A DNA stretch of 64,000 nt from an uncultured Gemmatimonadales bacterium (GTDB lineage: Bacteria; Gemmatimonadota; Gemmatimonadetes; Gemmatimonadales; Gemmatimonadaceae), in contig CAWBZV010000003.1 of assembly GCA_963793305.1 (NCBI GenBank), forward strand, positions 192,001 to 256,000, written 5' to 3'. Below the pieces are notes generated by a model that saw only the letters and a list, made by a program, of their open reading frames with translations, was not told the DNA's origin and made no database searches. Positions 1-64,000 of the stretch are shown one piece after another (positions within the stretch are counted from its first letter, which is position 1; every line of letters begins with the position of its first letter). The position numbers and the translations under genes were made by a program.

Positions 1-2707
1 TGCGATCATCGCCGGCGCCGACCGGCGGACGAATGACGATGCCGCCAGGCGGCGGCGAAAGACCGCCGTCCACGTGCACGCGCAGCGTGCCATGATCATC
101 CCATTCGTGGAACGACAGCACGCCAAATGGCGTATGGAGACCGGCAATGCGCACACCGGGTGTCAGCCACGCGCGCTGCACCCCGGCCCCGAGCACCAAC
201 GTGGAATCGTGATTCGACTCGTACGCGAACAGGTCGAGCACAGCCCGCACGAACTCGGCCGCCACCCACCCGTGCGGCCGATCCCCGATGACGTTCGGTG
301 CCGCCGTATCCCGAAAGACCACCTCTGGCCACGCATACCACGCGGCCGGGTGCAGATCGCGCATGCCGGCCGCGATCACCGGCCATGCATGCTCGCGATC
401 TCCGAGCCGTAAGAGCGCACCCGCATTACGGAACTCGTACGGCGTGTACGCCGGGATGCGACCGGCGAGCCGCAGCGCGAAGAGACTGTCGTACATAGTA
501 AAGGTCCGGCGAAGCTGCTCGTCGGGCAGGCCGCACTCGGTCGGAGACACACCGATCGCCGTCGATGTCGGATCGTAGTCATCGATGTCGACCGCCCCGG
601 GGACGAATGCGCCCGATCGCGCAATCGCGGCGTCTAAGTGCGCCGACAGCGTGTCCCGCTGTGCTATATAGCCGGCGTCCGTGTAGCCCTTGATCGCCCA
701 GCAATCATCCCACACCGAGTGCTCGGGTTTGGCTGAGTAGCCCTCGTGACTGATGGAGGGTGGGATGAGGCCGAGGGTGTCGTGATGCCGGAGCGAGTCC
801 ATATCGGCCACGGCCGCGAGGACATGCGGCCACACGGCCCGCAGCAGCGCCGAGTCACCGGTAGAGCGCGTATACTCGGAGACGAGCGCGATGAACTCGC
901 CGTCCGAGTCGAGCTCGGGCACGGGGTCGGCCCCGTGCGAGTCCACGCAACACGGGATGCGACCCGACGCATACTGATACGGCGCGAAATATTGGATGAA
1001 CTGACGCACGGTCGCGGTGTCGCCGACACGGAGGAGCGCGTCCGACATGAGCGCGCCGTCGCGAATCCATGTGCGATCGTAGGATCGCGGCCCAGGCTTC
1101 AAATGGTCGATCAGGATGTACCCGATGCTGGTCCGAATCGCCCGCGCGAGGTCGTCGACCGGCGGCGGGCCGTCGATCACGAGATCGCTCGACCACCGGT
1201 CACTCTTTCGTGTGCCCAGATGGACATCATGCGACTCGCCGGGAGCCAGATGCAGCGCGAACGTCATCGCGCCGGACGCGTACCCGTCCGGATCCTCTAC
1301 CACGCTGTTGCGCGGCAGTGAGCCACCAAACAAATACTCGGTGATATCGCCATCGGCGAACGTCGAAGCGCCCACCGCGGTGGGGCGCTCGCTCGGATGC
1401 AGCGAGAGTGGGTCGAGCGTGCGAATGGGCGTCGGCCCGCCAGCGACATTCAACGATTGCCAGGGCGGATCGACCTGAAACGGTCTTACCGCCAGGACTA
1501 GCGTCGGCGTGATGGCGTGTGCGCTCGTGTTCGTCACCCGATACCGAAGCCCTAGCGAGTCGTGCGTGCCATACCCGGTGACCATGAGCGACCAGTCGTT
1601 CGCTCTCCACGTCGCCGATGGAATTGGCCGATCGCCACTGTCCAGGGACGCTTCGGCGTGCACATCGGCCCACGAGATGACATGACCGTGATCGATCACA
1701 AACGGCTCGATGCCCGGCGTGCCGGCGCCGAGGTCCGCGTTGCCGTCGGTGTCCAGCAGCCCGGTGTGCGTGCCGTTTCGTGAGCCGAACACCGTCCAGT
1801 ACGGTTGCTCGCCGTGGAGATACCGCGGATACGCTCCCCTCGGCGCATCCCTCGCGATCATCGCGAAACGCCCGGCGACGGAGTCGGCGAACGCCGGCGG
1901 CTCGTCGTTCAGGTCGCGCACCGCGCCTGATTCCGGCCGCACACGCACGAATCGCGCGATGGCATCATCCAGCACCACGAAATCGTGTCCTCCGTGTCCG
2001 AGTCTCGCGTGCGCGACATGACGAACGACGCGCCACCGATCGCCATCGTCCGACAACTCGACGCGATAGCGCACCGGGCGATGAACGGTCGTGTCCCACG
2101 TGATGTCGAGTCCGCCCAGCTCGCTGTACGTGCGCAGATCGATGGTCCAGTTTTTTGGGTCGACGAACCGCGTGTCCTGAGATGGTGGGATCGTCGTGAT
2201 CGACAGTGCCTTGATCCAGATCGATCCTCGTCCGCCCGTCCCCGCGGCGATGGCGATCTCGATCGCGGCAACGTGATGGATCACTGGGCCGCCCGCGCGC
2301 ATCTCGCTTCCGCCGATTGGCCCAAAGGCAAAGCTCACCCGCCGACGCCGGACCGTGACGGGCGTCCACTCCGGCGTGAAGGTCATACCGGGACGCGCCC
2401 ACCACCAGACGTTGGCGCCGGTGGAGTCGATCATCTTGAATTGCAGCGTGTTCGGCGGCGAGTGGCCTTTAACGGAAAACCTGAACGCGTAGTTCTCCGG
2501 CAGATCGATCGCGAGGCGCCGCCTGGCGATCGCCCACCCGCCATGGCCGTGAAAGTCGAAGTCGATGCGCATGGCGCCCGAGTCGCGCGCCAATCGCATG
2601 CTCACGCCCTCCGCCGGCGCCACTACCCATGGCGCGATGCTCGCGAAATCGTCGAGCATCTTCGGTGGCGGTTGCAGGAATGCGAGCATGGCGAGCACGA
2701 CGATCAT
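1..2707 (-). CDS. Secreted discoidin/carbohydrate-binding-like plus six-hairpin glycosidase-like protein (runs off left edge)
   Basis: Absent from the ORF track, apparently because it has no stop in the window. Manual translation from ATG 2707 (ATGA overlap with permease stop) gives MIVVLAMLAFLQPP..., then KPGPRSYDRTWIRDG in the same frame, plus YTPYEFRNAGALLRLG and GDRPHGWVAAEF. Confidence 0.8.
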   Translation of the reverse strand, partial: MIVVLAMLAFLQPPPKMLDDFASIAPWVVAPAEGVSMRLARDSGAMRIDFDFHGHGGWAIARRRLAIDLPENYAFRFSVKGHSPPNTLQFKMIDSTGANVWWWARPGMTFTPEWTPVTVRRRRVSFAFGPIGGSEMRAGGPVIHHVAAIEIAIAAGTGGRGSIWIKALSITTIPPSQDTRFVDPKNWTIDLRTYSELGGLDITWDTTVHRPVRYRVELSDDGDRWRVVRHVAHARLGHGGHDFVVLDDAIARFVRVRPESGAVRDLNDEPPAFADSVAGRFAMIARDAPRGAYPRYLHGEQPYWTVFGSRNGTHTGLLDTDGNADLGAGTPGIEPFVIDHGHVISWADVHAEASLDSGDRPIPSATWRANDWSLMVTGYGTHDSLGLRYRVTNTSAHAITPTLVLAVRPFQVDPPWQSLNVAGGPTPIRTLDPLSLHPSERPTAVGASTFADGDITEYLFGGSLPRNSVVEDPDGYASGAMTFALHLAPGESHDVHLGTRKSDRWSSDLVIDGPPPVDDLARAIRTSIGYILIDHLKPGPRSYDRTWIRDGALMSDALLRVGDTATVRQFIQYFAPYQYASGRIPCCVDSHGADPVPELDSDGEFIALVSEYTRSTGDSALLRAVWPHVLAAVADMDSLRHHDTLGLIPPSISHEGYSAKPEHSVWDDCWAIKGYTDAGYIAQRDTLSAHLDAAIARSGAFVPGAVDIDDYDPTSTAIGVSPTECGLPDEQLRRTFTMYDSLFALRLAGRIPAYTPYEFRNAGALLRLGDREHAWPVIAAGMRDLHPAAWYAWPEVVFRDTAAPNVIGDRPHGWVAAEFVRAVLDLFAYESNHDSTLVLGAGVQRAWLTPGVRIAGLHTPFGVLSFHEWDDHGTLRVHVDGGLSPPPGGIVIRPPVGAGDDR

Positions 2708-3514
2708 CCCTTCACGCTGCCCATGGTAATGCCTTCGATATAGTAGCGTTGCAGGAACACGAAGGCCGCGAGCACGGGAGCGAGCGTGACGACGGCCCCC
2801 GCCATCATAAGCTCCGTGTCCTGCACATGCTCGCCGGTCAGGTTCGCCAGCGCCACCGGCAGGGTGTACTTCGCGTCATCGCTCAGCACGATGAGCGGCC
2901 ACATGAAGTCGTTCCACACGCTCATGAACATGAACACGGCAAACGTGACCAGGATCGGCCGCAGGAGCGGCAGCACAATGCGCCCAAAGATCACCAGCTC
3001 GCTCGCCCCGTCGATACGCGCGGCGTCGAGCAGCTCGTCGGGAATCGACAGCGCGTACTGCCGGACGAGAAAGATCCCGAAGATGCTGGACATCGACGGG
3101 ATGATCACCGCCCAGTAGCTATTCACGAGATGCAGCTGCTTCATGATGACGAAGAGGGGCAGCATGCCGACCTGCGCGGGGATCACGAGCCCGGCGAGCA
3201 TCGTCCGAAACAACGGATCGCGCCCGCGGAACCGGAATTTCGCGAAGGCGTATCCGGCCATCGCGTTGATAACGGTCGAGAGCCCGGTCGCGGCGAACGA
3301 GACGATCACGCTGTTCATGATATTCCGCGCGACGTTCGAGCCGCGTGAAGAGAATCCGATAGTTCTCGAGCGTCGCCGGCCGCGGGATGAAATGCGGCGG
3401 GTACGTCGTTGCCTGGCCGGCGGGCATGAACGATGCCGCCACCATCCAGATGAGGGGCGCGAGCGTGGCGACGGCGCCGGCAATGAGCGCGAGATGCAGC
3501 GCGAGGCGCTTCAT
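2704..3514 (-). CDS. Carbohydrate ABC transporter permease (MalG-like), 1-nt frameshift at ~3335
   Basis: EAA-loop-like IPDELLDAARIDGASE and WNDFMWPL; N-terminus MKRLALHLAL joins after removing one base in GACGTTCG (3331-3338). Confidence 0.9.
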
Positions 3515-4374
3515 CGTCTGAGCCGGCGCTGGATGAGCGTGCCGCCGAGCACGAGGGCAAACAAGACGAACGCGATCGACGCCGCGTAGCCCAGGTGCCA
3601 CCACCGGAACCCTTCCTCGTACATGTACAGCACGATGCTGTACGTCGCGTGCAGGGGGCCGCCTTGCGTCATGACGTACGGCTCGGAGAAGAGCTGCGTA
3701 TACCCGATCATCGTGGTCACGGACACGAACAAGAACGTGGGCCCGAGCATTGGCAGGGTCACGTACCGAAATCGCTGGATGGCGCTGGCGCCATCGACCA
3801 GCGCGGCATCATAGAGATCTTGCGAGATCGCCTGGAGACCCGCGACGAAGATCAGCATGTTGTAGCCGAAATTCTTCCAGACGGTCATGAGAATGATCGA
3901 CGGCATGGCCCAGTGTCGGTTACCGAGCCAATCGATCGGCCGCACTCCCACAAAATGCAGGAGATAATTCAGCAGGCCGAATCTCGGGTCATAGAGATAC
4001 CGCCAGATGACGGCGACCGCGACGAGGGTGGTCACGACGGGTACGAAGTAGACCGCGCGAAAAAACCCCCTGGCCCTCGTGAGTTTGGAATTGACCAGGA
4101 GCGCTGCGCCGAGCGAGACCGCGACCGACAACGGGCCGCCCACGACCACGAAATACAGTGTGTTGCCGACGGCGGTCCAGAAGAGCGGGTTCTGTAAGAG
4201 CTCGGCGTAATTGCGGAGCCCGACAAATCGCGTATTGGCCGGCGAGGCCACCGCGTAGATATCGAAATCCGTCGCGCTCAACGCCAACGAGGCAAAAATC
4301 GGAACAACAAAAAACGCCGCGATGAGTAGCATCGCCGGCGCTAAAAACCAATATGCCGCTCGACTAGTGTGCAC
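3511..4374 (-). CDS. Carbohydrate ABC transporter permease (MalF-like)
   Basis: LYDAALVDGASAIQRFRYVTLP motif and TM segments; GTG start at 4374. Confidence 0.92.
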   Translation of the reverse strand: MHTSRAAYWFLAPAMLLIAAFFVVPIFASLALSATDFDIYAVASPANTRFVGLRNYAELLQNPLFWTAVGNTLYFVVVGGPLSVAVSLGAALLVNSKLTRARGFFRAVYFVPVVTTLVAVAVIWRYLYDPRFGLLNYLLHFVGVRPIDWLGNRHWAMPSIILMTVWKNFGYNMLIFVAGLQAISQDLYDAALVDGASAIQRFRYVTLPMLGPTFLFVSVTTMIGYTQLFSEPYVMTQGGPLHATYSIVLYMYEEGFRWWHLGYAASIAFVLFALVLGGTLIQRRLRR

Positions 4375-5585
4375 GCGCCAGCCAGCGGCGCTTCTCCAGC
4401 ATCCGATCGAACGTCGCGATCGAGCGCCTCGAGCGCCTGGTCTTCCGTCATATCCCCGCGAACGACCTCCTCGGCGTACCGCGCGACCGCGGTCACGATC
4501 TGCTCCCACTCGGGCACCTGGGGTGTCGGCGCGACGTGCCGCAGCTGCTCGCGAAACGCCGCGGCGTACCGGTTCGTATCGAGCACCGGATCCGACCACG
4601 CGGATTCGCGCGCGGGCAAATCTCCCGTCAGGGTATAAAAGCGAACCTGCACCGCGGGCTCCGAGAGGTATGCGATGAGCGCGCGGGCCGCTCCCTGATG
4701 CGCCGAGCGTCGGAAAATGGCGAGGCTCGAGCCGCCGGCGAGAGACATGCCGGGCGCTGGCGGGTCAGGCGACGGCATCGGCGCGGTCATCCACTTGCCG
4801 GCGAGTGACGCCGGCAGCCGGCGCGAGAACTCGCCGATGTCCCAGGGGCCGGAGAGTATCATCGAGAAATCGCCGGCGGCGAACGACTGATAGCGGTTCG
4901 CGACCTGCGCGTTGTTGACCGCCGGCGCGAGGCCGCCGCGGAAGAGATCGACGTAGAACGCGAACGCCCGACGAAATCGTGGTTCCTGGAATGCGCCATG
5001 CAGCCCGTCCGGCGTCAAGAACGGCGCGCGCGTGCCCATGCCGAGCACGATCGGCCCGGCCCATTCGTTGAGCGCGAGGAGGATGGCCGCGCGATCGCCG
5101 CGCACTTTGACCATGGCCTGGCGCCAGTCGGTCCAGAGCGTCGGGAACGTCTTGTATCCCGCGGCAGCCAAGAGATCCGAGCGATAGAAAATCACGCGGG
5201 TATCGACGTACCACGGAATGCCGTAGAGCGTCCCGCCGATTTCGTTCGTGCGCCAGATGCCCGGGAAGTAGTCTTGGCTGTCGGCGGAGAGCGGCGCGAG
5301 CGCGGCGAGGGCGACGAATTCCGGGAGCCAGGTGTTGCCGATCTGCGCCACGTCCGGTGTCGCATCACCGACGAACGCAGTCAGCAGCTTCTCGTGCGCC
5401 GCGGTCCACGGGATCTGCTGAACGGTGACGCGAATGTCCGGATGCCTGCGCTCGAACTCCGGCAGGAGTTCTTTCAGTACTTCGCCCTCGCGGCCGAGCC
5501 CCCAGACTTTCAACGTGACGGCGCCGCTATCGCGACCGCCGCACGCCGACACGAGGAGCACCAACGCGAAGACCAGCCACCTCAT
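4364..5585 (-). CDS. Sugar ABC transporter solute-binding lipoprotein, frameshift near C-terminus (~4410)
   Basis: Lipobox-like LLVSAC; QQIPWTAAHEKLL and YGIPWYVDTRVIFYR; corrected end LDRDVDRMLEKRRWLARAH*. Confidence 0.9.
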
Positions 5586-7090
5586 GGGATCAGCTCGTGC
5601 TCCGCGATCGGTGGCGGCGGAGGTGGCTGAGACGGGAGCTTCGGCGGCTCCGGTACGGGCCCGGCTTGGTCGAGCCACCCGCCGGAGAAGCCCGCGCGCC
5701 GCAATCCACGGATGATATAGGGGCTCTTTTTCATCGTATTCCAGACGAGCCCCGACCGATAGTTCTCGATCATCGAGACAATGGGCCCTTCGTCTATCCC
5801 GAGGTAATCCGAGTCGAACCATCCCTGTGCCGGATCGACGCGACCACCGGCCACGGGGACCGGCGCGACGAACGTCGGATTGAACGCATCGACGAACCCG
5901 TAGGTCGAGAACACGTTGTCCCCGTACTTGTGCCGGAGGCCAAGCAGCGCGGGAATGACGATCTCGGGCGCGAACACGACGGACCCACCGATGGCGGTCG
6001 GCGCGATGGTCCCATCGTCGACGACGCGCACGGTGGACACCCCTCGCGCCCAGTACGTATGAAATCGTCGTCGTTTCCCGTCGAGGACGAGCGTCGTCTC
6101 CGCGGGCCCATCGCACGCGGTAAATCCCCACACGTCGGGCCCATACCCCACGTACCCGAGCGAATCGGCGATCGCGTACGTCCGCTGCGCATACGTCGCT
6201 CGTCGCGAGTTCTCGAAGTAGTCGCTGCCGTGGGCCCTCATGTACTGATCGGCGATGTTGCGGAAGTCGATCCAGACGTGCGAGTACTGGTGCCCGAACA
6301 GCTGCGGGAATTGCAGGAACGATTGCCCGTAGAACGTGCCCCAGCGATACGTCCGTTGATACTCGGGCCACGCGTCCGGCGAGATCGGGTGCGTCGGGGA
6401 GCCGAGCGCGAGCACATAGAGGACGGCGGCCTCGTTGTACCCGCGCCAGTCGTATGGAAAGAACCCGCTGTCGGGCGTCCACCCGAGCGTGAGCAGCGGC
6501 GGAAAGTTCTGCGCCCACCGCCAGTCGACTCTCCAGTACAGCGAGTCCGCATACGCGCGGATCTCGGCTTCGTCGGGAGTCGACGAGTCGAAGTACTCTC
6601 CGGCGAACAGCGCGCCGACGAGCAAGAGCGCGGTATCGATGGTCGACAGCTCGGACGGCACGAACCGCCGGCCGTGCTTCATGTCGAGGAAATGATAGAA
6701 GAAGCCCTTGTATCCGATCGTGCCCGTATCGGCCGGGCCCTGGGGCGCCAGCCACAGATACTTGAGCGTGGTCAGCACGCGCTTGGCGGCCGCCCCTCGC
6801 GTGATATACCCACGGCTCGCGCCGATCGGGTACGCGGTGAGCGCGAACCCGATCGCGGCGACGGACGAGAAGGTCGGCGAGAGCGCCCGGTCAGGCGTCA
6901 GGCCGGTCGTCGAATCGGAGACCTTCCAGAAGAAGTCGAACGACCGGCGCTCGACGGTATCGAGGAACGCCTGGCCGGAGAGGCCACCGGGAATAGGGGT
7001 CGGCGCAATCACCACGGGCCGCACTGGCGCGCCTCCGCAGGCGGCCAGTGCGGTCACGAGTGCGAGCGCGCCAGCTCGTCTCGCAATCAC
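5582..7090 (-). CDS. GH144-like ('glucoamylase family') lipoprotein, probable endo-beta-1,2-glucanase
   Basis: STIDTALLLVG, WRGYNEA, LFGHQYSHVWIDF, WGFTACDGP and YLGIDEGPI motifs; LAAC lipobox. Confidence 0.8.
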   Translation of the reverse strand: MIARRAGALALVTALAACGGAPVRPVVIAPTPIPGGLSGQAFLDTVERRSFDFFWKVSDSTTGLTPDRALSPTFSSVAAIGFALTAYPIGASRGYITRGAAAKRVLTTLKYLWLAPQGPADTGTIGYKGFFYHFLDMKHGRRFVPSELSTIDTALLLVGALFAGEYFDSSTPDEAEIRAYADSLYWRVDWRWAQNFPPLLTLGWTPDSGFFPYDWRGYNEAAVLYVLALGSPTHPISPDAWPEYQRTYRWGTFYGQSFLQFPQLFGHQYSHVWIDFRNIADQYMRAHGSDYFENSRRATYAQRTYAIADSLGYVGYGPDVWGFTACDGPAETTLVLDGKRRRFHTYWARGVSTVRVVDDGTIAPTAIGGSVVFAPEIVIPALLGLRHKYGDNVFSTYGFVDAFNPTFVAPVPVAGGRVDPAQGWFDSDYLGIDEGPIVSMIENYRSGLVWNTMKKSPYIIRGLRRAGFSGGWLDQAGPVPEPPKLPSQPPPPPPIAEHELIP

Positions 7091-7104
7091 TCCTGAACAG
7101 TAAG

Positions 7105-10036
7105 CTAGAAATCGTACTTCACACCCGCCTGGAACGTGCGACCCTCATTATTGAACCCGGCGCACTGGAGGACCCCGATCGAGGACGCTCCGGTTTGCGG
7201 GATGAACGCGCTCGGGCAGGCACGGTTCGCCAGGTTGAACACGTTGAACACGTCCATCGTCAACCCGACCTGCTGCGAGCCGACGATGTGGAAGAAGCGT
7301 TGGATGCGGATGTCGTCTTGATAGTACGCGAACGCGTTCGAGACGCCGAGGAAGTCGTGCTTGGGCACGTAGTATGATGAGTACTGGATGTAACAGCCAT
7401 AGATCGGGTTGTTGTACACCTTGCAGTTCGTGATATCGAACGGCGAGCCCGAGCTGAAGGTCACGATGCCGCTGACCAGGAAATTGAGCGGCAGTTTTAC
7501 CACCGCGTTCCCCGAGAGCACGGACCGCTGATCGGATGGCGTGGGGTGGCGCGGATAGCTGCTCGGCTCGGGGCGGTCGAGCGAGTAGACGTTGCCCCCG
7601 CCATCGCCACCGTTGTTATCCGCCCAGCTCAACGTATAGGAGATCCACCCACCCCACGTGGTCCTGGGCGTGAGCGGGCGCTCGACTTTGAGAATCATCG
7701 CGTCATACCAGCTATCGACGCAGCCACACGCCCGGAGGATCTGGCGCGCGCCGCCGCTACACGACCCCGCGTAGCAGAACGTGAATCCCGGTTGGTTGAA
7801 ATCGCGATTCGCCCAAAGGTACGTGAATCCATTGAAGCCCCGCGATCCCTGGTACATCTCCGACAGCGCGAACGTGCCAATCACTTGACGCAGACCGCCG
7901 CTGAAGTTCGTCGACCACGGCGGGCGAATATTGTTAGGCGTCAGGTAGAGCTGACTCGGCGGCGCCTGTCCCGACGCGATGATGCCGAGCAATCCCTGCT
8001 TGCTCTGATAGGACGGGTTCCAGACGATCTGGCCGGGGCCGGGCGTTGTCCCCTGGGGCACGAACTGGAAGTTCGTGTTGTGCCACTGCAGGTTGTACGG
8101 TTCATTCGAGGTATAGTAGTAGTTGTCCCGGTCGTAGAAGATGCCCCAGTTCCCGAAAATGAAGAATTGCCCCTTTCCAGTGAGATCGTACGACGCACTC
8201 GCCCGCGGCTGCCACTCGCCCGTAAACGGAGGGCGTTGACCGCCGTTATTGAAGTAGTTGGACGAGATCATTCTGGTTGCCCTTGGAGTCGCGAATCGCG
8301 AGCAGTGTGTCCTCGAGGGCGCGATTCGGCCAGACGAAATTGTTCTGGAACTCGTTCGACTCGTAGTCCCACCGCAGGCCGACGTTGATCGTGAGGCGGT
8401 CGTTCACCGTCCAGTTGTCCTGCACGAACCAGCCGAACTCGTTGTTGTCGGCGCTCAGGTTCGGATTGCCATACCCGATCGACGCCGAGGCGGGGACCGT
8501 GACGTTGCTGTCCGGATTGATAAAGTTGAAGACCGGGTTCTCGTTCAGCTCTTTAAAGATGTGATAGTGGTCGTACGCGTAGGTCACGCCGACCTTGAAG
8601 ACGTGATCGCCGAGCGCGTGGAATCCCGAGTAGGTGAGATCGTCGTGGAAGCGGTAGGTATTCTGCTCGAAGAGCTGATACGTCGTGCCGCCGCCGAGGG
8701 TCAGTAAGCCTTGGTAGTTCAGCTGCGGCAGGGTGGGATTGATCGGCTGCGGATTCCACTTCGTGAACTGGGCTTCGACCTGTGCCTCGTTGAGCCAGTG
8801 ACCCGGGCTCCAGATGTCGCGCAGGGTGGTCGTGTTCACGTCGTTCAGCAGGTTGGTCCCCGTGCTTTGCACGTCCTGGTTCCCCCCATTGACATTGCCA
8901 TAGCCACCGGGATCGGTCGTATGGTTGAATGTCTGGGTCAGCTCCAGGTGCTGCTCCGGCGTCGCGTCGAACGACAGCTTGCCGAAGATGTTGCTTTGCC
9001 GAAAATCCTGATATTGCGTCGAGATGTACTGCTGGGGATTGAGCGAGCGCGCCGCGCCGAGCGAATCGCTGTTGGGAAAGATGCGCGTGGCGTAGTTCGT
9101 GTACGTGCCTTCGTAGCTGGCGAAGATGTGGAGCTTGTCCTTGATGATCGGGCCGCCGATGCTCACGCCGTCCTGCAAGCGCGCGATATTTGGCGGCGGC
9201 GAGCCGGCGATCGTGCTCGCGTAATCCCGACGGATCATCCACGGCGCCTCGCCGTAGCCGAAGACACTCCCGTGCCACTCATTGCCGCCGGACTGCGTCA
9301 CCGCCTGGATCAGCCCGCTGGTCGCGTACTGATACTCGGCGTTGAAATTGTTCGTGAGCACCTTGAATTCCTGAATGGCATTTTGCGGGAACAGATTGCC
9401 CCGGTTCGTCGTCTGGCCGGCGACGCCACCGTTGAGCACGTCGTTCTTATAGCTCGCGCCATCGATGACGACGTTCACTTGGTCGAAGGTCGCCGCGCCG
9501 TAGCCGAACGTCGCCTGATCGTTGGGCGGCACCGGCTGCTGCGTACCCGGGACCAGCTTCGTCAGGTCGAGGAAGTTGCGGTTGTTCTGCGGCTCGTTGT
9601 TGATTTGGCCGACCGACACCGTCGTTGCGACTTGTGGATCGCGCGCTTCGCTCGCCGTGTTGCGTGATGCGTTGACCTGGACTTCGGCGAGCTGGACGGT
9701 CGTGGCCGACATCTGGAAGTCGACTCGCGGCTGGCTCGCGACGTGGATGCGCAGGGTGTCGGCTTGCGGGCCGTAGCCAATGACCACCACGCGAATCAGG
9801 TACACGCTCGGCACGAGTCCGCCGAGATAATAGAAGCCATCCGAACCGGTATGGGTGGTGCGCACGTTCCCGGCATTGAGATCGCGCACCGTCACGGTGG
9901 CGTTCGGAAGTGGTGCTTGGCCCGTTCCAGTGACGAGCCCTTGGAGGCTTGCGACCTCCGTTTGTGCGAACATGCGCGGTGCGTAGAGCGTCAATGCCAC
10001 GGCGCCGAGCGCCGGAATCCAACGTGAAACGACCAT
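7105..10036 (-). CDS. TonB-dependent receptor with N-terminal carboxypeptidase-regulatory-like domain, frameshift at ~8271
   Basis: Signal peptide, IQEFKVLTNNFNAEY plug-region motif, FVQDNWTVNDRLTINVGLRWD, terminal GVKYDF; two ORFs joined by removing one base. Confidence 0.88.
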
Positions 10037-10068
10037 CGCCCTGCCCTCACCACCGGTTGTGAACTCTG

Positions 10069-11070
10069 TTAACCCCCGCCACACGACTGTCGGACCACCA
10101 GCGTCGTTGGCAATACGAGCTGTTGCCGCTCATGGCGATTCTTCTCTTGCACCGCCGCCAGCAACACGCCCATCGCGCGCGCACCGAGCTCGCTGATCTC
10201 GACATGCACTGAGGTCAGGGGCGGGCTCATGTAGCGGGCCATGGGGATGTCATCGAAGCCGGCCACGGCGATGTCACTGGGGACCGAGAGGCCGATCTCG
10301 CGAAATGCGGAGAGCGCGCCGATCGCCATGACATCGTTCGCCGCGAAGACCGCGGTCGGTCGCGGCGACAATGCCGCGATCGCGCGCGCGGCCCGGTAGC
10401 CGCCGGTCTCGGTGAAATCCCCAAGAATCTCCCAGCCCTCCTGCTGTTCGGCGCCAGCGTCGCGGAGTGCCGCTCGATATCCGCGCAACCGTTCGCGCGC
10501 ATCATAGTTGCGCGACGACCCGGTGATGATCGCCACGCGCGTGCCGCCGGTGGAGAGCAAGTGGCGCACCATCGCGTACGCGCCGCCAAAATTGTCGACG
10601 CTGATGGCATCGTACGTCGTGCCCTCGACCGCGCAGTTGAGCAGCACGACCGGGAGACTGTCGGGCAGGTTCGCGGCGAGCGTGGGGCCGTCGATGTCCG
10701 GGGACATGACAATCAGCCCATCGACCCGTCCCCGCATCGCGCGGATCGCGTCCTCGATGCGCGCTTGACTTTCGTGTGAGCTCGACACGAGCACGTGATA
10801 ACCATTGTGCTGAGCGGTCTGGTCGATGCCGCGGATGACTTCCGAGAAGAACTCGCCGTAGAGGTCCGGTAGGAGCACGCCGAGGGTGTTCGACTTGGCG
10901 GTGATGAGACTGCGCGCAGCGCTATTCGGCGAGTAGCGGAGCGCACCGGCGACTTCGCGGACGCGGGCGCGGGTTTCTTCGTGTACCGGGCCGCTGTTGT
11001 TGAACACACGAGAGACGGTCGCCACCGACACGCCCGCCGCGCGGGCAACATCACGGATTGTAGCGGGCAT
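10069..11070 (-). CDS. LacI-family transcriptional regulator
   Basis: [32 protein letters not shown] hinge, sugar-binding domain. Confidence 0.95.
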
Positions 11071-11073
11071 GGG

Positions 11074-11087
11074 TGGAAACGGTTACA
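11074..11087. promoter_or_regulatory. LacI-type operator TGGAAACGGTTACA
   Basis: Fits the LacI/CcpA-type palindrome TGNAANCGNTTNCA, 3 nt before the lacI ATG; TTGACA on minus strand at 11102-11107. Confidence 0.7.
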
Positions 11088-11149
11088 GCGATAACTCTCG
11101 TTGTCAAGAGTCAATCGCGCAAGCTGAACAATATCAGTACCTTGCCAGC

Positions 11150-11650
11150 ATGACCGCTGCCAAGACCGATGACGAGAAGAGACTCGTCCTACAAGTCATC
11201 CAGCCGGGCCTGCTCGGCCTGATGGATGGGTCGGTCTCGACCCTCGCACCCATCTTCGCCGCCGCCGCACTCACCGGCCGGCCCGCGAGCGCCTTCTTCG
11301 TCGGCCTCGCCGCATCGCTCGGTGCCGGCATCTCCATGGGACTCGCCGAGGCGCTCTCCGACGACGGCACCGTCACCGGTCGCGGCAACCCATGGGCCCG
11401 CGGCGCCATCACCGGATTCGGCACCGCGATCGGCGGCATGTTCCACACGCTGCCGTTCCTCATCCCGAATCTTCAGCGCGCGCTGCAACTCGCGTACGTC
11501 GTCGTCGTACTCGAGCTACTCTCGATCGCGTGGATTCGCTACCACTTCATGAAGGGCGGCCTCGCGTCGACGATCGGTCAAGTGATCGTCGGCGGAGGCC
11601 TCGTCTTCGCCGTCGGCGTGTGGCTCGGCAAGCTCGGCGCGGCGCCGTGA
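11150..11650 (+). CDS. VIT1/CCC1-family iron/manganese transporter (membrane domain only, MbfA C-terminal-like)
   Basis: [22 protein letters not shown] and [16 protein letters not shown] motifs. Confidence 0.85.
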
Positions 11651-11651
11651 C

Positions 11652-11682
11652 AACTTGAGGTCACAGTTTGTGACCTCAAGTT
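11652..11682. repeat. Perfect 14-bp inverted repeat (AACTTGAGGTCACA-GTT-TGTGACCTCAAGTT), possible bidirectional terminator; second copy inside ORF6N
   Basis: Read directly; lies between convergent stops; 27/31 identical to 11978-12008. Confidence 0.9.
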
Positions 11683-12218
11683 TCAGGGTCCGAAAATCCG
11701 ACGCGCGGTCGTGAGGCTTCCTCCGGTAACCGCGTGAACTCACGCAGAGCGTCGAATACGACATGGAACTGGCCGTCGTATCGCTGCTCCAATTCATCGA
11801 TCCGCTTCGCCAACTCGGCGTGGCCCCGGAAGAACTGCCGCAGGCGTACAAATGTCCGTATGATCGCAATGTTCACATCGATCGCACGATCGCTGTGCAG
11901 GATGCTTGATAGCATGGCGACGCCCTGCTCGGTGAACGCCAGCACCGTGTAACGACGCCCGCCGTACCCGCCTTTCGAACTTGATGTCGCAAATTGTGAC
12001 CTCAAGTTGCTAACCTCTGGTGCGGTAAGCTCTAACAGGAAATCCGAGGGAAATCGACGACGGTTTCGACGGACCTGCTGGTTTAACGCCTTCGTAGGAA
12101 CGCCGTACAGCGCAGCGAGATCGGTGTCGAGCATGACCTTCACGCCACGAACAACGTAGATCCGTTGTTCGATCCAAGCGGCGTCGAGCGATGGGATGGG
12201 AAGTGTTGGGCTGGGCAT
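11676..12218 (-). CDS. ORF6N domain DNA-binding protein
   Basis: IYVVRGVKVMLDTDLAALYGV, RRNRRRFPSDF, LRSQFATSS, AFTEQGVAMLSSILHS. Confidence 0.92.
   Translation of the reverse strand: MPSPTLPIPSLDAAWIEQRIYVVRGVKVMLDTDLAALYGVPTKALNQQVRRNRRRFPSDFLLELTAPEVSNLRSQFATSSSKGGYGGRRYTVLAFTEQGVAMLSSILHSDRAIDVNIAIIRTFVRLRQFFRGHAELAKRIDELEQRYDGQFHVVFDALREFTRLPEEASRPRVGFSDPET
11978..12008. repeat. Imperfect palindrome within ORF6N coding sequence (encodes NLRSQFATSS)
   Basis: AACTTGATGTCGCA-AAT-TGTGACCTCAAGTT, 12/14 pairs. Confidence 0.85.
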
Positions 12219-12394
12219 AGATGAGTTGGGAGGAGACGGCAGTATCCGAGAAGCCAGGATACACGGCAGGGGAGCACGCGCGTCATCGGTATGTCGACAT
12301 GCGCGGCAAGAACGAATCGAGCCGAGTCTAACACCGACCGACCCGGCCCGTAACGGTCAGAACCGAACGGGTCAGCGCACGCTATTTTTCCACT

Positions 12395-15300
12395 ATGCCC
12401 CGCCAGCCCGACGCGCTGATGCCGTTCCACCCGCTAGTCCGGCGCTGGTTCGAGGAGACCCTCGGCGAGCCGAGCCCGCCGCAGGAGAAAGGATGGCCGG
12501 CGATCGCGTCAGGCGCGCACACGCTGATCCTGGCGCCGACGGGCACGGGCAAGACACTGGCGGCGTTCTTGTGGGAGCTCAATGCCCTGATCGTGCAGGG
12601 CGCCCAGGCACCGCTGCCGAATGCCGTGCAGATCCTCTACATCTCGCCGCTCAAAGCACTCGGCAATGATGTGCAACGCAACTTGCAGAGACCGCTGGCG
12701 GAGTTGCGGGAGCGGTTCGAAGCGGCAGGCGAGCCGTTCCCCGAGATACGAGTCGATGTGCGGAGCGGCGATACGCCGGCCTCGGCGCGGGCAAGAATGC
12801 TCCGCCGGACGCCACACATCTTGATCACGACGCCAGAATCGCTGGCGATATTTGCTGACGACCGAGCGAGGCCGCACGATCTTTCCTGGCGTCCGCGCGG
12901 TCATCGTCGACGAGATCCACGCGGTCGCCGGCGGCAAACGCGGCGCGCATCTCGCGCTGACACTGGAACGCCTCGATGCGCTGGTGACCGGCGCGGGCTT
13001 TGACGCGCCACAGCGCATTGGCCTCTCCGCCACGCAACGCCCGCTGACGGAGATCGCGCACTACCTCGGCGGCCTCGATCGCGCCGCCGAATTCCGGCCA
13101 GTGACGATCGTCGACTGCGGCCTGGTCAAGCCGATGGATCTCGTCGTGCAGTCGCCCGTGCCCGACCTCGGCAACGTCGGCGGCACCGTCTGGCCCGCGG
13201 TCTACGAGCAACTGGTCGGCCTGATCCGCTCGGCCCGCACCACGCTCGTATTCGTGAACAATCGCGGTCAGGCCGAGCGCATCGCGAACAAGATCAACGC
13301 GCTCGCCAAGGAAGACATCGCCCGACCCTATCACGGATCGATTTCCAAAGAACGCCGCCTCGCACTCGAACGCGCCCTCAAAGCCGGCGAGTTGACCGCA
13401 CTCGTGACAACGAGCGCGCTCGAGCTGGGCATCGACATCGGTTCCGTCGACCTCGTCGTACAGATCCAGAGTCCAAAACGGGTCTCCGCCGCCGTCCAAC
13501 GCGCCGGCCGCGCGGGACACTCGGTCGGCGACGTCAGTCGCGCCGCATTCGTCCCCACGTTTCGCGATGATCTCATCGAGATCCTGGCGATCGTCGATGG
13601 CGCCCGCGCAGGCGAGGTCGAAGCGACGGTCGTCCCCCAAAATGCGCTCAATGTTTTGGCGCAGACGATAGTTGCCGTTGCCTCGACGCCGATCGAGGGT
13701 ACGACTGACACGGCGCTCTACGAGCTCGTACGACGCGCGTACCCATATCACCGACTGCCCCGCCAGGCGTTCGACGAAACGCTCGCGATGCTGAGCGGCA
13801 AGTATCCGGCAAACGTCGCCGTGGAGCTGGAACCACGGCTCACATGGGACCGCACCACCGGCCGCGTCACGGGCTCGCGCGGGAGTCGCATGACAGCTGT
13901 GATCTCCGGCGGCACGATCCCGGATCGCGGGTTGTACACGGTGAATCTGCCGGATCGCACCCGACTCGGTGAGCTCGACGAAGAGTTCGTCCACGAGTCT
14001 CGCATTGGCGATGTGTTCCAACTCGGCTCGGCCACCTGGCGCATCAACGCGATCGAGCACGATCGCGTGATCGTGATCCCAGCACCGGGCGCGCCAGCGC
14101 GGATGCCATTCTGGCACGGCGAGTTCGCGACGCGCGGCCCCGCGGTGAGTAGCCGCGTCGGTGCCATTCGCCGCGAATTAGCTGTCGCAACAGAGGACAC
14201 GGACGCCGAATTCGCGGCCAAGCACGGCTGCGATCTGGCCAGCGCCCGCTCGGGCCGCGAGTACGTCGCCGAGCAGCGCGTCGCACTCGGCGTCGTGCCG
14301 GATGATACGGCGCTCACGATCGAGTACTTCCGCGACGACGTTCGAATCCGTCCGCGTGGTCATCCACTCGACGTTCGGCGGTCGGGTCAACGCGCCATGG
14401 GGCATGGCCCTGGCCCGCCGCGCGCGAGATCTCCTGTCGATCGACGTCGCCGTGCAAACGAGCGACGACGGGATCATGCTCCGCCTGCCCGCGCTCGCCG
14501 CGGCTCCGCCGATACGGTCGCTCCTGGCGCAGACGCCGGCCGAGGTCGAGCGGGCTGTCCTCGACGAGGTCGGGACGACGCCGTTGTTCGGCGCCCGGTT
14601 CCGCATGAACGCCGCGCGCGCATTGCTGCTGCCGCGCGGCCGACCGAACCGCCGCATGCCGCTCTGGCTGCAGCGGCTCAAGGCCGTCGACCTGCTGCAA
14701 GCCGTGCGGCAATACCCGGAGTTTCCCATCCTCGTCGAGACGTACCGCGAGGTGCTGCGCGATGCGTTCGACATGGAGGCGCTCACCGGCGTCCTGCGCG
14801 AGATCGAGTCCGGGCGACTGCCGATTCGCATCGTCGAGACCGACCGGCCGTCTCCGTTCGCCGCCGGCCTCCAGCTCGGCTTCGTCATGGAGTGGCTGTA
14901 CGCCGATGACACGCCGCGCGCCGAGCGCGCCGCGGCAATGCTGTCCGTCGATCGCGGCATGCTCGACGATGTGCTCGGCGTCGACGACGCGCTCGACGAG
15001 GCGACCGCTGCGGCGATCGACGAAGTACTCGCCATCCGGCGCGGGACTGCTACTGGCCGCCAGGCGCGCACGGCCGACGAGCTGGCGCACCGACTGGAGC
15101 GCGCCGGGGACCTGACGCTCGACGAGCTTGCGGCTCGCGAGGCGCCAGACTCGGGCGCGCTGCGCGCGCTCCTCGCGTCTGGACGCGTCGTTGCCCTCGA
15201 CAACGGGCGCTACGTCCTGGGCGAGTATCTCCCGCAATACACCTCACGCGCCGCCCGCCGCGAAATTCTGGCGCGGTACCTCGCGCTCGCCGGACTCGTG

Positions 15301-16716
15301 ACGGTCGACGATGTAGCGACGAGGTACTCGTATTCGAGAAAGTGGATCGAGGCCCGGCTCATCGAGTGGGAACGATCGGGGATGCTGGCCTGCGTCGCGG
15401 GCCGATGGATCTCCCGCAAGGTGCTCGAACGCGCTCGCCGGCGCGCCCTGGCGAAACTCCGCGCACAGATCGAGGCGACCGATCTCCCGACGTTCGCGGC
15501 GTTCCTGCAGCGATGGCAGCATGTCGACCCGCGCGATCGCTTGGACGAAGAGGCAGGCCTCGGGATCATCATGGAGCAACTCGACGGCCTCGCGCGCCCA
15601 GCCGATGCGTGGGAGCGCGACTATCTCCCGGCGCGGATGACGCGCTACGACCCCGCGTGGCTCACGCGGGCGGCCAGTGCCGGTACGCTCGTATGGGCCG
15701 GCGTTCCCTCCACACGTGTACGGTTCTTCGAGCGGGGAGAAGGCGCCCTCTGGCAGCCTGAGTCGGCGGCGCCATCGCTCTCGGAGTCAGCCGACCGAGT
15801 GCGCGAGGCTCTTGTGCGGGGTGGTGCGTCGTGGATGACGGACATCACGGCGGTCACGGGCTTGGGCCCGGTGGCGGCGAGAGATGCGCTGCGCGAGCTC
15901 GCCCAGGCCGGCCTCGTCACCAACGACACGATCGACGCGATGCGCGAGGTGATGCACCAGCGTGCGCTCCCGTCACGCAGTCGGACCGAGCCCGACCCCA
16001 CGCGCTGGCTGCCGAACACGTTCGTGACGTCGCGCCGTCCAAGCGCACACCGCCTGCCGCGTTGGCAACGCCCGGACCGCCCGCAGTCGCAGCGTGCCAG
16101 CGCCGGGCGATGGTCGCTGCTCGACACCCCGGGCACACGAGGACCGGCGCTCGATGAGGACGCCCGAGCAGCCGTGATCGCGCAAAAGTGGCTCGTCCGC
16201 TACGGCGTCGTCACGCGCGATTGGTGGCGGCGCGAGCGCCCGCCGGTCTCGTGGCGCGCGATCTATCGCGAGCTCAAACGTCTCGAACTGCGCGGCGAGG
16301 TTCGCCGCGGCTACTTCGTCGAAGGACTCGCCGGCGCCCAGTTCGCGCTCCCGGAAGCCGTCGAGCGCCTGCGCGCCGCCCGCGAGGATCCGGACGCACC
16401 GCTCATCGCGATCGCCGCGACGGACCCGGCGTATCCAGATCTGTTGCCGCGCCCTCGCGGCGCGAGCGCGTTGCTCATCACGCAACGCGGCAAGCCGGTG
16501 ATCACGGTCGAAGGCAACGGCCGCCGCGTGACGTTCCTGGCCTCGCTCGGCGACAGCGAGTTGAGCGTCGCGGTCGCCCTCATTGCCGCGCGCCGTGGAG
16601 GACGCCGGCGCACGCTCGAGACGATCGACGGCCATCCCGCCGCCACGAGCCCGCACGCCGAGGCCTTCGTGCGCGCGGGGTTTCGTCTATCGGGGTTGAC
16701 CCTCGACTATCCCTAG
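12395..16716 (+). CDS. lhr: Lhr-family SF2 ATP-dependent helicase (long form), frameshifts at ~12852 and ~14341
   Basis: APTGTGKT, YISPLKAL, DEIH, GLSAT, ELGIDIG, QRAGRAGH, HSTFGGRVNAPW, RRGYFVEGLAGAQFA. Confidence 0.92.
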
Positions 16717-17213
16717 CGGGGTGGGGTCAGATTCCCGCACACGAGCGGCACGGGGTCGATCCCTTGGACCCGGTCGACCCGCACGAAGTACTCCCCGTTC
16801 GATGGAAACCCCAGCGCGAGGGACGCGTAGCCCGCCGCGATGCCGGACGAATCCACGGCCAGATCGCGGTAAGCAGCGGGCGGGCCGAACACGCCCAGGT
16901 CATTGTCGCATTTCCCGAAATGCACGCGCCAGGCATACTTCTGCGCCGGGTCGGCGTGATGCACCGCGATCCGCACGCGGATCGAGTGGTTGTCGGCGCT
17001 CCCTGGCGCCATCCACGCGATACCGTGCGGTCCGGCGCTCGTGTCGCCAGTCGTGTCCGTCGCCTCCCAGAGCGTCGTGTTCCAGCGCGTCGCCGCCGGG
17101 GGATCCGACTTTGGCGCGACCGCGTTGGCCGCGCGGCGCATGACGCCGCACGCGGTGCACGCCGCGAAGCACACCATGAGACCGAGACGAAAGCGACACG
17201 ACACGGGAGTCAA
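16713..17213 (-). CDS. Putative lipoprotein, Cu/Zn-SOD-like/CHRD-like fold; start uncertain (17213 or 17177)
   Basis: CTACG lipobox-like segment; AWRVHFGKC...VCGNL pattern. Confidence 0.5.
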   Translation of the reverse strand: MTPVSCRFRLGLMVCFAACTACGVMRRAANAVAPKSDPPAATRWNTTLWEATDTTGDTSAGPHGIAWMAPGSADNHSIRVRIAVHHADPAQKYAWRVHFGKCDNDLGVFGPPAAYRDLAVDSSGIAAGYASLALGFPSNGEYFVRVDRVQGIDPVPLVCGNLTPPR

Positions 17214-17215
17214 AT

Positions 17216-17842
17216 ATTACACCGCAGCGTCAGTTTGATCGCGCCTATTTCGACCGGTGGTATAGGCACCCCACGTGCCGCGTAAAATCGAGCGCCGAGC
17301 TCGAGCGGGAGGTCGAGTTCGTCCTCGGCGCGACCGAGTACCTCCTCGGCCGACCCGTCCGCTCGGTCCTCGACGTGGGGTGCGGCGAGGGCAACTGGTA
17401 CCCACCCCTGACCGCCCGCCGCCCTCGCCTCCACTACACAGGCGTCGATCCCAGCGAGTATGCGGTTCGCCGCTGGGGCAAGCGCCGCAATATCCACCAC
17501 GGCTCCGTGGACCATCTCGGCGTCGACGGCCAATTCGATCTCGTTGTCTGCTGCGGCGTTCTCAACTATCTGGCCGCCGACACGCTCACGAAGGGCCTCG
17601 CCGAAATCGCCGAACGCGTGGGCGGAGTCGCTTACCTGGACATGTACACCGCGAGCGACGCGGTCACGGGCGACACGCGGGGCGCGAAGCGGCGAGCGTC
17701 GTCGTGGTATAGAGAACGCCTTCACCGCGCGGGACTCACGGCGTGCGGGCTGCACCTGTACGTCGGTCCCGCTATGGCTGACCAGCTCGCGACGCTGGAG
17801 CGCTTTCCGCGCCAACGACGGCGGCACTCCAGGCCAGGATGA
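17216..17842 (+). CDS. Class I SAM-dependent methyltransferase; start uncertain (possible ATT)
   Basis: Frame open from 17180; FDRAYFDRWYR...RSVLDVGCGEG motif I lies upstream of and across the first canonical start (GTG 17375). Confidence 0.8.
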   Translation: MTPQRQFDRAYFDRWYRHPTCRVKSSAELEREVEFVLGATEYLLGRPVRSVLDVGCGEGNWYPPLTARRPRLHYTGVDPSEYAVRRWGKRRNIHHGSVDHLGVDGQFDLVVCCGVLNYLAADTLTKGLAEIAERVGGVAYLDMYTASDAVTGDTRGAKRRASSWYRERLHRAGLTACGLHLYVGPAMADQLATLERFPRQRRRHSRPG

Positions 17843-18116
17843 CGCCCAGCAGCACCGTCACCACCACGAGCACAACCGCCGGCAGGTGCATGACGTCGCC
17901 AAGGGTCCGGGCGAGGCGGCCGGCGGGCCCTCGCATCGCGTCATGCGCCAGAAATCCCATCCACGCGATCCCCGCGCCGAGCGCCGCGCGCGTCGCTGGC
18001 CGGCGGCTCGGCCCAACCATCCATCCCCATGCGAGCGCAATAATCGGCACGGCCCACCACCCCACGAAGAACGTCCCCAGGGAGAAGGCGGCCGCCAGCA
18101 CGACGATGTCGATCAC
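17772..18116 (-). CDS. Small integral membrane protein
   Basis: Hydrophobic VIDIVVLAAAFSLGTFFVGWWAVP...; GTGA overlap with acylase stop. Confidence 0.65.
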   Translation of the reverse strand: MIDIVVLAAAFSLGTFFVGWWAVPIIALAWGWMVGPSRRPATRAALGAGIAWMGFLAHDAMRGPAGRLARTLGDVMHLPAVVLVVVTVLLGVILAWSAAVVGAESAPASRAGQP

Positions 18117-20512
18117 TTGTGCACCCGTGGGGGAACCGGCTCGAGCTCGAGGATCGCCGCGTCTCCCGACGTCGCGATTTCCGCGGGCGTCCGTGGGATG
18201 GCCAGCGAGTCGAGCTCTCCGGCCATCCATCGCGGAATGCGATCGGCGTACCGACTGCTGATGGGATTCCCGGACTGCCCGCCGGGATAGATCGCCCACG
18301 CCCGCACGGTCGGGCCGAGCTCCACCACCATGCGCCAACTCGGCCCGTGGATGCCACGACCTTCGAGCGGACTGATGGTCGATGTCCCGCCGGCCACTGG
18401 CAGCGCCAGGCGCGAGAACGCCGGAATCCCCAGCAGATGGTAGATGTTCGCGGTCCGCACACGGTCCCAGCGCCACCCTCCGCCGTCGGGAGGCCCATAG
18501 CGCCGGCGCACCGTGTCCAGGGCTGCGCTCAGACTCGCCGTGAGGACGCTGTCGCGCGGCACATCCCACCACGCGCTCGTCGAGTCCGCGACCAGCTCGG
18601 CCAGGATCGTCTCCTCCGGCCACGCATCTCCCAGCCGATGCCACGCGCGCCGCTTGAGCTCCCGCATCGCCGTCTCGAAGAGCACGGCGCGCTCGTTCTC
18701 GCGCGTGTACCGGCGATCCCACTGGCCCAGCAATCGCGCGCCCTCGGTCCCGCGGGCTGCGCTCAGAAAAAATGGCACGAAATAATCGGCGCGCGCGCTA
18801 CCGGGATCAGTCTGCAGCCGGCGCATCGCGTCCGGCGTCATCGCCGAGTCGGCACGGAGCGCGGCGTCAATGCGCATGGCCCGCCACGGCGATGGCCAGC
18901 TGACGCCGAGGTAGCCGGAGAACGTCGCCGGGTCATACGGCTCCTGGTTCGCCGACGCGAGAAACCCCTGCGCGGGATTGGTTGATTGGGGGTACTCGAC
19001 CAACGGACGATCGCCTATCCAGTCGCTCGCGCTCGTCGAGCCGTCGAAGATGCGCGTGCCTTTTCCGTCGCCTGGACGAATCGGGAAGCGGCCGTTGGAC
19101 CGAATGGCGATCGTTCCCGCGCGATCGGCGACGAGCACGTTCTGGGCGGGCGCCCGAAAGCTTTCAAAACCCTTGAGCAGCTCCGCGACCGTCCGTGCCT
19201 TCGCCGCCCCATCAAATGCGGAGAGCGCGTCCGATGGTTCGAGCGCTGTCCATCGCGTCGAGATCCAACGCCCGCCGACGTGCGTGAGCGGTCCCCGATG
19301 CGAATATCGAATCGTATCGGTGGCGATCACCCGTCCATTGGGGTCGCGATACAGCTCGATCCGTTGCGCTAACGCCCGCCATTGCCCATCGACTTTATAT
19401 CGCGTCGGCCGCGCCGAATCATCGACCGTCTCGGTGTATTCGTCGAGAACGTCAGCGCCCGTATTGGTCAGCGTCCACGCGAGATCCCGATTGAACCCGA
19501 TGACGGTCACCGGTGATCCAGGAATCGTGACGCCATAGACATCGCGCTCACCGGGCACGATGATATGCGCCTCGTACCAGATCGACGGCAGCGTCAGATC
19601 GAGATGCGGGTCGCCCGCGAGCAAAGCATAGCCCGCACGAGTGCGACGGGGCGAAACCGCCCAGTTGTTGCTGCCGACATCATCGTTGCGTTCCCCGGCC
19701 GACGCGAACGCCCGTGCGGTCGTGTCCGCGGGACCTGGTGGCGGCAAGTGGCGCGCAATCCAACGGGGCTCGCCCGGCGCGGGAACGATGGGCTCCTGCA
19801 ACGGACTGTGCACCGGCCCGAGCCCATCGGCCGCGGCATCACCGACCGCGGCCGCGAACGCCGCGTGCTCCCGCTCGTCGAGATTGTGCGCGAGCGTGAG
19901 GCTCATGCGATTGAGCAGATGCAGCGTATTGATCGCGTGCCACCGCGCTGGCCGTCGCCCGAGCAGCTTGTACTCGAGTGGGACATCCCACGGCCCCATG
20001 TGCCGGATCCACAAATTGATGCCGTCGGCGTAGGCACGCGCCGCGCGATACGGGATTCCCGTCGTGTCCATCGCGGCGTAGGCCTGCTCCGCCGCCCTCG
20101 GGAGCCCCAGTGCGCGCGCCTCGCGATCGAGCGGCAGCGCCGCGGCGCCGACGAGCTCCGTGAGCGTGCCGTTCGCCGCCCGCGTCTGGATCTCGAGCTG
20201 AAACAGTCGATCGCGCGCGACGACGAAGCCGAGCGCGCGATACGCGTCGAGGGTCGAGTGCGCGAAGATGTGCGGGACGCCGCGACGGTCGTAGAACACG
20301 CGGACCGAGGAGTCGAGTCCCTTGACGTATCGCACGATCTGAAACGACGGGAGCTCGGCGTGGATCGTGGTCGACCAGACGCCGGTGGCCGGGTCGAGGA
20401 ACGGCCCGAGTGGCGGGAGCGGGCCGAGGCGGAACGCGCTGCCAGCGATGCTCGCAAGGCCCAAGATGAGCGCAGCCGCGAGACGCCGCGGTCGTCTCGG
20501 CGGTCGAATCAT
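18113..20512 (-). CDS. Penicillin acylase family (Ntn-hydrolase, S45)
   Basis: DRRGVPHIFA, DRLFQLE, catalytic GSNNWAV, GDPHL, PGGQSGNP. Confidence 0.93.
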   Translation of the reverse strand: MIRPPRRPRRLAAALILGLASIAGSAFRLGPLPPLGPFLDPATGVWSTTIHAELPSFQIVRYVKGLDSSVRVFYDRRGVPHIFAHSTLDAYRALGFVVARDRLFQLEIQTRAANGTLTELVGAAALPLDREARALGLPRAAEQAYAAMDTTGIPYRAARAYADGINLWIRHMGPWDVPLEYKLLGRRPARWHAINTLHLLNRMSLTLAHNLDEREHAAFAAAVGDAAADGLGPVHSPLQEPIVPAPGEPRWIARHLPPPGPADTTARAFASAGERNDDVGSNNWAVSPRRTRAGYALLAGDPHLDLTLPSIWYEAHIIVPGERDVYGVTIPGSPVTVIGFNRDLAWTLTNTGADVLDEYTETVDDSARPTRYKVDGQWRALAQRIELYRDPNGRVIATDTIRYSHRGPLTHVGGRWISTRWTALEPSDALSAFDGAAKARTVAELLKGFESFRAPAQNVLVADRAGTIAIRSNGRFPIRPGDGKGTRIFDGSTSASDWIGDRPLVEYPQSTNPAQGFLASANQEPYDPATFSGYLGVSWPSPWRAMRIDAALRADSAMTPDAMRRLQTDPGSARADYFVPFFLSAARGTEGARLLGQWDRRYTRENERAVLFETAMRELKRRAWHRLGDAWPEETILAELVADSTSAWWDVPRDSVLTASLSAALDTVRRRYGPPDGGGWRWDRVRTANIYHLLGIPAFSRLALPVAGGTSTISPLEGRGIHGPSWRMVVELGPTVRAWAIYPGGQSGNPISSRYADRIPRWMAGELDSLAIPRTPAEIATSGDAAILELEPVPPRVHK

Positions 20513-20522
20513 GCCGCGAAGG

Positions 20523-22232
20523 CTATCGCGGCTTACCCAGGGAGTCCACTACGTGGGCGAGCGAGTCCACGCGGCGACGGCGCGCGGCGATCTCGGCGCG
20601 CAACGACGCGGTGGTGTCGCGCATCGAGAGGTCGGGCGTCGACGACATGGATATGGGGCCGCCGCTGCCCGAGGCGCGCGGAATCGGCGCGGCGCCCGAG
20701 CCATACACGGTCGCGGCGGTCGAATCGTTCGCGGTGTTCACATCCGGCTGATTCTTCCGCCGTCGCGATTTCGGTACTTGCGCCGGATCCAAACCCACCG
20801 GCTGTCGCTGCACGGCTGGCAAGGGATCCTGCGGCAGCGGCGCCGTGCTCGTATCGCTGGCCGAGAGCACGACCGAATCGGCCGGCGCCGCCGGCGTTTG
20901 CTGCACGATCGCCGGACGCGACTGCATCGCGTACTTCACGATAGCCAACGCGGCGGCCGACCCGAAGATCACGCTCAAGAGAACCGAGACCACGACGGTA
21001 CGCATGCGATCCCCTGCGGTGCTCGGCACCCGAATGAATGTGTGCGTCTGCCGCTGGGGCATCGTGCGCGGCTCGCGCGGAGGACCAGCGGTGCGTGGCT
21101 CGACCCAACCGGGCGGCTTCCCATTGACCCACGCTCCGCGGCGTTCGACGCCGTCCCACTTTCGGCGCTCGATGCCATCCCAACCACCGGTCTTGCCCTC
21201 GGTCTTGGCTCCCGTCTTCGGCTCGGGCTTCGGCCCGGTCCCTGGCTCGAGGAACACGACCGACGGGCCGCTCTTGCGAGAGAGTGGCTTCGGCTGCGGG
21301 AACGGCACGGGCGACGAGGGTGGCTCGCGTACCGGCGGCGCTTTCGCCGTTGGATCGAAGTTGGCGGCCAGCGTCGAGAGCGATGTCGCCGGAGTGGCGT
21401 CGCCCTCTTCCGCCGTCCCGGTCCACGGATCGAGCATTGCCGCGACATCGACCTGGAGCTCGTGGTCGAGCACCTCGTGCACGGCGCGCTCGGGCTCCAT
21501 GGCCGAGACCAATGCGCGGGCCTCCGACCAGGTCGCGCCGACGACCGCGCCGCTGCAGGCGCAGCCGAGTCGCGGGGCGATGTCGACCACGCAGCGATCG
21601 CGCTTGGCGACGTGGTTGGCGACTTCCGCTATGTAGTCGGCCGACTGCGGCTCCAGCACGGCCTGCCCACGCCGCTCGGCGTAGATCCAGTTCGGCGCCG
21701 GTGCTCCACCGGGGAGCGAATAGAACCGCCGGCCGTCGCGCGCGACCCGCTCGTCCATCGTCGCCGACTGGCTGGCGGGATTGATATTGCGCTTGGCCAG
21801 ACTCCGGAGCAGCGCGGCCGGCGTCGCGTACCGATCGATCGCCGGGTCGGCCGCGCCGGGGCAGTCGCCGACATACGTGATATGCAGGCCCTGCAGCCCG
21901 GCACGCGCGCGCAGGTACCGCGCGGCCGCGACCGGCGGGGACACGAACGGCAGCAGATTCTGCCGCATGCTCCCCATTCTCCGCATCCGCTCGGCCACCC
22001 TCGGGCACGAGCACAGGATGAGCGCCTCATCCCCGCGGGCCGCGATCCGCTTGAGCGCCGCCTCGGCGATCAGCTCGTCCCCCCAGCTCGCCGGGACGGC
22101 CGCGCTATAGCCCGCGGCCAAGCACGCGTTTGCCAGCTGCACTGGTGTGGCGGGCTGTGCAGCCAGAAACGCGTCGGCGCCCAGGATTACGACTGCTGGA
22201 CCGTGGGATTGAGAGCCGTTAGGCGAAGCCAA
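20523..22232 (-). CDS. Membrane-anchored protein with N-terminal degenerate [FeFe]-hydrogenase large-subunit-like (Nar1/HydS-like) domain
   Basis: LILCSCP, VSPPVAAARYL, ITYVGDCPG and LGCAC spacing; Pro-rich linker; one TM helix. Confidence 0.65.
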   Translation of the reverse strand: MASPNGSQSHGPAVVILGADAFLAAQPATPVQLANACLAAGYSAAVPASWGDELIAEAALKRIAARGDEALILCSCPRVAERMRRMGSMRQNLLPFVSPPVAAARYLRARAGLQGLHITYVGDCPGAADPAIDRYATPAALLRSLAKRNINPASQSATMDERVARDGRRFYSLPGGAPAPNWIYAERRGQAVLEPQSADYIAEVANHVAKRDRCVVDIAPRLGCACSGAVVGATWSEARALVSAMEPERAVHEVLDHELQVDVAAMLDPWTGTAEEGDATPATSLSTLAANFDPTAKAPPVREPPSSPVPFPQPKPLSRKSGPSVVFLEPGTGPKPEPKTGAKTEGKTGGWDGIERRKWDGVERRGAWVNGKPPGWVEPRTAGPPREPRTMPQRQTHTFIRVPSTAGDRMRTVVVSVLLSVIFGSAAALAIVKYAMQSRPAIVQQTPAAPADSVVLSASDTSTAPLPQDPLPAVQRQPVGLDPAQVPKSRRRKNQPDVNTANDSTAATVYGSGAAPIPRASGSGGPISMSSTPDLSMRDTTASLRAEIAARRRRVDSLAHVVDSLGKPR

Positions 22233-22321
22233 ATGGGAACCGTAAACGGTGAAACCAGGAACGTCGGACTATCCTGAGCAATCGACGACCTGCTTTCACC
22301 GAGGGTTACGGCCCCCCGGGT

Positions 22322-23366
22322 CTAGGGCTGCTTGACCAGGGCGATCGTGCCGGAGCCGCTGTCGATAGAGATCTGCCCAGCGCCATCCCCGATGCGCCCG
22401 GCATAGTGGGTGTCATCGTCGTCCCGCCGCCGCTCGAGGGCGAAGTCGCTCCGGACTCCGCCAGACCCGGCGTCAATGTCGACGTCGGCCCCGAACGACT
22501 TCGGGATGTGCAGGGTCACGTCGCCGGAACCCGCGTCGATCTTCACCCGGTGGGCGGGCCCGACAAAGGAGACGTTGACATCGCCACTGCCAGCGTCGAG
22601 CGACAGATCCTCGACCGTCACACCCGACACGGTGGTCTTCCCCGAGCCCAGATCGAGCTTGGCGCGGGCGTACGCGAGCGAGGTGACCTTGATGTCACCC
22701 GACCCCGCATCGACGTTCGAGCCGCTCCCCGCGCACGTTGGACAGCGTGACATCGCCGGACCCCACGTCCAGATTCATGTCACCTTGCGCATCCCGTACG
22801 ATGAGATCGCCGGACCCGGTGTCGAGGTCGAGCGCACCGTGGGTATGATCGATGGTGATCGACGCCTCGTCGACGTCCGCGAGGAGGTCGCCGTCGGTAC
22901 CGGACACGGATGCGTCGCCGGTCGCGAGATAGAGAGCGAGTCGCGCACCCGGAGGCATGTGCACGGTGAGATCCGCATGTGCTTCCAGTCCGTCGCCGCT
23001 CCCAACGATGGTGACGCGGCGCCCACGCCAACGGTGGTTGCCGTCCCACGTGCCGTCGTCATTGACTTCCAGCTCGGTCCGCCAACGGCTGCCGGTATTC
23101 GGCCGCGGATAGACGATGCGGTCACTTGGATACAGCACGCGGAAAGTCTGGCGATCGCCGACCAGGCCGGTGGCGATCGATAGCTTGTCGGCATCGCGTC
23201 CGCCGCGCGCGACGTCGATCGTGATGTCGCTCCCGGTGCCGCGAACGACGCGGATCGTGCCCGCGATATTGTAGATGGCGGCCGGAGACGGCAACGAGCG
23301 ATGGTCGACGCTCTGGGCGCGGAGCGGGAGCGCGACGGCGAGGAGGGCGAGTGATTGTTTGATCAT
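22322..23366 (-). CDS. DUF4097/putative adhesin beta-strand repeat protein, frameshift at ~22715
   Basis: Signal peptide and repeated DxGSGD motifs in both ORF halves. Confidence 0.85.
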
Positions 23367-23381
23367 CGCCCGGTTGGACAC

Positions 23382-23918
23382 CTAGGGCGCGGTTACCGTT
23401 TGAACCCGTTCCAGGGCCGTCAAAATCTCGTCGAGCGTCGTATGCCCGCGGTCGCGGGCGTACCAGGTGCGCAAGGCCTTATAGCGCTCCTCTTTGGGCA
23501 GCGCCACGCCTTCGTTCAATGCCCATTCCTGCAGCGATCCGGGACGCGGACCCCACCACCCGCGCTCCTCGTAGTTGGCGTCGAGGATGATGACGATGGG
23601 GATCGACCGGGACTTCCCGTTCGTCAGGTGCGCGTCCATGAGGTCGAGGTTCTGGTCCCGCGCCAGGATCCGGAGCGTGATGTTCGGCGCGACCTCGGTG
23701 AGCCGCGCGAGCGGGGGCAGTGTGTTCACGGCGTCACCGCACCAGTCCTCGGCCAGGGCGAGCAGGTGCCAGGGACCGCCAAGGGCCGCCGCTCGCGTCA
23801 CGATGTCGGGCGCGACCTCGGCGTGCTCGTAGATCTTTTTCCACAAGTCGGTGTTGGCCTTCGCCGCCGCGCAAAACTCGGCGAACGTCATCCCGTGATC
23901 GTAGCGGTCCTTGAGCAT
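23382..23918 (-). CDS. Thioredoxin-family protein (WCGD type)
   Basis: AEDWCGDAVNTLP, NGKSRSIP, WGPRP. Confidence 0.85.
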   Translation of the reverse strand: MLKDRYDHGMTFAEFCAAAKANTDLWKKIYEHAEVAPDIVTRAAALGGPWHLLALAEDWCGDAVNTLPPLARLTEVAPNITLRILARDQNLDLMDAHLTNGKSRSIPIVIILDANYEERGWWGPRPGSLQEWALNEGVALPKEERYKALRTWYARDRGHTTLDEILTALERVQTVTAP

Positions 23919-23920
23919 GG

Positions 23921-24367
23921 TCAGGTCTTCAAAGCTAATTGGCCCTGCACCTGGCGCCGAAATTCGAGTGGCGCGCCGATGTGGTCGAACGCCTCGTGCG
24001 TGCCGCCACTGCCCATGATGATGACGGTGCCGTAATTGAAGACGCGACCCGGGACCGTCTGCTCGACTTGTATCCCTTCGACTTTGTCGAGCATCAGCTC
24101 GATCGTGCGCCGGCGGACAGCGCCCATCGCGATGATGACCCGTTTGTTCGTCACCGCGAGCTCGGTCGCGGCACGGCGCGCCCAGACGTTCACGAAAATG
24201 AGCCCGGCGACGATAATTGCGGCCAGCACGACGAGCCACACGTGGAACACGGCGGCGACGAATGCGGCGACCGCCGGCACGATGAGCCAGAGGAACGGCA
24301 GCCGATAGAGCGTGGCCCGGTACACGACCTGTTCGCCCGGGATCAGGCTCTTGTCGACGTAGCTCAC
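23921..24367 (-). CDS. Bacterial PH-domain membrane protein
   Basis: SYVDKSLIPGEQV, ELAVTNKRVI, GRVFNYGTVII. Confidence 0.85.
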   Translation of the reverse strand: MSYVDKSLIPGEQVVYRATLYRLPFLWLIVPAVAAFVAAVFHVWLVVLAAIIVAGLIFVNVWARRAATELAVTNKRVIIAMGAVRRRTIELMLDKVEGIQVEQTVPGRVFNYGTVIIMGSGGTHEAFDHIGAPLEFRRQVQGQLALKT

Positions 24368-24915
24368 GGTGAAGGGACGACTGAACGCGGGGGTGCGCCA
24401 CGGCGTAGCGTTGCCTGACTCGCCAGCGCCTGCAAGCTGCGATGCGCCTCCTCGCGCTGCTGCGGCCATGCGCTCAATGCGCTCTCCGTCTCAGTCCCGC
24501 CGCGAATACCCGTCACGCGTTCACCGATCCAGCGGAGGGCGGCGACGGCCCGCTCCGCCAACCGGGCATCGACGCCGGGCACTTCCGTCGTGAGCTCGAC
24601 CAACTTGGCGAGTGTCTCGTCGGGCCACACGGTCATCCCGGCAACCTGCGCGCCGGTCGGCGCTTCGCTCGGGAGACCGGCGAGTGTTTTCTGCAGTTGG
24701 CCCACCAGGGCCGCCAGTGCCTCGCGGATGTTTCGCAACCGTTCTTCGCGCTCGATCGCGATCACGTCCGCCTGCTGTTGTGTCGCGGCCGCGATCCGAT
24801 TCGTGAGGCGAACGTAGCGCGTCGTGAGCACGACGAGCGCGACTGTGACACAGGCCTGGATCAGCGCGGCGACCGCGGTGACCGCGCCGGTGTTCGCGTT
24901 CAGCCATCGCAGCAG
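24364..24915 (-). CDS. Hypothetical protein with N-terminal TM helix; start uncertain (CTG 24915 or GTG 24831)
   Basis: Frame open upstream of the listed ORF: LLRWLNANTGAVTAVAALIQACVTVALVV. Confidence 0.55.
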   Translation of the reverse strand: MLRWLNANTGAVTAVAALIQACVTVALVVLTTRYVRLTNRIAAATQQQADVIAIEREERLRNIREALAALVGQLQKTLAGLPSEAPTGAQVAGMTVWPDETLAKLVELTTEVPGVDARLAERAVAALRWIGERVTGIRGGTETESALSAWPQQREEAHRSLQALASQATLRRGAPPRSVVPSP

Positions 24916-24917
24916 CC

Positions 24918-26813
24918 CTACGATGCCGCCGCCTCGGGCTCATCCAACATCTCGTCGTGATGGATGAGATCGCGGATGCGCGCGGCTTTGCCCAGGTGGA
25001 ACGGCACGGCCACCACCACGACGTTCGGCCGGAAGAGGAACGCGGTGCGAATGTACAGCGCCGTCTTGTTGTGCAGCAGGTGCTCCCACCAGTGCTTCGG
25101 CACGATCTCCGGGACGACGACACTCACGAGCTCACCCACGGTGTCGCACCGGAGCTCGTCGACGTATTTGACGAGCGGGCGAATGATCGACCGGTACGGC
25201 GACGGGACGACGACGAGATCGACGCCGATGTCCCACTGCTCCCATTCCTTCCGCACGGCCTCGGTAGACTTGGGGTCGACCTCGACATAGACCGCCCTCA
25301 CGTCGGTCGAGATGGTCGTCGCATACACGAGAGCGCCGGCGGTTGCCTTGGAGATGCCGTTGATCGGCACGACGACCACGTGCCGGAGCGGCTGGATCAC
25401 GCTCCGCCCGTCGAACTTGATCGCCTCGGCGAACTTGACGTAGTGTCGGTGGATCGCGATCAGCATGCACACGAGCGCCGGAATGATCAGCACGACGATC
25501 CAGGCGCCGGTCGTGAACTTGGTCCAGACTTGGATGATGCTGACGATACCGGTGGCCGCTGCGCCCAGGCCGTTGAGGCCGGCGCGCCACTGCCAGCCGC
25601 GCTCGCGGCACTTGAACCAGTGGACGACCATGCCCGCTTGGCTCAATGTGAAGCACACGAACACTCCCACTGCATACAATGGGATCAGTGCGTTGGTGTT
25701 CCCGCGGAATATCACGATCAGCATGATCGCCAGTGCCGCCAGCGTGACGATGCCGTTCGAGAATGCGAGCCGATCGCCGCGTGCGGCCAGCTGGCGCGGC
25801 ATGAATCGATCGTTGGCCAGGATGCTGCCCAGTCGCGGGAAGTCGGCGAACGCCGTATTCGCCGCCAGGACCAGGACCGCGAACGTCGAGTACTGCAACG
25901 CGTAGTATCCGAAGCCGTCCCCGAACACGCGATGCCCTAACTGCGACAGTACGGTTTCGCCAAGCGGGGTCACGACAAGGCCATAGTGATGCGCGAGGAC
26001 ACTGGTCCCCATAAAGAACACAGCGAGCAGGCTCACCATCCACACGAGCGTCGTCGCCGCGTTCTTCGGGGCGGGTGCCTTGAACACCATGACGCCGTTC
26101 GAGATCGCCTCGGTGCCGGTCATGGCCGAGCAGCCTTCGGAGAACGCGCGCAGCAGCAGGATCACGAACGCGAACCCGATCGGTGGCGCTACGGCCGGCG
26201 CACTCGGAGCGATCGTGGGGTGCCCGATCGATCGCAGCCCACCGGCGATGATGAGCGCGAACATCATGAAGATGAACGCGTACGTGGGCACCCGAAACGC
26301 GGCGCCGGACTCACGCACGCCGCGCAAGTTCACGACCATGAGCAGGAGCGCCGCGACGATACAGATCATGACGCGGTGCACACCGATCGTCGGGTAGGCC
26401 GAGATGATCGCGTCGACGCCGGACGCGATCGAGACGGAAACCGTGAGGATGTAATCGGTCAGCAGTGCCGCGGCGGCTACGAGGCCCGGCAAGACTCCGA
26501 GATTTTCGCGCGCGACGGTGTAGGATCCACCGCCGCCGGGATAGGCAAAGATCGTCTGCCGATACGAGAGTCCCACGAGCAGCAGCAGGCCGACAATGAC
26601 CCCGGAGATCGGCACGACGTACTGCAGCGACATCGCGCCGAGCACGGCCAGAACGATCAGGATCTGATCCGTCGCGTACGCGACCGAGGAGATCGCGTCC
26701 GACGAGAGGACAGCTAGGGCTGTAACTTTGCCGAGGCGCTCGTGCTCCAGACGTTCACTGGCCAGAGGGCGGCCAAAGAGCAGGCGCTTGAGATATGTCC
26801 CGAACGAAGCCAT
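24918..26813 (-). CDS. APC-family permease, KimA/YdaO-like K+ transporter
   Basis: LSSDAISSVAYA, YPGGGGSY, TGTEAISNG, AANTAFADFP, LIPLYAVGVF, HWWEHLLHN. Confidence 0.88.
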   Translation of the reverse strand: MASFGTYLKRLLFGRPLASERLEHERLGKVTALAVLSSDAISSVAYATDQILIVLAVLGAMSLQYVVPISGVIVGLLLLVGLSYRQTIFAYPGGGGSYTVARENLGVLPGLVAAAALLTDYILTVSVSIASGVDAIISAYPTIGVHRVMICIVAALLLMVVNLRGVRESGAAFRVPTYAFIFMMFALIIAGGLRSIGHPTIAPSAPAVAPPIGFAFVILLLRAFSEGCSAMTGTEAISNGVMVFKAPAPKNAATTLVWMVSLLAVFFMGTSVLAHHYGLVVTPLGETVLSQLGHRVFGDGFGYYALQYSTFAVLVLAANTAFADFPRLGSILANDRFMPRQLAARGDRLAFSNGIVTLAALAIMLIVIFRGNTNALIPLYAVGVFVCFTLSQAGMVVHWFKCRERGWQWRAGLNGLGAAATGIVSIIQVWTKFTTGAWIVVLIIPALVCMLIAIHRHYVKFAEAIKFDGRSVIQPLRHVVVVPINGISKATAGALVYATTISTDVRAVYVEVDPKSTEAVRKEWEQWDIGVDLVVVPSPYRSIIRPLVKYVDELRCDTVGELVSVVVPEIVPKHWWEHLLHNKTALYIRTAFLFRPNVVVVAVPFHLGKAARIRDLIHHDEMLDEPEAAAS

Positions 26814-26853
26814 CGCTATACTGAAGTATACTCGACCGTATAGACTTCGGTGT

Positions 26854-27412
26854 ATGGCGGCCTTTTATAAGGATGGCGAAAGCTACGCGCTCGATACCGA
26901 GCGCAGCGTCGTGAGGTTCGCCTTACATAACCTCGGCGTCCCGACCCTTAAAGGCACGCTGCGGCCCAAGACCGGCCTGATTATCGTCGACACAACGGCG
27001 CTGGTGCGGACGGCGGATTTCCACATCGACGCCGACAGCATCGAGGTGCATGGCCCCCATGCGGCCGGTGAGATCGTCCGGTGGTTGTTCGGTGACGAGA
27101 CAAACCCCTTGGTGACGTTTACGACCACCTGGGCCCGGCCCGTGGGGCACTCAGCGGTCGAGTTGCAGGGCACGCTGCTCCTGCACGGGCACGAGCATTC
27201 TGATCAGCTTCCGCAGCGATACCGGGAGTTGGGAGCCGCACGACTCCGGCGCGATGTGGCACAAATCGTCCGTTCACGGCGTGCTCGATCGCAACACGTG
27301 GGACGAGCGGAAAGAGATCCAGCGCGAGATCGCCACGTTGTTGCTCGGCCACGATGTGCACATTACGGCCGAGTTCTACGCCGGGCCTAGAACCAGTACC
27401 CCAGTCGGATAA
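26854..27412 (+). CDS. YceI-like protein, frameshift at ~27198
   Basis: YALDTERSVVRF and LQGTLLLHGHE; corrected tail GVLDRNTW...GHDVHITAEF. Confidence 0.7.
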
Positions 27413-29432
27413 AGAGGGCGCGCTGGCCGCCGCTCGCGCCGCCGTACTCGAATCGTACCGGACCGAACGGCGTGTCGGCGACGACGCCACCACGCGCGCC
27501 GAGCAGCCATCGTCCATCCGGCACCACACTGCCGCCAAACTGCGAATCGCCGGTCATGAGCTCGACGCACAGGCCGACCGCGCCCCAGATGGGATAACGC
27601 GATTCGATCGCGGCCAAGGCTTCCCGGTCTCCGCGATTGTTATCAAATCGTAGACCCGCAAATCCCTCGCCGAGTCCCAACGGATACGTCAGCTCCAATG
27701 GCAGATGCGTGCCGATCGCGTATTGCAGTCTCGGAGCGAGCGTGAGACGGCCGATTTTCACGGGATCCGTTGCGTCGATGTCGAACGCGCCGTAGCGCGG
27801 CGTGTACGCGAAATTACTCCTCACCAGTGATGCATCACCTGGGCTCTGGTCTCTCACGCTGATCGAGGGCCCGAGTGTGGTGACCGTGGGTTTGCCGGGA
27901 GCCGAGTACAATCGAGTGAGCAGGCCGCCGGCGATGGACCACCCAACGGGCGCATCGTTCTCGATGCCGACAACGACGGAGACATTGTTGGTCTTCGTCT
28001 CCCCGAGCACGCGCTGCGTGGGCGTGTACGACCGGATCTCGTCTTGTTGGTACGTCGCGGTGAACGCGGGCGTGATGATGCCGCCGGCGCCGCGCACGTC
28101 GATCTGCACCATTTCGCGTAGCGCACCAGCTTGTACGAACGCACCGGCGGTGAGGTCGTAGTCGGTCAACGGATGACCGTAGGTACCGAGCCAGATGCGG
28201 CCACCGACATCTTCGTCGTACGCCAAGCCGATCGCCGCCCGTCGTCTGGGCCCACGATCCACTCTGGCGTCGAACGCCACGGAGTCGCTGGTGCCCGAAG
28301 GATTGAGCCACACCGCGTCATAGCGCTCTGATTCGGTCACCCGGGACAACGCATGGGCGAGTGCCTGTTCACTGAACGAATGCCCCGGGTTGAGATCGAG
28401 CGATTGTTCGAGAACTTGCGCTTCACGACCGCGGCTGGCGGTGAGTCGCGTCAGAAAATTCGGCACTGACAGATCGAGCGGAGTGTCGGCGTGCGGGAGA
28501 CACGCCGCAATCGGACCCAGCACCCGGCTCGCGGTCCGACGACCGACCGCGATCGCGCGATCCAGATCCGCGGGCACGAACGCGAGGCTCCCGACGTTGT
28601 CGACCGGCGACAGGATGCGCACGTCGTCAGGCCCAAGCGAGTCGAGTGGTTGCTCGAACAGGAAGTCGATGAGTCGCCCGCTCACGTCGAGCGGTGAGTC
28701 CGGGTTCACCGTCGAGTCGCTGCGCGTCAGATCGGACACGATGACGCGCGTCGCGCCATCGCTCCGAGCGACGCCGACGGGAACGTTGTCCGAGATGCCA
28801 CCGTCGACCAGCACATGGCCTTGCATGTGGACGGGATTGAATACGATCGGCACGGAATAGCTCGCGCGGACCACCTCGGCGAGATCGCCGTGATCGAGCA
28901 CGACGGGTTGTCGATTGTCGAGATCCGTGGCGACGGCGATAAATGGAATCGGCATGGCATCGAAATCCCCGCGCGCGAGCAGGTCGCCTCGCAACAACAG
29001 CGAGGCGAGCAGCGCGTTGATCGTCCCTTGCCGCCGGGCGAGCGTCTCGAGCGTGAAGCCTTTGGGTCCTTGAACGAGCTCGACCACCGGATGAATGCCC
29101 GTCAGCGAAACCGGGATCCGGGGAGGTTGAGATCGTAAGAGTTGTGCGAGGTGCAGCGACCGGGCGATGGAGTCGATCTGCTTGCCGCTATACCCGCTGG
29201 CGTAGAGCGCGCCGACGATCGCGCCCATGCTGGTACCGACCACGAGGTCGGGTCGAACGTTCAGGCTGTCCAGGACCTCGAGGACGCCAATGTGCGCCAG
29301 CGCGCGCGCCCCACCGCCGGATAGCACAAGCGCAACGCGATCGTTGTCGCCCGTCGGCGGACACGACGGTTGCTGCGCCAACGCGGCGCAGGAGACCGAA
29401 AACGACCAGGCAGCGACGAGCCATCGGGCCAC
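27387..29432 (-). CDS. Patatin-like phospholipase with C-terminal outer-membrane beta-barrel (PlpD-like)
   Basis: GGGARALAHIG, GTSMG and DGG motifs; TPFGPVRFEYG...LGYWF end. Confidence 0.9.
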   Translation of the reverse strand: MARWLVAAWSFSVSCAALAQQPSCPPTGDNDRVALVLSGGGARALAHIGVLEVLDSLNVRPDLVVGTSMGAIVGALYASGYSGKQIDSIARSLHLAQLLRSQPPRIPVSLTGIHPVVELVQGPKGFTLETLARRQGTINALLASLLLRGDLLARGDFDAMPIPFIAVATDLDNRQPVVLDHGDLAEVVRASYSVPIVFNPVHMQGHVLVDGGISDNVPVGVARSDGATRVIVSDLTRSDSTVNPDSPLDVSGRLIDFLFEQPLDSLGPDDVRILSPVDNVGSLAFVPADLDRAIAVGRRTASRVLGPIAACLPHADTPLDLSVPNFLTRLTASRGREAQVLEQSLDLNPGHSFSEQALAHALSRVTESERYDAVWLNPSGTSDSVAFDARVDRGPRRRAAIGLAYDEDVGGRIWLGTYGHPLTDYDLTAGAFVQAGALREMVQIDVRGAGGIITPAFTATYQQDEIRSYTPTQRVLGETKTNNVSVVVGIENDAPVGWSIAGGLLTRLYSAPGKPTVTTLGPSISVRDQSPGDASLVRSNFAYTPRYGAFDIDATDPVKIGRLTLAPRLQYAIGTHLPLELTYPLGLGEGFAGLRFDNNRGDREALAAIESRYPIWGAVGLCVELMTGDSQFGGSVVPDGRWLLGARGGVVADTPFGPVRFEYGGASGGQRALFIRLGYWF

Positions 29433-29441
29433 GCCGCCAAT

Positions 29442-29882
29442 TTAGACCTGTAATCGATATCCGGCTTTGGAAACCGTCAGGATGTGACGCGGCTCCGAGG
29501 GGATTACCTCGAGCCGACGGCGGAGCTCGAACACGTGCGTGTCCACCGTCCGCGTACCGCGCGGATCCTGGCGGTGCCAGACCTCGGCCAGCAATTCCGC
29601 TCGCGACATGACAGCACCGCGCCGCCTGAGCAGCGCGAGCAGCAGGTCGAAGAGCTTCGGACTCAACGCGATCGGCCGATCGCCCCGATAGACGGAGCGC
29701 GTCATCGGGTCCACCACGATCTCCCCAAATTGCTCGCGACTCATAGGCATGGGAGCAATCAGCGGTCGTGTATCGCCAGCCGCGCCGAGCTCTTTGAGAA
29801 TGCGCAGGCCGTCGCGTTCGGGGACGATCACCTGGAGCGCGATCATCCGGTCATCCACGGAGACTTTTTCGGGCATCGTCAC
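29442..29882 (-). CDS. OmpR/PhoB-type winged-helix regulator without receiver domain
   Basis: LSPKLFDLLLAL, SRAELLAEVW, TRTVDTHV..LRRRLE, TVSKAGYRL. Confidence 0.8.
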   Translation of the reverse strand: MTMPEKVSVDDRMIALQVIVPERDGLRILKELGAAGDTRPLIAPMPMSREQFGEIVVDPMTRSVYRGDRPIALSPKLFDLLLALLRRRGAVMSRAELLAEVWHRQDPRGTRTVDTHVFELRRRLEVIPSEPRHILTVSKAGYRLQV

Positions 29883-30030
29883 GATTTGAGTGTACCCCGA
29901 AGTACATGCTAGAGATACGATGTGGGGACGAAGTGTGCTGTGCGCGGGGCGATCAGCGCCGCGGTCGGGACCGATGCGTAACGACCTCCGAACGATGTGC
30001 TTACTTGCATTCCCGACATGACTCTTGACG

Positions 30031-30101
30031 TTCGCCCCTGCAGAATGGCGATTCATCCCGCGCACTATGCTTGCAGTTGTACCATAGCGTACATTCGCCC
30101 C
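30031..30101 (+). promoter_or_regulatory. Candidate LytTR-type direct repeats TTCRYCCC upstream of SusC-like gene
   Basis: TTCGCCCC 30031, TTCATCCC 30052, TTCGCCCC 30094 (21 and 42 nt spacing). Confidence 0.45.
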
Positions 30102-30132
30102 TCTACTACACCCATAGGAGGAGGTTCGTGCT

Positions 30133-33100
30133 ATGAGACTACGTTTCCGTCTGTCAGTGCTGTCCGCCGTGTTGGTCGCGGCGCCAGTCGGAGCACAGCG
30201 AGGTAGCATTGTCGGGCACGTGACCGACAAGACGAGCGGCTCGCCGGTTCCGGCCGCGGAAGTGTTCATTGCCGGCACCACACGCGGCACAGTCGCGGGG
30301 TCCGACGGCCGGTATCAAATCCTGAGTCTCCCAGCCGGCGCCGCCACCGTGCGCGTGCTCCGCATCGGCTTCGAGGCACAGATCAAGAACGTGACGATCA
30401 CCGACGGCGTGACCGACACGGTGGATTTCGTGCTCGTGCCGTCCGTGGTCACACTCGACCAAGTCATCGTCAGCGCATCCGGTGAGCAACAGCGCCAACG
30501 CGAGACCGGCAACGCCGTGTCAACGATCAGTCCCGACTCGATTGCGCAACCCGCGGTCGCGGACTTCTCGGATCTGCTCAACTCGCGCGCGCCCGGCGTC
30601 TCGATCGTGCAGCAATCGGGCACGACCGGCGGCGCATCCAAGATTCGCATTCGCGGTGCGAACAGCGTCTCGTTGAGCAACGATCCGCTGCTCGTCGTCG
30701 ACGGCAACCGCGTCGACAACAGCACCAACTCGGCGTCGGGCAATCTCTTCACGGGTGGCCAGACACCGTCGCGGTTCGATGACTTGAATCCCGACGAGAT
30801 CGAAGACGTGCAGATCCTGAAAGGCCCCGCGGCCTCGGCGCTCTACGGCACCGCGGGATCGAACGGCGTCATCCTGGTCACGACGAAGCACGGCGTGCCG
30901 GGCCGTACGAGGTGGGAGTCGCACGCCGAGTACGGCTCGGTGCGAAACGCCACGACGTACCCGCCGAACTTTTTCGCCAACGGCCTCGCGCTGGATAACA
31001 GCGGCCAGCCGATCGCGGGCGACACCGTCCAGGGGTGCCAGTTGAACCAACACGGCCAGGCGGGCGGTTGCAACATCATCCCGTCGAGCGTGATCGCGTT
31101 CAGCCCCATGAACTCGCTCTCGCCGTTCATCGCGGGCTATCGCGAGAGTTACGGGATCACCGCGGCCGGCGGCAGCAACAACCTCACGTACTTCCTCGGC
31201 GCCGACGACTATAACGAGCAGGGCATCTACATCAACAACCGTCAGCGGAGAACCAACCTCCGCGGCAACTTCGGCGCGCAACTGTCGCCAGTGCTCAACG
31301 CATCCGTGAATCTGGGGTATCTGCAGAGTCGGCTCTCGCTCCCGCAGAACGACAACTCACTCTATGGCGTCATCGGCCTCGCATTGACCGGCAGCGCGTT
31401 CGACGATCCGATCTGCCACGGCTACTTCGCGTGCGTCACGCCCGCCAAGGCCAACCTGAACGACGCCGAGTCGGACGTTCGATCGCTATACCGGCAGCGG
31501 GACGATCAACTACCACCCGACCAATTGGTTCAGTGGCGTGGCGACCGGTGGCATCGATTACGGCGATCGGCTCGACGGCACCTTCACGCCCGCCGGCGTT
31601 CTTCCAGGCTCGCAGGGCGCAGGGTTGGGCGCCGCGTCGCCGGCGCCATATCAGCTCTACACGTATACCGCGAACCTGAGCGCCATCTTCAAGTTCGATC
31701 TCGGACCGTCCATTCACTCGACCACCACGTTCGGGACGCAGTACGTCGACGAGGCGCGGCGTGGCTTTCTGACCTCCGGCTCCGGCATCGTGCCGGGCAC
31801 GGGGAACCTCAATGGCGCCACCTCGGAATTCACGGCCACCGAGCAGGACACGGACATCGTGACGTTCGGCGGACTCGGCTCCCAGGAGTTCGCCTGGCGC
31901 GACAAGGTCTTCCTGACCTTGGCGGTCCGTGCCGACGAGTCGAGCGCGTTCGGCAAGCCGAATGACCTTATCTGGTACCCGGACTTCAGCGCCTCGTGGG
32001 TCGTCGGCGAGGAGCCGTGGTTCCCGAAGGTGCCTGGCATGAGCTCGTTGCGCCTCCGCGGCGCGTACGGCGAGTCTGGCCAACGCCCCGCGTTCCTGCA
32101 AGCGCAAACGTTCTACAACCCTATCGCGCAGTCACGCCTTGGCGTCAACGAAGGCGGATTGAGCGTCGGCGGCTTCGGCTTCACGAGCCTCAAGCCCGAG
32201 ATCTCACGCGAGATCGAAGGCGGATTGGACGCCGGATTCTTCAAGGATCGCATCAACGTCACGTTCACGGCCTACAACAAGACCACGAGCGACGCGCTGA
32301 TCCAGGTCCAGGAAGCGCCGGACGTCTGCGGCAACAACTTCGTCACCGTGGAGCAATGCCAGCTCTTCCAGAACCTGGGTGAGGTCAACAACAACGGGTT
32401 CGAGCTCGGGGTGAGCGGCGTCGTCGTCGACACGAAGCCATTCCGGTTCGACATGTCCGTCAATGGGTCGGAGAACAACAATAAGCTGCTCAAGCTGGGC
32501 CTGTCCGCGCCGATCTTCTTCAACGCGGCGCAGAACGGCAACGTCCAGCAATTCAGCGAGGGACATCCCCTCGGCGTGTACTACGCCATACCGTATACGT
32601 ACAACCATCATCCCGCCGGCGGCATCCTCACGCCGAACGATCTCACGCTCGGCACCAACCCGGTGTACCTCGGCAGCCCGAATCCCAAGGGTGAGTGGAC
32701 GCTGGCGCCGGAGTTCACGTTCTTCGGCATCGTCAAGGTGAACTCCACGTTCGACCGACGGTACGGCAGCCGGACTCTCAACGAGACCGAGGAGTTCCGG
32801 TGCTTCGCGTCATTCCTGTGCAGCGCGCAGTACAACCCGCACGCGACACTCCAGGCGCAGGCGGCGTACCTCGGCGCGCAAGAAGGCACGGACTTCGGCT
32901 ACATCGAGAACAACGCGTTCTGGAAGTGGCGCGAGCTCTCGGTGACGCTCATGGTCCCAGAACGATTCGTCCGCCGGACCCCGTTCTCGACGCTCAACAT
33001 CCAGCTCGCCGAGCGCAACGTGGCAACGTGGACCAAGTACTCCGGGTTTGACCCGGAGATCAACTTCATCTCCACCGGGTCGAACTTCACGACGGCGGAT

Positions 33101-33157
33101 TTCTTGACCCAGCCGCTCGTCCGGTATCTCACCATGCGCGTCAACGTCGGTCTATGA
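30133..33157 (+). CDS. SusC/RagA-family TonB-linked outer membrane protein, frameshift at ~31479
   Basis: IRIRGANSVSLSNDPLLVVDG, ILKGPAASALYGTAGSNGVILVTTK, LKPEISREIEGG; strong SD GGAGGAGG. Confidence 0.92.
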
Positions 33158-34519
33158 AAAAATATATCGCCTTGAGCCTCGGCCTTCTCGCGATTGCGGC
33201 GTGCAATCCGAACGCGGCCTTGAGGCCGAAAGAGAAAGGCGTCGTGACGACCATCGGCGCCTCCGCGCTGCCGGGTCTCTATATCGGCGCGCTGAACGAC
33301 TTCACCATCGCGTGGTCCGGAGGAGGAGACGGAGGGAACGGCTCACACGAAGGGGGCGTCGGCTTGTCGGCGCTCTTCACCGATGAGCTCACGTCGGAGT
33401 TCCTGGACGAGTTCACCTTCCGTCGAGCCCTCGACACGGGCCAGGCCACGCCTCAGAACACGCAGCTCTTTGGGATCTTCAACGACCTGTCGGCGTCGCG
33501 TCACTCGGCGGAGGTCGCGGCGTCGAGCTTCGCCACCCTCGCGCCGCACGACGTTCGGCCGGGCGGAAATGCTGAGCATCGAGGGATACACCTACATCCT
33601 CTTCGCCGAGATGTGGTGCTCCGGCGTGCCGTTCGGCGAGCTCAATGAGACGACCGGCGCACCGATCTACGGGTTCCCGACGACGACCGGCGGCATGGAT
33701 TCGATCGCGCTCGCGAAGTTCGACACGGCTAGCACCTTGGCCGCGGCGGACACGACCACGGAGATCCTGGGCGCGTACGCCACCAGCACCGCCGAGATCC
33801 TGGCGCTCTCTGAGGTGGGACGCGCTCGCGTGCTGCTCGATATGGGGCAGTTCGCGGCCGCGCAAGCCGCCGCCGACTCGGCCGTGTTGAACTTCCCCAC
33901 GCTCAACTACCAGATGGAGAACTCGCTCAACTCGCCGCGCCAGTACAATGGCGTGTGGCAGTACACCTTTGCCGATGACGCGTGGGGCGTCGTCGATCGG
34001 AAAGGCGGCAATGGGCTCGATTACGAGTCCGCCAACGACCCTCGCGTCCTGTGGGTCGACGGTCACCAGAACGGCTCGCTCGGTGCAACGCCGACTGGGT
34101 TCGATACCATCTACTTCCAGCTCAAGTATCCCACGAAGGAGACCTCCGCCACGTTGGCCAGCGCCACCGAAGCGACGCTCATCAGCGCCGAGGCCGATTT
34201 GCATGCCGGCAACATCGGGTCGTGGGCCAACAAGCTGAATATGCTCCGCGCGAACTCGGGACTGGCGCTGCCGCCACTCACCGCGGACTCAACGTCGCTC
34301 GCGTCGCAAGACATGCGCGTCGAGGTGCACTTCCGCGAGCGCGCGTTCTGGCTCTGGCTGACCGGGACTCGGCTCGGCGACCTACGCCGGATGATACCTG
34401 AGTACGGGCACAACGACTTTCCGGCGAACCCGACACGGGATCTCCGGTTCTCGATACCGGTGCAGGAGACGAACAACCCGCATTTCACGGCGTGTCTGGA
34501 CGTAGGGCACGAGCACTAG
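33154..34519 (+). CDS. SusD/RagB-like lipoprotein, frameshift at ~33555
   Basis: IAAC lipobox; ERAFWLWLTGTRLGDLRR; IPVQETNNP; follows SusC. Confidence 0.85.
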
Positions 34520-34527
34520 CAGTGAGC

Positions 34528-35334
34528 CTACCGCGACCGGCGACCGTGCAACGGGAGCCGGTCGCGGTAGGTGCGCGACAGTTTCAGGCGAGTCCCGTCG
34601 CGCAGGATCACGACGTAGTTGCCAGCGAACCACGGCTGCAACTCTTGGATGCGATCCACGTTGACGATGATCGTCCGATGGATGCGCACGAACACGGCCG
34701 GGTCGAGGGACGCTTCCAAGCCGTGCATCGTCTCGCGAAGCAACGACGCATTCTTCCCAACGTGTAGCCTGACGTAGTTGCCGGCCGCCTCGAACCAGTC
34801 GACCTCGGCCACGCGGACAAAGACAACGCGCCCGTCGCGCCGAACAGTCAGACGGGAGATGTACTTTCCGGGTCGTGGCTCGGTCGCGACGATGGACTGC
34901 TCCGGCGTCATCCCGAACTGATTCTCAACCAGCGCCTTCAGGCGCCGTCCGAGCTCGGCCGAAGAGACCTGGTCGATGTGCGCCCGCGCGCGACGAAACG
35001 CGGTCTGGAAGCGCTCGGTGTCGAACGGCTTGAGGAGATAGTCCGTGGCGTGCACCTCGAATGCCCGCACCGCGTGCGCGTCGTGCGCGGTCACGAAGAT
35101 GACCGGTGGCATAGACTCAGCGCCCACCTCGGCCACGACACCGAAGCCATCGATGTCCGGCAGCTGGACATCGAGGAGCACCAGATCGGGTGTCGCCGTG
35201 CGGATCGCGTCAATCGCGGAGCGTCCAGTCGGACACTCGGCCACGACTTCGACGTCGGGCTCCGCACTCAGTAATCGCATCAATCGCCTGCGGGCGATCG
35301 CCTCGTCATCGACAATTGCTACGCGTATGGTCAT
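34528..35334 (-). CDS. LytTR-family response regulator
   Basis: VDDE, LLDVQLP, DYLLKP, FVRIHRTIIVN, LSRTYR. Confidence 0.95.
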   Translation of the reverse strand: MTIRVAIVDDEAIARRRLMRLLSAEPDVEVVAECPTGRSAIDAIRTATPDLVLLDVQLPDIDGFGVVAEVGAESMPPVIFVTAHDAHAVRAFEVHATDYLLKPFDTERFQTAFRRARAHIDQVSSAELGRRLKALVENQFGMTPEQSIVATEPRPGKYISRLTVRRDGRVVFVRVAEVDWFEAAGNYVRLHVGKNASLLRETMHGLEASLDPAVFVRIHRTIIVNVDRIQELQPWFAGNYVVILRDGTRLKLSRTYRDRLPLHGRRSR

Positions 35335-37556
35335 ATCCCCCCCAGGGGGCTATCGATCACAAACACCACCTCGTGCGCATCCACCACCCGCACCGACACC
35401 CGCTCGGTGGACAGCGCCTGCCGCGCCATCTCCGCCGCGTCATCCATCGGCTGATCTGACCGCACCGCAATGCGCGTCCCACGCGGCACCTGCGTGACGT
35501 CGATCTTGACCGTCGCCGGACCGGCGTCCTCGAGCAGGGCGCGCAGGAGCCGATTGGGGATCCGTCGCTCGCCATAGCGCTGGGCCCCAACTACTTGGAC
35601 GCGGATGCACCCCCTGCCGGTTTCAATCGTGCGTTTGAGATCCACATACGCGGTGAGCAAACTGAGCTCGCGCTCGAGCGGCAACCATGGTTCCGCCGCT
35701 GTATCGAGAGTCAACCGGAGGAGGTCCGCCAAACGCGTCGTCAGTCGCTCGGCCTGGGACGGATCGTCGTCGATGAGCGCCGAGATGATGTCGAGCGACT
35801 CGCAGACAAAGTCGGGGCGCAGGTTGACGCACAGCGACCGCCACCGCGCACGCATAATCGCGCCCTCGAGGCGCAGGCTCTCGAGCTCCCGTTCGCGGCG
35901 CCAGGCGTAGTAATCGCGGCCGTTCGACCAGGCGACGAGCGCGGCATACACGAACAAGTTCCAGATCAGCGACTGCGGTTGCTGGGCGAACCGGAAGTCC
36001 CGCGGCTCGACGTCGAGCGCGATGATCGCGCCGGTCTGAATGGCCGAGAAGACGACGGCGCCAATGACGTGAAAGAGCACGGGCCGCCATCCATCGCCGA
36101 CGCCGACTCGGACCCGCCGGGCGAGCGCGATCACCGCCGGCGTGAGTGAGGCCCATACGAGCACCAGCGCGATGTTGAGCGGGCCGAACTCGAGCATCAT
36201 GGCGACGGGATGCCCGTTCTTCCACGGCAACTCGCCCAAGTACGGTTGCAGGAACCAGAACGTGCCGAAGAGCGCCCAGCCGGCCGCGAGGAACGCCCAC
36301 TCTTTCCCGGTGAGCGGCGGCGAGGGTGAGCGTCGGACGTAGCTCGTCGCGTTCCCGTGGGGAACCGGCATCTCCGCGGTGACATTGTCCGGCGGAAGCG
36401 GCGTATCGACAATGTGGTGGCCGTTGGAATGGCCGTTGCCGTTGCCATTCGCTGATACCGCGGGCACGACGGGGGCGAGTCGATACGGGATGCGGATATC
36501 GACGCACGTACCGCCCCCCGGATTATCCCCGAGCGAAAACCAGTGCTCGGGCCCATAGAGGAAGCGCAACCGCTCCCGCACATTGCGCAACCCGATCCCT
36601 TGGCGTCGCGTGTGCGCGGCGGGCCCTTTGGCCAATCCCACGCCATCATCGCGAACGCGAATGGAAAGCCACGGGCCGTCGACGCGCGCGCTGATGCCAA
36701 CCGTGCCGGGTCCGCCGCGCGGGGTGAGCCCGTGCCGAATCGCGTTCTCGACCAGCGGCTGCAGCACGAACGGCGGCATGAGCGCCCGCCGCGCCTCGGC
36801 GTCGACGTCGGTGTCGACGGTCAGCCACTCGCTAAACCGCGCACGCTGGATCGCGACGTACGGCCCCAGCGTGTCGAGCTCTTCACCGAGCGGCACCTCG
36901 TCACGTCCGGCTTTCGCGACGGCGGAGCGGAGCAGCGACTGCAGGTCGCCGATGATGCGTCGCGCCGCGGCCGGCGCTTCGTACGCCAGCTCCGAAATGA
37001 CGTGCAGGCAGTTGAACAGGAAATGCGGCTGGAGTTGGCGCTCGAGATATCGGAGCTGCGCGCCCGAGAGCTCCGCCTCGAGCGCCGCTGCGCGGAGGGT
37101 GCGGTCCTGATACTCGCGCAGCTGATCCGCGGCTCTCGTGATGCCGATGATCACGAAGTAGAGGACGGTATCGAGATCGGCGCTCATCACGATGGTCGAG
37201 AACACGCTCGTCGCGGCGGCCGCCCCGTACATGTGGAGGATCAGGCTCTCCAGCACCGTGCGCAGCGCCGCGAACACCATCATGATCGAGCAGGCGGCAA
37301 GGAGATGGAGCGCCACGGTCCGCACCGTCGCAAACCGGCCCGTGAGCCGGCGGCGGGCGAGCCACACGACGACCGGGGTCAACGCGGCCCACGACCATGC
37401 GATGACGAGGTCGAGCAGCAGCTGCCGCTCCCAGCTCGGTTTCCGGGGCCGGGCTGAGATCAGCTGAGCGACGAACTCGAGCAGCGCGATGATCGTCCAC
37501 GCGGCGATGAGCCAGGCGGCACGCCGTGAGACGGCGGCCCGGCGCTCCGATTCCAT
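35331..37556 (-). CDS. LytS-type histidine kinase with a second, degenerate TM+His_kinase module
   Basis: QLQPHFLFNCL, LQPLVENAIRHG, DDGVG, GIGLRNVRERL; second copy NLRPDFVCESL. Confidence 0.88.
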   Translation of the reverse strand: MESERRAAVSRRAAWLIAAWTIIALLEFVAQLISARPRKPSWERQLLLDLVIAWSWAALTPVVVWLARRRLTGRFATVRTVALHLLAACSIMMVFAALRTVLESLILHMYGAAAATSVFSTIVMSADLDTVLYFVIIGITRAADQLREYQDRTLRAAALEAELSGAQLRYLERQLQPHFLFNCLHVISELAYEAPAAARRIIGDLQSLLRSAVAKAGRDEVPLGEELDTLGPYVAIQRARFSEWLTVDTDVDAEARRALMPPFVLQPLVENAIRHGLTPRGGPGTVGISARVDGPWLSIRVRDDGVGLAKGPAAHTRRQGIGLRNVRERLRFLYGPEHWFSLGDNPGGGTCVDIRIPYRLAPVVPAVSANGNGNGHSNGHHIVDTPLPPDNVTAEMPVPHGNATSYVRRSPSPPLTGKEWAFLAAGWALFGTFWFLQPYLGELPWKNGHPVAMMLEFGPLNIALVLVWASLTPAVIALARRVRVGVGDGWRPVLFHVIGAVVFSAIQTGAIIALDVEPRDFRFAQQPQSLIWNLFVYAALVAWSNGRDYYAWRRERELESLRLEGAIMRARWRSLCVNLRPDFVCESLDIISALIDDDPSQAERLTTRLADLLRLTLDTAAEPWLPLERELSLLTAYVDLKRTIETGRGCIRVQVVGAQRYGERRIPNRLLRALLEDAGPATVKIDVTQVPRGTRIAVRSDQPMDDAAEMARQALSTERVSVRVVDAHEVVFVIDSPLGGI

Positions 37557-37662
37557 CCCGCCACGATACTGTACTGTGTGACCATTCGCCACGCGGGCGC
37601 GGTGACGAATTATTGATCACCGCGCAGGCGCTTTTCGGCCCTGCTACGCCGCTAGTTCGTCC

Positions 37663-38481
37663 CTACTTGGGCCCAGGAGTTCCGACGATCACAATGCGGC
37701 CGGTTGGCTGCGGTGCGCCGCCGGTTGGCTCCTCGCTTACCGCCACGCCTTTGAGTGCGTTGGGCGGGAGCGCGTATGTCGCGTGGACTTCGACGCTCGA
37801 ATCGGACGCTGGGGTGAATGTGCCGGCGCTGATCTTCTGCGTTGGGGTGATCAGCCAGATCTGATACGCCTTGCCCGCCGGCAGCGGGGCCACGTGATGG
37901 GCGTAGAACGCCCAGTTGTTGTTCGTCTTGTCCCAGAACATGAGCGCCGTGGCTTCGGCCGCGCCCGTCGTATTCAGCCCGACCACTTCCGTCGAGGGAC
38001 CCGTGAGGTCCTTAATCTCGCGCTGATCCTGCGCGATCTTGGCTTGGGCGGTGTCGAGTGCGGCCGTCGCGGCAGCCGCTTTCTGATTGGCCTGGGCCAA
38101 AGCCGCCGTCGTCGATCGCCCTTGGTTCAGCAGCAGGACGACAATCACGATCGCCGCCGCGAGCGCCAGCCACGTCCCCATGCTTGAACGCCGAGGGCTC
38201 TTCGGTGCTACGCTGATGTCGATTGGCGCGCGATCAGCCTGAGCCCGTGCCAGTAGCCGCATCCGAATGCGCTTGAGCCGTTGCTCGACGTCGGGCGACG
38301 CCGGAGCGCGAACCGGAGGCGTCGAGTTGCCGAGCTCCGCCATCGCCTGGCGCAAGCCCTCGAGCTCGGGCCCACACTGCGGGCACGTCGCCGCATGGGC
38401 AAGCACCGCCGCTTGCTCGTCCGCGGACAGCGCGTCGAGCGCGGCGGCGGCGAGCGATTCGCTCGCTTCGTCGTGGCTCAT
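37663..38481 (-). CDS. Anti-sigma factor (zinc finger + RskA-like)
   Basis: HAATCPQC, TM helix, YQIWLI, AVSEEPTGGAPQPTG. Confidence 0.9.
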   Translation of the reverse strand: MSHDEASESLAAAALDALSADEQAAVLAHAATCPQCGPELEGLRQAMAELGNSTPPVRAPASPDVEQRLKRIRMRLLARAQADRAPIDISVAPKSPRRSSMGTWLALAAAIVIVVLLLNQGRSTTAALAQANQKAAAATAALDTAQAKIAQDQREIKDLTGPSTEVVGLNTTGAAEATALMFWDKTNNNWAFYAHHVAPLPAGKAYQIWLITPTQKISAGTFTPASDSSVEVHATYALPPNALKGVAVSEEPTGGAPQPTGRIVIVGTPGPK

Positions 38482-39170
38482 CTCGCGCCGCCGCTCCGCG
38501 GCTCGTCGATGCGGCGCTTCGCACCGCTCGACTGGTCGGTTGACCTGCGCTCGGCTTCGCCGATCGCTGCCTCATCGTGCAACATAGACAGTCGTTCCCG
38601 TAGTTTCTGCCCGGCGAGACGCGTACGCGTCTTCACCGTGCCAAGCGGCTGACCGGTCCGCTCGGCGATCTCGGTCTGACTGAGCCCTCCGAAGTACGCC
38701 AACTCCAGCACTTCTCTCTGCTCAGGCGGCAACTCCTTGAGCGCCGCCGCCACGCGCTCGCGACGTTCCGCCTCCTCGGCGCCAGTCGCGGGATTCGGAG
38801 CCGCGCCATCCGACAGGTCGTCGACCACCGAAATCGGCGTCAGCGGCTCCTCCCGAAGCCGCCGCCGCGAGCGCAGCCGGTCGAGGGCGCGGCTCCGCGC
38901 GATCGTGACGATCCACGTCGAGACCGCGCCGCGCGAAGACTGATACCGCGAGGCCTGCCGCCACGCTTGATAGAACGTGTCCTCCACGACATCGTCGGCA
39001 TCGTCTGGGTCGCGCACCAGTCGCACCACCAGTGCATGGATTGGGCGAGACCACCGCTCGTAGAACTGCGACAGCGCTTGGGTCTCGCCCGCGCTCATAC
39101 GCCGAACGAGCTCGCGATCTTCGTCCACGTTGTCCGAAGGATACGCGGACGCGGGCGACAGCGGATTCAT
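38478..39170 (-). CDS. ECF sigma-70 factor (SigK-like)
   Basis: DVVEDTFYQAW, IARSRALDRLR, LAYFGGLSQTEIA..GTVKTR. Confidence 0.93.
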   Translation of the reverse strand: MNPLSPASAYPSDNVDEDRELVRRMSAGETQALSQFYERWSRPIHALVVRLVRDPDDADDVVEDTFYQAWRQASRYQSSRGAVSTWIVTIARSRALDRLRSRRRLREEPLTPISVVDDLSDGAAPNPATGAEEAERRERVAAALKELPPEQREVLELAYFGGLSQTEIAERTGQPLGTVKTRTRLAGQKLRERLSMLHDEAAIGEAERRSTDQSSGAKRRIDEPRSGGAR

Positions 39171-39199
39171 CTGCTCGTAAGTATAGTACTTTTCCCCCC

Positions 39200-39985
39200 A
39201 TGACGACCCCCGCGAGCTGCCCTTCGTGCAGTGCCCCGTCGACCGGCGGCCGCTTCTGTTCTTCATGCGGCGCGCCATTCGAGGGCGCGTTGTGCGGCGC
39301 CTGTCGCTCCTCACTCTCGGCCGGCGCAAAGTTCTGTCATCGCTGCGGCGCCGCCGTCGGCTCCCGCCCTACCTCGGACCCGCGCATCTCTGCCACTCTG
39401 CCATGGGCGATCGCGTGTATTGCCGTTGTTGCATTAGTGGCACTCGTCGCCGGTCGAGGCATTGGCGCGCGCCGCTTCGCGACCGCGCAAGCAGCACCCG
39501 TTGCGGCACCGACCGACGACTCGACGCAAGAAGCACCCGTGAGAGCGCCGGATATCTCGACCATGTCTCCGGCGGAGCGAGCCGACCGGCTGTACGATCG
39601 CGTGATGCGGTTGCATAGTGAGGGGAAGGACGACAGCGTGAAGTTCTTCTCCCCGATGGTGCTGCAGGCCTATCAGATGCTCGGCCCACTCGACGCCGAT
39701 CAGCACTATGACCTGGGCCGTATCGGCGAAGTGCTCGGCATGGCGGATCTCGCCCGCGCCGAGGCCGATACGATTCTTAAAGTCCAGCCAACGCACTTAC
39801 TCGGCTTGACCTTGGCGGCGCGAGCCGCGATGCTCGACAAGCAACCGGCGAAGGCACACGATTTCTACAAGCGGCTCCTCGCCGCCGAACCCGCGGAGCG
39901 CCGCAAGGCGCTACCTGAATACGACCGTCACCGAGATGACATTGATGCCGCGGTCGCCACTGCACGCGGCGAGCTCAAAGCATGA
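39200..39985 (+). CDS. Double zinc-ribbon, TM, TPR-like protein
   Basis: Four CxxC pairs (CPSC, CSSC, CGAC, CHRC), TM helix, helical C-terminus. Confidence 0.75.
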   Translation: MTTPASCPSCSAPSTGGRFCSSCGAPFEGALCGACRSSLSAGAKFCHRCGAAVGSRPTSDPRISATLPWAIACIAVVALVALVAGRGIGARRFATAQAAPVAAPTDDSTQEAPVRAPDISTMSPAERADRLYDRVMRLHSEGKDDSVKFFSPMVLQAYQMLGPLDADQHYDLGRIGEVLGMADLARAEADTILKVQPTHLLGLTLAARAAMLDKQPAKAHDFYKRLLAAEPAERRKALPEYDRHRDDIDAAVATARGELKA

Positions 39986-40843
39986 CCACTATTCGCATCG
40001 CCCACAGCCCCGACTCCGACGACGCGTTCATGTTCTACGCGCTGGCCGAGGGGAAAATCGACACCGATGGGATCGTCTACATCCACGAGCTCGCGGACAT
40101 CGAGACGCTGAACCAGCGCGCGCTGCGCGGCGAGCTCGAAGTGACCGCGGCTTCGATCCACGCGTACGCGTACCTCGCCGATCGCTACGTCCTACTGCCG
40201 CACGGCGCATCGATGGGCGATCGATACGGGCCCCGGTTGGTCGCCACGAGTCAGATGTCCCGCGCCAATGTCCGCGGCAAACGCATCGCCGTCCCTGGGC
40301 CGCTGACCACGGCGTACCTGACACTCAAACTCTACGAACCGGATTTCGTCGCGCTGCAGACCCCGTTCGACAAGATCGAAGAGGCGGTGCTCAACGGGGA
40401 CGCAGACATGGGACTCCTGATCCACGAAGGCCAGCTGACGTACGCCGAGGCCGGCTTGTCGCTGGTCGAAGACATGGGCGAATGGTGGTACCAGGAGACC
40501 GGCCTGCCGCTCCCATTGGGCGGAAATGTTGTAAGAAAGGACCTAGGAGCCGACTTAATAGCGACAATATCGCGCCACTTATACGCGAGTATCTCGTATG
40601 GATTGAGCCATCAGACACAAAGCGCTCGATCATGCGATGCGATACGCGCGGGGACTCGAGAGGGAGCAGGCCGACACGTTCGTCGGCATGTACGTGAACG
40701 ACCTCACGCTCGACTACGGAGAAAAGGGACGTGAAGCCGTACGTCGGCTTCTGACGAGAGGGGTGGAGGCCGGCATCATCCCGCATCCAGTCACAGTCGA
40801 GTTCGTCGCCGATGCTGTCGATAATAGGGGTCGTGGCCAGTAA
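39982..40843 (+). CDS. mqnD: 1,4-dihydroxy-6-naphthoate synthase (futalosine menaquinone pathway), frameshift at ~40620
   Basis: AHSPDSDDAFMFYAL, DIETLNQRA, GLLIHEGQLTY, LPLPLGG, FVGMYVN. Confidence 0.88.
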
Positions 40844-40894
40844 ACAGTTCGTTGGCTAGCGTTACACAATGTCCCTCTCGCGGTCTAGAGCGTA

Positions 40895-43501
40895 GTGACG
40901 TCCTCGGCGCCTCATCCGTACTTCGCTACGCGATCCACGCCACCCGACGGAGACGCTCATCCGTCCGGTCGTTTTGCCGCGCTCGCTGATCAGGTCGCGG
41001 AAAGCGAGACCCTGACACAGATCGCCCGCCAGATCGCGGGCGCGGGCAGTGACCGTGGCGCCACGTTCGATCTGTTGGCCGCCGGCGCGGTCTCGCTCGT
41101 TGGCAGCGATGGAGCCATCGTCGCGCTCTTATCACATGACGGACATATTCGCGTCGAAGCCGCGGCCGGCACGCTGACGCCGATGCTCGGCTTCACGGCG
41201 CCGCTCGCTGGCTCACTCGCGGCCGAGTCGCTCGCCTGTTTCCACCCGCTGGTTCTGAACGACGCCGCTGGGGATTCGCGCGTCGAAGCGCACTTTCTGT
41301 CGCCCTTCAGCCCGCGCCAGGTCGTCGTCGCACCAATGCTCGTGGCGGAAGAGCCCCGCGGGTTCTTGCTCGCGCTCAACTGCGGCAAGGGGTACTTCTC
41401 GCCGGCCGACGGCGCGCTGTTGCAACGGCTGGCCGATCACGGGGCGATCGCGGTGAGGCACGCCGAGCTTCTGTCCCAGACTGAAGCAATAGCGAAAGAA
41501 GCACGAACGCTCGCCGACATCGTCCAGCAGATCAATCAGTCGCTCGAGCTCGAGCGCGTGGTGTCGCTGCTCGCCCGCCATGCCGCCGGTCTCCTCGGCG
41601 CGCGCGGCGCGCGGGTCGGCGTCCTGGACGGCGACGGCACGCGCCTCATCACGTCGGCGACATTCGGGGACGCGATCGATCGCATCGGCTCGGTCGTCGA
41701 TACCTCGACCGTGTTCGCCGGCGAGGCGGTGCGGCTGCGCCGGGCCGTGCTGACGACCGATCTCCGCCCATACGCGGACATGTGGGTGCGCACGAAGCGG
41801 GGCGTCTCGCTCGGCGAGGGTCGACCGAATGGCGCCGCGGCGCCACTCCTCGTCGGCGGTCGCATTATCGGAACGGTGACCGTGTTCGGTCGCGAGAACG
41901 GCGAGTTCTCCGATAAGGATGGCGCGGTCCTCCACGCCCTCGCGAATCACGCGGCGATTGCGATCGAGAACGCCCGACTGTATCGGGCGGCGGCGTACAC
42001 CGCGCGCCATGCGAGCATTCTCGCGGCGGCGGGACGGGCGCTCGCCAATAGCGCGACCGCGGACGACGTGTACCGGGGCATTGGCGAGATCGCCTTCGAG
42101 TCACTTGGCGCGAACGGCTTCACGGTCACGCTCGCCGATGTGGGGACGCGGCACGTCGAGCGCGCGCACGCCGAAGGACCCGGGTCCGGCGGCATGGCCC
42201 TGCCGCCCGACGTGTACTGGCTCACGCCGAACGGGCGCGCCGTCGAGTCGGGCAGGCCGTACTACGCCTCCGATATCGACGAGATTCCGCTCGACTGGGC
42301 GCCGCCAGGTTACGACCTCTCGAAGTACGAGATGCGCTCGGTGGCTATCCTGCCGCTCGTGGCCGAGGGCAGGCCACGGGGGATACTCTCGGTCCGGTTT
42401 CCAACGCTGCACAAGTTCGAGGATCACGAGCGGCGCCTCCTCGAGGATTTCGCGACCCAGGTCGCCGTAGCCGTCCGGAATGCGGAGCTGGCGGCGGCGA
42501 GCGAGAGCGCGCGGGAGCGCGAGCGGATGCTGGCGACCGCGCTCGCCACGATGGAAAACCCCGTGTTCGTTCTGGCCGCGGACGAGCACATCCGCTACGC
42601 GAACGTTGCTGCCTCGCGCGAGTACGGCTACCCGGTCGACGCGTTCATCGGCATGCCGTTCAGCCGCCTGCAAGCCGACGGCGAGTTACATCGCCGGGCC
42701 GATGACTCGGAATTTCCCGCGACCGTGGTGTCGAGTCCGTTCCGCGATGGGCAAGTGGTGAGCGTACGAAACACGACCGAGGAACGGCGGATCGCCGAGA
42801 CGCTGCTCCAGACCGAGAAGCTCGCGGCGATTGGCGAGCTCGTGGCGGGCGTCGCGCACGAGCTCAACAACCCCCTCACGGGCATCTCGACATTCGCCCA
42901 GTTGCTGCTCGAGGAGCGACTTGGCGAGGAACAGCTCGACGCCGTGCGCAACATCAAGCGCGAATCGGATCGGGCGGTATCGGTGATTCGGGATCTGCTC
43001 GTGTTTTCGCGCAAGAGCGACCCCCGTTACGGACAGGTCGATCTGCGGTCGCTGATCGAGCAGACGCTCCGGTTGCGGAGCTACACCCTCCAGTCGGCTG
43101 GGATCACGGTCGAGCGCGATGTCGATCCCAACCTGCCCACCGTGATGGGCGACGACCGGAAACTGCAGCAAGTGATCATGAACGTCATGGTGAATGCCGA
43201 GTACGCCATGCACCGCACGGACATTCGGCGTCTGGTGGTGCGAGCGAGAGGCGACGCCACGCACGTGGTGGTCGAGATCGCCGACACCGGCATCGGGATG
43301 ACCCCTGACATCGTCAAGCACGTCTTCGAGCCCTTCTACACGACGAAGCCGGTTGGCGTCGGGACCGGGCTCGGTCTGTCCGTCAGTTACGGTATTGTGA
43401 AAGCACACGGTGGCTCGATCGAGGTCAGCTCGACCGCGGGACTCGGTACCACGTTCCGGATCGCCCTGCCGCTCACCCCCGCCTCCCCGCCCCCAGAATG
43501 A
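40895..43501 (+). CDS. Multi-GAF/PAS sensor histidine kinase
   Basis: Three GAF-like repeats, GVAHELNNPL, FEPFYTTKPVGVGTGLGL. Confidence 0.92.
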   Translation: MTSSAPHPYFATRSTPPDGDAHPSGRFAALADQVAESETLTQIARQIAGAGSDRGATFDLLAAGAVSLVGSDGAIVALLSHDGHIRVEAAAGTLTPMLGFTAPLAGSLAAESLACFHPLVLNDAAGDSRVEAHFLSPFSPRQVVVAPMLVAEEPRGFLLALNCGKGYFSPADGALLQRLADHGAIAVRHAELLSQTEAIAKEARTLADIVQQINQSLELERVVSLLARHAAGLLGARGARVGVLDGDGTRLITSATFGDAIDRIGSVVDTSTVFAGEAVRLRRAVLTTDLRPYADMWVRTKRGVSLGEGRPNGAAAPLLVGGRIIGTVTVFGRENGEFSDKDGAVLHALANHAAIAIENARLYRAAAYTARHASILAAAGRALANSATADDVYRGIGEIAFESLGANGFTVTLADVGTRHVERAHAEGPGSGGMALPPDVYWLTPNGRAVESGRPYYASDIDEIPLDWAPPGYDLSKYEMRSVAILPLVAEGRPRGILSVRFPTLHKFEDHERRLLEDFATQVAVAVRNAELAAASESARERERMLATALATMENPVFVLAADEHIRYANVAASREYGYPVDAFIGMPFSRLQADGELHRRADDSEFPATVVSSPFRDGQVVSVRNTTEERRIAETLLQTEKLAAIGELVAGVAHELNNPLTGISTFAQLLLEERLGEEQLDAVRNIKRESDRAVSVIRDLLVFSRKSDPRYGQVDLRSLIEQTLRLRSYTLQSAGITVERDVDPNLPTVMGDDRKLQQVIMNVMVNAEYAMHRTDIRRLVVRARGDATHVVVEIADTGIGMTPDIVKHVFEPFYTTKPVGVGTGLGLSVSYGIVKAHGGSIEVSSTAGLGTTFRIALPLTPASPPPE

Positions 43502-44550
43502 CCGAGCCCACCTACACGGTCCCGCGTCTGCTCCTGGTCGACGACGAAGCGACTATAGTCACGGCCCTGGCCAAGTTTCTTCGGTCCCGTGGCTTCGACG
43601 TCCTCACCGCCTCCTCCGGCGAGGAGGCCGTCGCGAAGCTATCCGCATCCGGACCGTTCAAGCTGATGCTATGCGATGTGCGGATGCCCGGTATGACCGG
43701 TGTCGAAGTCGTGTCCAAGGCGCTGTCGATCGATCCCGACCTGGCCGTCGTCATGTTGACCGGCGTGAACGACGCGCCCACGGCAACCGAAGCGCTTGCC
43801 AGAGGTGCGTTTGACTACCTGTTGAAACCGGTCGAGTTGGCTGACCTCCACCAGGCGATCGAACGCTCGCTCCATCGCCGGGATCTGTTGATCGACCGGC
43901 GCAACATTGACCGGGTGATCCGCGAGGAGGTGGACGCCCGGACGAAGGACCTGCAGGAGATGAGCATCGGAACGGTTACCGCGCTGATCAACGCCATGGA
44001 GGCGAAGGACATATATCTCCGTGGGCACTCCGAGCGCATCGCCGAGCTCGCCGCGTCGATCGCCGAGGTACTCGGGCTGGATCCTGACACGGTGGAAAAC
44101 GTCCGCGTCGCGGGTCGGCTTCACGATGTCGGCCAGATCGGCGTTCGCGAGTCGGTTCTGAACAAGCCGGGGCCGCTCACCCCGGAGGAGTACGAGCACG
44201 TCAAGGAGCACGTGTGGATCTCGATTGACATCTTGAAGTCGCTGACGATCGTGCGGGGTGCGCTCGACTACATCCAGGACCACCACGAGCGGTGGGATGG
44301 CCAGGGATACCCGAAGGGGAAGGCGGGGGAGGATATCTCGATCGGCGGCCGCATTCTCGCGGCGGCGGATGCGTTCGACGCGCTCACCTCGCACCGCGCC
44401 TATCGCGAACCGCGGTCACCGAAGGAAACGCTCACGTATCTCGAATCGCATGTTGGCGGTCTCCTCGACCCGCGCATCTACGAGGCGTTGACGAGCGTTG
44501 TGCGGGGGAGAAAAACGCTCGCGTTCTCGTTCATCGACGACACCCATTGA
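43498..44550 (+). CDS. Response regulator with HD-GYP domain
   Basis: Receiver VDDE/CDVRMP; GHSERI, LHDVG, HHERWDGQGYP. Confidence 0.92.
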   Translation: MTEPTYTVPRLLLVDDEATIVTALAKFLRSRGFDVLTASSGEEAVAKLSASGPFKLMLCDVRMPGMTGVEVVSKALSIDPDLAVVMLTGVNDAPTATEALARGAFDYLLKPVELADLHQAIERSLHRRDLLIDRRNIDRVIREEVDARTKDLQEMSIGTVTALINAMEAKDIYLRGHSERIAELAASIAEVLGLDPDTVENVRVAGRLHDVGQIGVRESVLNKPGPLTPEEYEHVKEHVWISIDILKSLTIVRGALDYIQDHHERWDGQGYPKGKAGEDISIGGRILAAADAFDALTSHRAYREPRSPKETLTYLESHVGGLLDPRIYEALTSVVRGRKTLAFSFIDDTH

Positions 44551-44612
44551 CTTCGATGCCCTCGGCGTTGTATTTCCGGGCGACCTGAAATTCATACTTT
44601 GAGGAGGCGGTC

Positions 44613-45152
44613 ATGCCGCGCGGCGATGAACTGAACGAAGAGCTCCGCTTCTCCGACCGTGACGACGAAGGCGACGACGTTGGATACGGCGGCGGGGGCG
44701 CAGGCGGAGGCGGGGCTGCCTACGACGACGACGAGGAGGAAGAGGACGGCGGGTGGGCGATCACGAAAGACCACAGCGAGGAGCTGTGGGATTCCGCCGA
44801 GGATGGTGACGATGACGACGAGGAGGAGGGGGAAATAGTCGTCGCCGAGGTTGAGGGCGAGGAAGAGGACGGCGACCTGTTCGCCGAGCCGAAGCCGAAA
44901 GCTGCTCGCTCGCCTGCCAAACAGCCGGCTAAGGCTGCGGGCAAGAAAGCAGCGGCCAAGAAAGCGGCGCCGGCGAAGAAGGCTGGCGTGAAGAAAGCAT
45001 CCGCGAAGAAGGCGCCGGCGAAGAAAGGCAAGAAAGTCGCGAAGAAAGCTGCTTCTTCTAAGAAGGCCGCCAAGAAGGGCAAGAAGGCCGTGGCCAAGAA
45101 AGGCGGCGGGAAGAAGGCCAAGAAGGGCGGGAAAAAGGGTAAGCGCCGCTAG
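44613..45152 (+). CDS. Acidic/basic low-complexity histone-H1-like protein
   Basis: D/E-rich N-half, K/A-rich C-half; SD GAGGAGG; downstream hairpin. Confidence 0.75.
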   Translation: MPRGDELNEELRFSDRDDEGDDVGYGGGGAGGGGAAYDDDEEEEDGGWAITKDHSEELWDSAEDGDDDDEEEGEIVVAEVEGEEEDGDLFAEPKPKAARSPAKQPAKAAGKKAAAKKAAPAKKAGVKKASAKKAPAKKGKKVAKKAASSKKAAKKGKKAVAKKGGGKKAKKGGKKGKRR

Positions 45153-45171
45153 TCCGGTCGCTTTCCAGCCA

Positions 45172-45202
45172 AAGGGGGCGTTCCCACTCGGACCGCCCCC
45201 TT
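45172..45202 (+). terminator. Probable rho-independent terminator
   Basis: AAGGGGGCGTTCC...GGACCGCCCCCTT hairpin followed by GTT. Confidence 0.6.
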
Positions 45203-45300
45203 GTTGCATCGCGGCCGAGCTCGGCGGCGGGATGGATCCATGCGCTAGCGACCAAGCGTAGTTCTCGCTGCCTGCAGCAGTGGCCGTTATTGTAGATCCT

Positions 45301-45849
45301 ATGAACGAATCGCCCGTGACCTTGCTCCGTGCGCACGCCAACCACGCGCCGTGGAACGCGCGCGGCCTCGCGTCGCACGCCACAGCGCTCGTCGACGCCG
45401 CGGGAGTCCGCCCGACGAACGCGTCGGCTCGAGCGGCGCCGAGCGCACGCGCGATCCGGTTCTACGTGGCGAGCGGCCTGTTGGACCGCCCGGAGGGCAC
45501 CGGGACAGCGGCGACGTACCATTACCGTCACCTGCTGCAGCTGCTCTCGATCAAGATCCGCCAGAGAGAAGGCCAAACGCTCGATCACATCAAGCGCGAG
45601 CTGACGGGAGTCACGGGCGATGCCCTCGAGCGCCGGGTTGCCCAGTCCCTGGCGCCGGCGCTCAATGCGGGAAGCATGAGCGTGAGCCTCCCGCGTGAGG
45701 TGTCGTCCGTGCTGTCCTGGCGACGGCTGCCGGTAGCCGACGGCGTCGAGCTGCACGTCCGCGAAGACTCCCCGGCAGCGCGCGACGACGCCCTCGTCGC
45801 GATCCGCGAGGCGGTCCGCGCCGCGCTCGGTCGCCCGGAAATCCGATAG
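45301..45849 (+). CDS. MerR-like HTH protein
   Basis: ARAIRFYVASGLLDRP...YHYRHLLQL; WRRLPVADGVELHV. Confidence 0.8.
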   Translation: MNESPVTLLRAHANHAPWNARGLASHATALVDAAGVRPTNASARAAPSARAIRFYVASGLLDRPEGTGTAATYHYRHLLQLLSIKIRQREGQTLDHIKRELTGVTGDALERRVAQSLAPALNAGSMSVSLPREVSSVLSWRRLPVADGVELHVREDSPAARDDALVAIREAVRAALGRPEIR

Positions 45850-45854
45850 CCACC

Positions 45855-46563
45855 ATGCGCTTCGCCGACAGCCTCATCGTCATCACGGGTGTCGGCCGTG
45901 AGGAACAGGTCGGCGACGCCGTCGCTCACGCCTTCGCGGCCGAGGGAGCATCCCTGGCGCTGCTCGACCTGAACGCCGACGCGCTCAATGCACGCGCCGC
46001 CGCGCTCCGAGCGGCGAGCGCACGCGTCTCGGCGTATCCCTGCGACATGACCGACGTCGGCCAGGTGACTGCCGTTGCCGGGCGTATCAGCGTCGAGTTC
46101 GGCCGGGTCGACGCGTTCGTCCACGTCGCCGGCGGATTCGCGCTCAGTGGACCGATCGGCGACAGCGACCCGGCCGTATTCGCGAAGCAGATCGCGATCA
46201 ACCTGACCACGGCCTACGTCGCGTCCCGCGCATTCGTCCCTTTGCTCAAGGACACCGTCGGCAGCGCCGTGTACTTCGCCTCGGCGACGGTTCTCCCCGG
46301 GAGCCCGACGTCAGGTCTCGCCGGCTACTCCGCCGCAAAGTCGGGTGTCGTGGGCCTCATGCGCGCAGTCGCGGATGAGGGAAGAGCACGGGGCGTCCGC
46401 GCCAACGCCGTCGCCCCGATAGCGATTCGCACCGGCGACAACCTGCGGGCGATGGGCGACAAAGCGAAGTACGTCGAGCGACAGGCCGTCGCCGACGTTC
46501 GTGTTATACCTCTCGTCGCCAGCCGCGCGGGCGATCACCGGCCAGGTGATCGCTCTCGCGTGA
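45855..46563 (+). CDS. SDR-family oxidoreductase, frameshift at ~46499
   Basis: ITGVG, YSAAK, VRANAVAP; corrected end ADVVLYLSSPAARAITGQVIALA*. Confidence 0.88.
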
Positions 46564-46564
46564 C

Positions 46565-47396
46565 ATGCGCAAGAGCGCAACGCGCCCGGTTGTCCTCGAT
46601 CGATCGATCGAAGCCCTCCCGCTGTTCCGACTCAGCGACTCGTCGGACAGCGACGCCGCGCTAACGTACGAGCCCTCGACCGGCGGTAGGTGGCGGGTGC
46701 TGCCGGCGCCCGGCGACCGGCTGCCCGGAACGTTCGACCAGGACGTTTACGTCGAGATCCTGCACCGTTACGCCACCGCGGGCGGCGACGGCGTCGTCCA
46801 CTTCACGTTGCACGCGTTTCTTCGATCAATGGGACGGCGTGTGGACGGCCGGACCTACGAGCAACTCCGGGGGGCGTTGAGTCGACTCGAACGGACCGTT
46901 CTCGAGTCGACCCAAGCCTATTTCGCCGCGCCGGCCGGCCGGAATATCGACGCCCGTTTTACCATTCTGACATTCTGTGGCGATCGACCGTCGACGCTCG
47001 GCGGACAGGGAGCAGCTCCCGCTCTTCGAGGCGATAGCGGCGGCTGAGCCCGGCGACGCCCGTGTGACTTTGTCTCCCGTGTTGAGAGCCAATCTCCGTG
47101 CGGGCCACACGATTACGCTCTCGGGCGCTGCCTATGCGGCTCTGGCCTCACCCACGGCCCGGCGACTCTATAGGCTGCTGGAGGTGGCCCGAGCCGACGG
47201 CCGGGTCGCATGGCGAGTTGCGCTCGACGCCCTGGCTGGACAGCTTCCGCTGAGTCAGCGGTACCCGTCGCATCTTCACCGGGTTCTGCAGCCGGCGCAC
47301 GACTTGCTGGTCGGGGCGGGAATCGTTCGTGATGCCGTGATTCGGCAACATCAGCGGGATTGGTTCGTCGATTACGTGCTGGCGTCGCGTACCTAG
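46565..47396 (+). CDS. Plasmid-type replication initiator protein A-like winged-helix protein, frameshift at ~46974
   Basis: EALPLFRLS, LPGTFDQDVY, GRTYEQLRGALSRL, LASPTARRLYRLL. Confidence 0.7.
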
Positions 47397-47438
47397 CACG
47401 CTTGCACCTCTGACTACCCGAGACGGAGCAACCCACCA

Positions 47439-47657
47439 ATGGCCACGAAGCTAGACAAGACGATCAAGCGGGAGCTGGACATGGAAGGCCACGCCTATAC
47501 GGTCGCGATCTCACCGGACGGCGTGAAGTTGACCCAAAAAGGCTTCCGAAAGGGGCGTGTGATGTCCTGGAAGTATTTTTGGGAACATGGTACTGATGAG
47601 GCAAGCAACGGCGAGCACGCCGGCTCCGGAACTCCTCAGTCGCCAGCGAGTAAGTAA
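47439..47657 (+). CDS. Small hypothetical protein
   Basis: MATKLDKTIKREL..YTVAISPDGVKLTQKGFRKG; SD GGAG. Confidence 0.7.
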   Translation: MATKLDKTIKRELDMEGHAYTVAISPDGVKLTQKGFRKGRVMSWKYFWEHGTDEASNGEHAGSGTPQSPASK

Positions 47658-47723
47658 CATATTCGTGAGCAATAACTTGGCTGTTTAGCTGGCATTTCTT
47701 TTTCCTTTCGTCACCGAGCCCGT

Positions 47724-49319
47724 ATGTCCCGCCGTACTCTCCGTTCCGCGACCGTGGTCGCCTTAGGGTTAGTCGTCCTGGTCGCCGGGGGCTTCATCGT
47801 TCAGGCGCGAGCGGTGCACGATGGTGCACGCCTGTTCGACCAGGTCCTGACCCTCGTATCCGACCGCTTCGTGGACACGCTCGACCAGGGCGCCTTGTAC
47901 GAGAAGGCGGCCGAAGGGTTGGTCCATGAGCTGAACGATCCGTACACCGAGCTCCTGCAGCCGAAGAAGCTGACCGAGTTCTCGCGACGGACGGGCGGCC
48001 GCTACGGCGGCGTCGGCATGGAGATCGGCGAAACGCCGCAGGGCCAGATCATCATCAATCGGGTCTTCCCCCATACGCCGGCCGAAGAGGCGGGCGTCCA
48101 AGAGGGGGACCATATCATTGGCGTCGACACCATCAGCACGATCGGCTGGAAGATCCAGCAGGTGTCCGACTACCTCGTCGGAACCCCGGGGACCAAGGTC
48201 TCGGTCAAGTTCTCGCGCCCTGGAGTCCCCGAGCCGCTGGTCGACCACTTCGCGCGGGCGATCATCCATATCCCGGCGGTCCCGTACGCGATCATGCTCG
48301 ATGGCAACATCGCGTACATCCCGCTGCAGCAGTTCAATGAGGACGCGAGCGACGACCTGGAAGCCGCGCTCAAGAGCCTGGTCGTCAAACAAGGCGCCAA
48401 AGGCGTTGTCCTCGACCTGCGTGATGATCCAGGCGGGATCCTCGACCAGGCGCTCATGGTCAGCAATCTCTTCCTGAAAGAAGGCCAGGAGATCCTGAGC
48501 GTCCGCGGCCGCAACACGGAGCCGCAGGTCTATCTTGCAAAGGCGAAGCCGATCGCACCGTCAGTGCCCCTCGTGGTTCTGACCAACGGCGGCAGCGCCT
48601 CGGCCTCCGAGATCGTGGCCGGCGCGCTCCAGGACCACGACCGCGCATTGGTCGTCGGCCAGACCTCGTTCGGCAAGGGGCTCGTGCAGACCCTCTTCCC
48701 GCTCGACGGTGGGTACGCGCTCAAGATGACGACGGCCAAGTGGTATACGCCGAGCGGGCGCTCGATCCAGAAGGAGCGGAAGCTGCTGGCCGATGGCGAG
48801 TTCGTCGAAGTCCATCCCGACTCGCTCGAGACCGACTCGGCCAAGAAGGCGCGCCCGGCGTTCAAGTCCGACGCGGGTCGCACGGTCTATGGCGGCGGCG
48901 CCATCACGCCCGACGTAATGGTCAAGCCGGATACGCTCACCACGGCCGAGCAGCAGTTCATCAAGACCGTCTCGCCCAAGGGGCAGATCGTCTATCAGAC
49001 CCTGTCGGCCTACGCGCTCGATCTCAAGCCAAAGGCCGCGACCAAGGACTATAAGTTCCAGCCCGCGTGGCATGACTCGCTCTACAAGCGCCTGACCGAC
49101 GCCGGCGTCACCGTCTCGCGTGCGTCGTATGACTCGGCTTCGCGCTATGTCGATCGGCTGCTCGATCTGCGCATCGCGCGCTATGCGTACGGGGATTCGA
49201 CCGCCAAGCGGCGCGATCTCTCGGAGGACCCGCAGCTCAAGAAGGCTGTCGAGTTGCTTCAGAAGGGGCAGACGCAGAAGGATCTGTTCGCGGTCGCGCT
49301 CACTAGCGCGACGAAGTGA
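47724..49319 (+). CDS. S41 C-terminal processing protease with PDZ domain
   Basis: LDLRDDPGG, SASASEIVAGALQD, FGKG. Confidence 0.93.
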   Translation: MSRRTLRSATVVALGLVVLVAGGFIVQARAVHDGARLFDQVLTLVSDRFVDTLDQGALYEKAAEGLVHELNDPYTELLQPKKLTEFSRRTGGRYGGVGMEIGETPQGQIIINRVFPHTPAEEAGVQEGDHIIGVDTISTIGWKIQQVSDYLVGTPGTKVSVKFSRPGVPEPLVDHFARAIIHIPAVPYAIMLDGNIAYIPLQQFNEDASDDLEAALKSLVVKQGAKGVVLDLRDDPGGILDQALMVSNLFLKEGQEILSVRGRNTEPQVYLAKAKPIAPSVPLVVLTNGGSASASEIVAGALQDHDRALVVGQTSFGKGLVQTLFPLDGGYALKMTTAKWYTPSGRSIQKERKLLADGEFVEVHPDSLETDSAKKARPAFKSDAGRTVYGGGAITPDVMVKPDTLTTAEQQFIKTVSPKGQIVYQTLSAYALDLKPKAATKDYKFQPAWHDSLYKRLTDAGVTVSRASYDSASRYVDRLLDLRIARYAYGDSTAKRRDLSEDPQLKKAVELLQKGQTQKDLFAVALTSATK

Positions 49320-50344
49320 CACGGTCACTGCTAACGGCGGTCGCCCTCGTGGCGGCCGCCGTTTTCACATCGCACCAGGACGAAGGGCGCCACCTCGCCA
49401 ATATCCGTCGCCTGACGCACACCGGGGCGAACGCCGAGGCGTATTTCAGCTTGGACGGCAAGTGGCTGACGTTCCAGTCGACCCGCGATGGTCGTGCGTG
49501 TGATCAGCAGTACACCATGCGCACCGATGGCTCGTCGTTACACCGTATCTCGAACGGCACAGGCAAGACGACGTGCGGCGCTTTCTTCGACAAGGACCGA
49601 AAGATCTTCTTCGCCTCCACGCACGCGGCCGACACAGCCTGCCCGCCAAGACCCGACCCGTCTAAGGGTTATGTCTGGGGCCTCGACGCGTTTGATATCT
49701 ATACGGCGAATCGGGATGGATCTGGCCTGAAGCGACTCACGAATTACGGGACGTACACGGCCGAGGGGACGCTCTCGCCAGACGGCAAGCGGATCGTGTT
49801 CACGAGCCTGAAGGATGGAGACCTAGAGCTCTACACGATGAACGTGGACGGCACCGACGTTCGCCGTCTCACGCACACACTCGGCTACGACGGCGGCGCG
49901 TGGTTCTCGCCCGACGGGTCGAAGATCGTGTATCGTGCGTATCACCCGACCGACTCGGCCGAAGTGGCCGACTACAAGGCGCTCTTGGCGCAGCACATCG
50001 TGCGGCCGATCAAGATGGAAATCTGGATCATGAACGCTGACGGCTCGGACCAGCACCAGATCACGCACTTGGGCGGCGCCAACTTCGCGCCGTACTTCAC
50101 GATCGACGGCAAGCGGATCATCTTCGCGTCGAACTACCTGCATCCGCACGGACCGGAAGCGAAGAACTTCGACCTCTATCTCATCGACCTCGACGGGTCG
50201 CGCCTCGAGCAGGTGACGACCGACCCGGGGTTCGACGGTTTCCCCGAGTTCAGCCCCGACGGTCGCCAGATCGTGTGGGAAAGCAGCCGCGGCACCACCG
50301 GCCCCTCGGATCTCGACATATTTATAGCTGACTGGAAACCGTAG
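49316..50344 (+). CDS. TolB-like PD40 beta-propeller protein
   Basis: Repeated FSPDG motifs; signal peptide. Confidence 0.88.
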   Translation: MTRSLLTAVALVAAAVFTSHQDEGRHLANIRRLTHTGANAEAYFSLDGKWLTFQSTRDGRACDQQYTMRTDGSSLHRISNGTGKTTCGAFFDKDRKIFFASTHAADTACPPRPDPSKGYVWGLDAFDIYTANRDGSGLKRLTNYGTYTAEGTLSPDGKRIVFTSLKDGDLELYTMNVDGTDVRRLTHTLGYDGGAWFSPDGSKIVYRAYHPTDSAEVADYKALLAQHIVRPIKMEIWIMNADGSDQHQITHLGGANFAPYFTIDGKRIIFASNYLHPHGPEAKNFDLYLIDLDGSRLEQVTTDPGFDGFPEFSPDGRQIVWESSRGTTGPSDLDIFIADWKP

Positions 50345-50353
50345 GAGAACACT

Positions 50354-51376
50354 ATGTTCGCCATTTCGCTGTTGGTGGCCTTCCTGGTAATTGCTGGCCT
50401 CTTCACGCTCACGAGCTCGATCAAGATCATCGGCCAGGCCGAGGTGATGGTGATCGAGCGGTTTGGCCGGTTCAATCGCGTCGGACGATCCGGCTTCAAC
50501 CTCCTGATCCCGTTCATCGACCGCCCGCGGACGATCGATGTGCGGGTGTTCGACACCGATGTCAACGGCGTGAAGCGGATCACGGCCGGGTCGACCGCGC
50601 GCATCGATCTGCGCGAGCAGGTGCTCAACTTCCCGACCCAGCCGGTGATCACGAAGGACAACGTCACGATCGACATCGACGCCGTCATCTACTATCGCGT
50701 GGCCGACCCGCAGAAAGCGACCTACGCGATCCAGAACCTGCCGTTCGCCCTCGAGACGCTGACGCGGACCACGCTCCGGAACATCGTTGGCGAGATGGAG
50801 CTCGATCAGACGCTGGGCTCACGCGACACGATCAATCGGCGCATGAAGGACGTGATCGAGGAGGCGTCGATCGGCTGGGGCGTCGACGTGACGCGCGTCG
50901 AGCTGCAGTCGATCGATCCGCCGCGTGACATACAGCAGTCGATGGAGCTGCAAATGCGCGCCGAGCGCGAGCGGCGTGCCGCGGTGACGAACGCCGAGGC
51001 CGGGAAGCGCGCGGCGATCCTCGAGGCCGAGGGCGTCCGGGAGTCGGCGGTGCTACGCGCGCAGGGCGCGGCGGAGGCGCGGTTGGCGATGGCGGCCGCC
51101 GAGGCCGAGACGATCGCGAAAATTCGGGCCTCGCTGCCGCCGGGCGAAGCGGCGATCTATCTGCTCGGTCTCCGGTACTTCGAGGCGCTGCCGCAGCTGG
51201 CCGCGGGCAAAGGCTCGACGGTGTTTATGCCGGCCGATGCGGCTGGTCTCATGGGCGCGATCGGCAGCTTGCGCGAGCTGCTCAAGATCGGCGCCGCGAC
51301 GTCGCCCGTACCGGACGGCACGACTCCGCCAACGGCCCGCACATCCACTGTGCCGCCGCCAGCGCTCAAGCCGTGA
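50354..51376 (+). CDS. SPFH/band 7 (stomatin/QmcA-like) protein
   Basis: VITKDNV, TTLRNIVGEMELD, QMRAERERRA. Confidence 0.92.
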   Translation: MFAISLLVAFLVIAGLFTLTSSIKIIGQAEVMVIERFGRFNRVGRSGFNLLIPFIDRPRTIDVRVFDTDVNGVKRITAGSTARIDLREQVLNFPTQPVITKDNVTIDIDAVIYYRVADPQKATYAIQNLPFALETLTRTTLRNIVGEMELDQTLGSRDTINRRMKDVIEEASIGWGVDVTRVELQSIDPPRDIQQSMELQMRAERERRAAVTNAEAGKRAAILEAEGVRESAVLRAQGAAEARLAMAAAEAETIAKIRASLPPGEAAIYLLGLRYFEALPQLAAGKGSTVFMPADAAGLMGAIGSLRELLKIGAATSPVPDGTTPPTARTSTVPPPALKP

Positions 51377-51588
51377 TCTCGCAGGATCGCGCCACCCGCA
51401 TCGCTCGCGCGCACGCGTGCGAGCAATGCGGGGAGTACAACTACAAGCGCCTCGTCGTCAAACCCGCGACCGACACCGACCGAACCGAGCTCGGCGAGAG
51501 CTGGCACGCCTTCAAGACCTGCGGCGTGTGCGGGATGGAGCACGAAATGGGAATAGACGACGAGGGCGAGATCGTCTACGTGACGTAG
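51373..51588 (+). CDS. Small CxxC-CxxC zinc-binding protein
   Basis: CEQC and CGVC; GTGA overlap with SPFH stop. Confidence 0.7.
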   Translation: MISQDRATRIARAHACEQCGEYNYKRLVVKPATDTDRTELGESWHAFKTCGVCGMEHEMGIDDEGEIVYVT

Positions 51589-51753
51589 GACGCGCAGCGG
51601 CCAACGGAAGTGGCCACTGGAACGTTCTCCACATTACCCCGGTATAAGGGGCGCTGGGTGTCCCCCGTACCCAGGGAAGCACCTGAATCACTGTGAACGC
51701 CTGCCTTAGGCGGTTACTTTTCTTCACAGTGAGTGCACTCTCGAGGAGGTAGG

Positions 51754-51963
51754 ATGCGGAAGCCACGCCCGAACACATACAATCCAGCCCAGGCGCTGCA
51801 TTTGATTGCCAGCGACCGGAACGGATCTCCACTGAGTTGTCCGTCTTGCTCCGGTCCAATCGAGCGCGATCCGGGCCGATTTCCGCCCCCTCCCAAGTCT
51901 CACGTCACGCTGAAGTGCACCCGCTGTGGCCGGTTCGCCCGCTATATCGCCGGGGCCGCCTGA
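51754..51963 (+). CDS. Small zinc-ribbon protein
   Basis: CPSC and CTRC; SD GAGGAGGT. Confidence 0.65.
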   Translation: MRKPRPNTYNPAQALHLIASDRNGSPLSCPSCSGPIERDPGRFPPPPKSHVTLKCTRCGRFARYIAGAA

Positions 51964-52078
51964 CCCACTCTTCCCCGTTTCGGCAGGATTTTTGCGCTCT
52001 CCGTTTAGCTTGGATGTATGGAGGCCCAGGTTAGAGCGTAACAGTCAGCCCCGGTAGGGGAAGAAGAGGAATGGTTTC

Positions 52079-52285
52079 ATGGCACGTCTCAACGGCACTG
52101 TGAAGTGGTTCAACGACGCGAAGGGCTTCGGCTTTATCTCCCGTGAGGGAGGACCGGACGTCTTCGTCCACTTCAGCGCGATCCAAGGCAACGGGTTCAA
52201 ATCCCTGTCCGAAGGCGACCGCGTGGAGTTCGAGATCGTACAGGGTCAAAAGGGTCCGCAAGCCGCAGACGTTATCAAGGCGTAA
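52079..52285 (+). CDS. Cold-shock protein (CspA family)
   Basis: [15 protein letters not shown] (RNP1) and DVFVHFSAI (RNP2). Confidence 0.97.
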
Positions 52286-52304
52286 CGGCGCCCGAGTCAC
52301 TGGT

Positions 52305-52337
52305 GACGCCCCAGGGCCTTTAGGCCATGGGGCGTTG
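52305..52337 (+). terminator. GC-rich hairpin after csp gene
   Basis: GACGCCCCAGGGCCT...AGGCCATGGGGCGTT; weak U-tract. Confidence 0.5.
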
Positions 52338-52362
52338 CCGTTAGGGGGCGCCGTGTTACGCA

Positions 52363-53004
52363 TTGGCCCGGGTGGTCGTCCAATTCCAGATGCGGTCCAT
52401 CCGTGTGCGTCACCTATTCGCGGGGTTAGCCGCCTGCAGCGCGGGCGCGGTGAGCGTTGGCGCGCAAGCGCCACGCGCTTTTCCGGCGCACATGCACCCG
52501 ACGGCCGTGACGACCACGCACCTGGTCGCTGTCCGCGGCGAGATCGACGGCGAGACGATTGTGAGCACGGCGAAGCACTATATCGGCGTGCCCTACGTCT
52601 TAGGCGGAACCACGCCGCGCGCATTCGACTGTTCCGGCTTCGTGCGCTACGTCTTCGCGCAGCACGGCATCCTGCTCCCGCGCACCGCCCACGAGCAGGC
52701 CGCACTCGGCGAAGCCCCGAACCCGGGTGACACCCTGCAAGCCGGCGATCTCCTGTTCTTCTACGGCGGCGAGGGCGCCCAGCACATCGCGATGTACGTG
52801 GGCGGCGACACGATCATTCACGCGTCGAGCGTCCACCATCACGTGCGGCTCGATGTGCTGACCCACTACGGGGTCCGCCGCAGCTGGTTCAACCAGCGCC
52901 TGATCGCCGTGCGCCGGCTGCTGCCGATGGAGGGCCTGTCGTACATCCGGACCTCGGCCCCGCCGTCGTACTCGCTCACCACCGCGAGCAGACCCGCACT
53001 ATGA
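52363..53004 (+). CDS. NlpC/P60 cell-wall peptidase (start uncertain)
   Basis: YIGVPYVLGG, FDCSGFV, GDLLFF, HIAMY..IIHAS. Confidence 0.9.
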   Translation: MARVVVQFQMRSIRVRHLFAGLAACSAGAVSVGAQAPRAFPAHMHPTAVTTTHLVAVRGEIDGETIVSTAKHYIGVPYVLGGTTPRAFDCSGFVRYVFAQHGILLPRTAHEQAALGEAPNPGDTLQAGDLLFFYGGEGAQHIAMYVGGDTIIHASSVHHHVRLDVLTHYGVRRSWFNQRLIAVRRLLPMEGLSYIRTSAPPSYSLTTASRPAL

Positions 53005-53270
53005 CGCTCGATCCCGAGCCGCTCTATACCCGCCAACTCCCTGGTGGCGGTTACGTCGTCATCGAGGCGACGCGGCACGACGCCGAGGTCAGCCTGCGCC
53101 TATACGTCGAGCGCCGGGTCGACCCGAAGCGCCGCACCGGCCACCAGCCACCGGTCGTGGCCGAGATCACGGGCGTCGATCGCGAGCGCGGGGTCCGCCA
53201 ACTGGTGCGGATCGCCGAGAACAACGTCGAAGTCGCCCGCGCCCTGCAGCGCTGGCAAATTAGTCGCTAG
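53001..53270 (+). CDS. Hypothetical protein
   Basis: ATGA overlap with the NlpC gene; fills the gap. Confidence 0.6.
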   Translation: MTLDPEPLYTRQLPGGGYVVIEATRHDAEVSLRLYVERRVDPKRRTGHQPPVVAEITGVDRERGVRQLVRIAENNVEVARALQRWQISR

Positions 53271-53935
53271 TTGTAACTTATTAAATCGAACCGCAGCCCA
53301 CGCCGGACGCGACGCCGGCGCTTCGGCGCATAGCGAAAGAGCTGCGCGGGTCGTCCGCGTCCTTCGCTCCGCCACTCGTCCGTCGGCTCGACCAATGTCG
53401 CCGCCTGCAGCGCGCGCCGAAAGCTCGCCTTGTGCAGCCGCCGCCCAAGCATGATCTCGTAGACGCGCTGCAAGTCGCTCAGCGTGAACCGTTGCGGCAA
53501 AAGCCGAAACGCGACCGGCGTCGAATCGATCTTCTGTCGCGCGGAATCTGTGGATGCCTCGATAATGGCTCGTTGCCGTGGCGATAGTGGTGGCAATTCC
53601 ACTACTGGGAACCACGCACTCTCGTCATTCGATCGCGTGAGCGTCCCCACTGGTACCGCGCCAACGAACGCGATCGACAACTCGGCATCGCTCGGATGCC
53701 GCCGGCTATCCGCGAACGCGCCCACTTGATCCATCCAAGCGACCTGAGCCGTGACGACACTCCTGGCGACCCGTGCCGCCGCGTCCTCGAGCGTCGCGTC
53801 CCCGGCTTTGGCGACGCTCCACGGCAGCGACCACCGCTCGGCCGACCCCTGTGGTGATCGAACCAGCAGGACAGCCAGGTGTCGATCAAGCGGGGTCAGC
53901 AATACGACATCGACGGAGTAGCTCGGGCTACGCAT
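53267..53935 (-). CDS. NrtR-like Nudix-wHTH regulator
   Basis: Degenerate Nudix domain, LLPQRFTLSDLQRVYE, GRGRPAQLFRY. Confidence 0.85.
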   Translation of the reverse strand: MRSPSYSVDVVLLTPLDRHLAVLLVRSPQGSAERWSLPWSVAKAGDATLEDAAARVARSVVTAQVAWMDQVGAFADSRRHPSDAELSIAFVGAVPVGTLTRSNDESAWFPVVELPPLSPRQRAIIEASTDSARQKIDSTPVAFRLLPQRFTLSDLQRVYEIMLGRRLHKASFRRALQAATLVEPTDEWRSEGRGRPAQLFRYAPKRRRRVRRGLRFDLISYN

Positions 53936-53968
53936 ATGCCCACTATTAGTTCTCCGTCGCGACTTAAA

Positions 53969-55729
53969 TCAAGGGGTTGACCCGGCTCCGTACGGCGCGT
54001 AAGGAGGGATCGAAATCGGCAGTCTCCCGGTCGCGGGCGCGAGCCCCAGGATCACTCGCGCGGCGGCTTGCTGCGACACGGGGAATCCGCCCCAGCCGAC
54101 GACATAATTCTGGGCCCACGGGATCTGCTGCAGGAAGTACGGGTTGCCGAGGGCGACGATGATCGGGCGCCGGAGCTTCTGCAGAAAAGAGATAACCGAT
54201 CCCGGCGCGTTGAGGCTCGCCGCATCCCAGCTCTGGGCGACATACGACGACACGATGACCACGTCGGCCGAGTCGGCCGTCGCCATCAGCGCATACGTGT
54301 CGCCCGGCTGGTCGGCGTCGACATACTCGGCCCGCAATCCGGGAAAATTCTGTCGCAGGACCGCGTTGAACGTGATGCCCGCGCCAAGGTCCGCCCGGCG
54401 CGCCACGGTGATGCTCAGGACCCGGGCATTCTTATTCAGTCTGCCAATCGGCAACTGGTGCAGCGAGTCCCGGACGATGGTTATCGACCGCTCGGCCACA
54501 GTTTTGGCCAGCGCCTGGTCGGCCGAGTCCCCAACGATATCGCTGATGCTATCGAGATCGACCAGCCGGTGCCGGTCCAAGTGCAGCGCGTGTTTCATGT
54601 TCAGCAGTCGCCGCACCGACTCGTCGAGCCGTGCCTCGGTATACCGCCCCTCGTGCACCCCATCGACAATCGCATTGATGGCTTGAGCCACGTCCTTCGG
54701 CTGAATGAGCACATCAGCTCCAGCCGCCACGGCGCGCTTCGCCGCTTCGACGGCGCCGTACTGTACCAGCACACCCTGCATATCCATGGCGTCAGAGATC
54801 ACGACCCCTTTGAACCCCAGCTCGCCTCTCAACAACCCGGTCAGCACCTTGGGAGATAACGTCCCGGGTGCGCCAGATGAATCGAGCGCCGGCATCGATC
54901 CATGGAACGACATAATGGCACCAACGCCAGCGCTGACCGCCGCACGGAATGGGACCAGTTCAACGGTGTCTAGACGAGCGCGCGAGACGTTTACGACCGG
55001 GAGTGCGAGGTGCGAGTTCGTCTCCGTGTCGCCATGACCGGGAAAATGTTTTCCGGTGGCGATCATCCCGTGATCTTGGAGTCCAGCGATAAACGCCCGG
55101 CCGAACGCTGCGTCGAGCGAGGGTGACTCTCCGTACGATCTCGTGTTGATCACCGGGTTGCTCGCGTTGTTGTTCACGTCGAGCACCGGTGCGTAGTCGA
55201 TATGTATGCCGAGCGCGCGCCCTTCGGCCGCCGTCACTCTGGCCTCTTCGTAGGCGAGCATCGTGTCGCGCGTAGCCCCGAATGCCATCTCCGGGGGAAA
55301 CACGACGGCGCCGCCCAGGTCTATGGCATTGGGCAGGAAGTACCCGCCCCGCGCCCGCTGGCCAGCGCCAAACTCCAGATCGGCGCCCACTAATAGAGGG
55401 ACCGCGGCGGATCGCTGCAGTGCGTTCAGCTTCTCGGCGATCTCGAGTGGGGAGCCTACCGAGACCGTGAGTCCGCCGACGCCTTCATCGACGACGTAGT
55501 GCCGAATGGCTCGCCACTGCGGCGAATCCGTGCTGACGAAGTCGCCGATCATGCTCGGCCAGACCATCTGCGCGGCCTTCTGGCGCAGAGTCATGCTCGC
55601 CATCACGGAATCCACCCACACGGCAGGTGGTGGCCTAAGCGCAGACGGCTGTGTCACGACAGGTCGAGTCCGTGCACAGCCGAGGGCGAACAGCGCGGCA
55701 GCCAGAGGCGCAGCGCGAAGCGCGCGCAT
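53969..55729 (-). CDS. GH3 beta-N-acetylhexosaminidase lipoprotein
   Basis: KHFPGHGDTETNSH NagZ-type motif, ISDAMDM, LGC lipobox. Confidence 0.9.
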   Translation of the reverse strand: MRALRAAPLAAALFALGCARTRPVVTQPSALRPPPAVWVDSVMASMTLRQKAAQMVWPSMIGDFVSTDSPQWRAIRHYVVDEGVGGLTVSVGSPLEIAEKLNALQRSAAVPLLVGADLEFGAGQRARGGYFLPNAIDLGGAVVFPPEMAFGATRDTMLAYEEARVTAAEGRALGIHIDYAPVLDVNNNASNPVINTRSYGESPSLDAAFGRAFIAGLQDHGMIATGKHFPGHGDTETNSHLALPVVNVSRARLDTVELVPFRAAVSAGVGAIMSFHGSMPALDSSGAPGTLSPKVLTGLLRGELGFKGVVISDAMDMQGVLVQYGAVEAAKRAVAAGADVLIQPKDVAQAINAIVDGVHEGRYTEARLDESVRRLLNMKHALHLDRHRLVDLDSISDIVGDSADQALAKTVAERSITIVRDSLHQLPIGRLNKNARVLSITVARRADLGAGITFNAVLRQNFPGLRAEYVDADQPGDTYALMATADSADVVIVSSYVAQSWDAASLNAPGSVISFLQKLRRPIIVALGNPYFLQQIPWAQNYVVGWGGFPVSQQAAARVILGLAPATGRLPISIPPYAPYGAGSTP

Positions 55730-55734
55730 GGCGC

Positions 55735-56004
55735 TTACCAGTTGATAGTTCCCTGCTTCGACGTGTCCACGTCTTCCTGACGCCCGGACTTGAACAAAAA
55801 CGCGTCCAGGTTCCGCGTCAGGAATTGTCTCGCCTGGGGATCCATGACATTCAACCCGTAGTGGTTGATGAGCATAGTCTGCTGTTTGAGCCACTGACCC
55901 CAGCACTCTTTGCAGATCTCCGCGACGATGCGCTGCCCCAGGGCGCCGGGAAATGGCGCCTTCTCGAATCCCTCGCGAGACTGGCCGCAACGGGTACAGG
56001 TCAC
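55735..56004 (-). CDS. yggX: YggX-like Fe(II)-trafficking/oxidative damage protection protein
   Basis: PFPGALGQRI, WGQWLKQQTMLIN, ARQFL. Confidence 0.85.
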   Translation of the reverse strand: MTCTRCGQSREGFEKAPFPGALGQRIVAEICKECWGQWLKQQTMLINHYGLNVMDPQARQFLTRNLDAFLFKSGRQEDVDTSKQGTINW

Positions 56005-56005
56005 T

Positions 56006-56761
56006 TTACGCGGTCACACGGGCGTATTGGACCTTGGCCAGGCGAACGAGCGCCAGGAGGCGGATATAGAACCAGCCCACATCGAACTCGAACCACTTGG
56101 CCTTGAACTTGGCCGAGTGCGGATCGGCGTGGTGGTTGTTGTGGAGCTCTTCGCCGCCGAGCCAGATCGCCAGTGGCACGATGTTCCGGCTCTCGTCCTT
56201 GACGTCGAAGCTCCGGTAGCCGATCGCGTGGCCAATGCCGTTGATCACGCCGGCAGCCCAGAACGGGATCCAGATCATCTGCACGGCCCAGACGATCGCG
56301 CCGATCATGAGGCCGAAGAGATAGAGGTCGATCCCGAGGAGCAGGACAATGCCGAGCGTGTTACGGCGAGTCAGGAGGTGGCGCTCGAGCCAGTCGTTCG
56401 GCGTGCCCTTGCCGTACTTCTCCAGCACGCCGGGCTGGCCAATGGTCTTCCGGTAATAGAAGGCACCCTTGATCAGGATGTTGCGCAGCCCTTCGAGGAG
56501 CGGGCTGTGCGGATCACCCTCGCGGTCGGCAAACGCGTGGTGCTTGCGGTGCACGGCGACCCACTCCTTCGTGACGATCGACGTGGTCAGCCAGAGCCAG
56601 ATCCGCATGGGGATCGACGCGATCGCGTGGAAGGTCACGCTGCAATGCGTTTGCGAGCGGTGCAGAAACAAAGTCACGCACACGTTGGTGATGTGTCCCA
56701 TCACGACCACGACCACGATCGGGATCCACCAGTGTGACGACAAGATGCCGTAGAAGGGCAT
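56006..56761 (-). CDS. Delta-9-type fatty acid desaturase
   Basis: His boxes HRSQTH, HRKHH, HNNHH. Confidence 0.92.
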   Translation of the reverse strand: MPFYGILSSHWWIPIVVVVVMGHITNVCVTLFLHRSQTHCSVTFHAIASIPMRIWLWLTTSIVTKEWVAVHRKHHAFADREGDPHSPLLEGLRNILIKGAFYYRKTIGQPGVLEKYGKGTPNDWLERHLLTRRNTLGIVLLLGIDLYLFGLMIGAIVWAVQMIWIPFWAAGVINGIGHAIGYRSFDVKDESRNIVPLAIWLGGEELHNNHHADPHSAKFKAKWFEFDVGWFYIRLLALVRLAKVQYARVTA

Positions 56762-56828
56762 TCACATTCCTCGAAGATGAGTCGACGCTACTTGAACTTA
56801 GCGGATTTTCCCGCTTCGCGCGACCGGC

Positions 56829-58691
56829 CTACTTATTGACGCTCGGTGCGTTCAATCCGGCACTCGGTGGAGCGCCCCACGTGTCATTCGCCGGATTCCA
56901 GTCGGGCACCATGCCATCCGGCCAGAGCCGCGCGCCAGTCACCGCGCTTTTGACAGTGACTACCGCCTTGAACACGTTTCCGCGCGACCAAATGTCGACG
57001 GGCAGGTGAACGTCTTGCGTCGACCCATTGGCGAGCGCCAATCGCATGGACACGGGAAACACGATCGACGTGTTCTTGCTCAGGGTCACGACCGCCACCT
57101 CCGCACCGTCCTGCTCGCTGTTCACGACGTTGTCGATGCCGATATCCAGCACGTCGGTCGAGTAAAAGAACCCGCGCCAGAACCACGACAAATCCTGTCC
57201 CGACACGTTCTCCATCGTCCGGAAGAAGTCGGCCGGTGTTGGATGCTTGAACGCCCAGCGATGGACGTACTCCCGCATGGCGCGGTCCATGGTCTCGCGA
57301 CCGATGACATTGTTCCGCAGCGTGAGCAGCACCGCGCCGGGTTTGCGGTAGCCGACCGCGTCGTAGCCCTTTTCGCTGATGTGGTCGGGCGCGGTCATGA
57401 GCGGCGTCTGGGAGCCGTTGTCGACGGCGGCTTTCCAGTCAGCCAGGTATGTGCTCCAGACTGACGTCCCGGGATACCGGGCGTCATTCGCGAACGCATT
57501 CATGTACGTGTTGATCCCTTCATCCATCCACGCATAGCGCCGCTCGTTCGACCCGACGATCATCGGGAACCACTCGTGCCCTTGCTCGTGATTGAGCACG
57601 CGGAAGATCGATTGCGGATCGTCGGTGCCGTAGGGCACCATCACGAACATCGGATACTCCATCCCCGTGAGCGTCCCCGTGACCGTGGTCGCTTGCGGGT
57701 ACGGGTATGGATACAGAAGCTCCGAGTACTGCCGGATGGTCCACTGCGTCATCTCGGCGGCGGACTCCCAGCTTTTGTGTGCCTTGGCGATCTGGTAGTA
57801 CGCCTGGCAGAGAACGCCGTGCCAACTCGTCGCATCCCACCGGAAATCCGGCGCGGCCGCCCACGCCACATCTCTCACGCGCACGGCTCTGAATCGCCAC
57901 GTTTTCGTGCCCCGCGTCGTCTTGGCGACCGCCTCTGAATCCGCGATGATGGCAATGACCGCGCTCGATTCGCTCGCGCGCGCCAATCGCGACTGTTGGG
58001 TGGATGTCAGGACGTCGCGAGCATTTTGTAGAGTCCCGGAGCCCGCGACCGTGTAGCCGGCCGGTACCGTTACCGAGTAGTCGATATCCCCGTACTCGAG
58101 ATAGAACTCGCCTTGGCCGAGGTACTGATCGACGTTCCACCCGCGAACGTCATCATAGACGGCCATGCGGGGATACCACTGGGCGATCGTGTACAATGTC
58201 CCGTCGCGACCCATGCGATCCGAGCCGTGCACCGGCACGACGAACGAGTACGCCACCGCAATCGTGATCGTGCCGCCATGCGGCGGAAGCGGCGACGCGA
58301 GATCGAGCCGCATCATGGTGTCGTGGATCTTGGGCTCGACGCGCACCCCATCGACCTTCACGTCGGACAACGTGTACCCGCCATCAGTGTCCGTGGCGAA
58401 CAGGTACGACCCCTCGCTGCCCGCACGAAACAGATTCTGATCGAGTTGCATCCAGACGAACCGCAATGTGTCCGGCGAGTTGTTCGTGTACCGCACGGTC
58501 ACGGATCCGGTCACACGCTTTGCCCCGGTGTCGAGCGCGGCGGCGATCGTGTAGTCGGCCCGCTGCTGCCAATACTCTGGGCCGGGCTCGCCCGTCGACG
58601 ATCGATACGCGTTCGGCCCAGGCCAATCGTCGCGCTCTTGAGCCTGGGCCGTCACCGCGCCGAGGAGCAACACAGCGATCAGAGCTTTCAT
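56829..58691 (-). CDS. M1-family metallo-aminopeptidase (secreted)
   Basis: GMEYP; HEQGH...WMDEG; signal peptide. Confidence 0.9.
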   Translation of the reverse strand: MKALIAVLLLGAVTAQAQERDDWPGPNAYRSSTGEPGPEYWQQRADYTIAAALDTGAKRVTGSVTVRYTNNSPDTLRFVWMQLDQNLFRAGSEGSYLFATDTDGGYTLSDVKVDGVRVEPKIHDTMMRLDLASPLPPHGGTITIAVAYSFVVPVHGSDRMGRDGTLYTIAQWYPRMAVYDDVRGWNVDQYLGQGEFYLEYGDIDYSVTVPAGYTVAGSGTLQNARDVLTSTQQSRLARASESSAVIAIIADSEAVAKTTRGTKTWRFRAVRVRDVAWAAAPDFRWDATSWHGVLCQAYYQIAKAHKSWESAAEMTQWTIRQYSELLYPYPYPQATTVTGTLTGMEYPMFVMVPYGTDDPQSIFRVLNHEQGHEWFPMIVGSNERRYAWMDEGINTYMNAFANDARYPGTSVWSTYLADWKAAVDNGSQTPLMTAPDHISEKGYDAVGYRKPGAVLLTLRNNVIGRETMDRAMREYVHRWAFKHPTPADFFRTMENVSGQDLSWFWRGFFYSTDVLDIGIDNVVNSEQDGAEVAVVTLSKNTSIVFPVSMRLALANGSTQDVHLPVDIWSRGNVFKAVVTVKSAVTGARLWPDGMVPDWNPANDTWGAPPSAGLNAPSVNK

Positions 58692-60052
58692 ATCACCACG
58701 GCAAGAGTGTCGACCCGTCCGGTCGCCTCATCGATGATGGCGACACGGTGGGCATTGGTGTCCGCGACATACACTTTGCCGTCGTGATACACCACACCAC
58801 TCGGCTCGGCGAGCCCACGCACCCAGGTATCAACCCGGCGCGTCGCGGGATCGACCCACTTGATGGCGTCATTGTACGAATCCGTAATGAGCAGCCGGCC
58901 ATCGGGATGCCGCGCGATGCCCTGGGGATGCTCGAGCCGGACCTCGTCGCCCACGCCGTCCTTGTCGCCGAAGTCAAAGAGCCCAGTCCCGACTATCGTC
59001 TGCACCCTCGCATTGGCTCCCAGCGTGGCGTACCGGACGGCACTCGACTCCGCGTCCACAAAGTCCAGCCGGTCGCCACCGCCCACGATGCCCATGGGCT
59101 GTGCCAGCAATGCCGCCTGAGCAGGGCCGTCAACGATGTCTTCCCCGGGCGCGCCGGCGAAGAGCGAAGCGTGGCCGCCCTCGATGCGCCAGATCTGATG
59201 TCGCCCGGCGCCGGCTACATAGACGGCTGGCCCGACGACAGTGAGGTCCCAGGGTGAAGAGATGCGTCCCGCGATGGGCTCCATAGTTCCGCGGGAGAGA
59301 TCCCCGACTACCACCCGATGGTTCGCCCGATCCGCGATGTACAGCCGGTCGCCAGCAAACGCGACGCCCTGAGGAGACGCTAGCCCGTTGAACTCGCGCT
59401 CGACCCGCATCGCAGTGCCACCCTCGCCGAGCCGGCCGACGAGCACACGGTCGTGCCCGCTATCGGCGATGGCAATGCGATCGCCGTCGATCGTGACCTT
59501 GCCGGGGTACCGAAGGACACCAGGGGCGATTGCCGGATCATCGGGCGGGAAATGCCGAGGTGTCCGGTCGATCAGCCCGTCTGGATCGAACGCTCCAATA
59601 AGCCGCTCGATAAACGGCTCCAGCATCTCGCTCGTGAACTCACCGGCATGCGACCCGACGACATACCCGGTCGGATCGACGGCCACGACCGTCGGCCACG
59701 CCCGCACGGCGTAGCTCCGCCAGATGCGAAACTGCCGATCGTTGACGATCGGATGGAGGTTGTCCAGGCGTAACGCCGCCTCGCGGATGCGCGGCGTCTC
59801 GCGCTCGGCGATGAACTTGCCGCTCTCCACGCCGATGATCGCGATCTCGCGAGGGAACTGCCGCTCGAGCTCCCGCAACTGCGGGAGTACGTGAATGCAG
59901 TTGATTCAGCCGTAGGTCCAGAAGTCGAGCAGGACGATCTTCCCCTTGAACATATCCAGGGTCAGCGCCTGCCCGCCGGTGTTGATCCAATCGAGGCCGG
60001 ACGGGAACTGCGGGGCCCGGACGCGCGGCTGCGTCATCTCTCGTTCAGTCAT
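58688..60052 (-). CDS. Thioredoxin-like + NHL-repeat protein (NHLRC2-like), probable selenoprotein (UGA at 59906-59908)
   Basis: Two same-frame ORFs separated only by TGA: LLDFWTYG-U-INCIH; NHL repeats follow; alternative start 60037. Confidence 0.85.
59870..59887 (-). promoter_or_regulatory. Candidate bacterial SECIS hairpin CUCCCGC-AGUU-GCGGGAG
   Basis: Perfect 7-bp stem starting 18 nt after the UGA; G-containing apical loop 25 nt after it. Confidence 0.7.
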
Positions 60053-60737
60053 ATGGGAAGAGTAGCAACTCGCCCGCGGGGAAGTCGAAGACGGTGATCC
60101 ATCGACAGAAGAGGTCGGCGCCCAGCGAGCCCGCAATTTTCATATCGCTCGGTCGCACCTCGACCGACTCCGTCACGGTCACGCCGCCAGGTAGTGACAC
60201 AGTGAGATCCACGCGGCCGTTCGGTCCCGGTACAAAGGAAGTCTGCTGGTACCCGATCATGAAACGCTGACCACCGATGGTCACGAAGTTGCCCTTGAAC
60301 GGGAGGCGACTCACGGGACCATCCAGTGACAGGGCGTCGCGAGTGGTCGCGAAGGCCATGGCCGGCACGGATGCGTCGATGGCCACGACACCGTCGTGGA
60401 AAAACTTCATGCACAGGAATCCGCCAATGGGAGGATCTCCGAAGCGGTACTCTTGGCCGACCACCGCGCGCGTACCCGTGACCGTACGACCGAACGCCGA
60501 TAGCGCCCTGATCTCAGTGAAACGATTCGGGCCCTCGGCGCTCACTGCCAGCCCGCGGTCCTGAGCGTACGATTCATACAGAAAGCAATCGAACGTGCGG
60601 CCGTTCGAGAACATCAGCTGGACCGGCTCGTCGTCGATGCGCGCGGGAATGAATACGACGCCGCCGGAGTTCGTCCGACAGCGAACCATCTCCTCCACGG
60701 TGAAACCCAGCTTTTCGAGCCGCGTTGACCAGCTCAT
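60045..60737 (-). CDS. Tandem retropepsin-like protein lacking catalytic DTG motifs
   Basis: FIPARIDDEPVQLMFSNG...GGFLCMKFF..VVAID; GSLGADLF..ITVFDF; start uncertain. Confidence 0.55.
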   Translation of the reverse strand: MSWSTRLEKLGFTVEEMVRCRTNSGGVVFIPARIDDEPVQLMFSNGRTFDCFLYESYAQDRGLAVSAEGPNRFTEIRALSAFGRTVTGTRAVVGQEYRFGDPPIGGFLCMKFFHDGVVAIDASVPAMAFATTRDALSLDGPVSRLPFKGNFVTIGGQRFMIGYQQTSFVPGPNGRVDLTVSLPGGVTVTESVEVRPSDMKIAGSLGADLFCRWITVFDFPAGELLLFPYD

Positions 60738-60780
60738 TGGTCGCCTCATGTGGCGTGTGTTCCGGCACCGCGCCCATAGT

Positions 60781-61335
60781 ATGGTCATCGGCGGCATGAA
60801 TGTCTTCACGTCCGACGATTCCGACATGGGCCGGGCGGTCGCCTTGCGCGCCCGCCTCGGACTCGCGCTGGACCTCATCGACCAATACGCGCCGCGAATC
60901 GGGGTCCGGCTACGCCGCAACGTCGTCGCCATCTTCCTCTGGCGAGTCGGAGGCACGTCGTACAACCCCTACACGCGAGTGATCCTGGTGGACGTGCGGT
61001 GGGGCATGATAGGGGAGCTCGAAGATCTGGCCCTCTCCCTGGTACACGAGGCGACGCATGCGCGGCAAATGACGATGGGGCTGCGCAAGCTGCGGCGCGG
61101 CAAAGGTCTCGAGCGGCGCATGGAGGCGCACGCGGTCGCCGCGAGCATCGCCTTTGCCGACCGGCTGCCGCCCGGCAGGTGGCGGAAGCCCACGCTCGCG
61201 GATCTCGACAAGAAGTGGTGGACGCTCGAGAACCTGGAGGCGCGACTGACGAAGGATGTGAAGGAGATTGGCGTGCCCGCCGAAGCAATCCGGATGGTGG
61301 CCGGAGCCATGCGAATGCTCGGGCTGCGGCAATGA
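60781..61335 (+). CDS. Hypothetical HExxH metallopeptidase-like protein (start uncertain)
   Basis: SLVHEATHARQ with a downstream E; ATGA overlap with the next gene. Confidence 0.55.
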   Translation: MVIGGMNVFTSDDSDMGRAVALRARLGLALDLIDQYAPRIGVRLRRNVVAIFLWRVGGTSYNPYTRVILVDVRWGMIGELEDLALSLVHEATHARQMTMGLRKLRRGKGLERRMEAHAVAASIAFADRLPPGRWRKPTLADLDKKWWTLENLEARLTKDVKEIGVPAEAIRMVAGAMRMLGLRQ

Positions 61336-62420
61336 CGGATCAGATCCCGGCCCATCATCGCCCCGGTGGCGGATTTCAGAATCCCTGGGGCCCCGGGAGC
61401 CAGCAAGCGCGGTTCGGACAATTCTTGAGGTGGGCACTGTTCGAGCGCCCACGGACGACACGTCGGGGCACTCCCGACCGGGCCACGTTCGCGGCCGCTC
61501 ACCTGCCCGTGGCGCCGAGCTTCTCGGTTCGCGAGTCGCCCGAAACGCTCGCGATCACCTGGATCGGGCACTCCAGCTTTCTCGTTCAGATCGCCGGGCA
61601 AAACCTGTTGCTCGACCCCGTCTGGGGTGACCGCGCATCGCCGATATCCTGGCTCGGTCCCCAGCAATGGACCCCGCCCGGGATTCCGTTTGACGCGCTG
61701 CCGCCGGTCGACGGGGTCATCCTCTCGCATGACCACTACGACCACCTGGACCAGCCGACTGTACGGCGTTTGGTGAAGCGCTACCCCGAGGCTCAATGGC
61801 GCGCGCCATTGGGCGTGGGACACTGGTTACGCCGAAGGGGAGTGAGCCAAGTGCAGGAGGCCGATTGGTGGGACCAGACCGACCTCGGGCCCCTCAAGCT
61901 CACCGCGACACCGGCGCAGCACTTCTCGGGTCGCCGTCTCGATAATCGAAACGGGACCCTCTGGTGTGGATGGGTCATCCGCGGCGGCGCGGCTCCGCCG
62001 CGCGTCGAGGCGGCAAACAGCGCCGCTCGACTGGTCGGTTGGACCGATCCGGCTCCGCCGACTCCTCACACGGTATTTTTTGCCGGCGACACCGGCGCCC
62101 ACCCGGTTTTTCCCGAGATCGGACAGCGCCACGGCCCGTTCGACGCCGTGCTCATGCCGATCGGAGCCTACGACCCCGAGTGGTTCATGGGCCCCGTTCA
62201 CATCGACCCGGAGCGCGCGGTCTCGGCGTTCCAAGCCCTGAACGCCGGTGACGCCACCATGGTCGCCATGCATTGGGGTACGTTCCAGCTCACCGACGAG
62301 CCAATGGACGAACCCCCCAAACGCGCGACCGCTGCATGGGCGAATGCGGGTCTCCCGCCACACCGGCTCTGGATCCCATCACTCGGCGAGACGAGACGCT
62401 GGCCGTTACACACGCACTGA
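61332..62420 (+). CDS. MBL-fold metallo-hydrolase (NAPE-PLD/RomA-like)
   Basis: WIGHSSFL, SHDHYDHLD, PAQHFSGR, FAGDTG, MHWGTF. Confidence 0.92.
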   Translation: MTDQIPAHHRPGGGFQNPWGPGSQQARFGQFLRWALFERPRTTRRGTPDRATFAAAHLPVAPSFSVRESPETLAITWIGHSSFLVQIAGQNLLLDPVWGDRASPISWLGPQQWTPPGIPFDALPPVDGVILSHDHYDHLDQPTVRRLVKRYPEAQWRAPLGVGHWLRRRGVSQVQEADWWDQTDLGPLKLTATPAQHFSGRRLDNRNGTLWCGWVIRGGAAPPRVEAANSAARLVGWTDPAPPTPHTVFFAGDTGAHPVFPEIGQRHGPFDAVLMPIGAYDPEWFMGPVHIDPERAVSAFQALNAGDATMVAMHWGTFQLTDEPMDEPPKRATAAWANAGLPPHRLWIPSLGETRRWPLHTH

Positions 62421-62437
62421 GCTACCCTACGGGTAGC
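62421..62437. terminator. Hairpin GCTACCC-TAC-GGGTAGC after MBL gene
   Basis: Perfect 7-bp stem immediately after the stop; no U-tract. Confidence 0.4.
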
Positions 62438-62485
62438 ACGTAGCAGGCGCACACATTCTCCACCCGTCACATTGGAGCACGCGCC

Positions 62486-62942
62486 ATGGCCAGTTCGAAG
62501 CGCACACGTCGTCCCACGAAGTCGGCCCGCAAACCTGCTCGCGCGAAGTCATCGAAGCGCGCGAGTGCGCGCAGCAGTTCTACGCGCAGAACGTCAGCAC
62601 GTCGCGCCGCGAGCGCGACGAAGACGGCCAAGGTTGCGAAGAAGGCAGCCGCACCAGCAAAGAAGGTTGCCGCTCCCGCCAAAGCTGCTGCACCGGCGAA
62701 GAAGGTTGCTGCACCGGTGAAGGCAGTGAAGGCCGCCGCACCAGCAAAGAAGGCTGCTGCACCGGCGAAAGCAGCTGTCGCACCAGCTACCCGCACCCGT
62801 AGCACCCGCGCCAGTCGCACCAGCACCCACGCCAGTCGTCGCCGCCGCCGACGCGGCGCCAAAGGCAACGAGCAAGTCGAAGAAAGCTGCGGCGCCTGCG
62901 CCGACACCTGGTCCAGTTACCAGCGAGCCGCCGCGCATGTAG
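62486..62942 (+). CDS. Histone H1-like/AlgP-like K/A/P-rich protein, probable frameshift at ~62791
   Basis: AAPAKK repeats; removing one C gives APVAPAPVAPAPTP...KSKKAAAPAP...PPRM*. Confidence 0.7.
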
Positions 62943-62955
62943 CAGCGGAGCAGCG

Positions 62956-63483
62956 TCAGCGCTGGTTGGCTGACGCTGCCCGCTGGCGCTTCATCCGCTC
63001 GTACCGCGCGGCCGCCTTATAGCGATTGCCACACCCCTCAGCGCTGCAAAAGCGCCGCGCGTGATTCTTGGTAGTGTCGTAGAAGAACAAGACACAGCCC
63101 TTCCCCTCGCAGTGTTTCAGCAGCGAGTAGTCTCCGCTCGCCAGAAACTCCGCGGCCGAGCGCGCGACCGTTGAGAGCGCGCCGACTGGGTCCGTGAACG
63201 TGGTCACGGTGCGCAGCTCGCCTTTCGTCAACTGCGAATAGCTCGGCGCCGCCTTCAACACCCGATTGATTTCCGCCGTGGCAGAAAGCGAGCGATCGCC
63301 CGCTGCGATCGACTCGGCCTGCCGACGGAGCGCGGCCCGCAGCACGTGCGCCTCCTCGACGAGCCGCGGCGAACGCCGCACCTCTCCCCCGAGCCAGGAT
63401 TTGAGGTGGTCGAAGTCGGCGATGGCGTCGACCGGCTCGCCATGCACGACCATCTCCGTATTGACGAAGTCGAGCCAGAGCAC
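62956..63483 (-). CDS. ABATE/CGNR zinc-finger regulator
   Basis: LDFVNT; C..C...FYDTTKNHARRFCSAEGCGNR. Confidence 0.92.
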   Translation of the reverse strand: MLWLDFVNTEMVVHGEPVDAIADFDHLKSWLGGEVRRSPRLVEEAHVLRAALRRQAESIAAGDRSLSATAEINRVLKAAPSYSQLTKGELRTVTTFTDPVGALSTVARSAAEFLASGDYSLLKHCEGKGCVLFFYDTTKNHARRFCSAEGCGNRYKAAARYERMKRQRAASANQR

Positions 63484-63511
63484 ATCGGTAGTCTATCCAG
63501 TGAATCAGGGG

Positions 63512-63557
63512 TTGACAAGGTAGAGAAATGTGCCTAGCATCATGACATATTGCTAGG
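63512..63557 (+). promoter_or_regulatory. Sigma70 promoter TTGACA-17-TAGCAT overlapped by palindrome CCTAGCA-N11-TGCTAGG
   Basis: Read directly in the divergent intergenic region. Confidence 0.7.
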
Positions 63558-63585
63558 TAGAATCGAAACCCCTTCGAGGTGTCCC

Positions 63586-64000
63586 ATGACTGTCCGATAT
63601 GGTTTCGCCGTCGCCAACGGCGCCTCCGTCTTCTATCGCGAAGCCGGTGATCCCAACGCTCCATCGCTACTCCTGCTGCACGGATTCCCGACCTCATCGC
63701 ACATGTTCCGCGACCTCATTCCGCTGCTCGCGGACCGCTACCATGTGGTCGCGCCCGATCTTCCCGGGTTCGGCTTTTCCGACTCGCCGAAACGCGCGAG
63801 ATTCAATGAGTTGGCCAAGACGGTGGACGCCTTCACCACCGCCGTCGGACTGACACGATTCGCGATCTACGTGTTCGACTACGGCGCGCCGGTCGGATTC
63901 CGTCTCGCGCTCGCGCATCCCGAGCGGATCACGGCCATCATCTCACAGAACGGCAACGCGTACGAGGAAGGCCTGAGCGCCGAGGGCTGGAATCCCATCC
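63586..64000 (+). CDS. Alpha/beta hydrolase (epoxide hydrolase/dehalogenase-like), runs off right edge
   Basis: Manual translation: [41 protein letters not shown]. Confidence 0.9.

Follow-up and report, generated by a model that had tools for sequence, protein, structure and literature searches.

A gene on the minus strand of the window (the whole 64,000-nucleotide stretch of DNA analysed here, from an uncultured Gemmatimonadales bacterium) is interrupted by an in-frame TGA and, with a probability of about 0.88, encodes one selenoprotein of 454 residues, which we predict to be a cytoplasmic selenol-disulfide reductase. The UGA is almost certainly recoded as selenocysteine (Sec), as judged from the sequences of relatives, since the same codon recurs together with a paired hairpin in many genomes that carry sel genes. 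Residue 49, the predicted Sec, very probably acts as the redox nucleophile. By Pfam, phmmer and model structure match the protein belongs to the NHLRC2/SOQ1 family, a selenium form of which is apparently unpublished.

Results

A single reading frame is interrupted by TGA

The open reading frames 59906–60136 and 58688–59878 (minus strand) lie in one frame, and the only element that separates them is the TGA in DFWTYG*INC (59906–59908), so that their coordinates bear out what the initial annotation had proposed for this locus. Read-through from the ATG at 60052 gives a protein of 454 residues with U49 (58688–60052, minus strand), the approximate length that had been claimed, while the alternative start ATG at 60037 gives 449 residues. 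A thioredoxin (Trx)-like domain and an NHL beta-propeller are recognised in this product by Pfam, phmmer and AlphaFold. The predicted Sec is the U of a UxxC motif; Cys52 (59897–59899, minus strand), the only cysteine of the protein, is the predicted resolving cysteine of U-I-N-C, and the T-G of its codon is invariant across alignment A2.

Homologues are similar on both sides of the UGA, and the residue that they align with it is Cys. In the phmmer alignment with SOQ1, it is the second Cys of CCINC that stands opposite the conserved TGA. SOQ1 and the bacterial Cys homologues thus agree with the earlier assignment of the UGA to the first Cys of CxxC. A comparison of the window gene with the homologous locus L084 revealed four synonymous and two non-synonymous codon changes before the TGA and 24 and four, respectively, after it: both sides of the TGA are under purifying selection.

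An upstream ORF of 306 residues (60045–60965, minus strand) overlaps the gene start by 8 nt. A retropepsin-like identity is suggested by an Atlas match (score 0.84), which is a weak lead only, and the ORF is not conserved as a neighbour among the loci of relatives. Downstream, the ATG of an M1-family peptidase gene (56829–58691, minus strand; Pfam) overlaps the stop codon of the Trx-NHL gene; this neighbour is not widely conserved either. TGA also serves as the terminator of the Trx-NHL gene itself and of its upstream neighbour.

A contig of a Gemmatimonadaceae metagenome-assembled genome shows 97% identity across the first 99 residues of the window protein, which probably places the host in that family. 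Contigs from three sequencing runs, one of them of RNA, cross the codon with 2–7 differing letters among the differences listed, and are taken neither as proof of the codon nor as evidence of transcription.

Database records are cut after the TGA, in line with the expectation that standard gene callers would split the gene: 106 of the best 120 hits cover only 84–88% of the query, and 107 are without the motif. A search with the N-terminal region returned no full-length entry above 74% identity, and a U residue occurs in none of the 226 homologous proteins retrieved. Many of the entries lack the active site and are named, for instance, ‘YncE’ or ‘alkyl hydroperoxide reductase’. Among eight NCBIfam matches none is a selenoprotein model or reaches the family cut-off; one repeat model passes.

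A SECIS-like hairpin follows the codon

The hairpin CUCCCGC-AGUU-GCGGGAG begins 18 nt past the TGA, at 59887–59870 (minus strand), and is part of the minimum free energy (MFE) structure, just as first described. It resembles a bacterial SECIS element, with a 7 bp stem, a 4-nt loop that has G at position 2 and a distance of 25 nt from the UGA to the loop. A published model of bacterial SECIS elements demands a loop of 3–9 nt, a stem of 4–16 bp, a G within the first two loop positions, a spacing of 16–37 nt and an MFE of at most −7.5 kcal/mol, as given in the accessible part of PMC13188914; the hairpin, at −16.1 kcal/mol, agrees with every one of these values. The folding z-score depends on the length of the folded stretch (−3.2 for 59 nt, −2.3 for 79 nt, −2.0 for 41 nt and only −1.0 for 131 nt). 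When the same 11 codons were recoded synonymously according to genome usage with the amino acids fixed, an equal fold was obtained in 106 of 5000 draws and all seven pairs were formed in 148.

Taken alone, the hairpin is weak evidence, because the genome has 65% GC, 4,597 of the 62,090 TGA sites scanned in it combine a Cys-motif context with a SECIS-like stem, and a stem is also found downstream of the terminal TGA of the Trx-NHL gene. A de novo selenoprotein scan by motif plus hairpin yielded thousands of chance candidates and was replaced by family searches. The case rests on conservation.

Six or seven of the seven pairs are formed in 74 of 91 distinct Sec sequences versus none of 90 distinct Cys sequences, and the loop G is present in 83 of the former versus seven of the latter. 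Mean MFE is −12.1 for the Sec and −4.9 for the Cys sequences, a gap that is in part due to their GC contents (63% versus 56%). Across 51 Sec loci 90.3% of the alignment cells are paired, as compared with 34–67% in slid controls. Both sides are changed in 25 cells, a number reached in none of 500 shuffles, the significance of which is overstated because the Sec sequences are related; the covarying pairs with both sides changed, three of seven, are not above the shuffles (matched in 218 of 500). The stem is largely constrained by the protein sequence, and some compensations alter amino acids, e.g. Leu/Glu to Ile/Asp or Arg to Gly. The covariation sought in homologues was thus found, as compensatory changes in relatives that keep the TGA: UGA and SECIS are retained together in Sec-using relatives, and the hairpin is lost in Cys homologues.

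Sec machinery in the genome and in TGA-carrying relatives

The selABCD set that had been predicted elsewhere in the genome (92% complete) was found: selA (E 3e-136), selB (over the cut-off), selD and a tRNA-Sec with anticodon UCA, which scores 65.7 bits (cut-off 47) and adjoins selD. The selD gene carries an in-frame TGA of its own, as do two Fdh-alpha genes and one AhpC/TSA gene, in these three cases with similar stems. The tRNA-SeC is the only UCA tRNA in the ARAGORN list, and the tRNA-Trp has the anticodon CCA.

Among the 40 nearest genomes the gene is present in seven, three of them of the same genus, and all seven have the TGA. The class search gave matches in 17 of 301 genomes and the phylum search in 20 of 401. 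We examined 27 matching Gemmatimonadota genomes for sel genes; 15 have TGA and 11 Cys at the site, and one is cut off before it. selA is present in all 15 of these other TGA carriers and selD in 14, the single miss being a genome that is 65% complete. No conclusion rests on G341, one of the 15. In family f11 the CCINC genomes lack both selA (0/8) and selD (0/8). Three Cys genomes (G199, G448 and G419) retain selA, and there SelD has Cys as well.

The search of 251 Chloroflexota genomes gave 43 matches, of which 31 have TGA. Inspection of 30 loci placed the TGA at the active site in 26; three have Cys and one was unparsed. selB occurs in 30 of the 31 TGA genomes, yet also in all 11 Cys-form genomes, so its presence does not discriminate the two forms in this phylum. 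TGA was found in none of 25 matches from Acidobacteriota. A metagenome scan for the TGA pattern yielded at least 120 stretches; the 80 inspected comprise 42 full two-domain genes, nine short stand-alone Trx domains and 29 that end early or at a contig edge. The pattern had no match in viral contigs. In relatives the frame continues open for 400–490 codons past the TGA. The corresponding search with Cys-coded patterns returned Cys forms at 79 of 80 loci and serves as a negative control, not as an estimate of frequency. TGA is thus kept in some homologues and replaced by Cys in others, as the check proposed at the outset had envisaged; neither of the results then named as refutations, TGC or TGT in reads, or missing Sec machinery together with relatives that lack TGA and hairpin, was obtained.

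Domain structure of the Sec and Cys forms

The Trx-like domain (DipZ/TlpA type; about residues 8–158; 59579–60031, minus strand) scores above the cut-off of PF13905 and precedes an NHL beta-propeller of six blades (about residues 183–453; 58694–59506, minus strand; PF01436). The AlphaFold model computed with 74 sequences (pLDDT 96, pTM 0.93) was used in place of the single-sequence model, which reached a pLDDT of only 54. Trp119 and Pro120, invariant in the 74 sequences, occupy the cis-proline position, and a cis geometry of Pro120 is probable by analogy with Pro163 of NHLRC2. Most relatives have longer loops at two places in the propeller. In the subclade of the window protein the near-invariant His of GVHS has been lost; the window protein has Glu76.

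According to the available text of PMC6107167, the family motif is CC(I/V)NC; the window protein has G-U-I-N-C, with a G that is also frequent there among the bacterial Cys members. The 83 full-length Sec forms divide into 47 with C-U-I-N-C and 36 with G-U-I-N-C. All 83 stop after the propeller, without the C-terminal domain (CTD) of SOQ1 type, and three have a hydrophobic leader by a hydrophobicity heuristic. A further C-terminal domain is present in 79 of 109 Cys forms, and 70 of these 79 three-domain proteins have a leader. Of all the Cys rows, 79 were obtained by a search that favoured Cys codons. The majority of the Cys forms sampled are predicted to be exported three-domain proteins. One example aligns with SOQ1 through the CTD including its Cys pair (E 3e-130), and a Cys pair is present in 59 of 60 C-terminal tails checked. 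The window protein itself ends with the propeller and has no redox-Cys CTD, which differs from the Trx-to-CTD relay of SOQ1. A search of its own genome with an HMM of the CTD tails revealed no separate CTD homologue. Neither a conserved operon nor an adjoining redox partner was found among the relatives' loci, the best neighbour being an aldo/keto reductase on the opposite strand at 13 of 63 loci.

For 140 of 192 rows an unrooted tree was computed by FastTree without a clade test, after the codons of the active site and of the SECIS had been masked. The window gene falls on a side (support 99) made up of 54 Sec and five Cys two-domain rows; seven Sec rows lie on the opposite side. The nesting of Cys rows among Sec rows suggests reversions, and the seven Sec rows on the other side may point to more than one origin of Sec.

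Proposed mechanism and alternative readings

The hairpin just 3' of the UGA would serve as the binding site of SelB with Sec-tRNA(UCA), and Sec would be inserted at residue 49. A protein would dock in the cleft between Trx domain and propeller, where the Sec49 selenolate would attack one of its cysteines in oxidised form; Cys52 would resolve the mixed bond, and the selenenylsulfide would be re-reduced by the thioredoxin system of the cell. The cleft of NHLRC2 is conserved and probably binds proteins, as the accessible part of PMC6107167 has it. SOQ1 and the exported Cys forms carry their electron acceptor as a C-terminal domain; as this is absent from the Sec forms, a separate protein of the cytoplasm would take its place. 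SOQ1-Trx reduces SOQ1-CTD (bioRxiv 2024.11.01.621559, in the part available); with neither CTD nor leader, the Sec form most likely reduces a partner in the cytoplasm. On balance we lean slightly towards a protein disulfide in trans as the substrate. Insulin is reduced neither by SOQ1-Trx, according to the same portion of bioRxiv 2024.11.01.621559, nor by NHLRC2.

The main rival to this scheme retains Sec at residue 49 and has it act directly on a small oxidant or an oxidised residue (peroxide, methionine sulfoxide or sulfenic acid) instead of a disulfide of a partner. Selenols react fast with peroxides, and the Sec forms lack both the CTD and a conserved partner gene, which would suit such a role; on the other hand, UxxC combined with a cis-Pro position is the signature of a reductase. 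The Msr activity described for the lumenal domains of SOQ1 would also fit, but it is assigned to the CTD, which the window protein does not have (bioRxiv 2024.11.01.621559, available part), and the propeller of NHLRC2 has been read as a protein-binding surface (PMC6107167, likewise). Direct action on small oxidants is possible but doubtful, and reduction of a protein disulfide remains our preferred reading.

Decoding of the UGA as Cys or Trp, by a special tRNA or by genetic code 4, is highly improbable. Some bacteria do have systems that recode UGA to Cys, and the homologous residue is Cys; however, the sole UCA tRNA listed is the tRNA-SeC beside selD, the tRNA-Trp reads CCA, selA and selD are present, and TGA stops both the Trx-NHL gene and its upstream neighbour. 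Least credible of all is a sequencing error or nonsense mutation leaving a pseudogene or just a 396-residue propeller fragment from an internal start: gene callers annotate such a fragment, and an apparent frameshift elsewhere in the assembly splits a thioredoxin gene, but this reading is already contradicted by conservation, as independent genomes from two phyla, and at least 120 metagenome stretches, share this codon at the same site, the frame stays open for hundreds of codons, both halves are under purifying selection, and the annotated internal start falls within the stem of the SECIS and would truncate the Trx fold.

Discussion

The recoding of UGA by means of a SECIS element is textbook knowledge and the NHLRC2/SOQ1 family is likewise known; the selenium form appears to be new. 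An inventory of 119 prokaryotic selenoprotein families from 2026 has no NHL entry in its accessible part (PMC13188914). UINC is absent from the main text and four supplements of deep-Sep, in which the ‘Redoxin family’ is represented by another sequence, and NHL is absent from the main text and one supplement of the BSepDB paper and from the main texts of the SelCysML and GOS papers. In the available text of PMC6107167 no selenium form of NHLRC2 is reported, ‘selen’ there referring to selenomethionine labelling. A full-text search of the open-access literature gave nothing relevant on a selenium form of the family.

A natural exchange of Cys for Sec usually marks a catalytic redox residue. The Sec position would hence mark the likely catalytic cysteine in a poorly understood family, and its occurrence at the second Cys of CCINC in proteins without a CTD argues that the Trx-NHL core has a substrate of its own. 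In mice NHLRC2 is indispensable, and in the fatal FINCA disease it carries mutations; what the protein does biochemically is described as ‘yet to be determined’ (PMC6107167; bioRxiv 2024.11.01.621559; available parts of both). If the prediction is right, the known selenoproteins of bacteria from soils and sediments gain a widespread family.

In a broader proposal, for and against which we see the balance as even, the Sec forms would constitute a large, ancient and unreported branch of cytoplasmic, two-domain, Sec-dependent enzymes as opposed to an exported, three-domain, Cys-only branch of SOQ1-like proteins. Sec and the C-terminal Msr-type domain would be mutually exclusive, selenium may replace the intramolecular relay, and the C-U-I-N-C members would single out Cys90 of NHLRC2 as the catalytic nucleophile and provide a model from bacteria, suited to substrate trapping, for the FINCA disease protein.

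The predicted protein may be compared with four known groups. Catalogued bacterial selenoproteins with a Trx fold and UxxC (Trx, Prx-like, ‘Redoxin family protein’, SaoT and those with the HUIPC motif) share with it the UGA, the in-frame SECIS and Sec as the first residue of CxxC, but none of the 119 families has an NHL domain, as far as the accessible part of the inventory extends. Exported bacterial Trx-NHL-CTD proteins (from Acidobacteriota, Actinomycetota, Chloroflexota and others) are of the same family and have GCINC or CCINC; unlike the window protein they use Cys only, mostly carry leader and CTD, lack the hairpin and mostly lie on the opposite side of the tree. The lumenal region of SOQ1 (PDB 7DJJ, 7DJK) consists of the same Trx-like domain and NHL propeller (phmmer E 1e-77; TM 0.91 and 33% identity between the model and 7djk), and the TGA stands opposite C431 of the C431–C434 pair. 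The window protein differs in having Sec for this Cys and Gly for the preceding one, in the absence of the HAD domain, the membrane helix and the CTD, and in its shorter propeller loops. Human NHLRC2 (PDB 6GC1, 6G7W), which has CCINC and a C-terminal domain, possesses the same two-domain core (E 3e-58; TM 0.91 to 6gc1) and is cytosolic, as is predicted for the Sec form; bacterial NHLRC2 homologues without the C-terminal domain have already been reported (PMC6107167, available text), and the window protein shares this shorter architecture.

Subclade traits and gene neighbourhood

Except for a 307-residue outlier, no Sec form observed is shorter than those in the subclade of the thioredoxin-NHL gene. 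Their small size reflects the absence of two propeller loops of about 15–20 residues (near 59390 and 59270 in the window); in this subclade, the near-invariant His of the GVHS motif is also replaced by Glu or Ser (59825-59827). An aldo/keto reductase gene lies convergently downstream at 13 of the 63 Sec loci (for example L195:3-1220), and a gene for a metallo-beta-lactamase-fold protein (Lactamase_B_2) is found near the Sec gene at nine of the 63, including the window (60999-62420).

The stretch 60045-61350 contains a 306-residue ORF, which overlaps the start codon of the thioredoxin-NHL gene and is retropepsin-like as a weak lead, and an ORF on the opposite strand (60595-61335); neither matched Pfam or NCBIfam. 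Within this stretch, alignment to the close-relative locus L084 stops at about 60125. An Ala/Lys/Pro-rich basic repeat ORF (62486-63022), histone-like by composition, differs in repeat length between the window and L084 by in-frame blocks.

Other likely selenoproteins and Cys forms

The window's own genome (G000) likely encodes further selenoproteins: SelD, whose gene adjoins tRNA-Sec (C11:59733-60941), two formate dehydrogenase alpha subunits and a TxxU peroxiredoxin (C3:1272137-1274011, C5:1224692-1225438, C12:272211-272600). A stem-loop follows the TGA in each. A thioredoxin gene of G000 (C2:774234-774534) and selD of another genome, G416 (C1:66393-67326), were each found in two frames, which probably reflects assembly indels.

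Three Gemmatimonadota genomes, G199 (L025/L073), G448 (L046/L069) and G419 (L054/L064), have retained selA, yet carry Cys in both the thioredoxin-NHL protein and SelD. The thioredoxin-NHL hairpin is partly decayed in all three, and its loop G is gone in G199 and G448.

Stand-alone thioredoxins

The U-I-N-C site is common to short stand-alone DipZ-like thioredoxin proteins (L173, L174, L176, L202, L212, L218 and L221, also L168 and L214). These extend 100–110 residues past the TGA, and most of their loci share the SECIS-like hairpin of the thioredoxin-NHL gene. Possibly, they represent a second uncatalogued selenoprotein subfamily.
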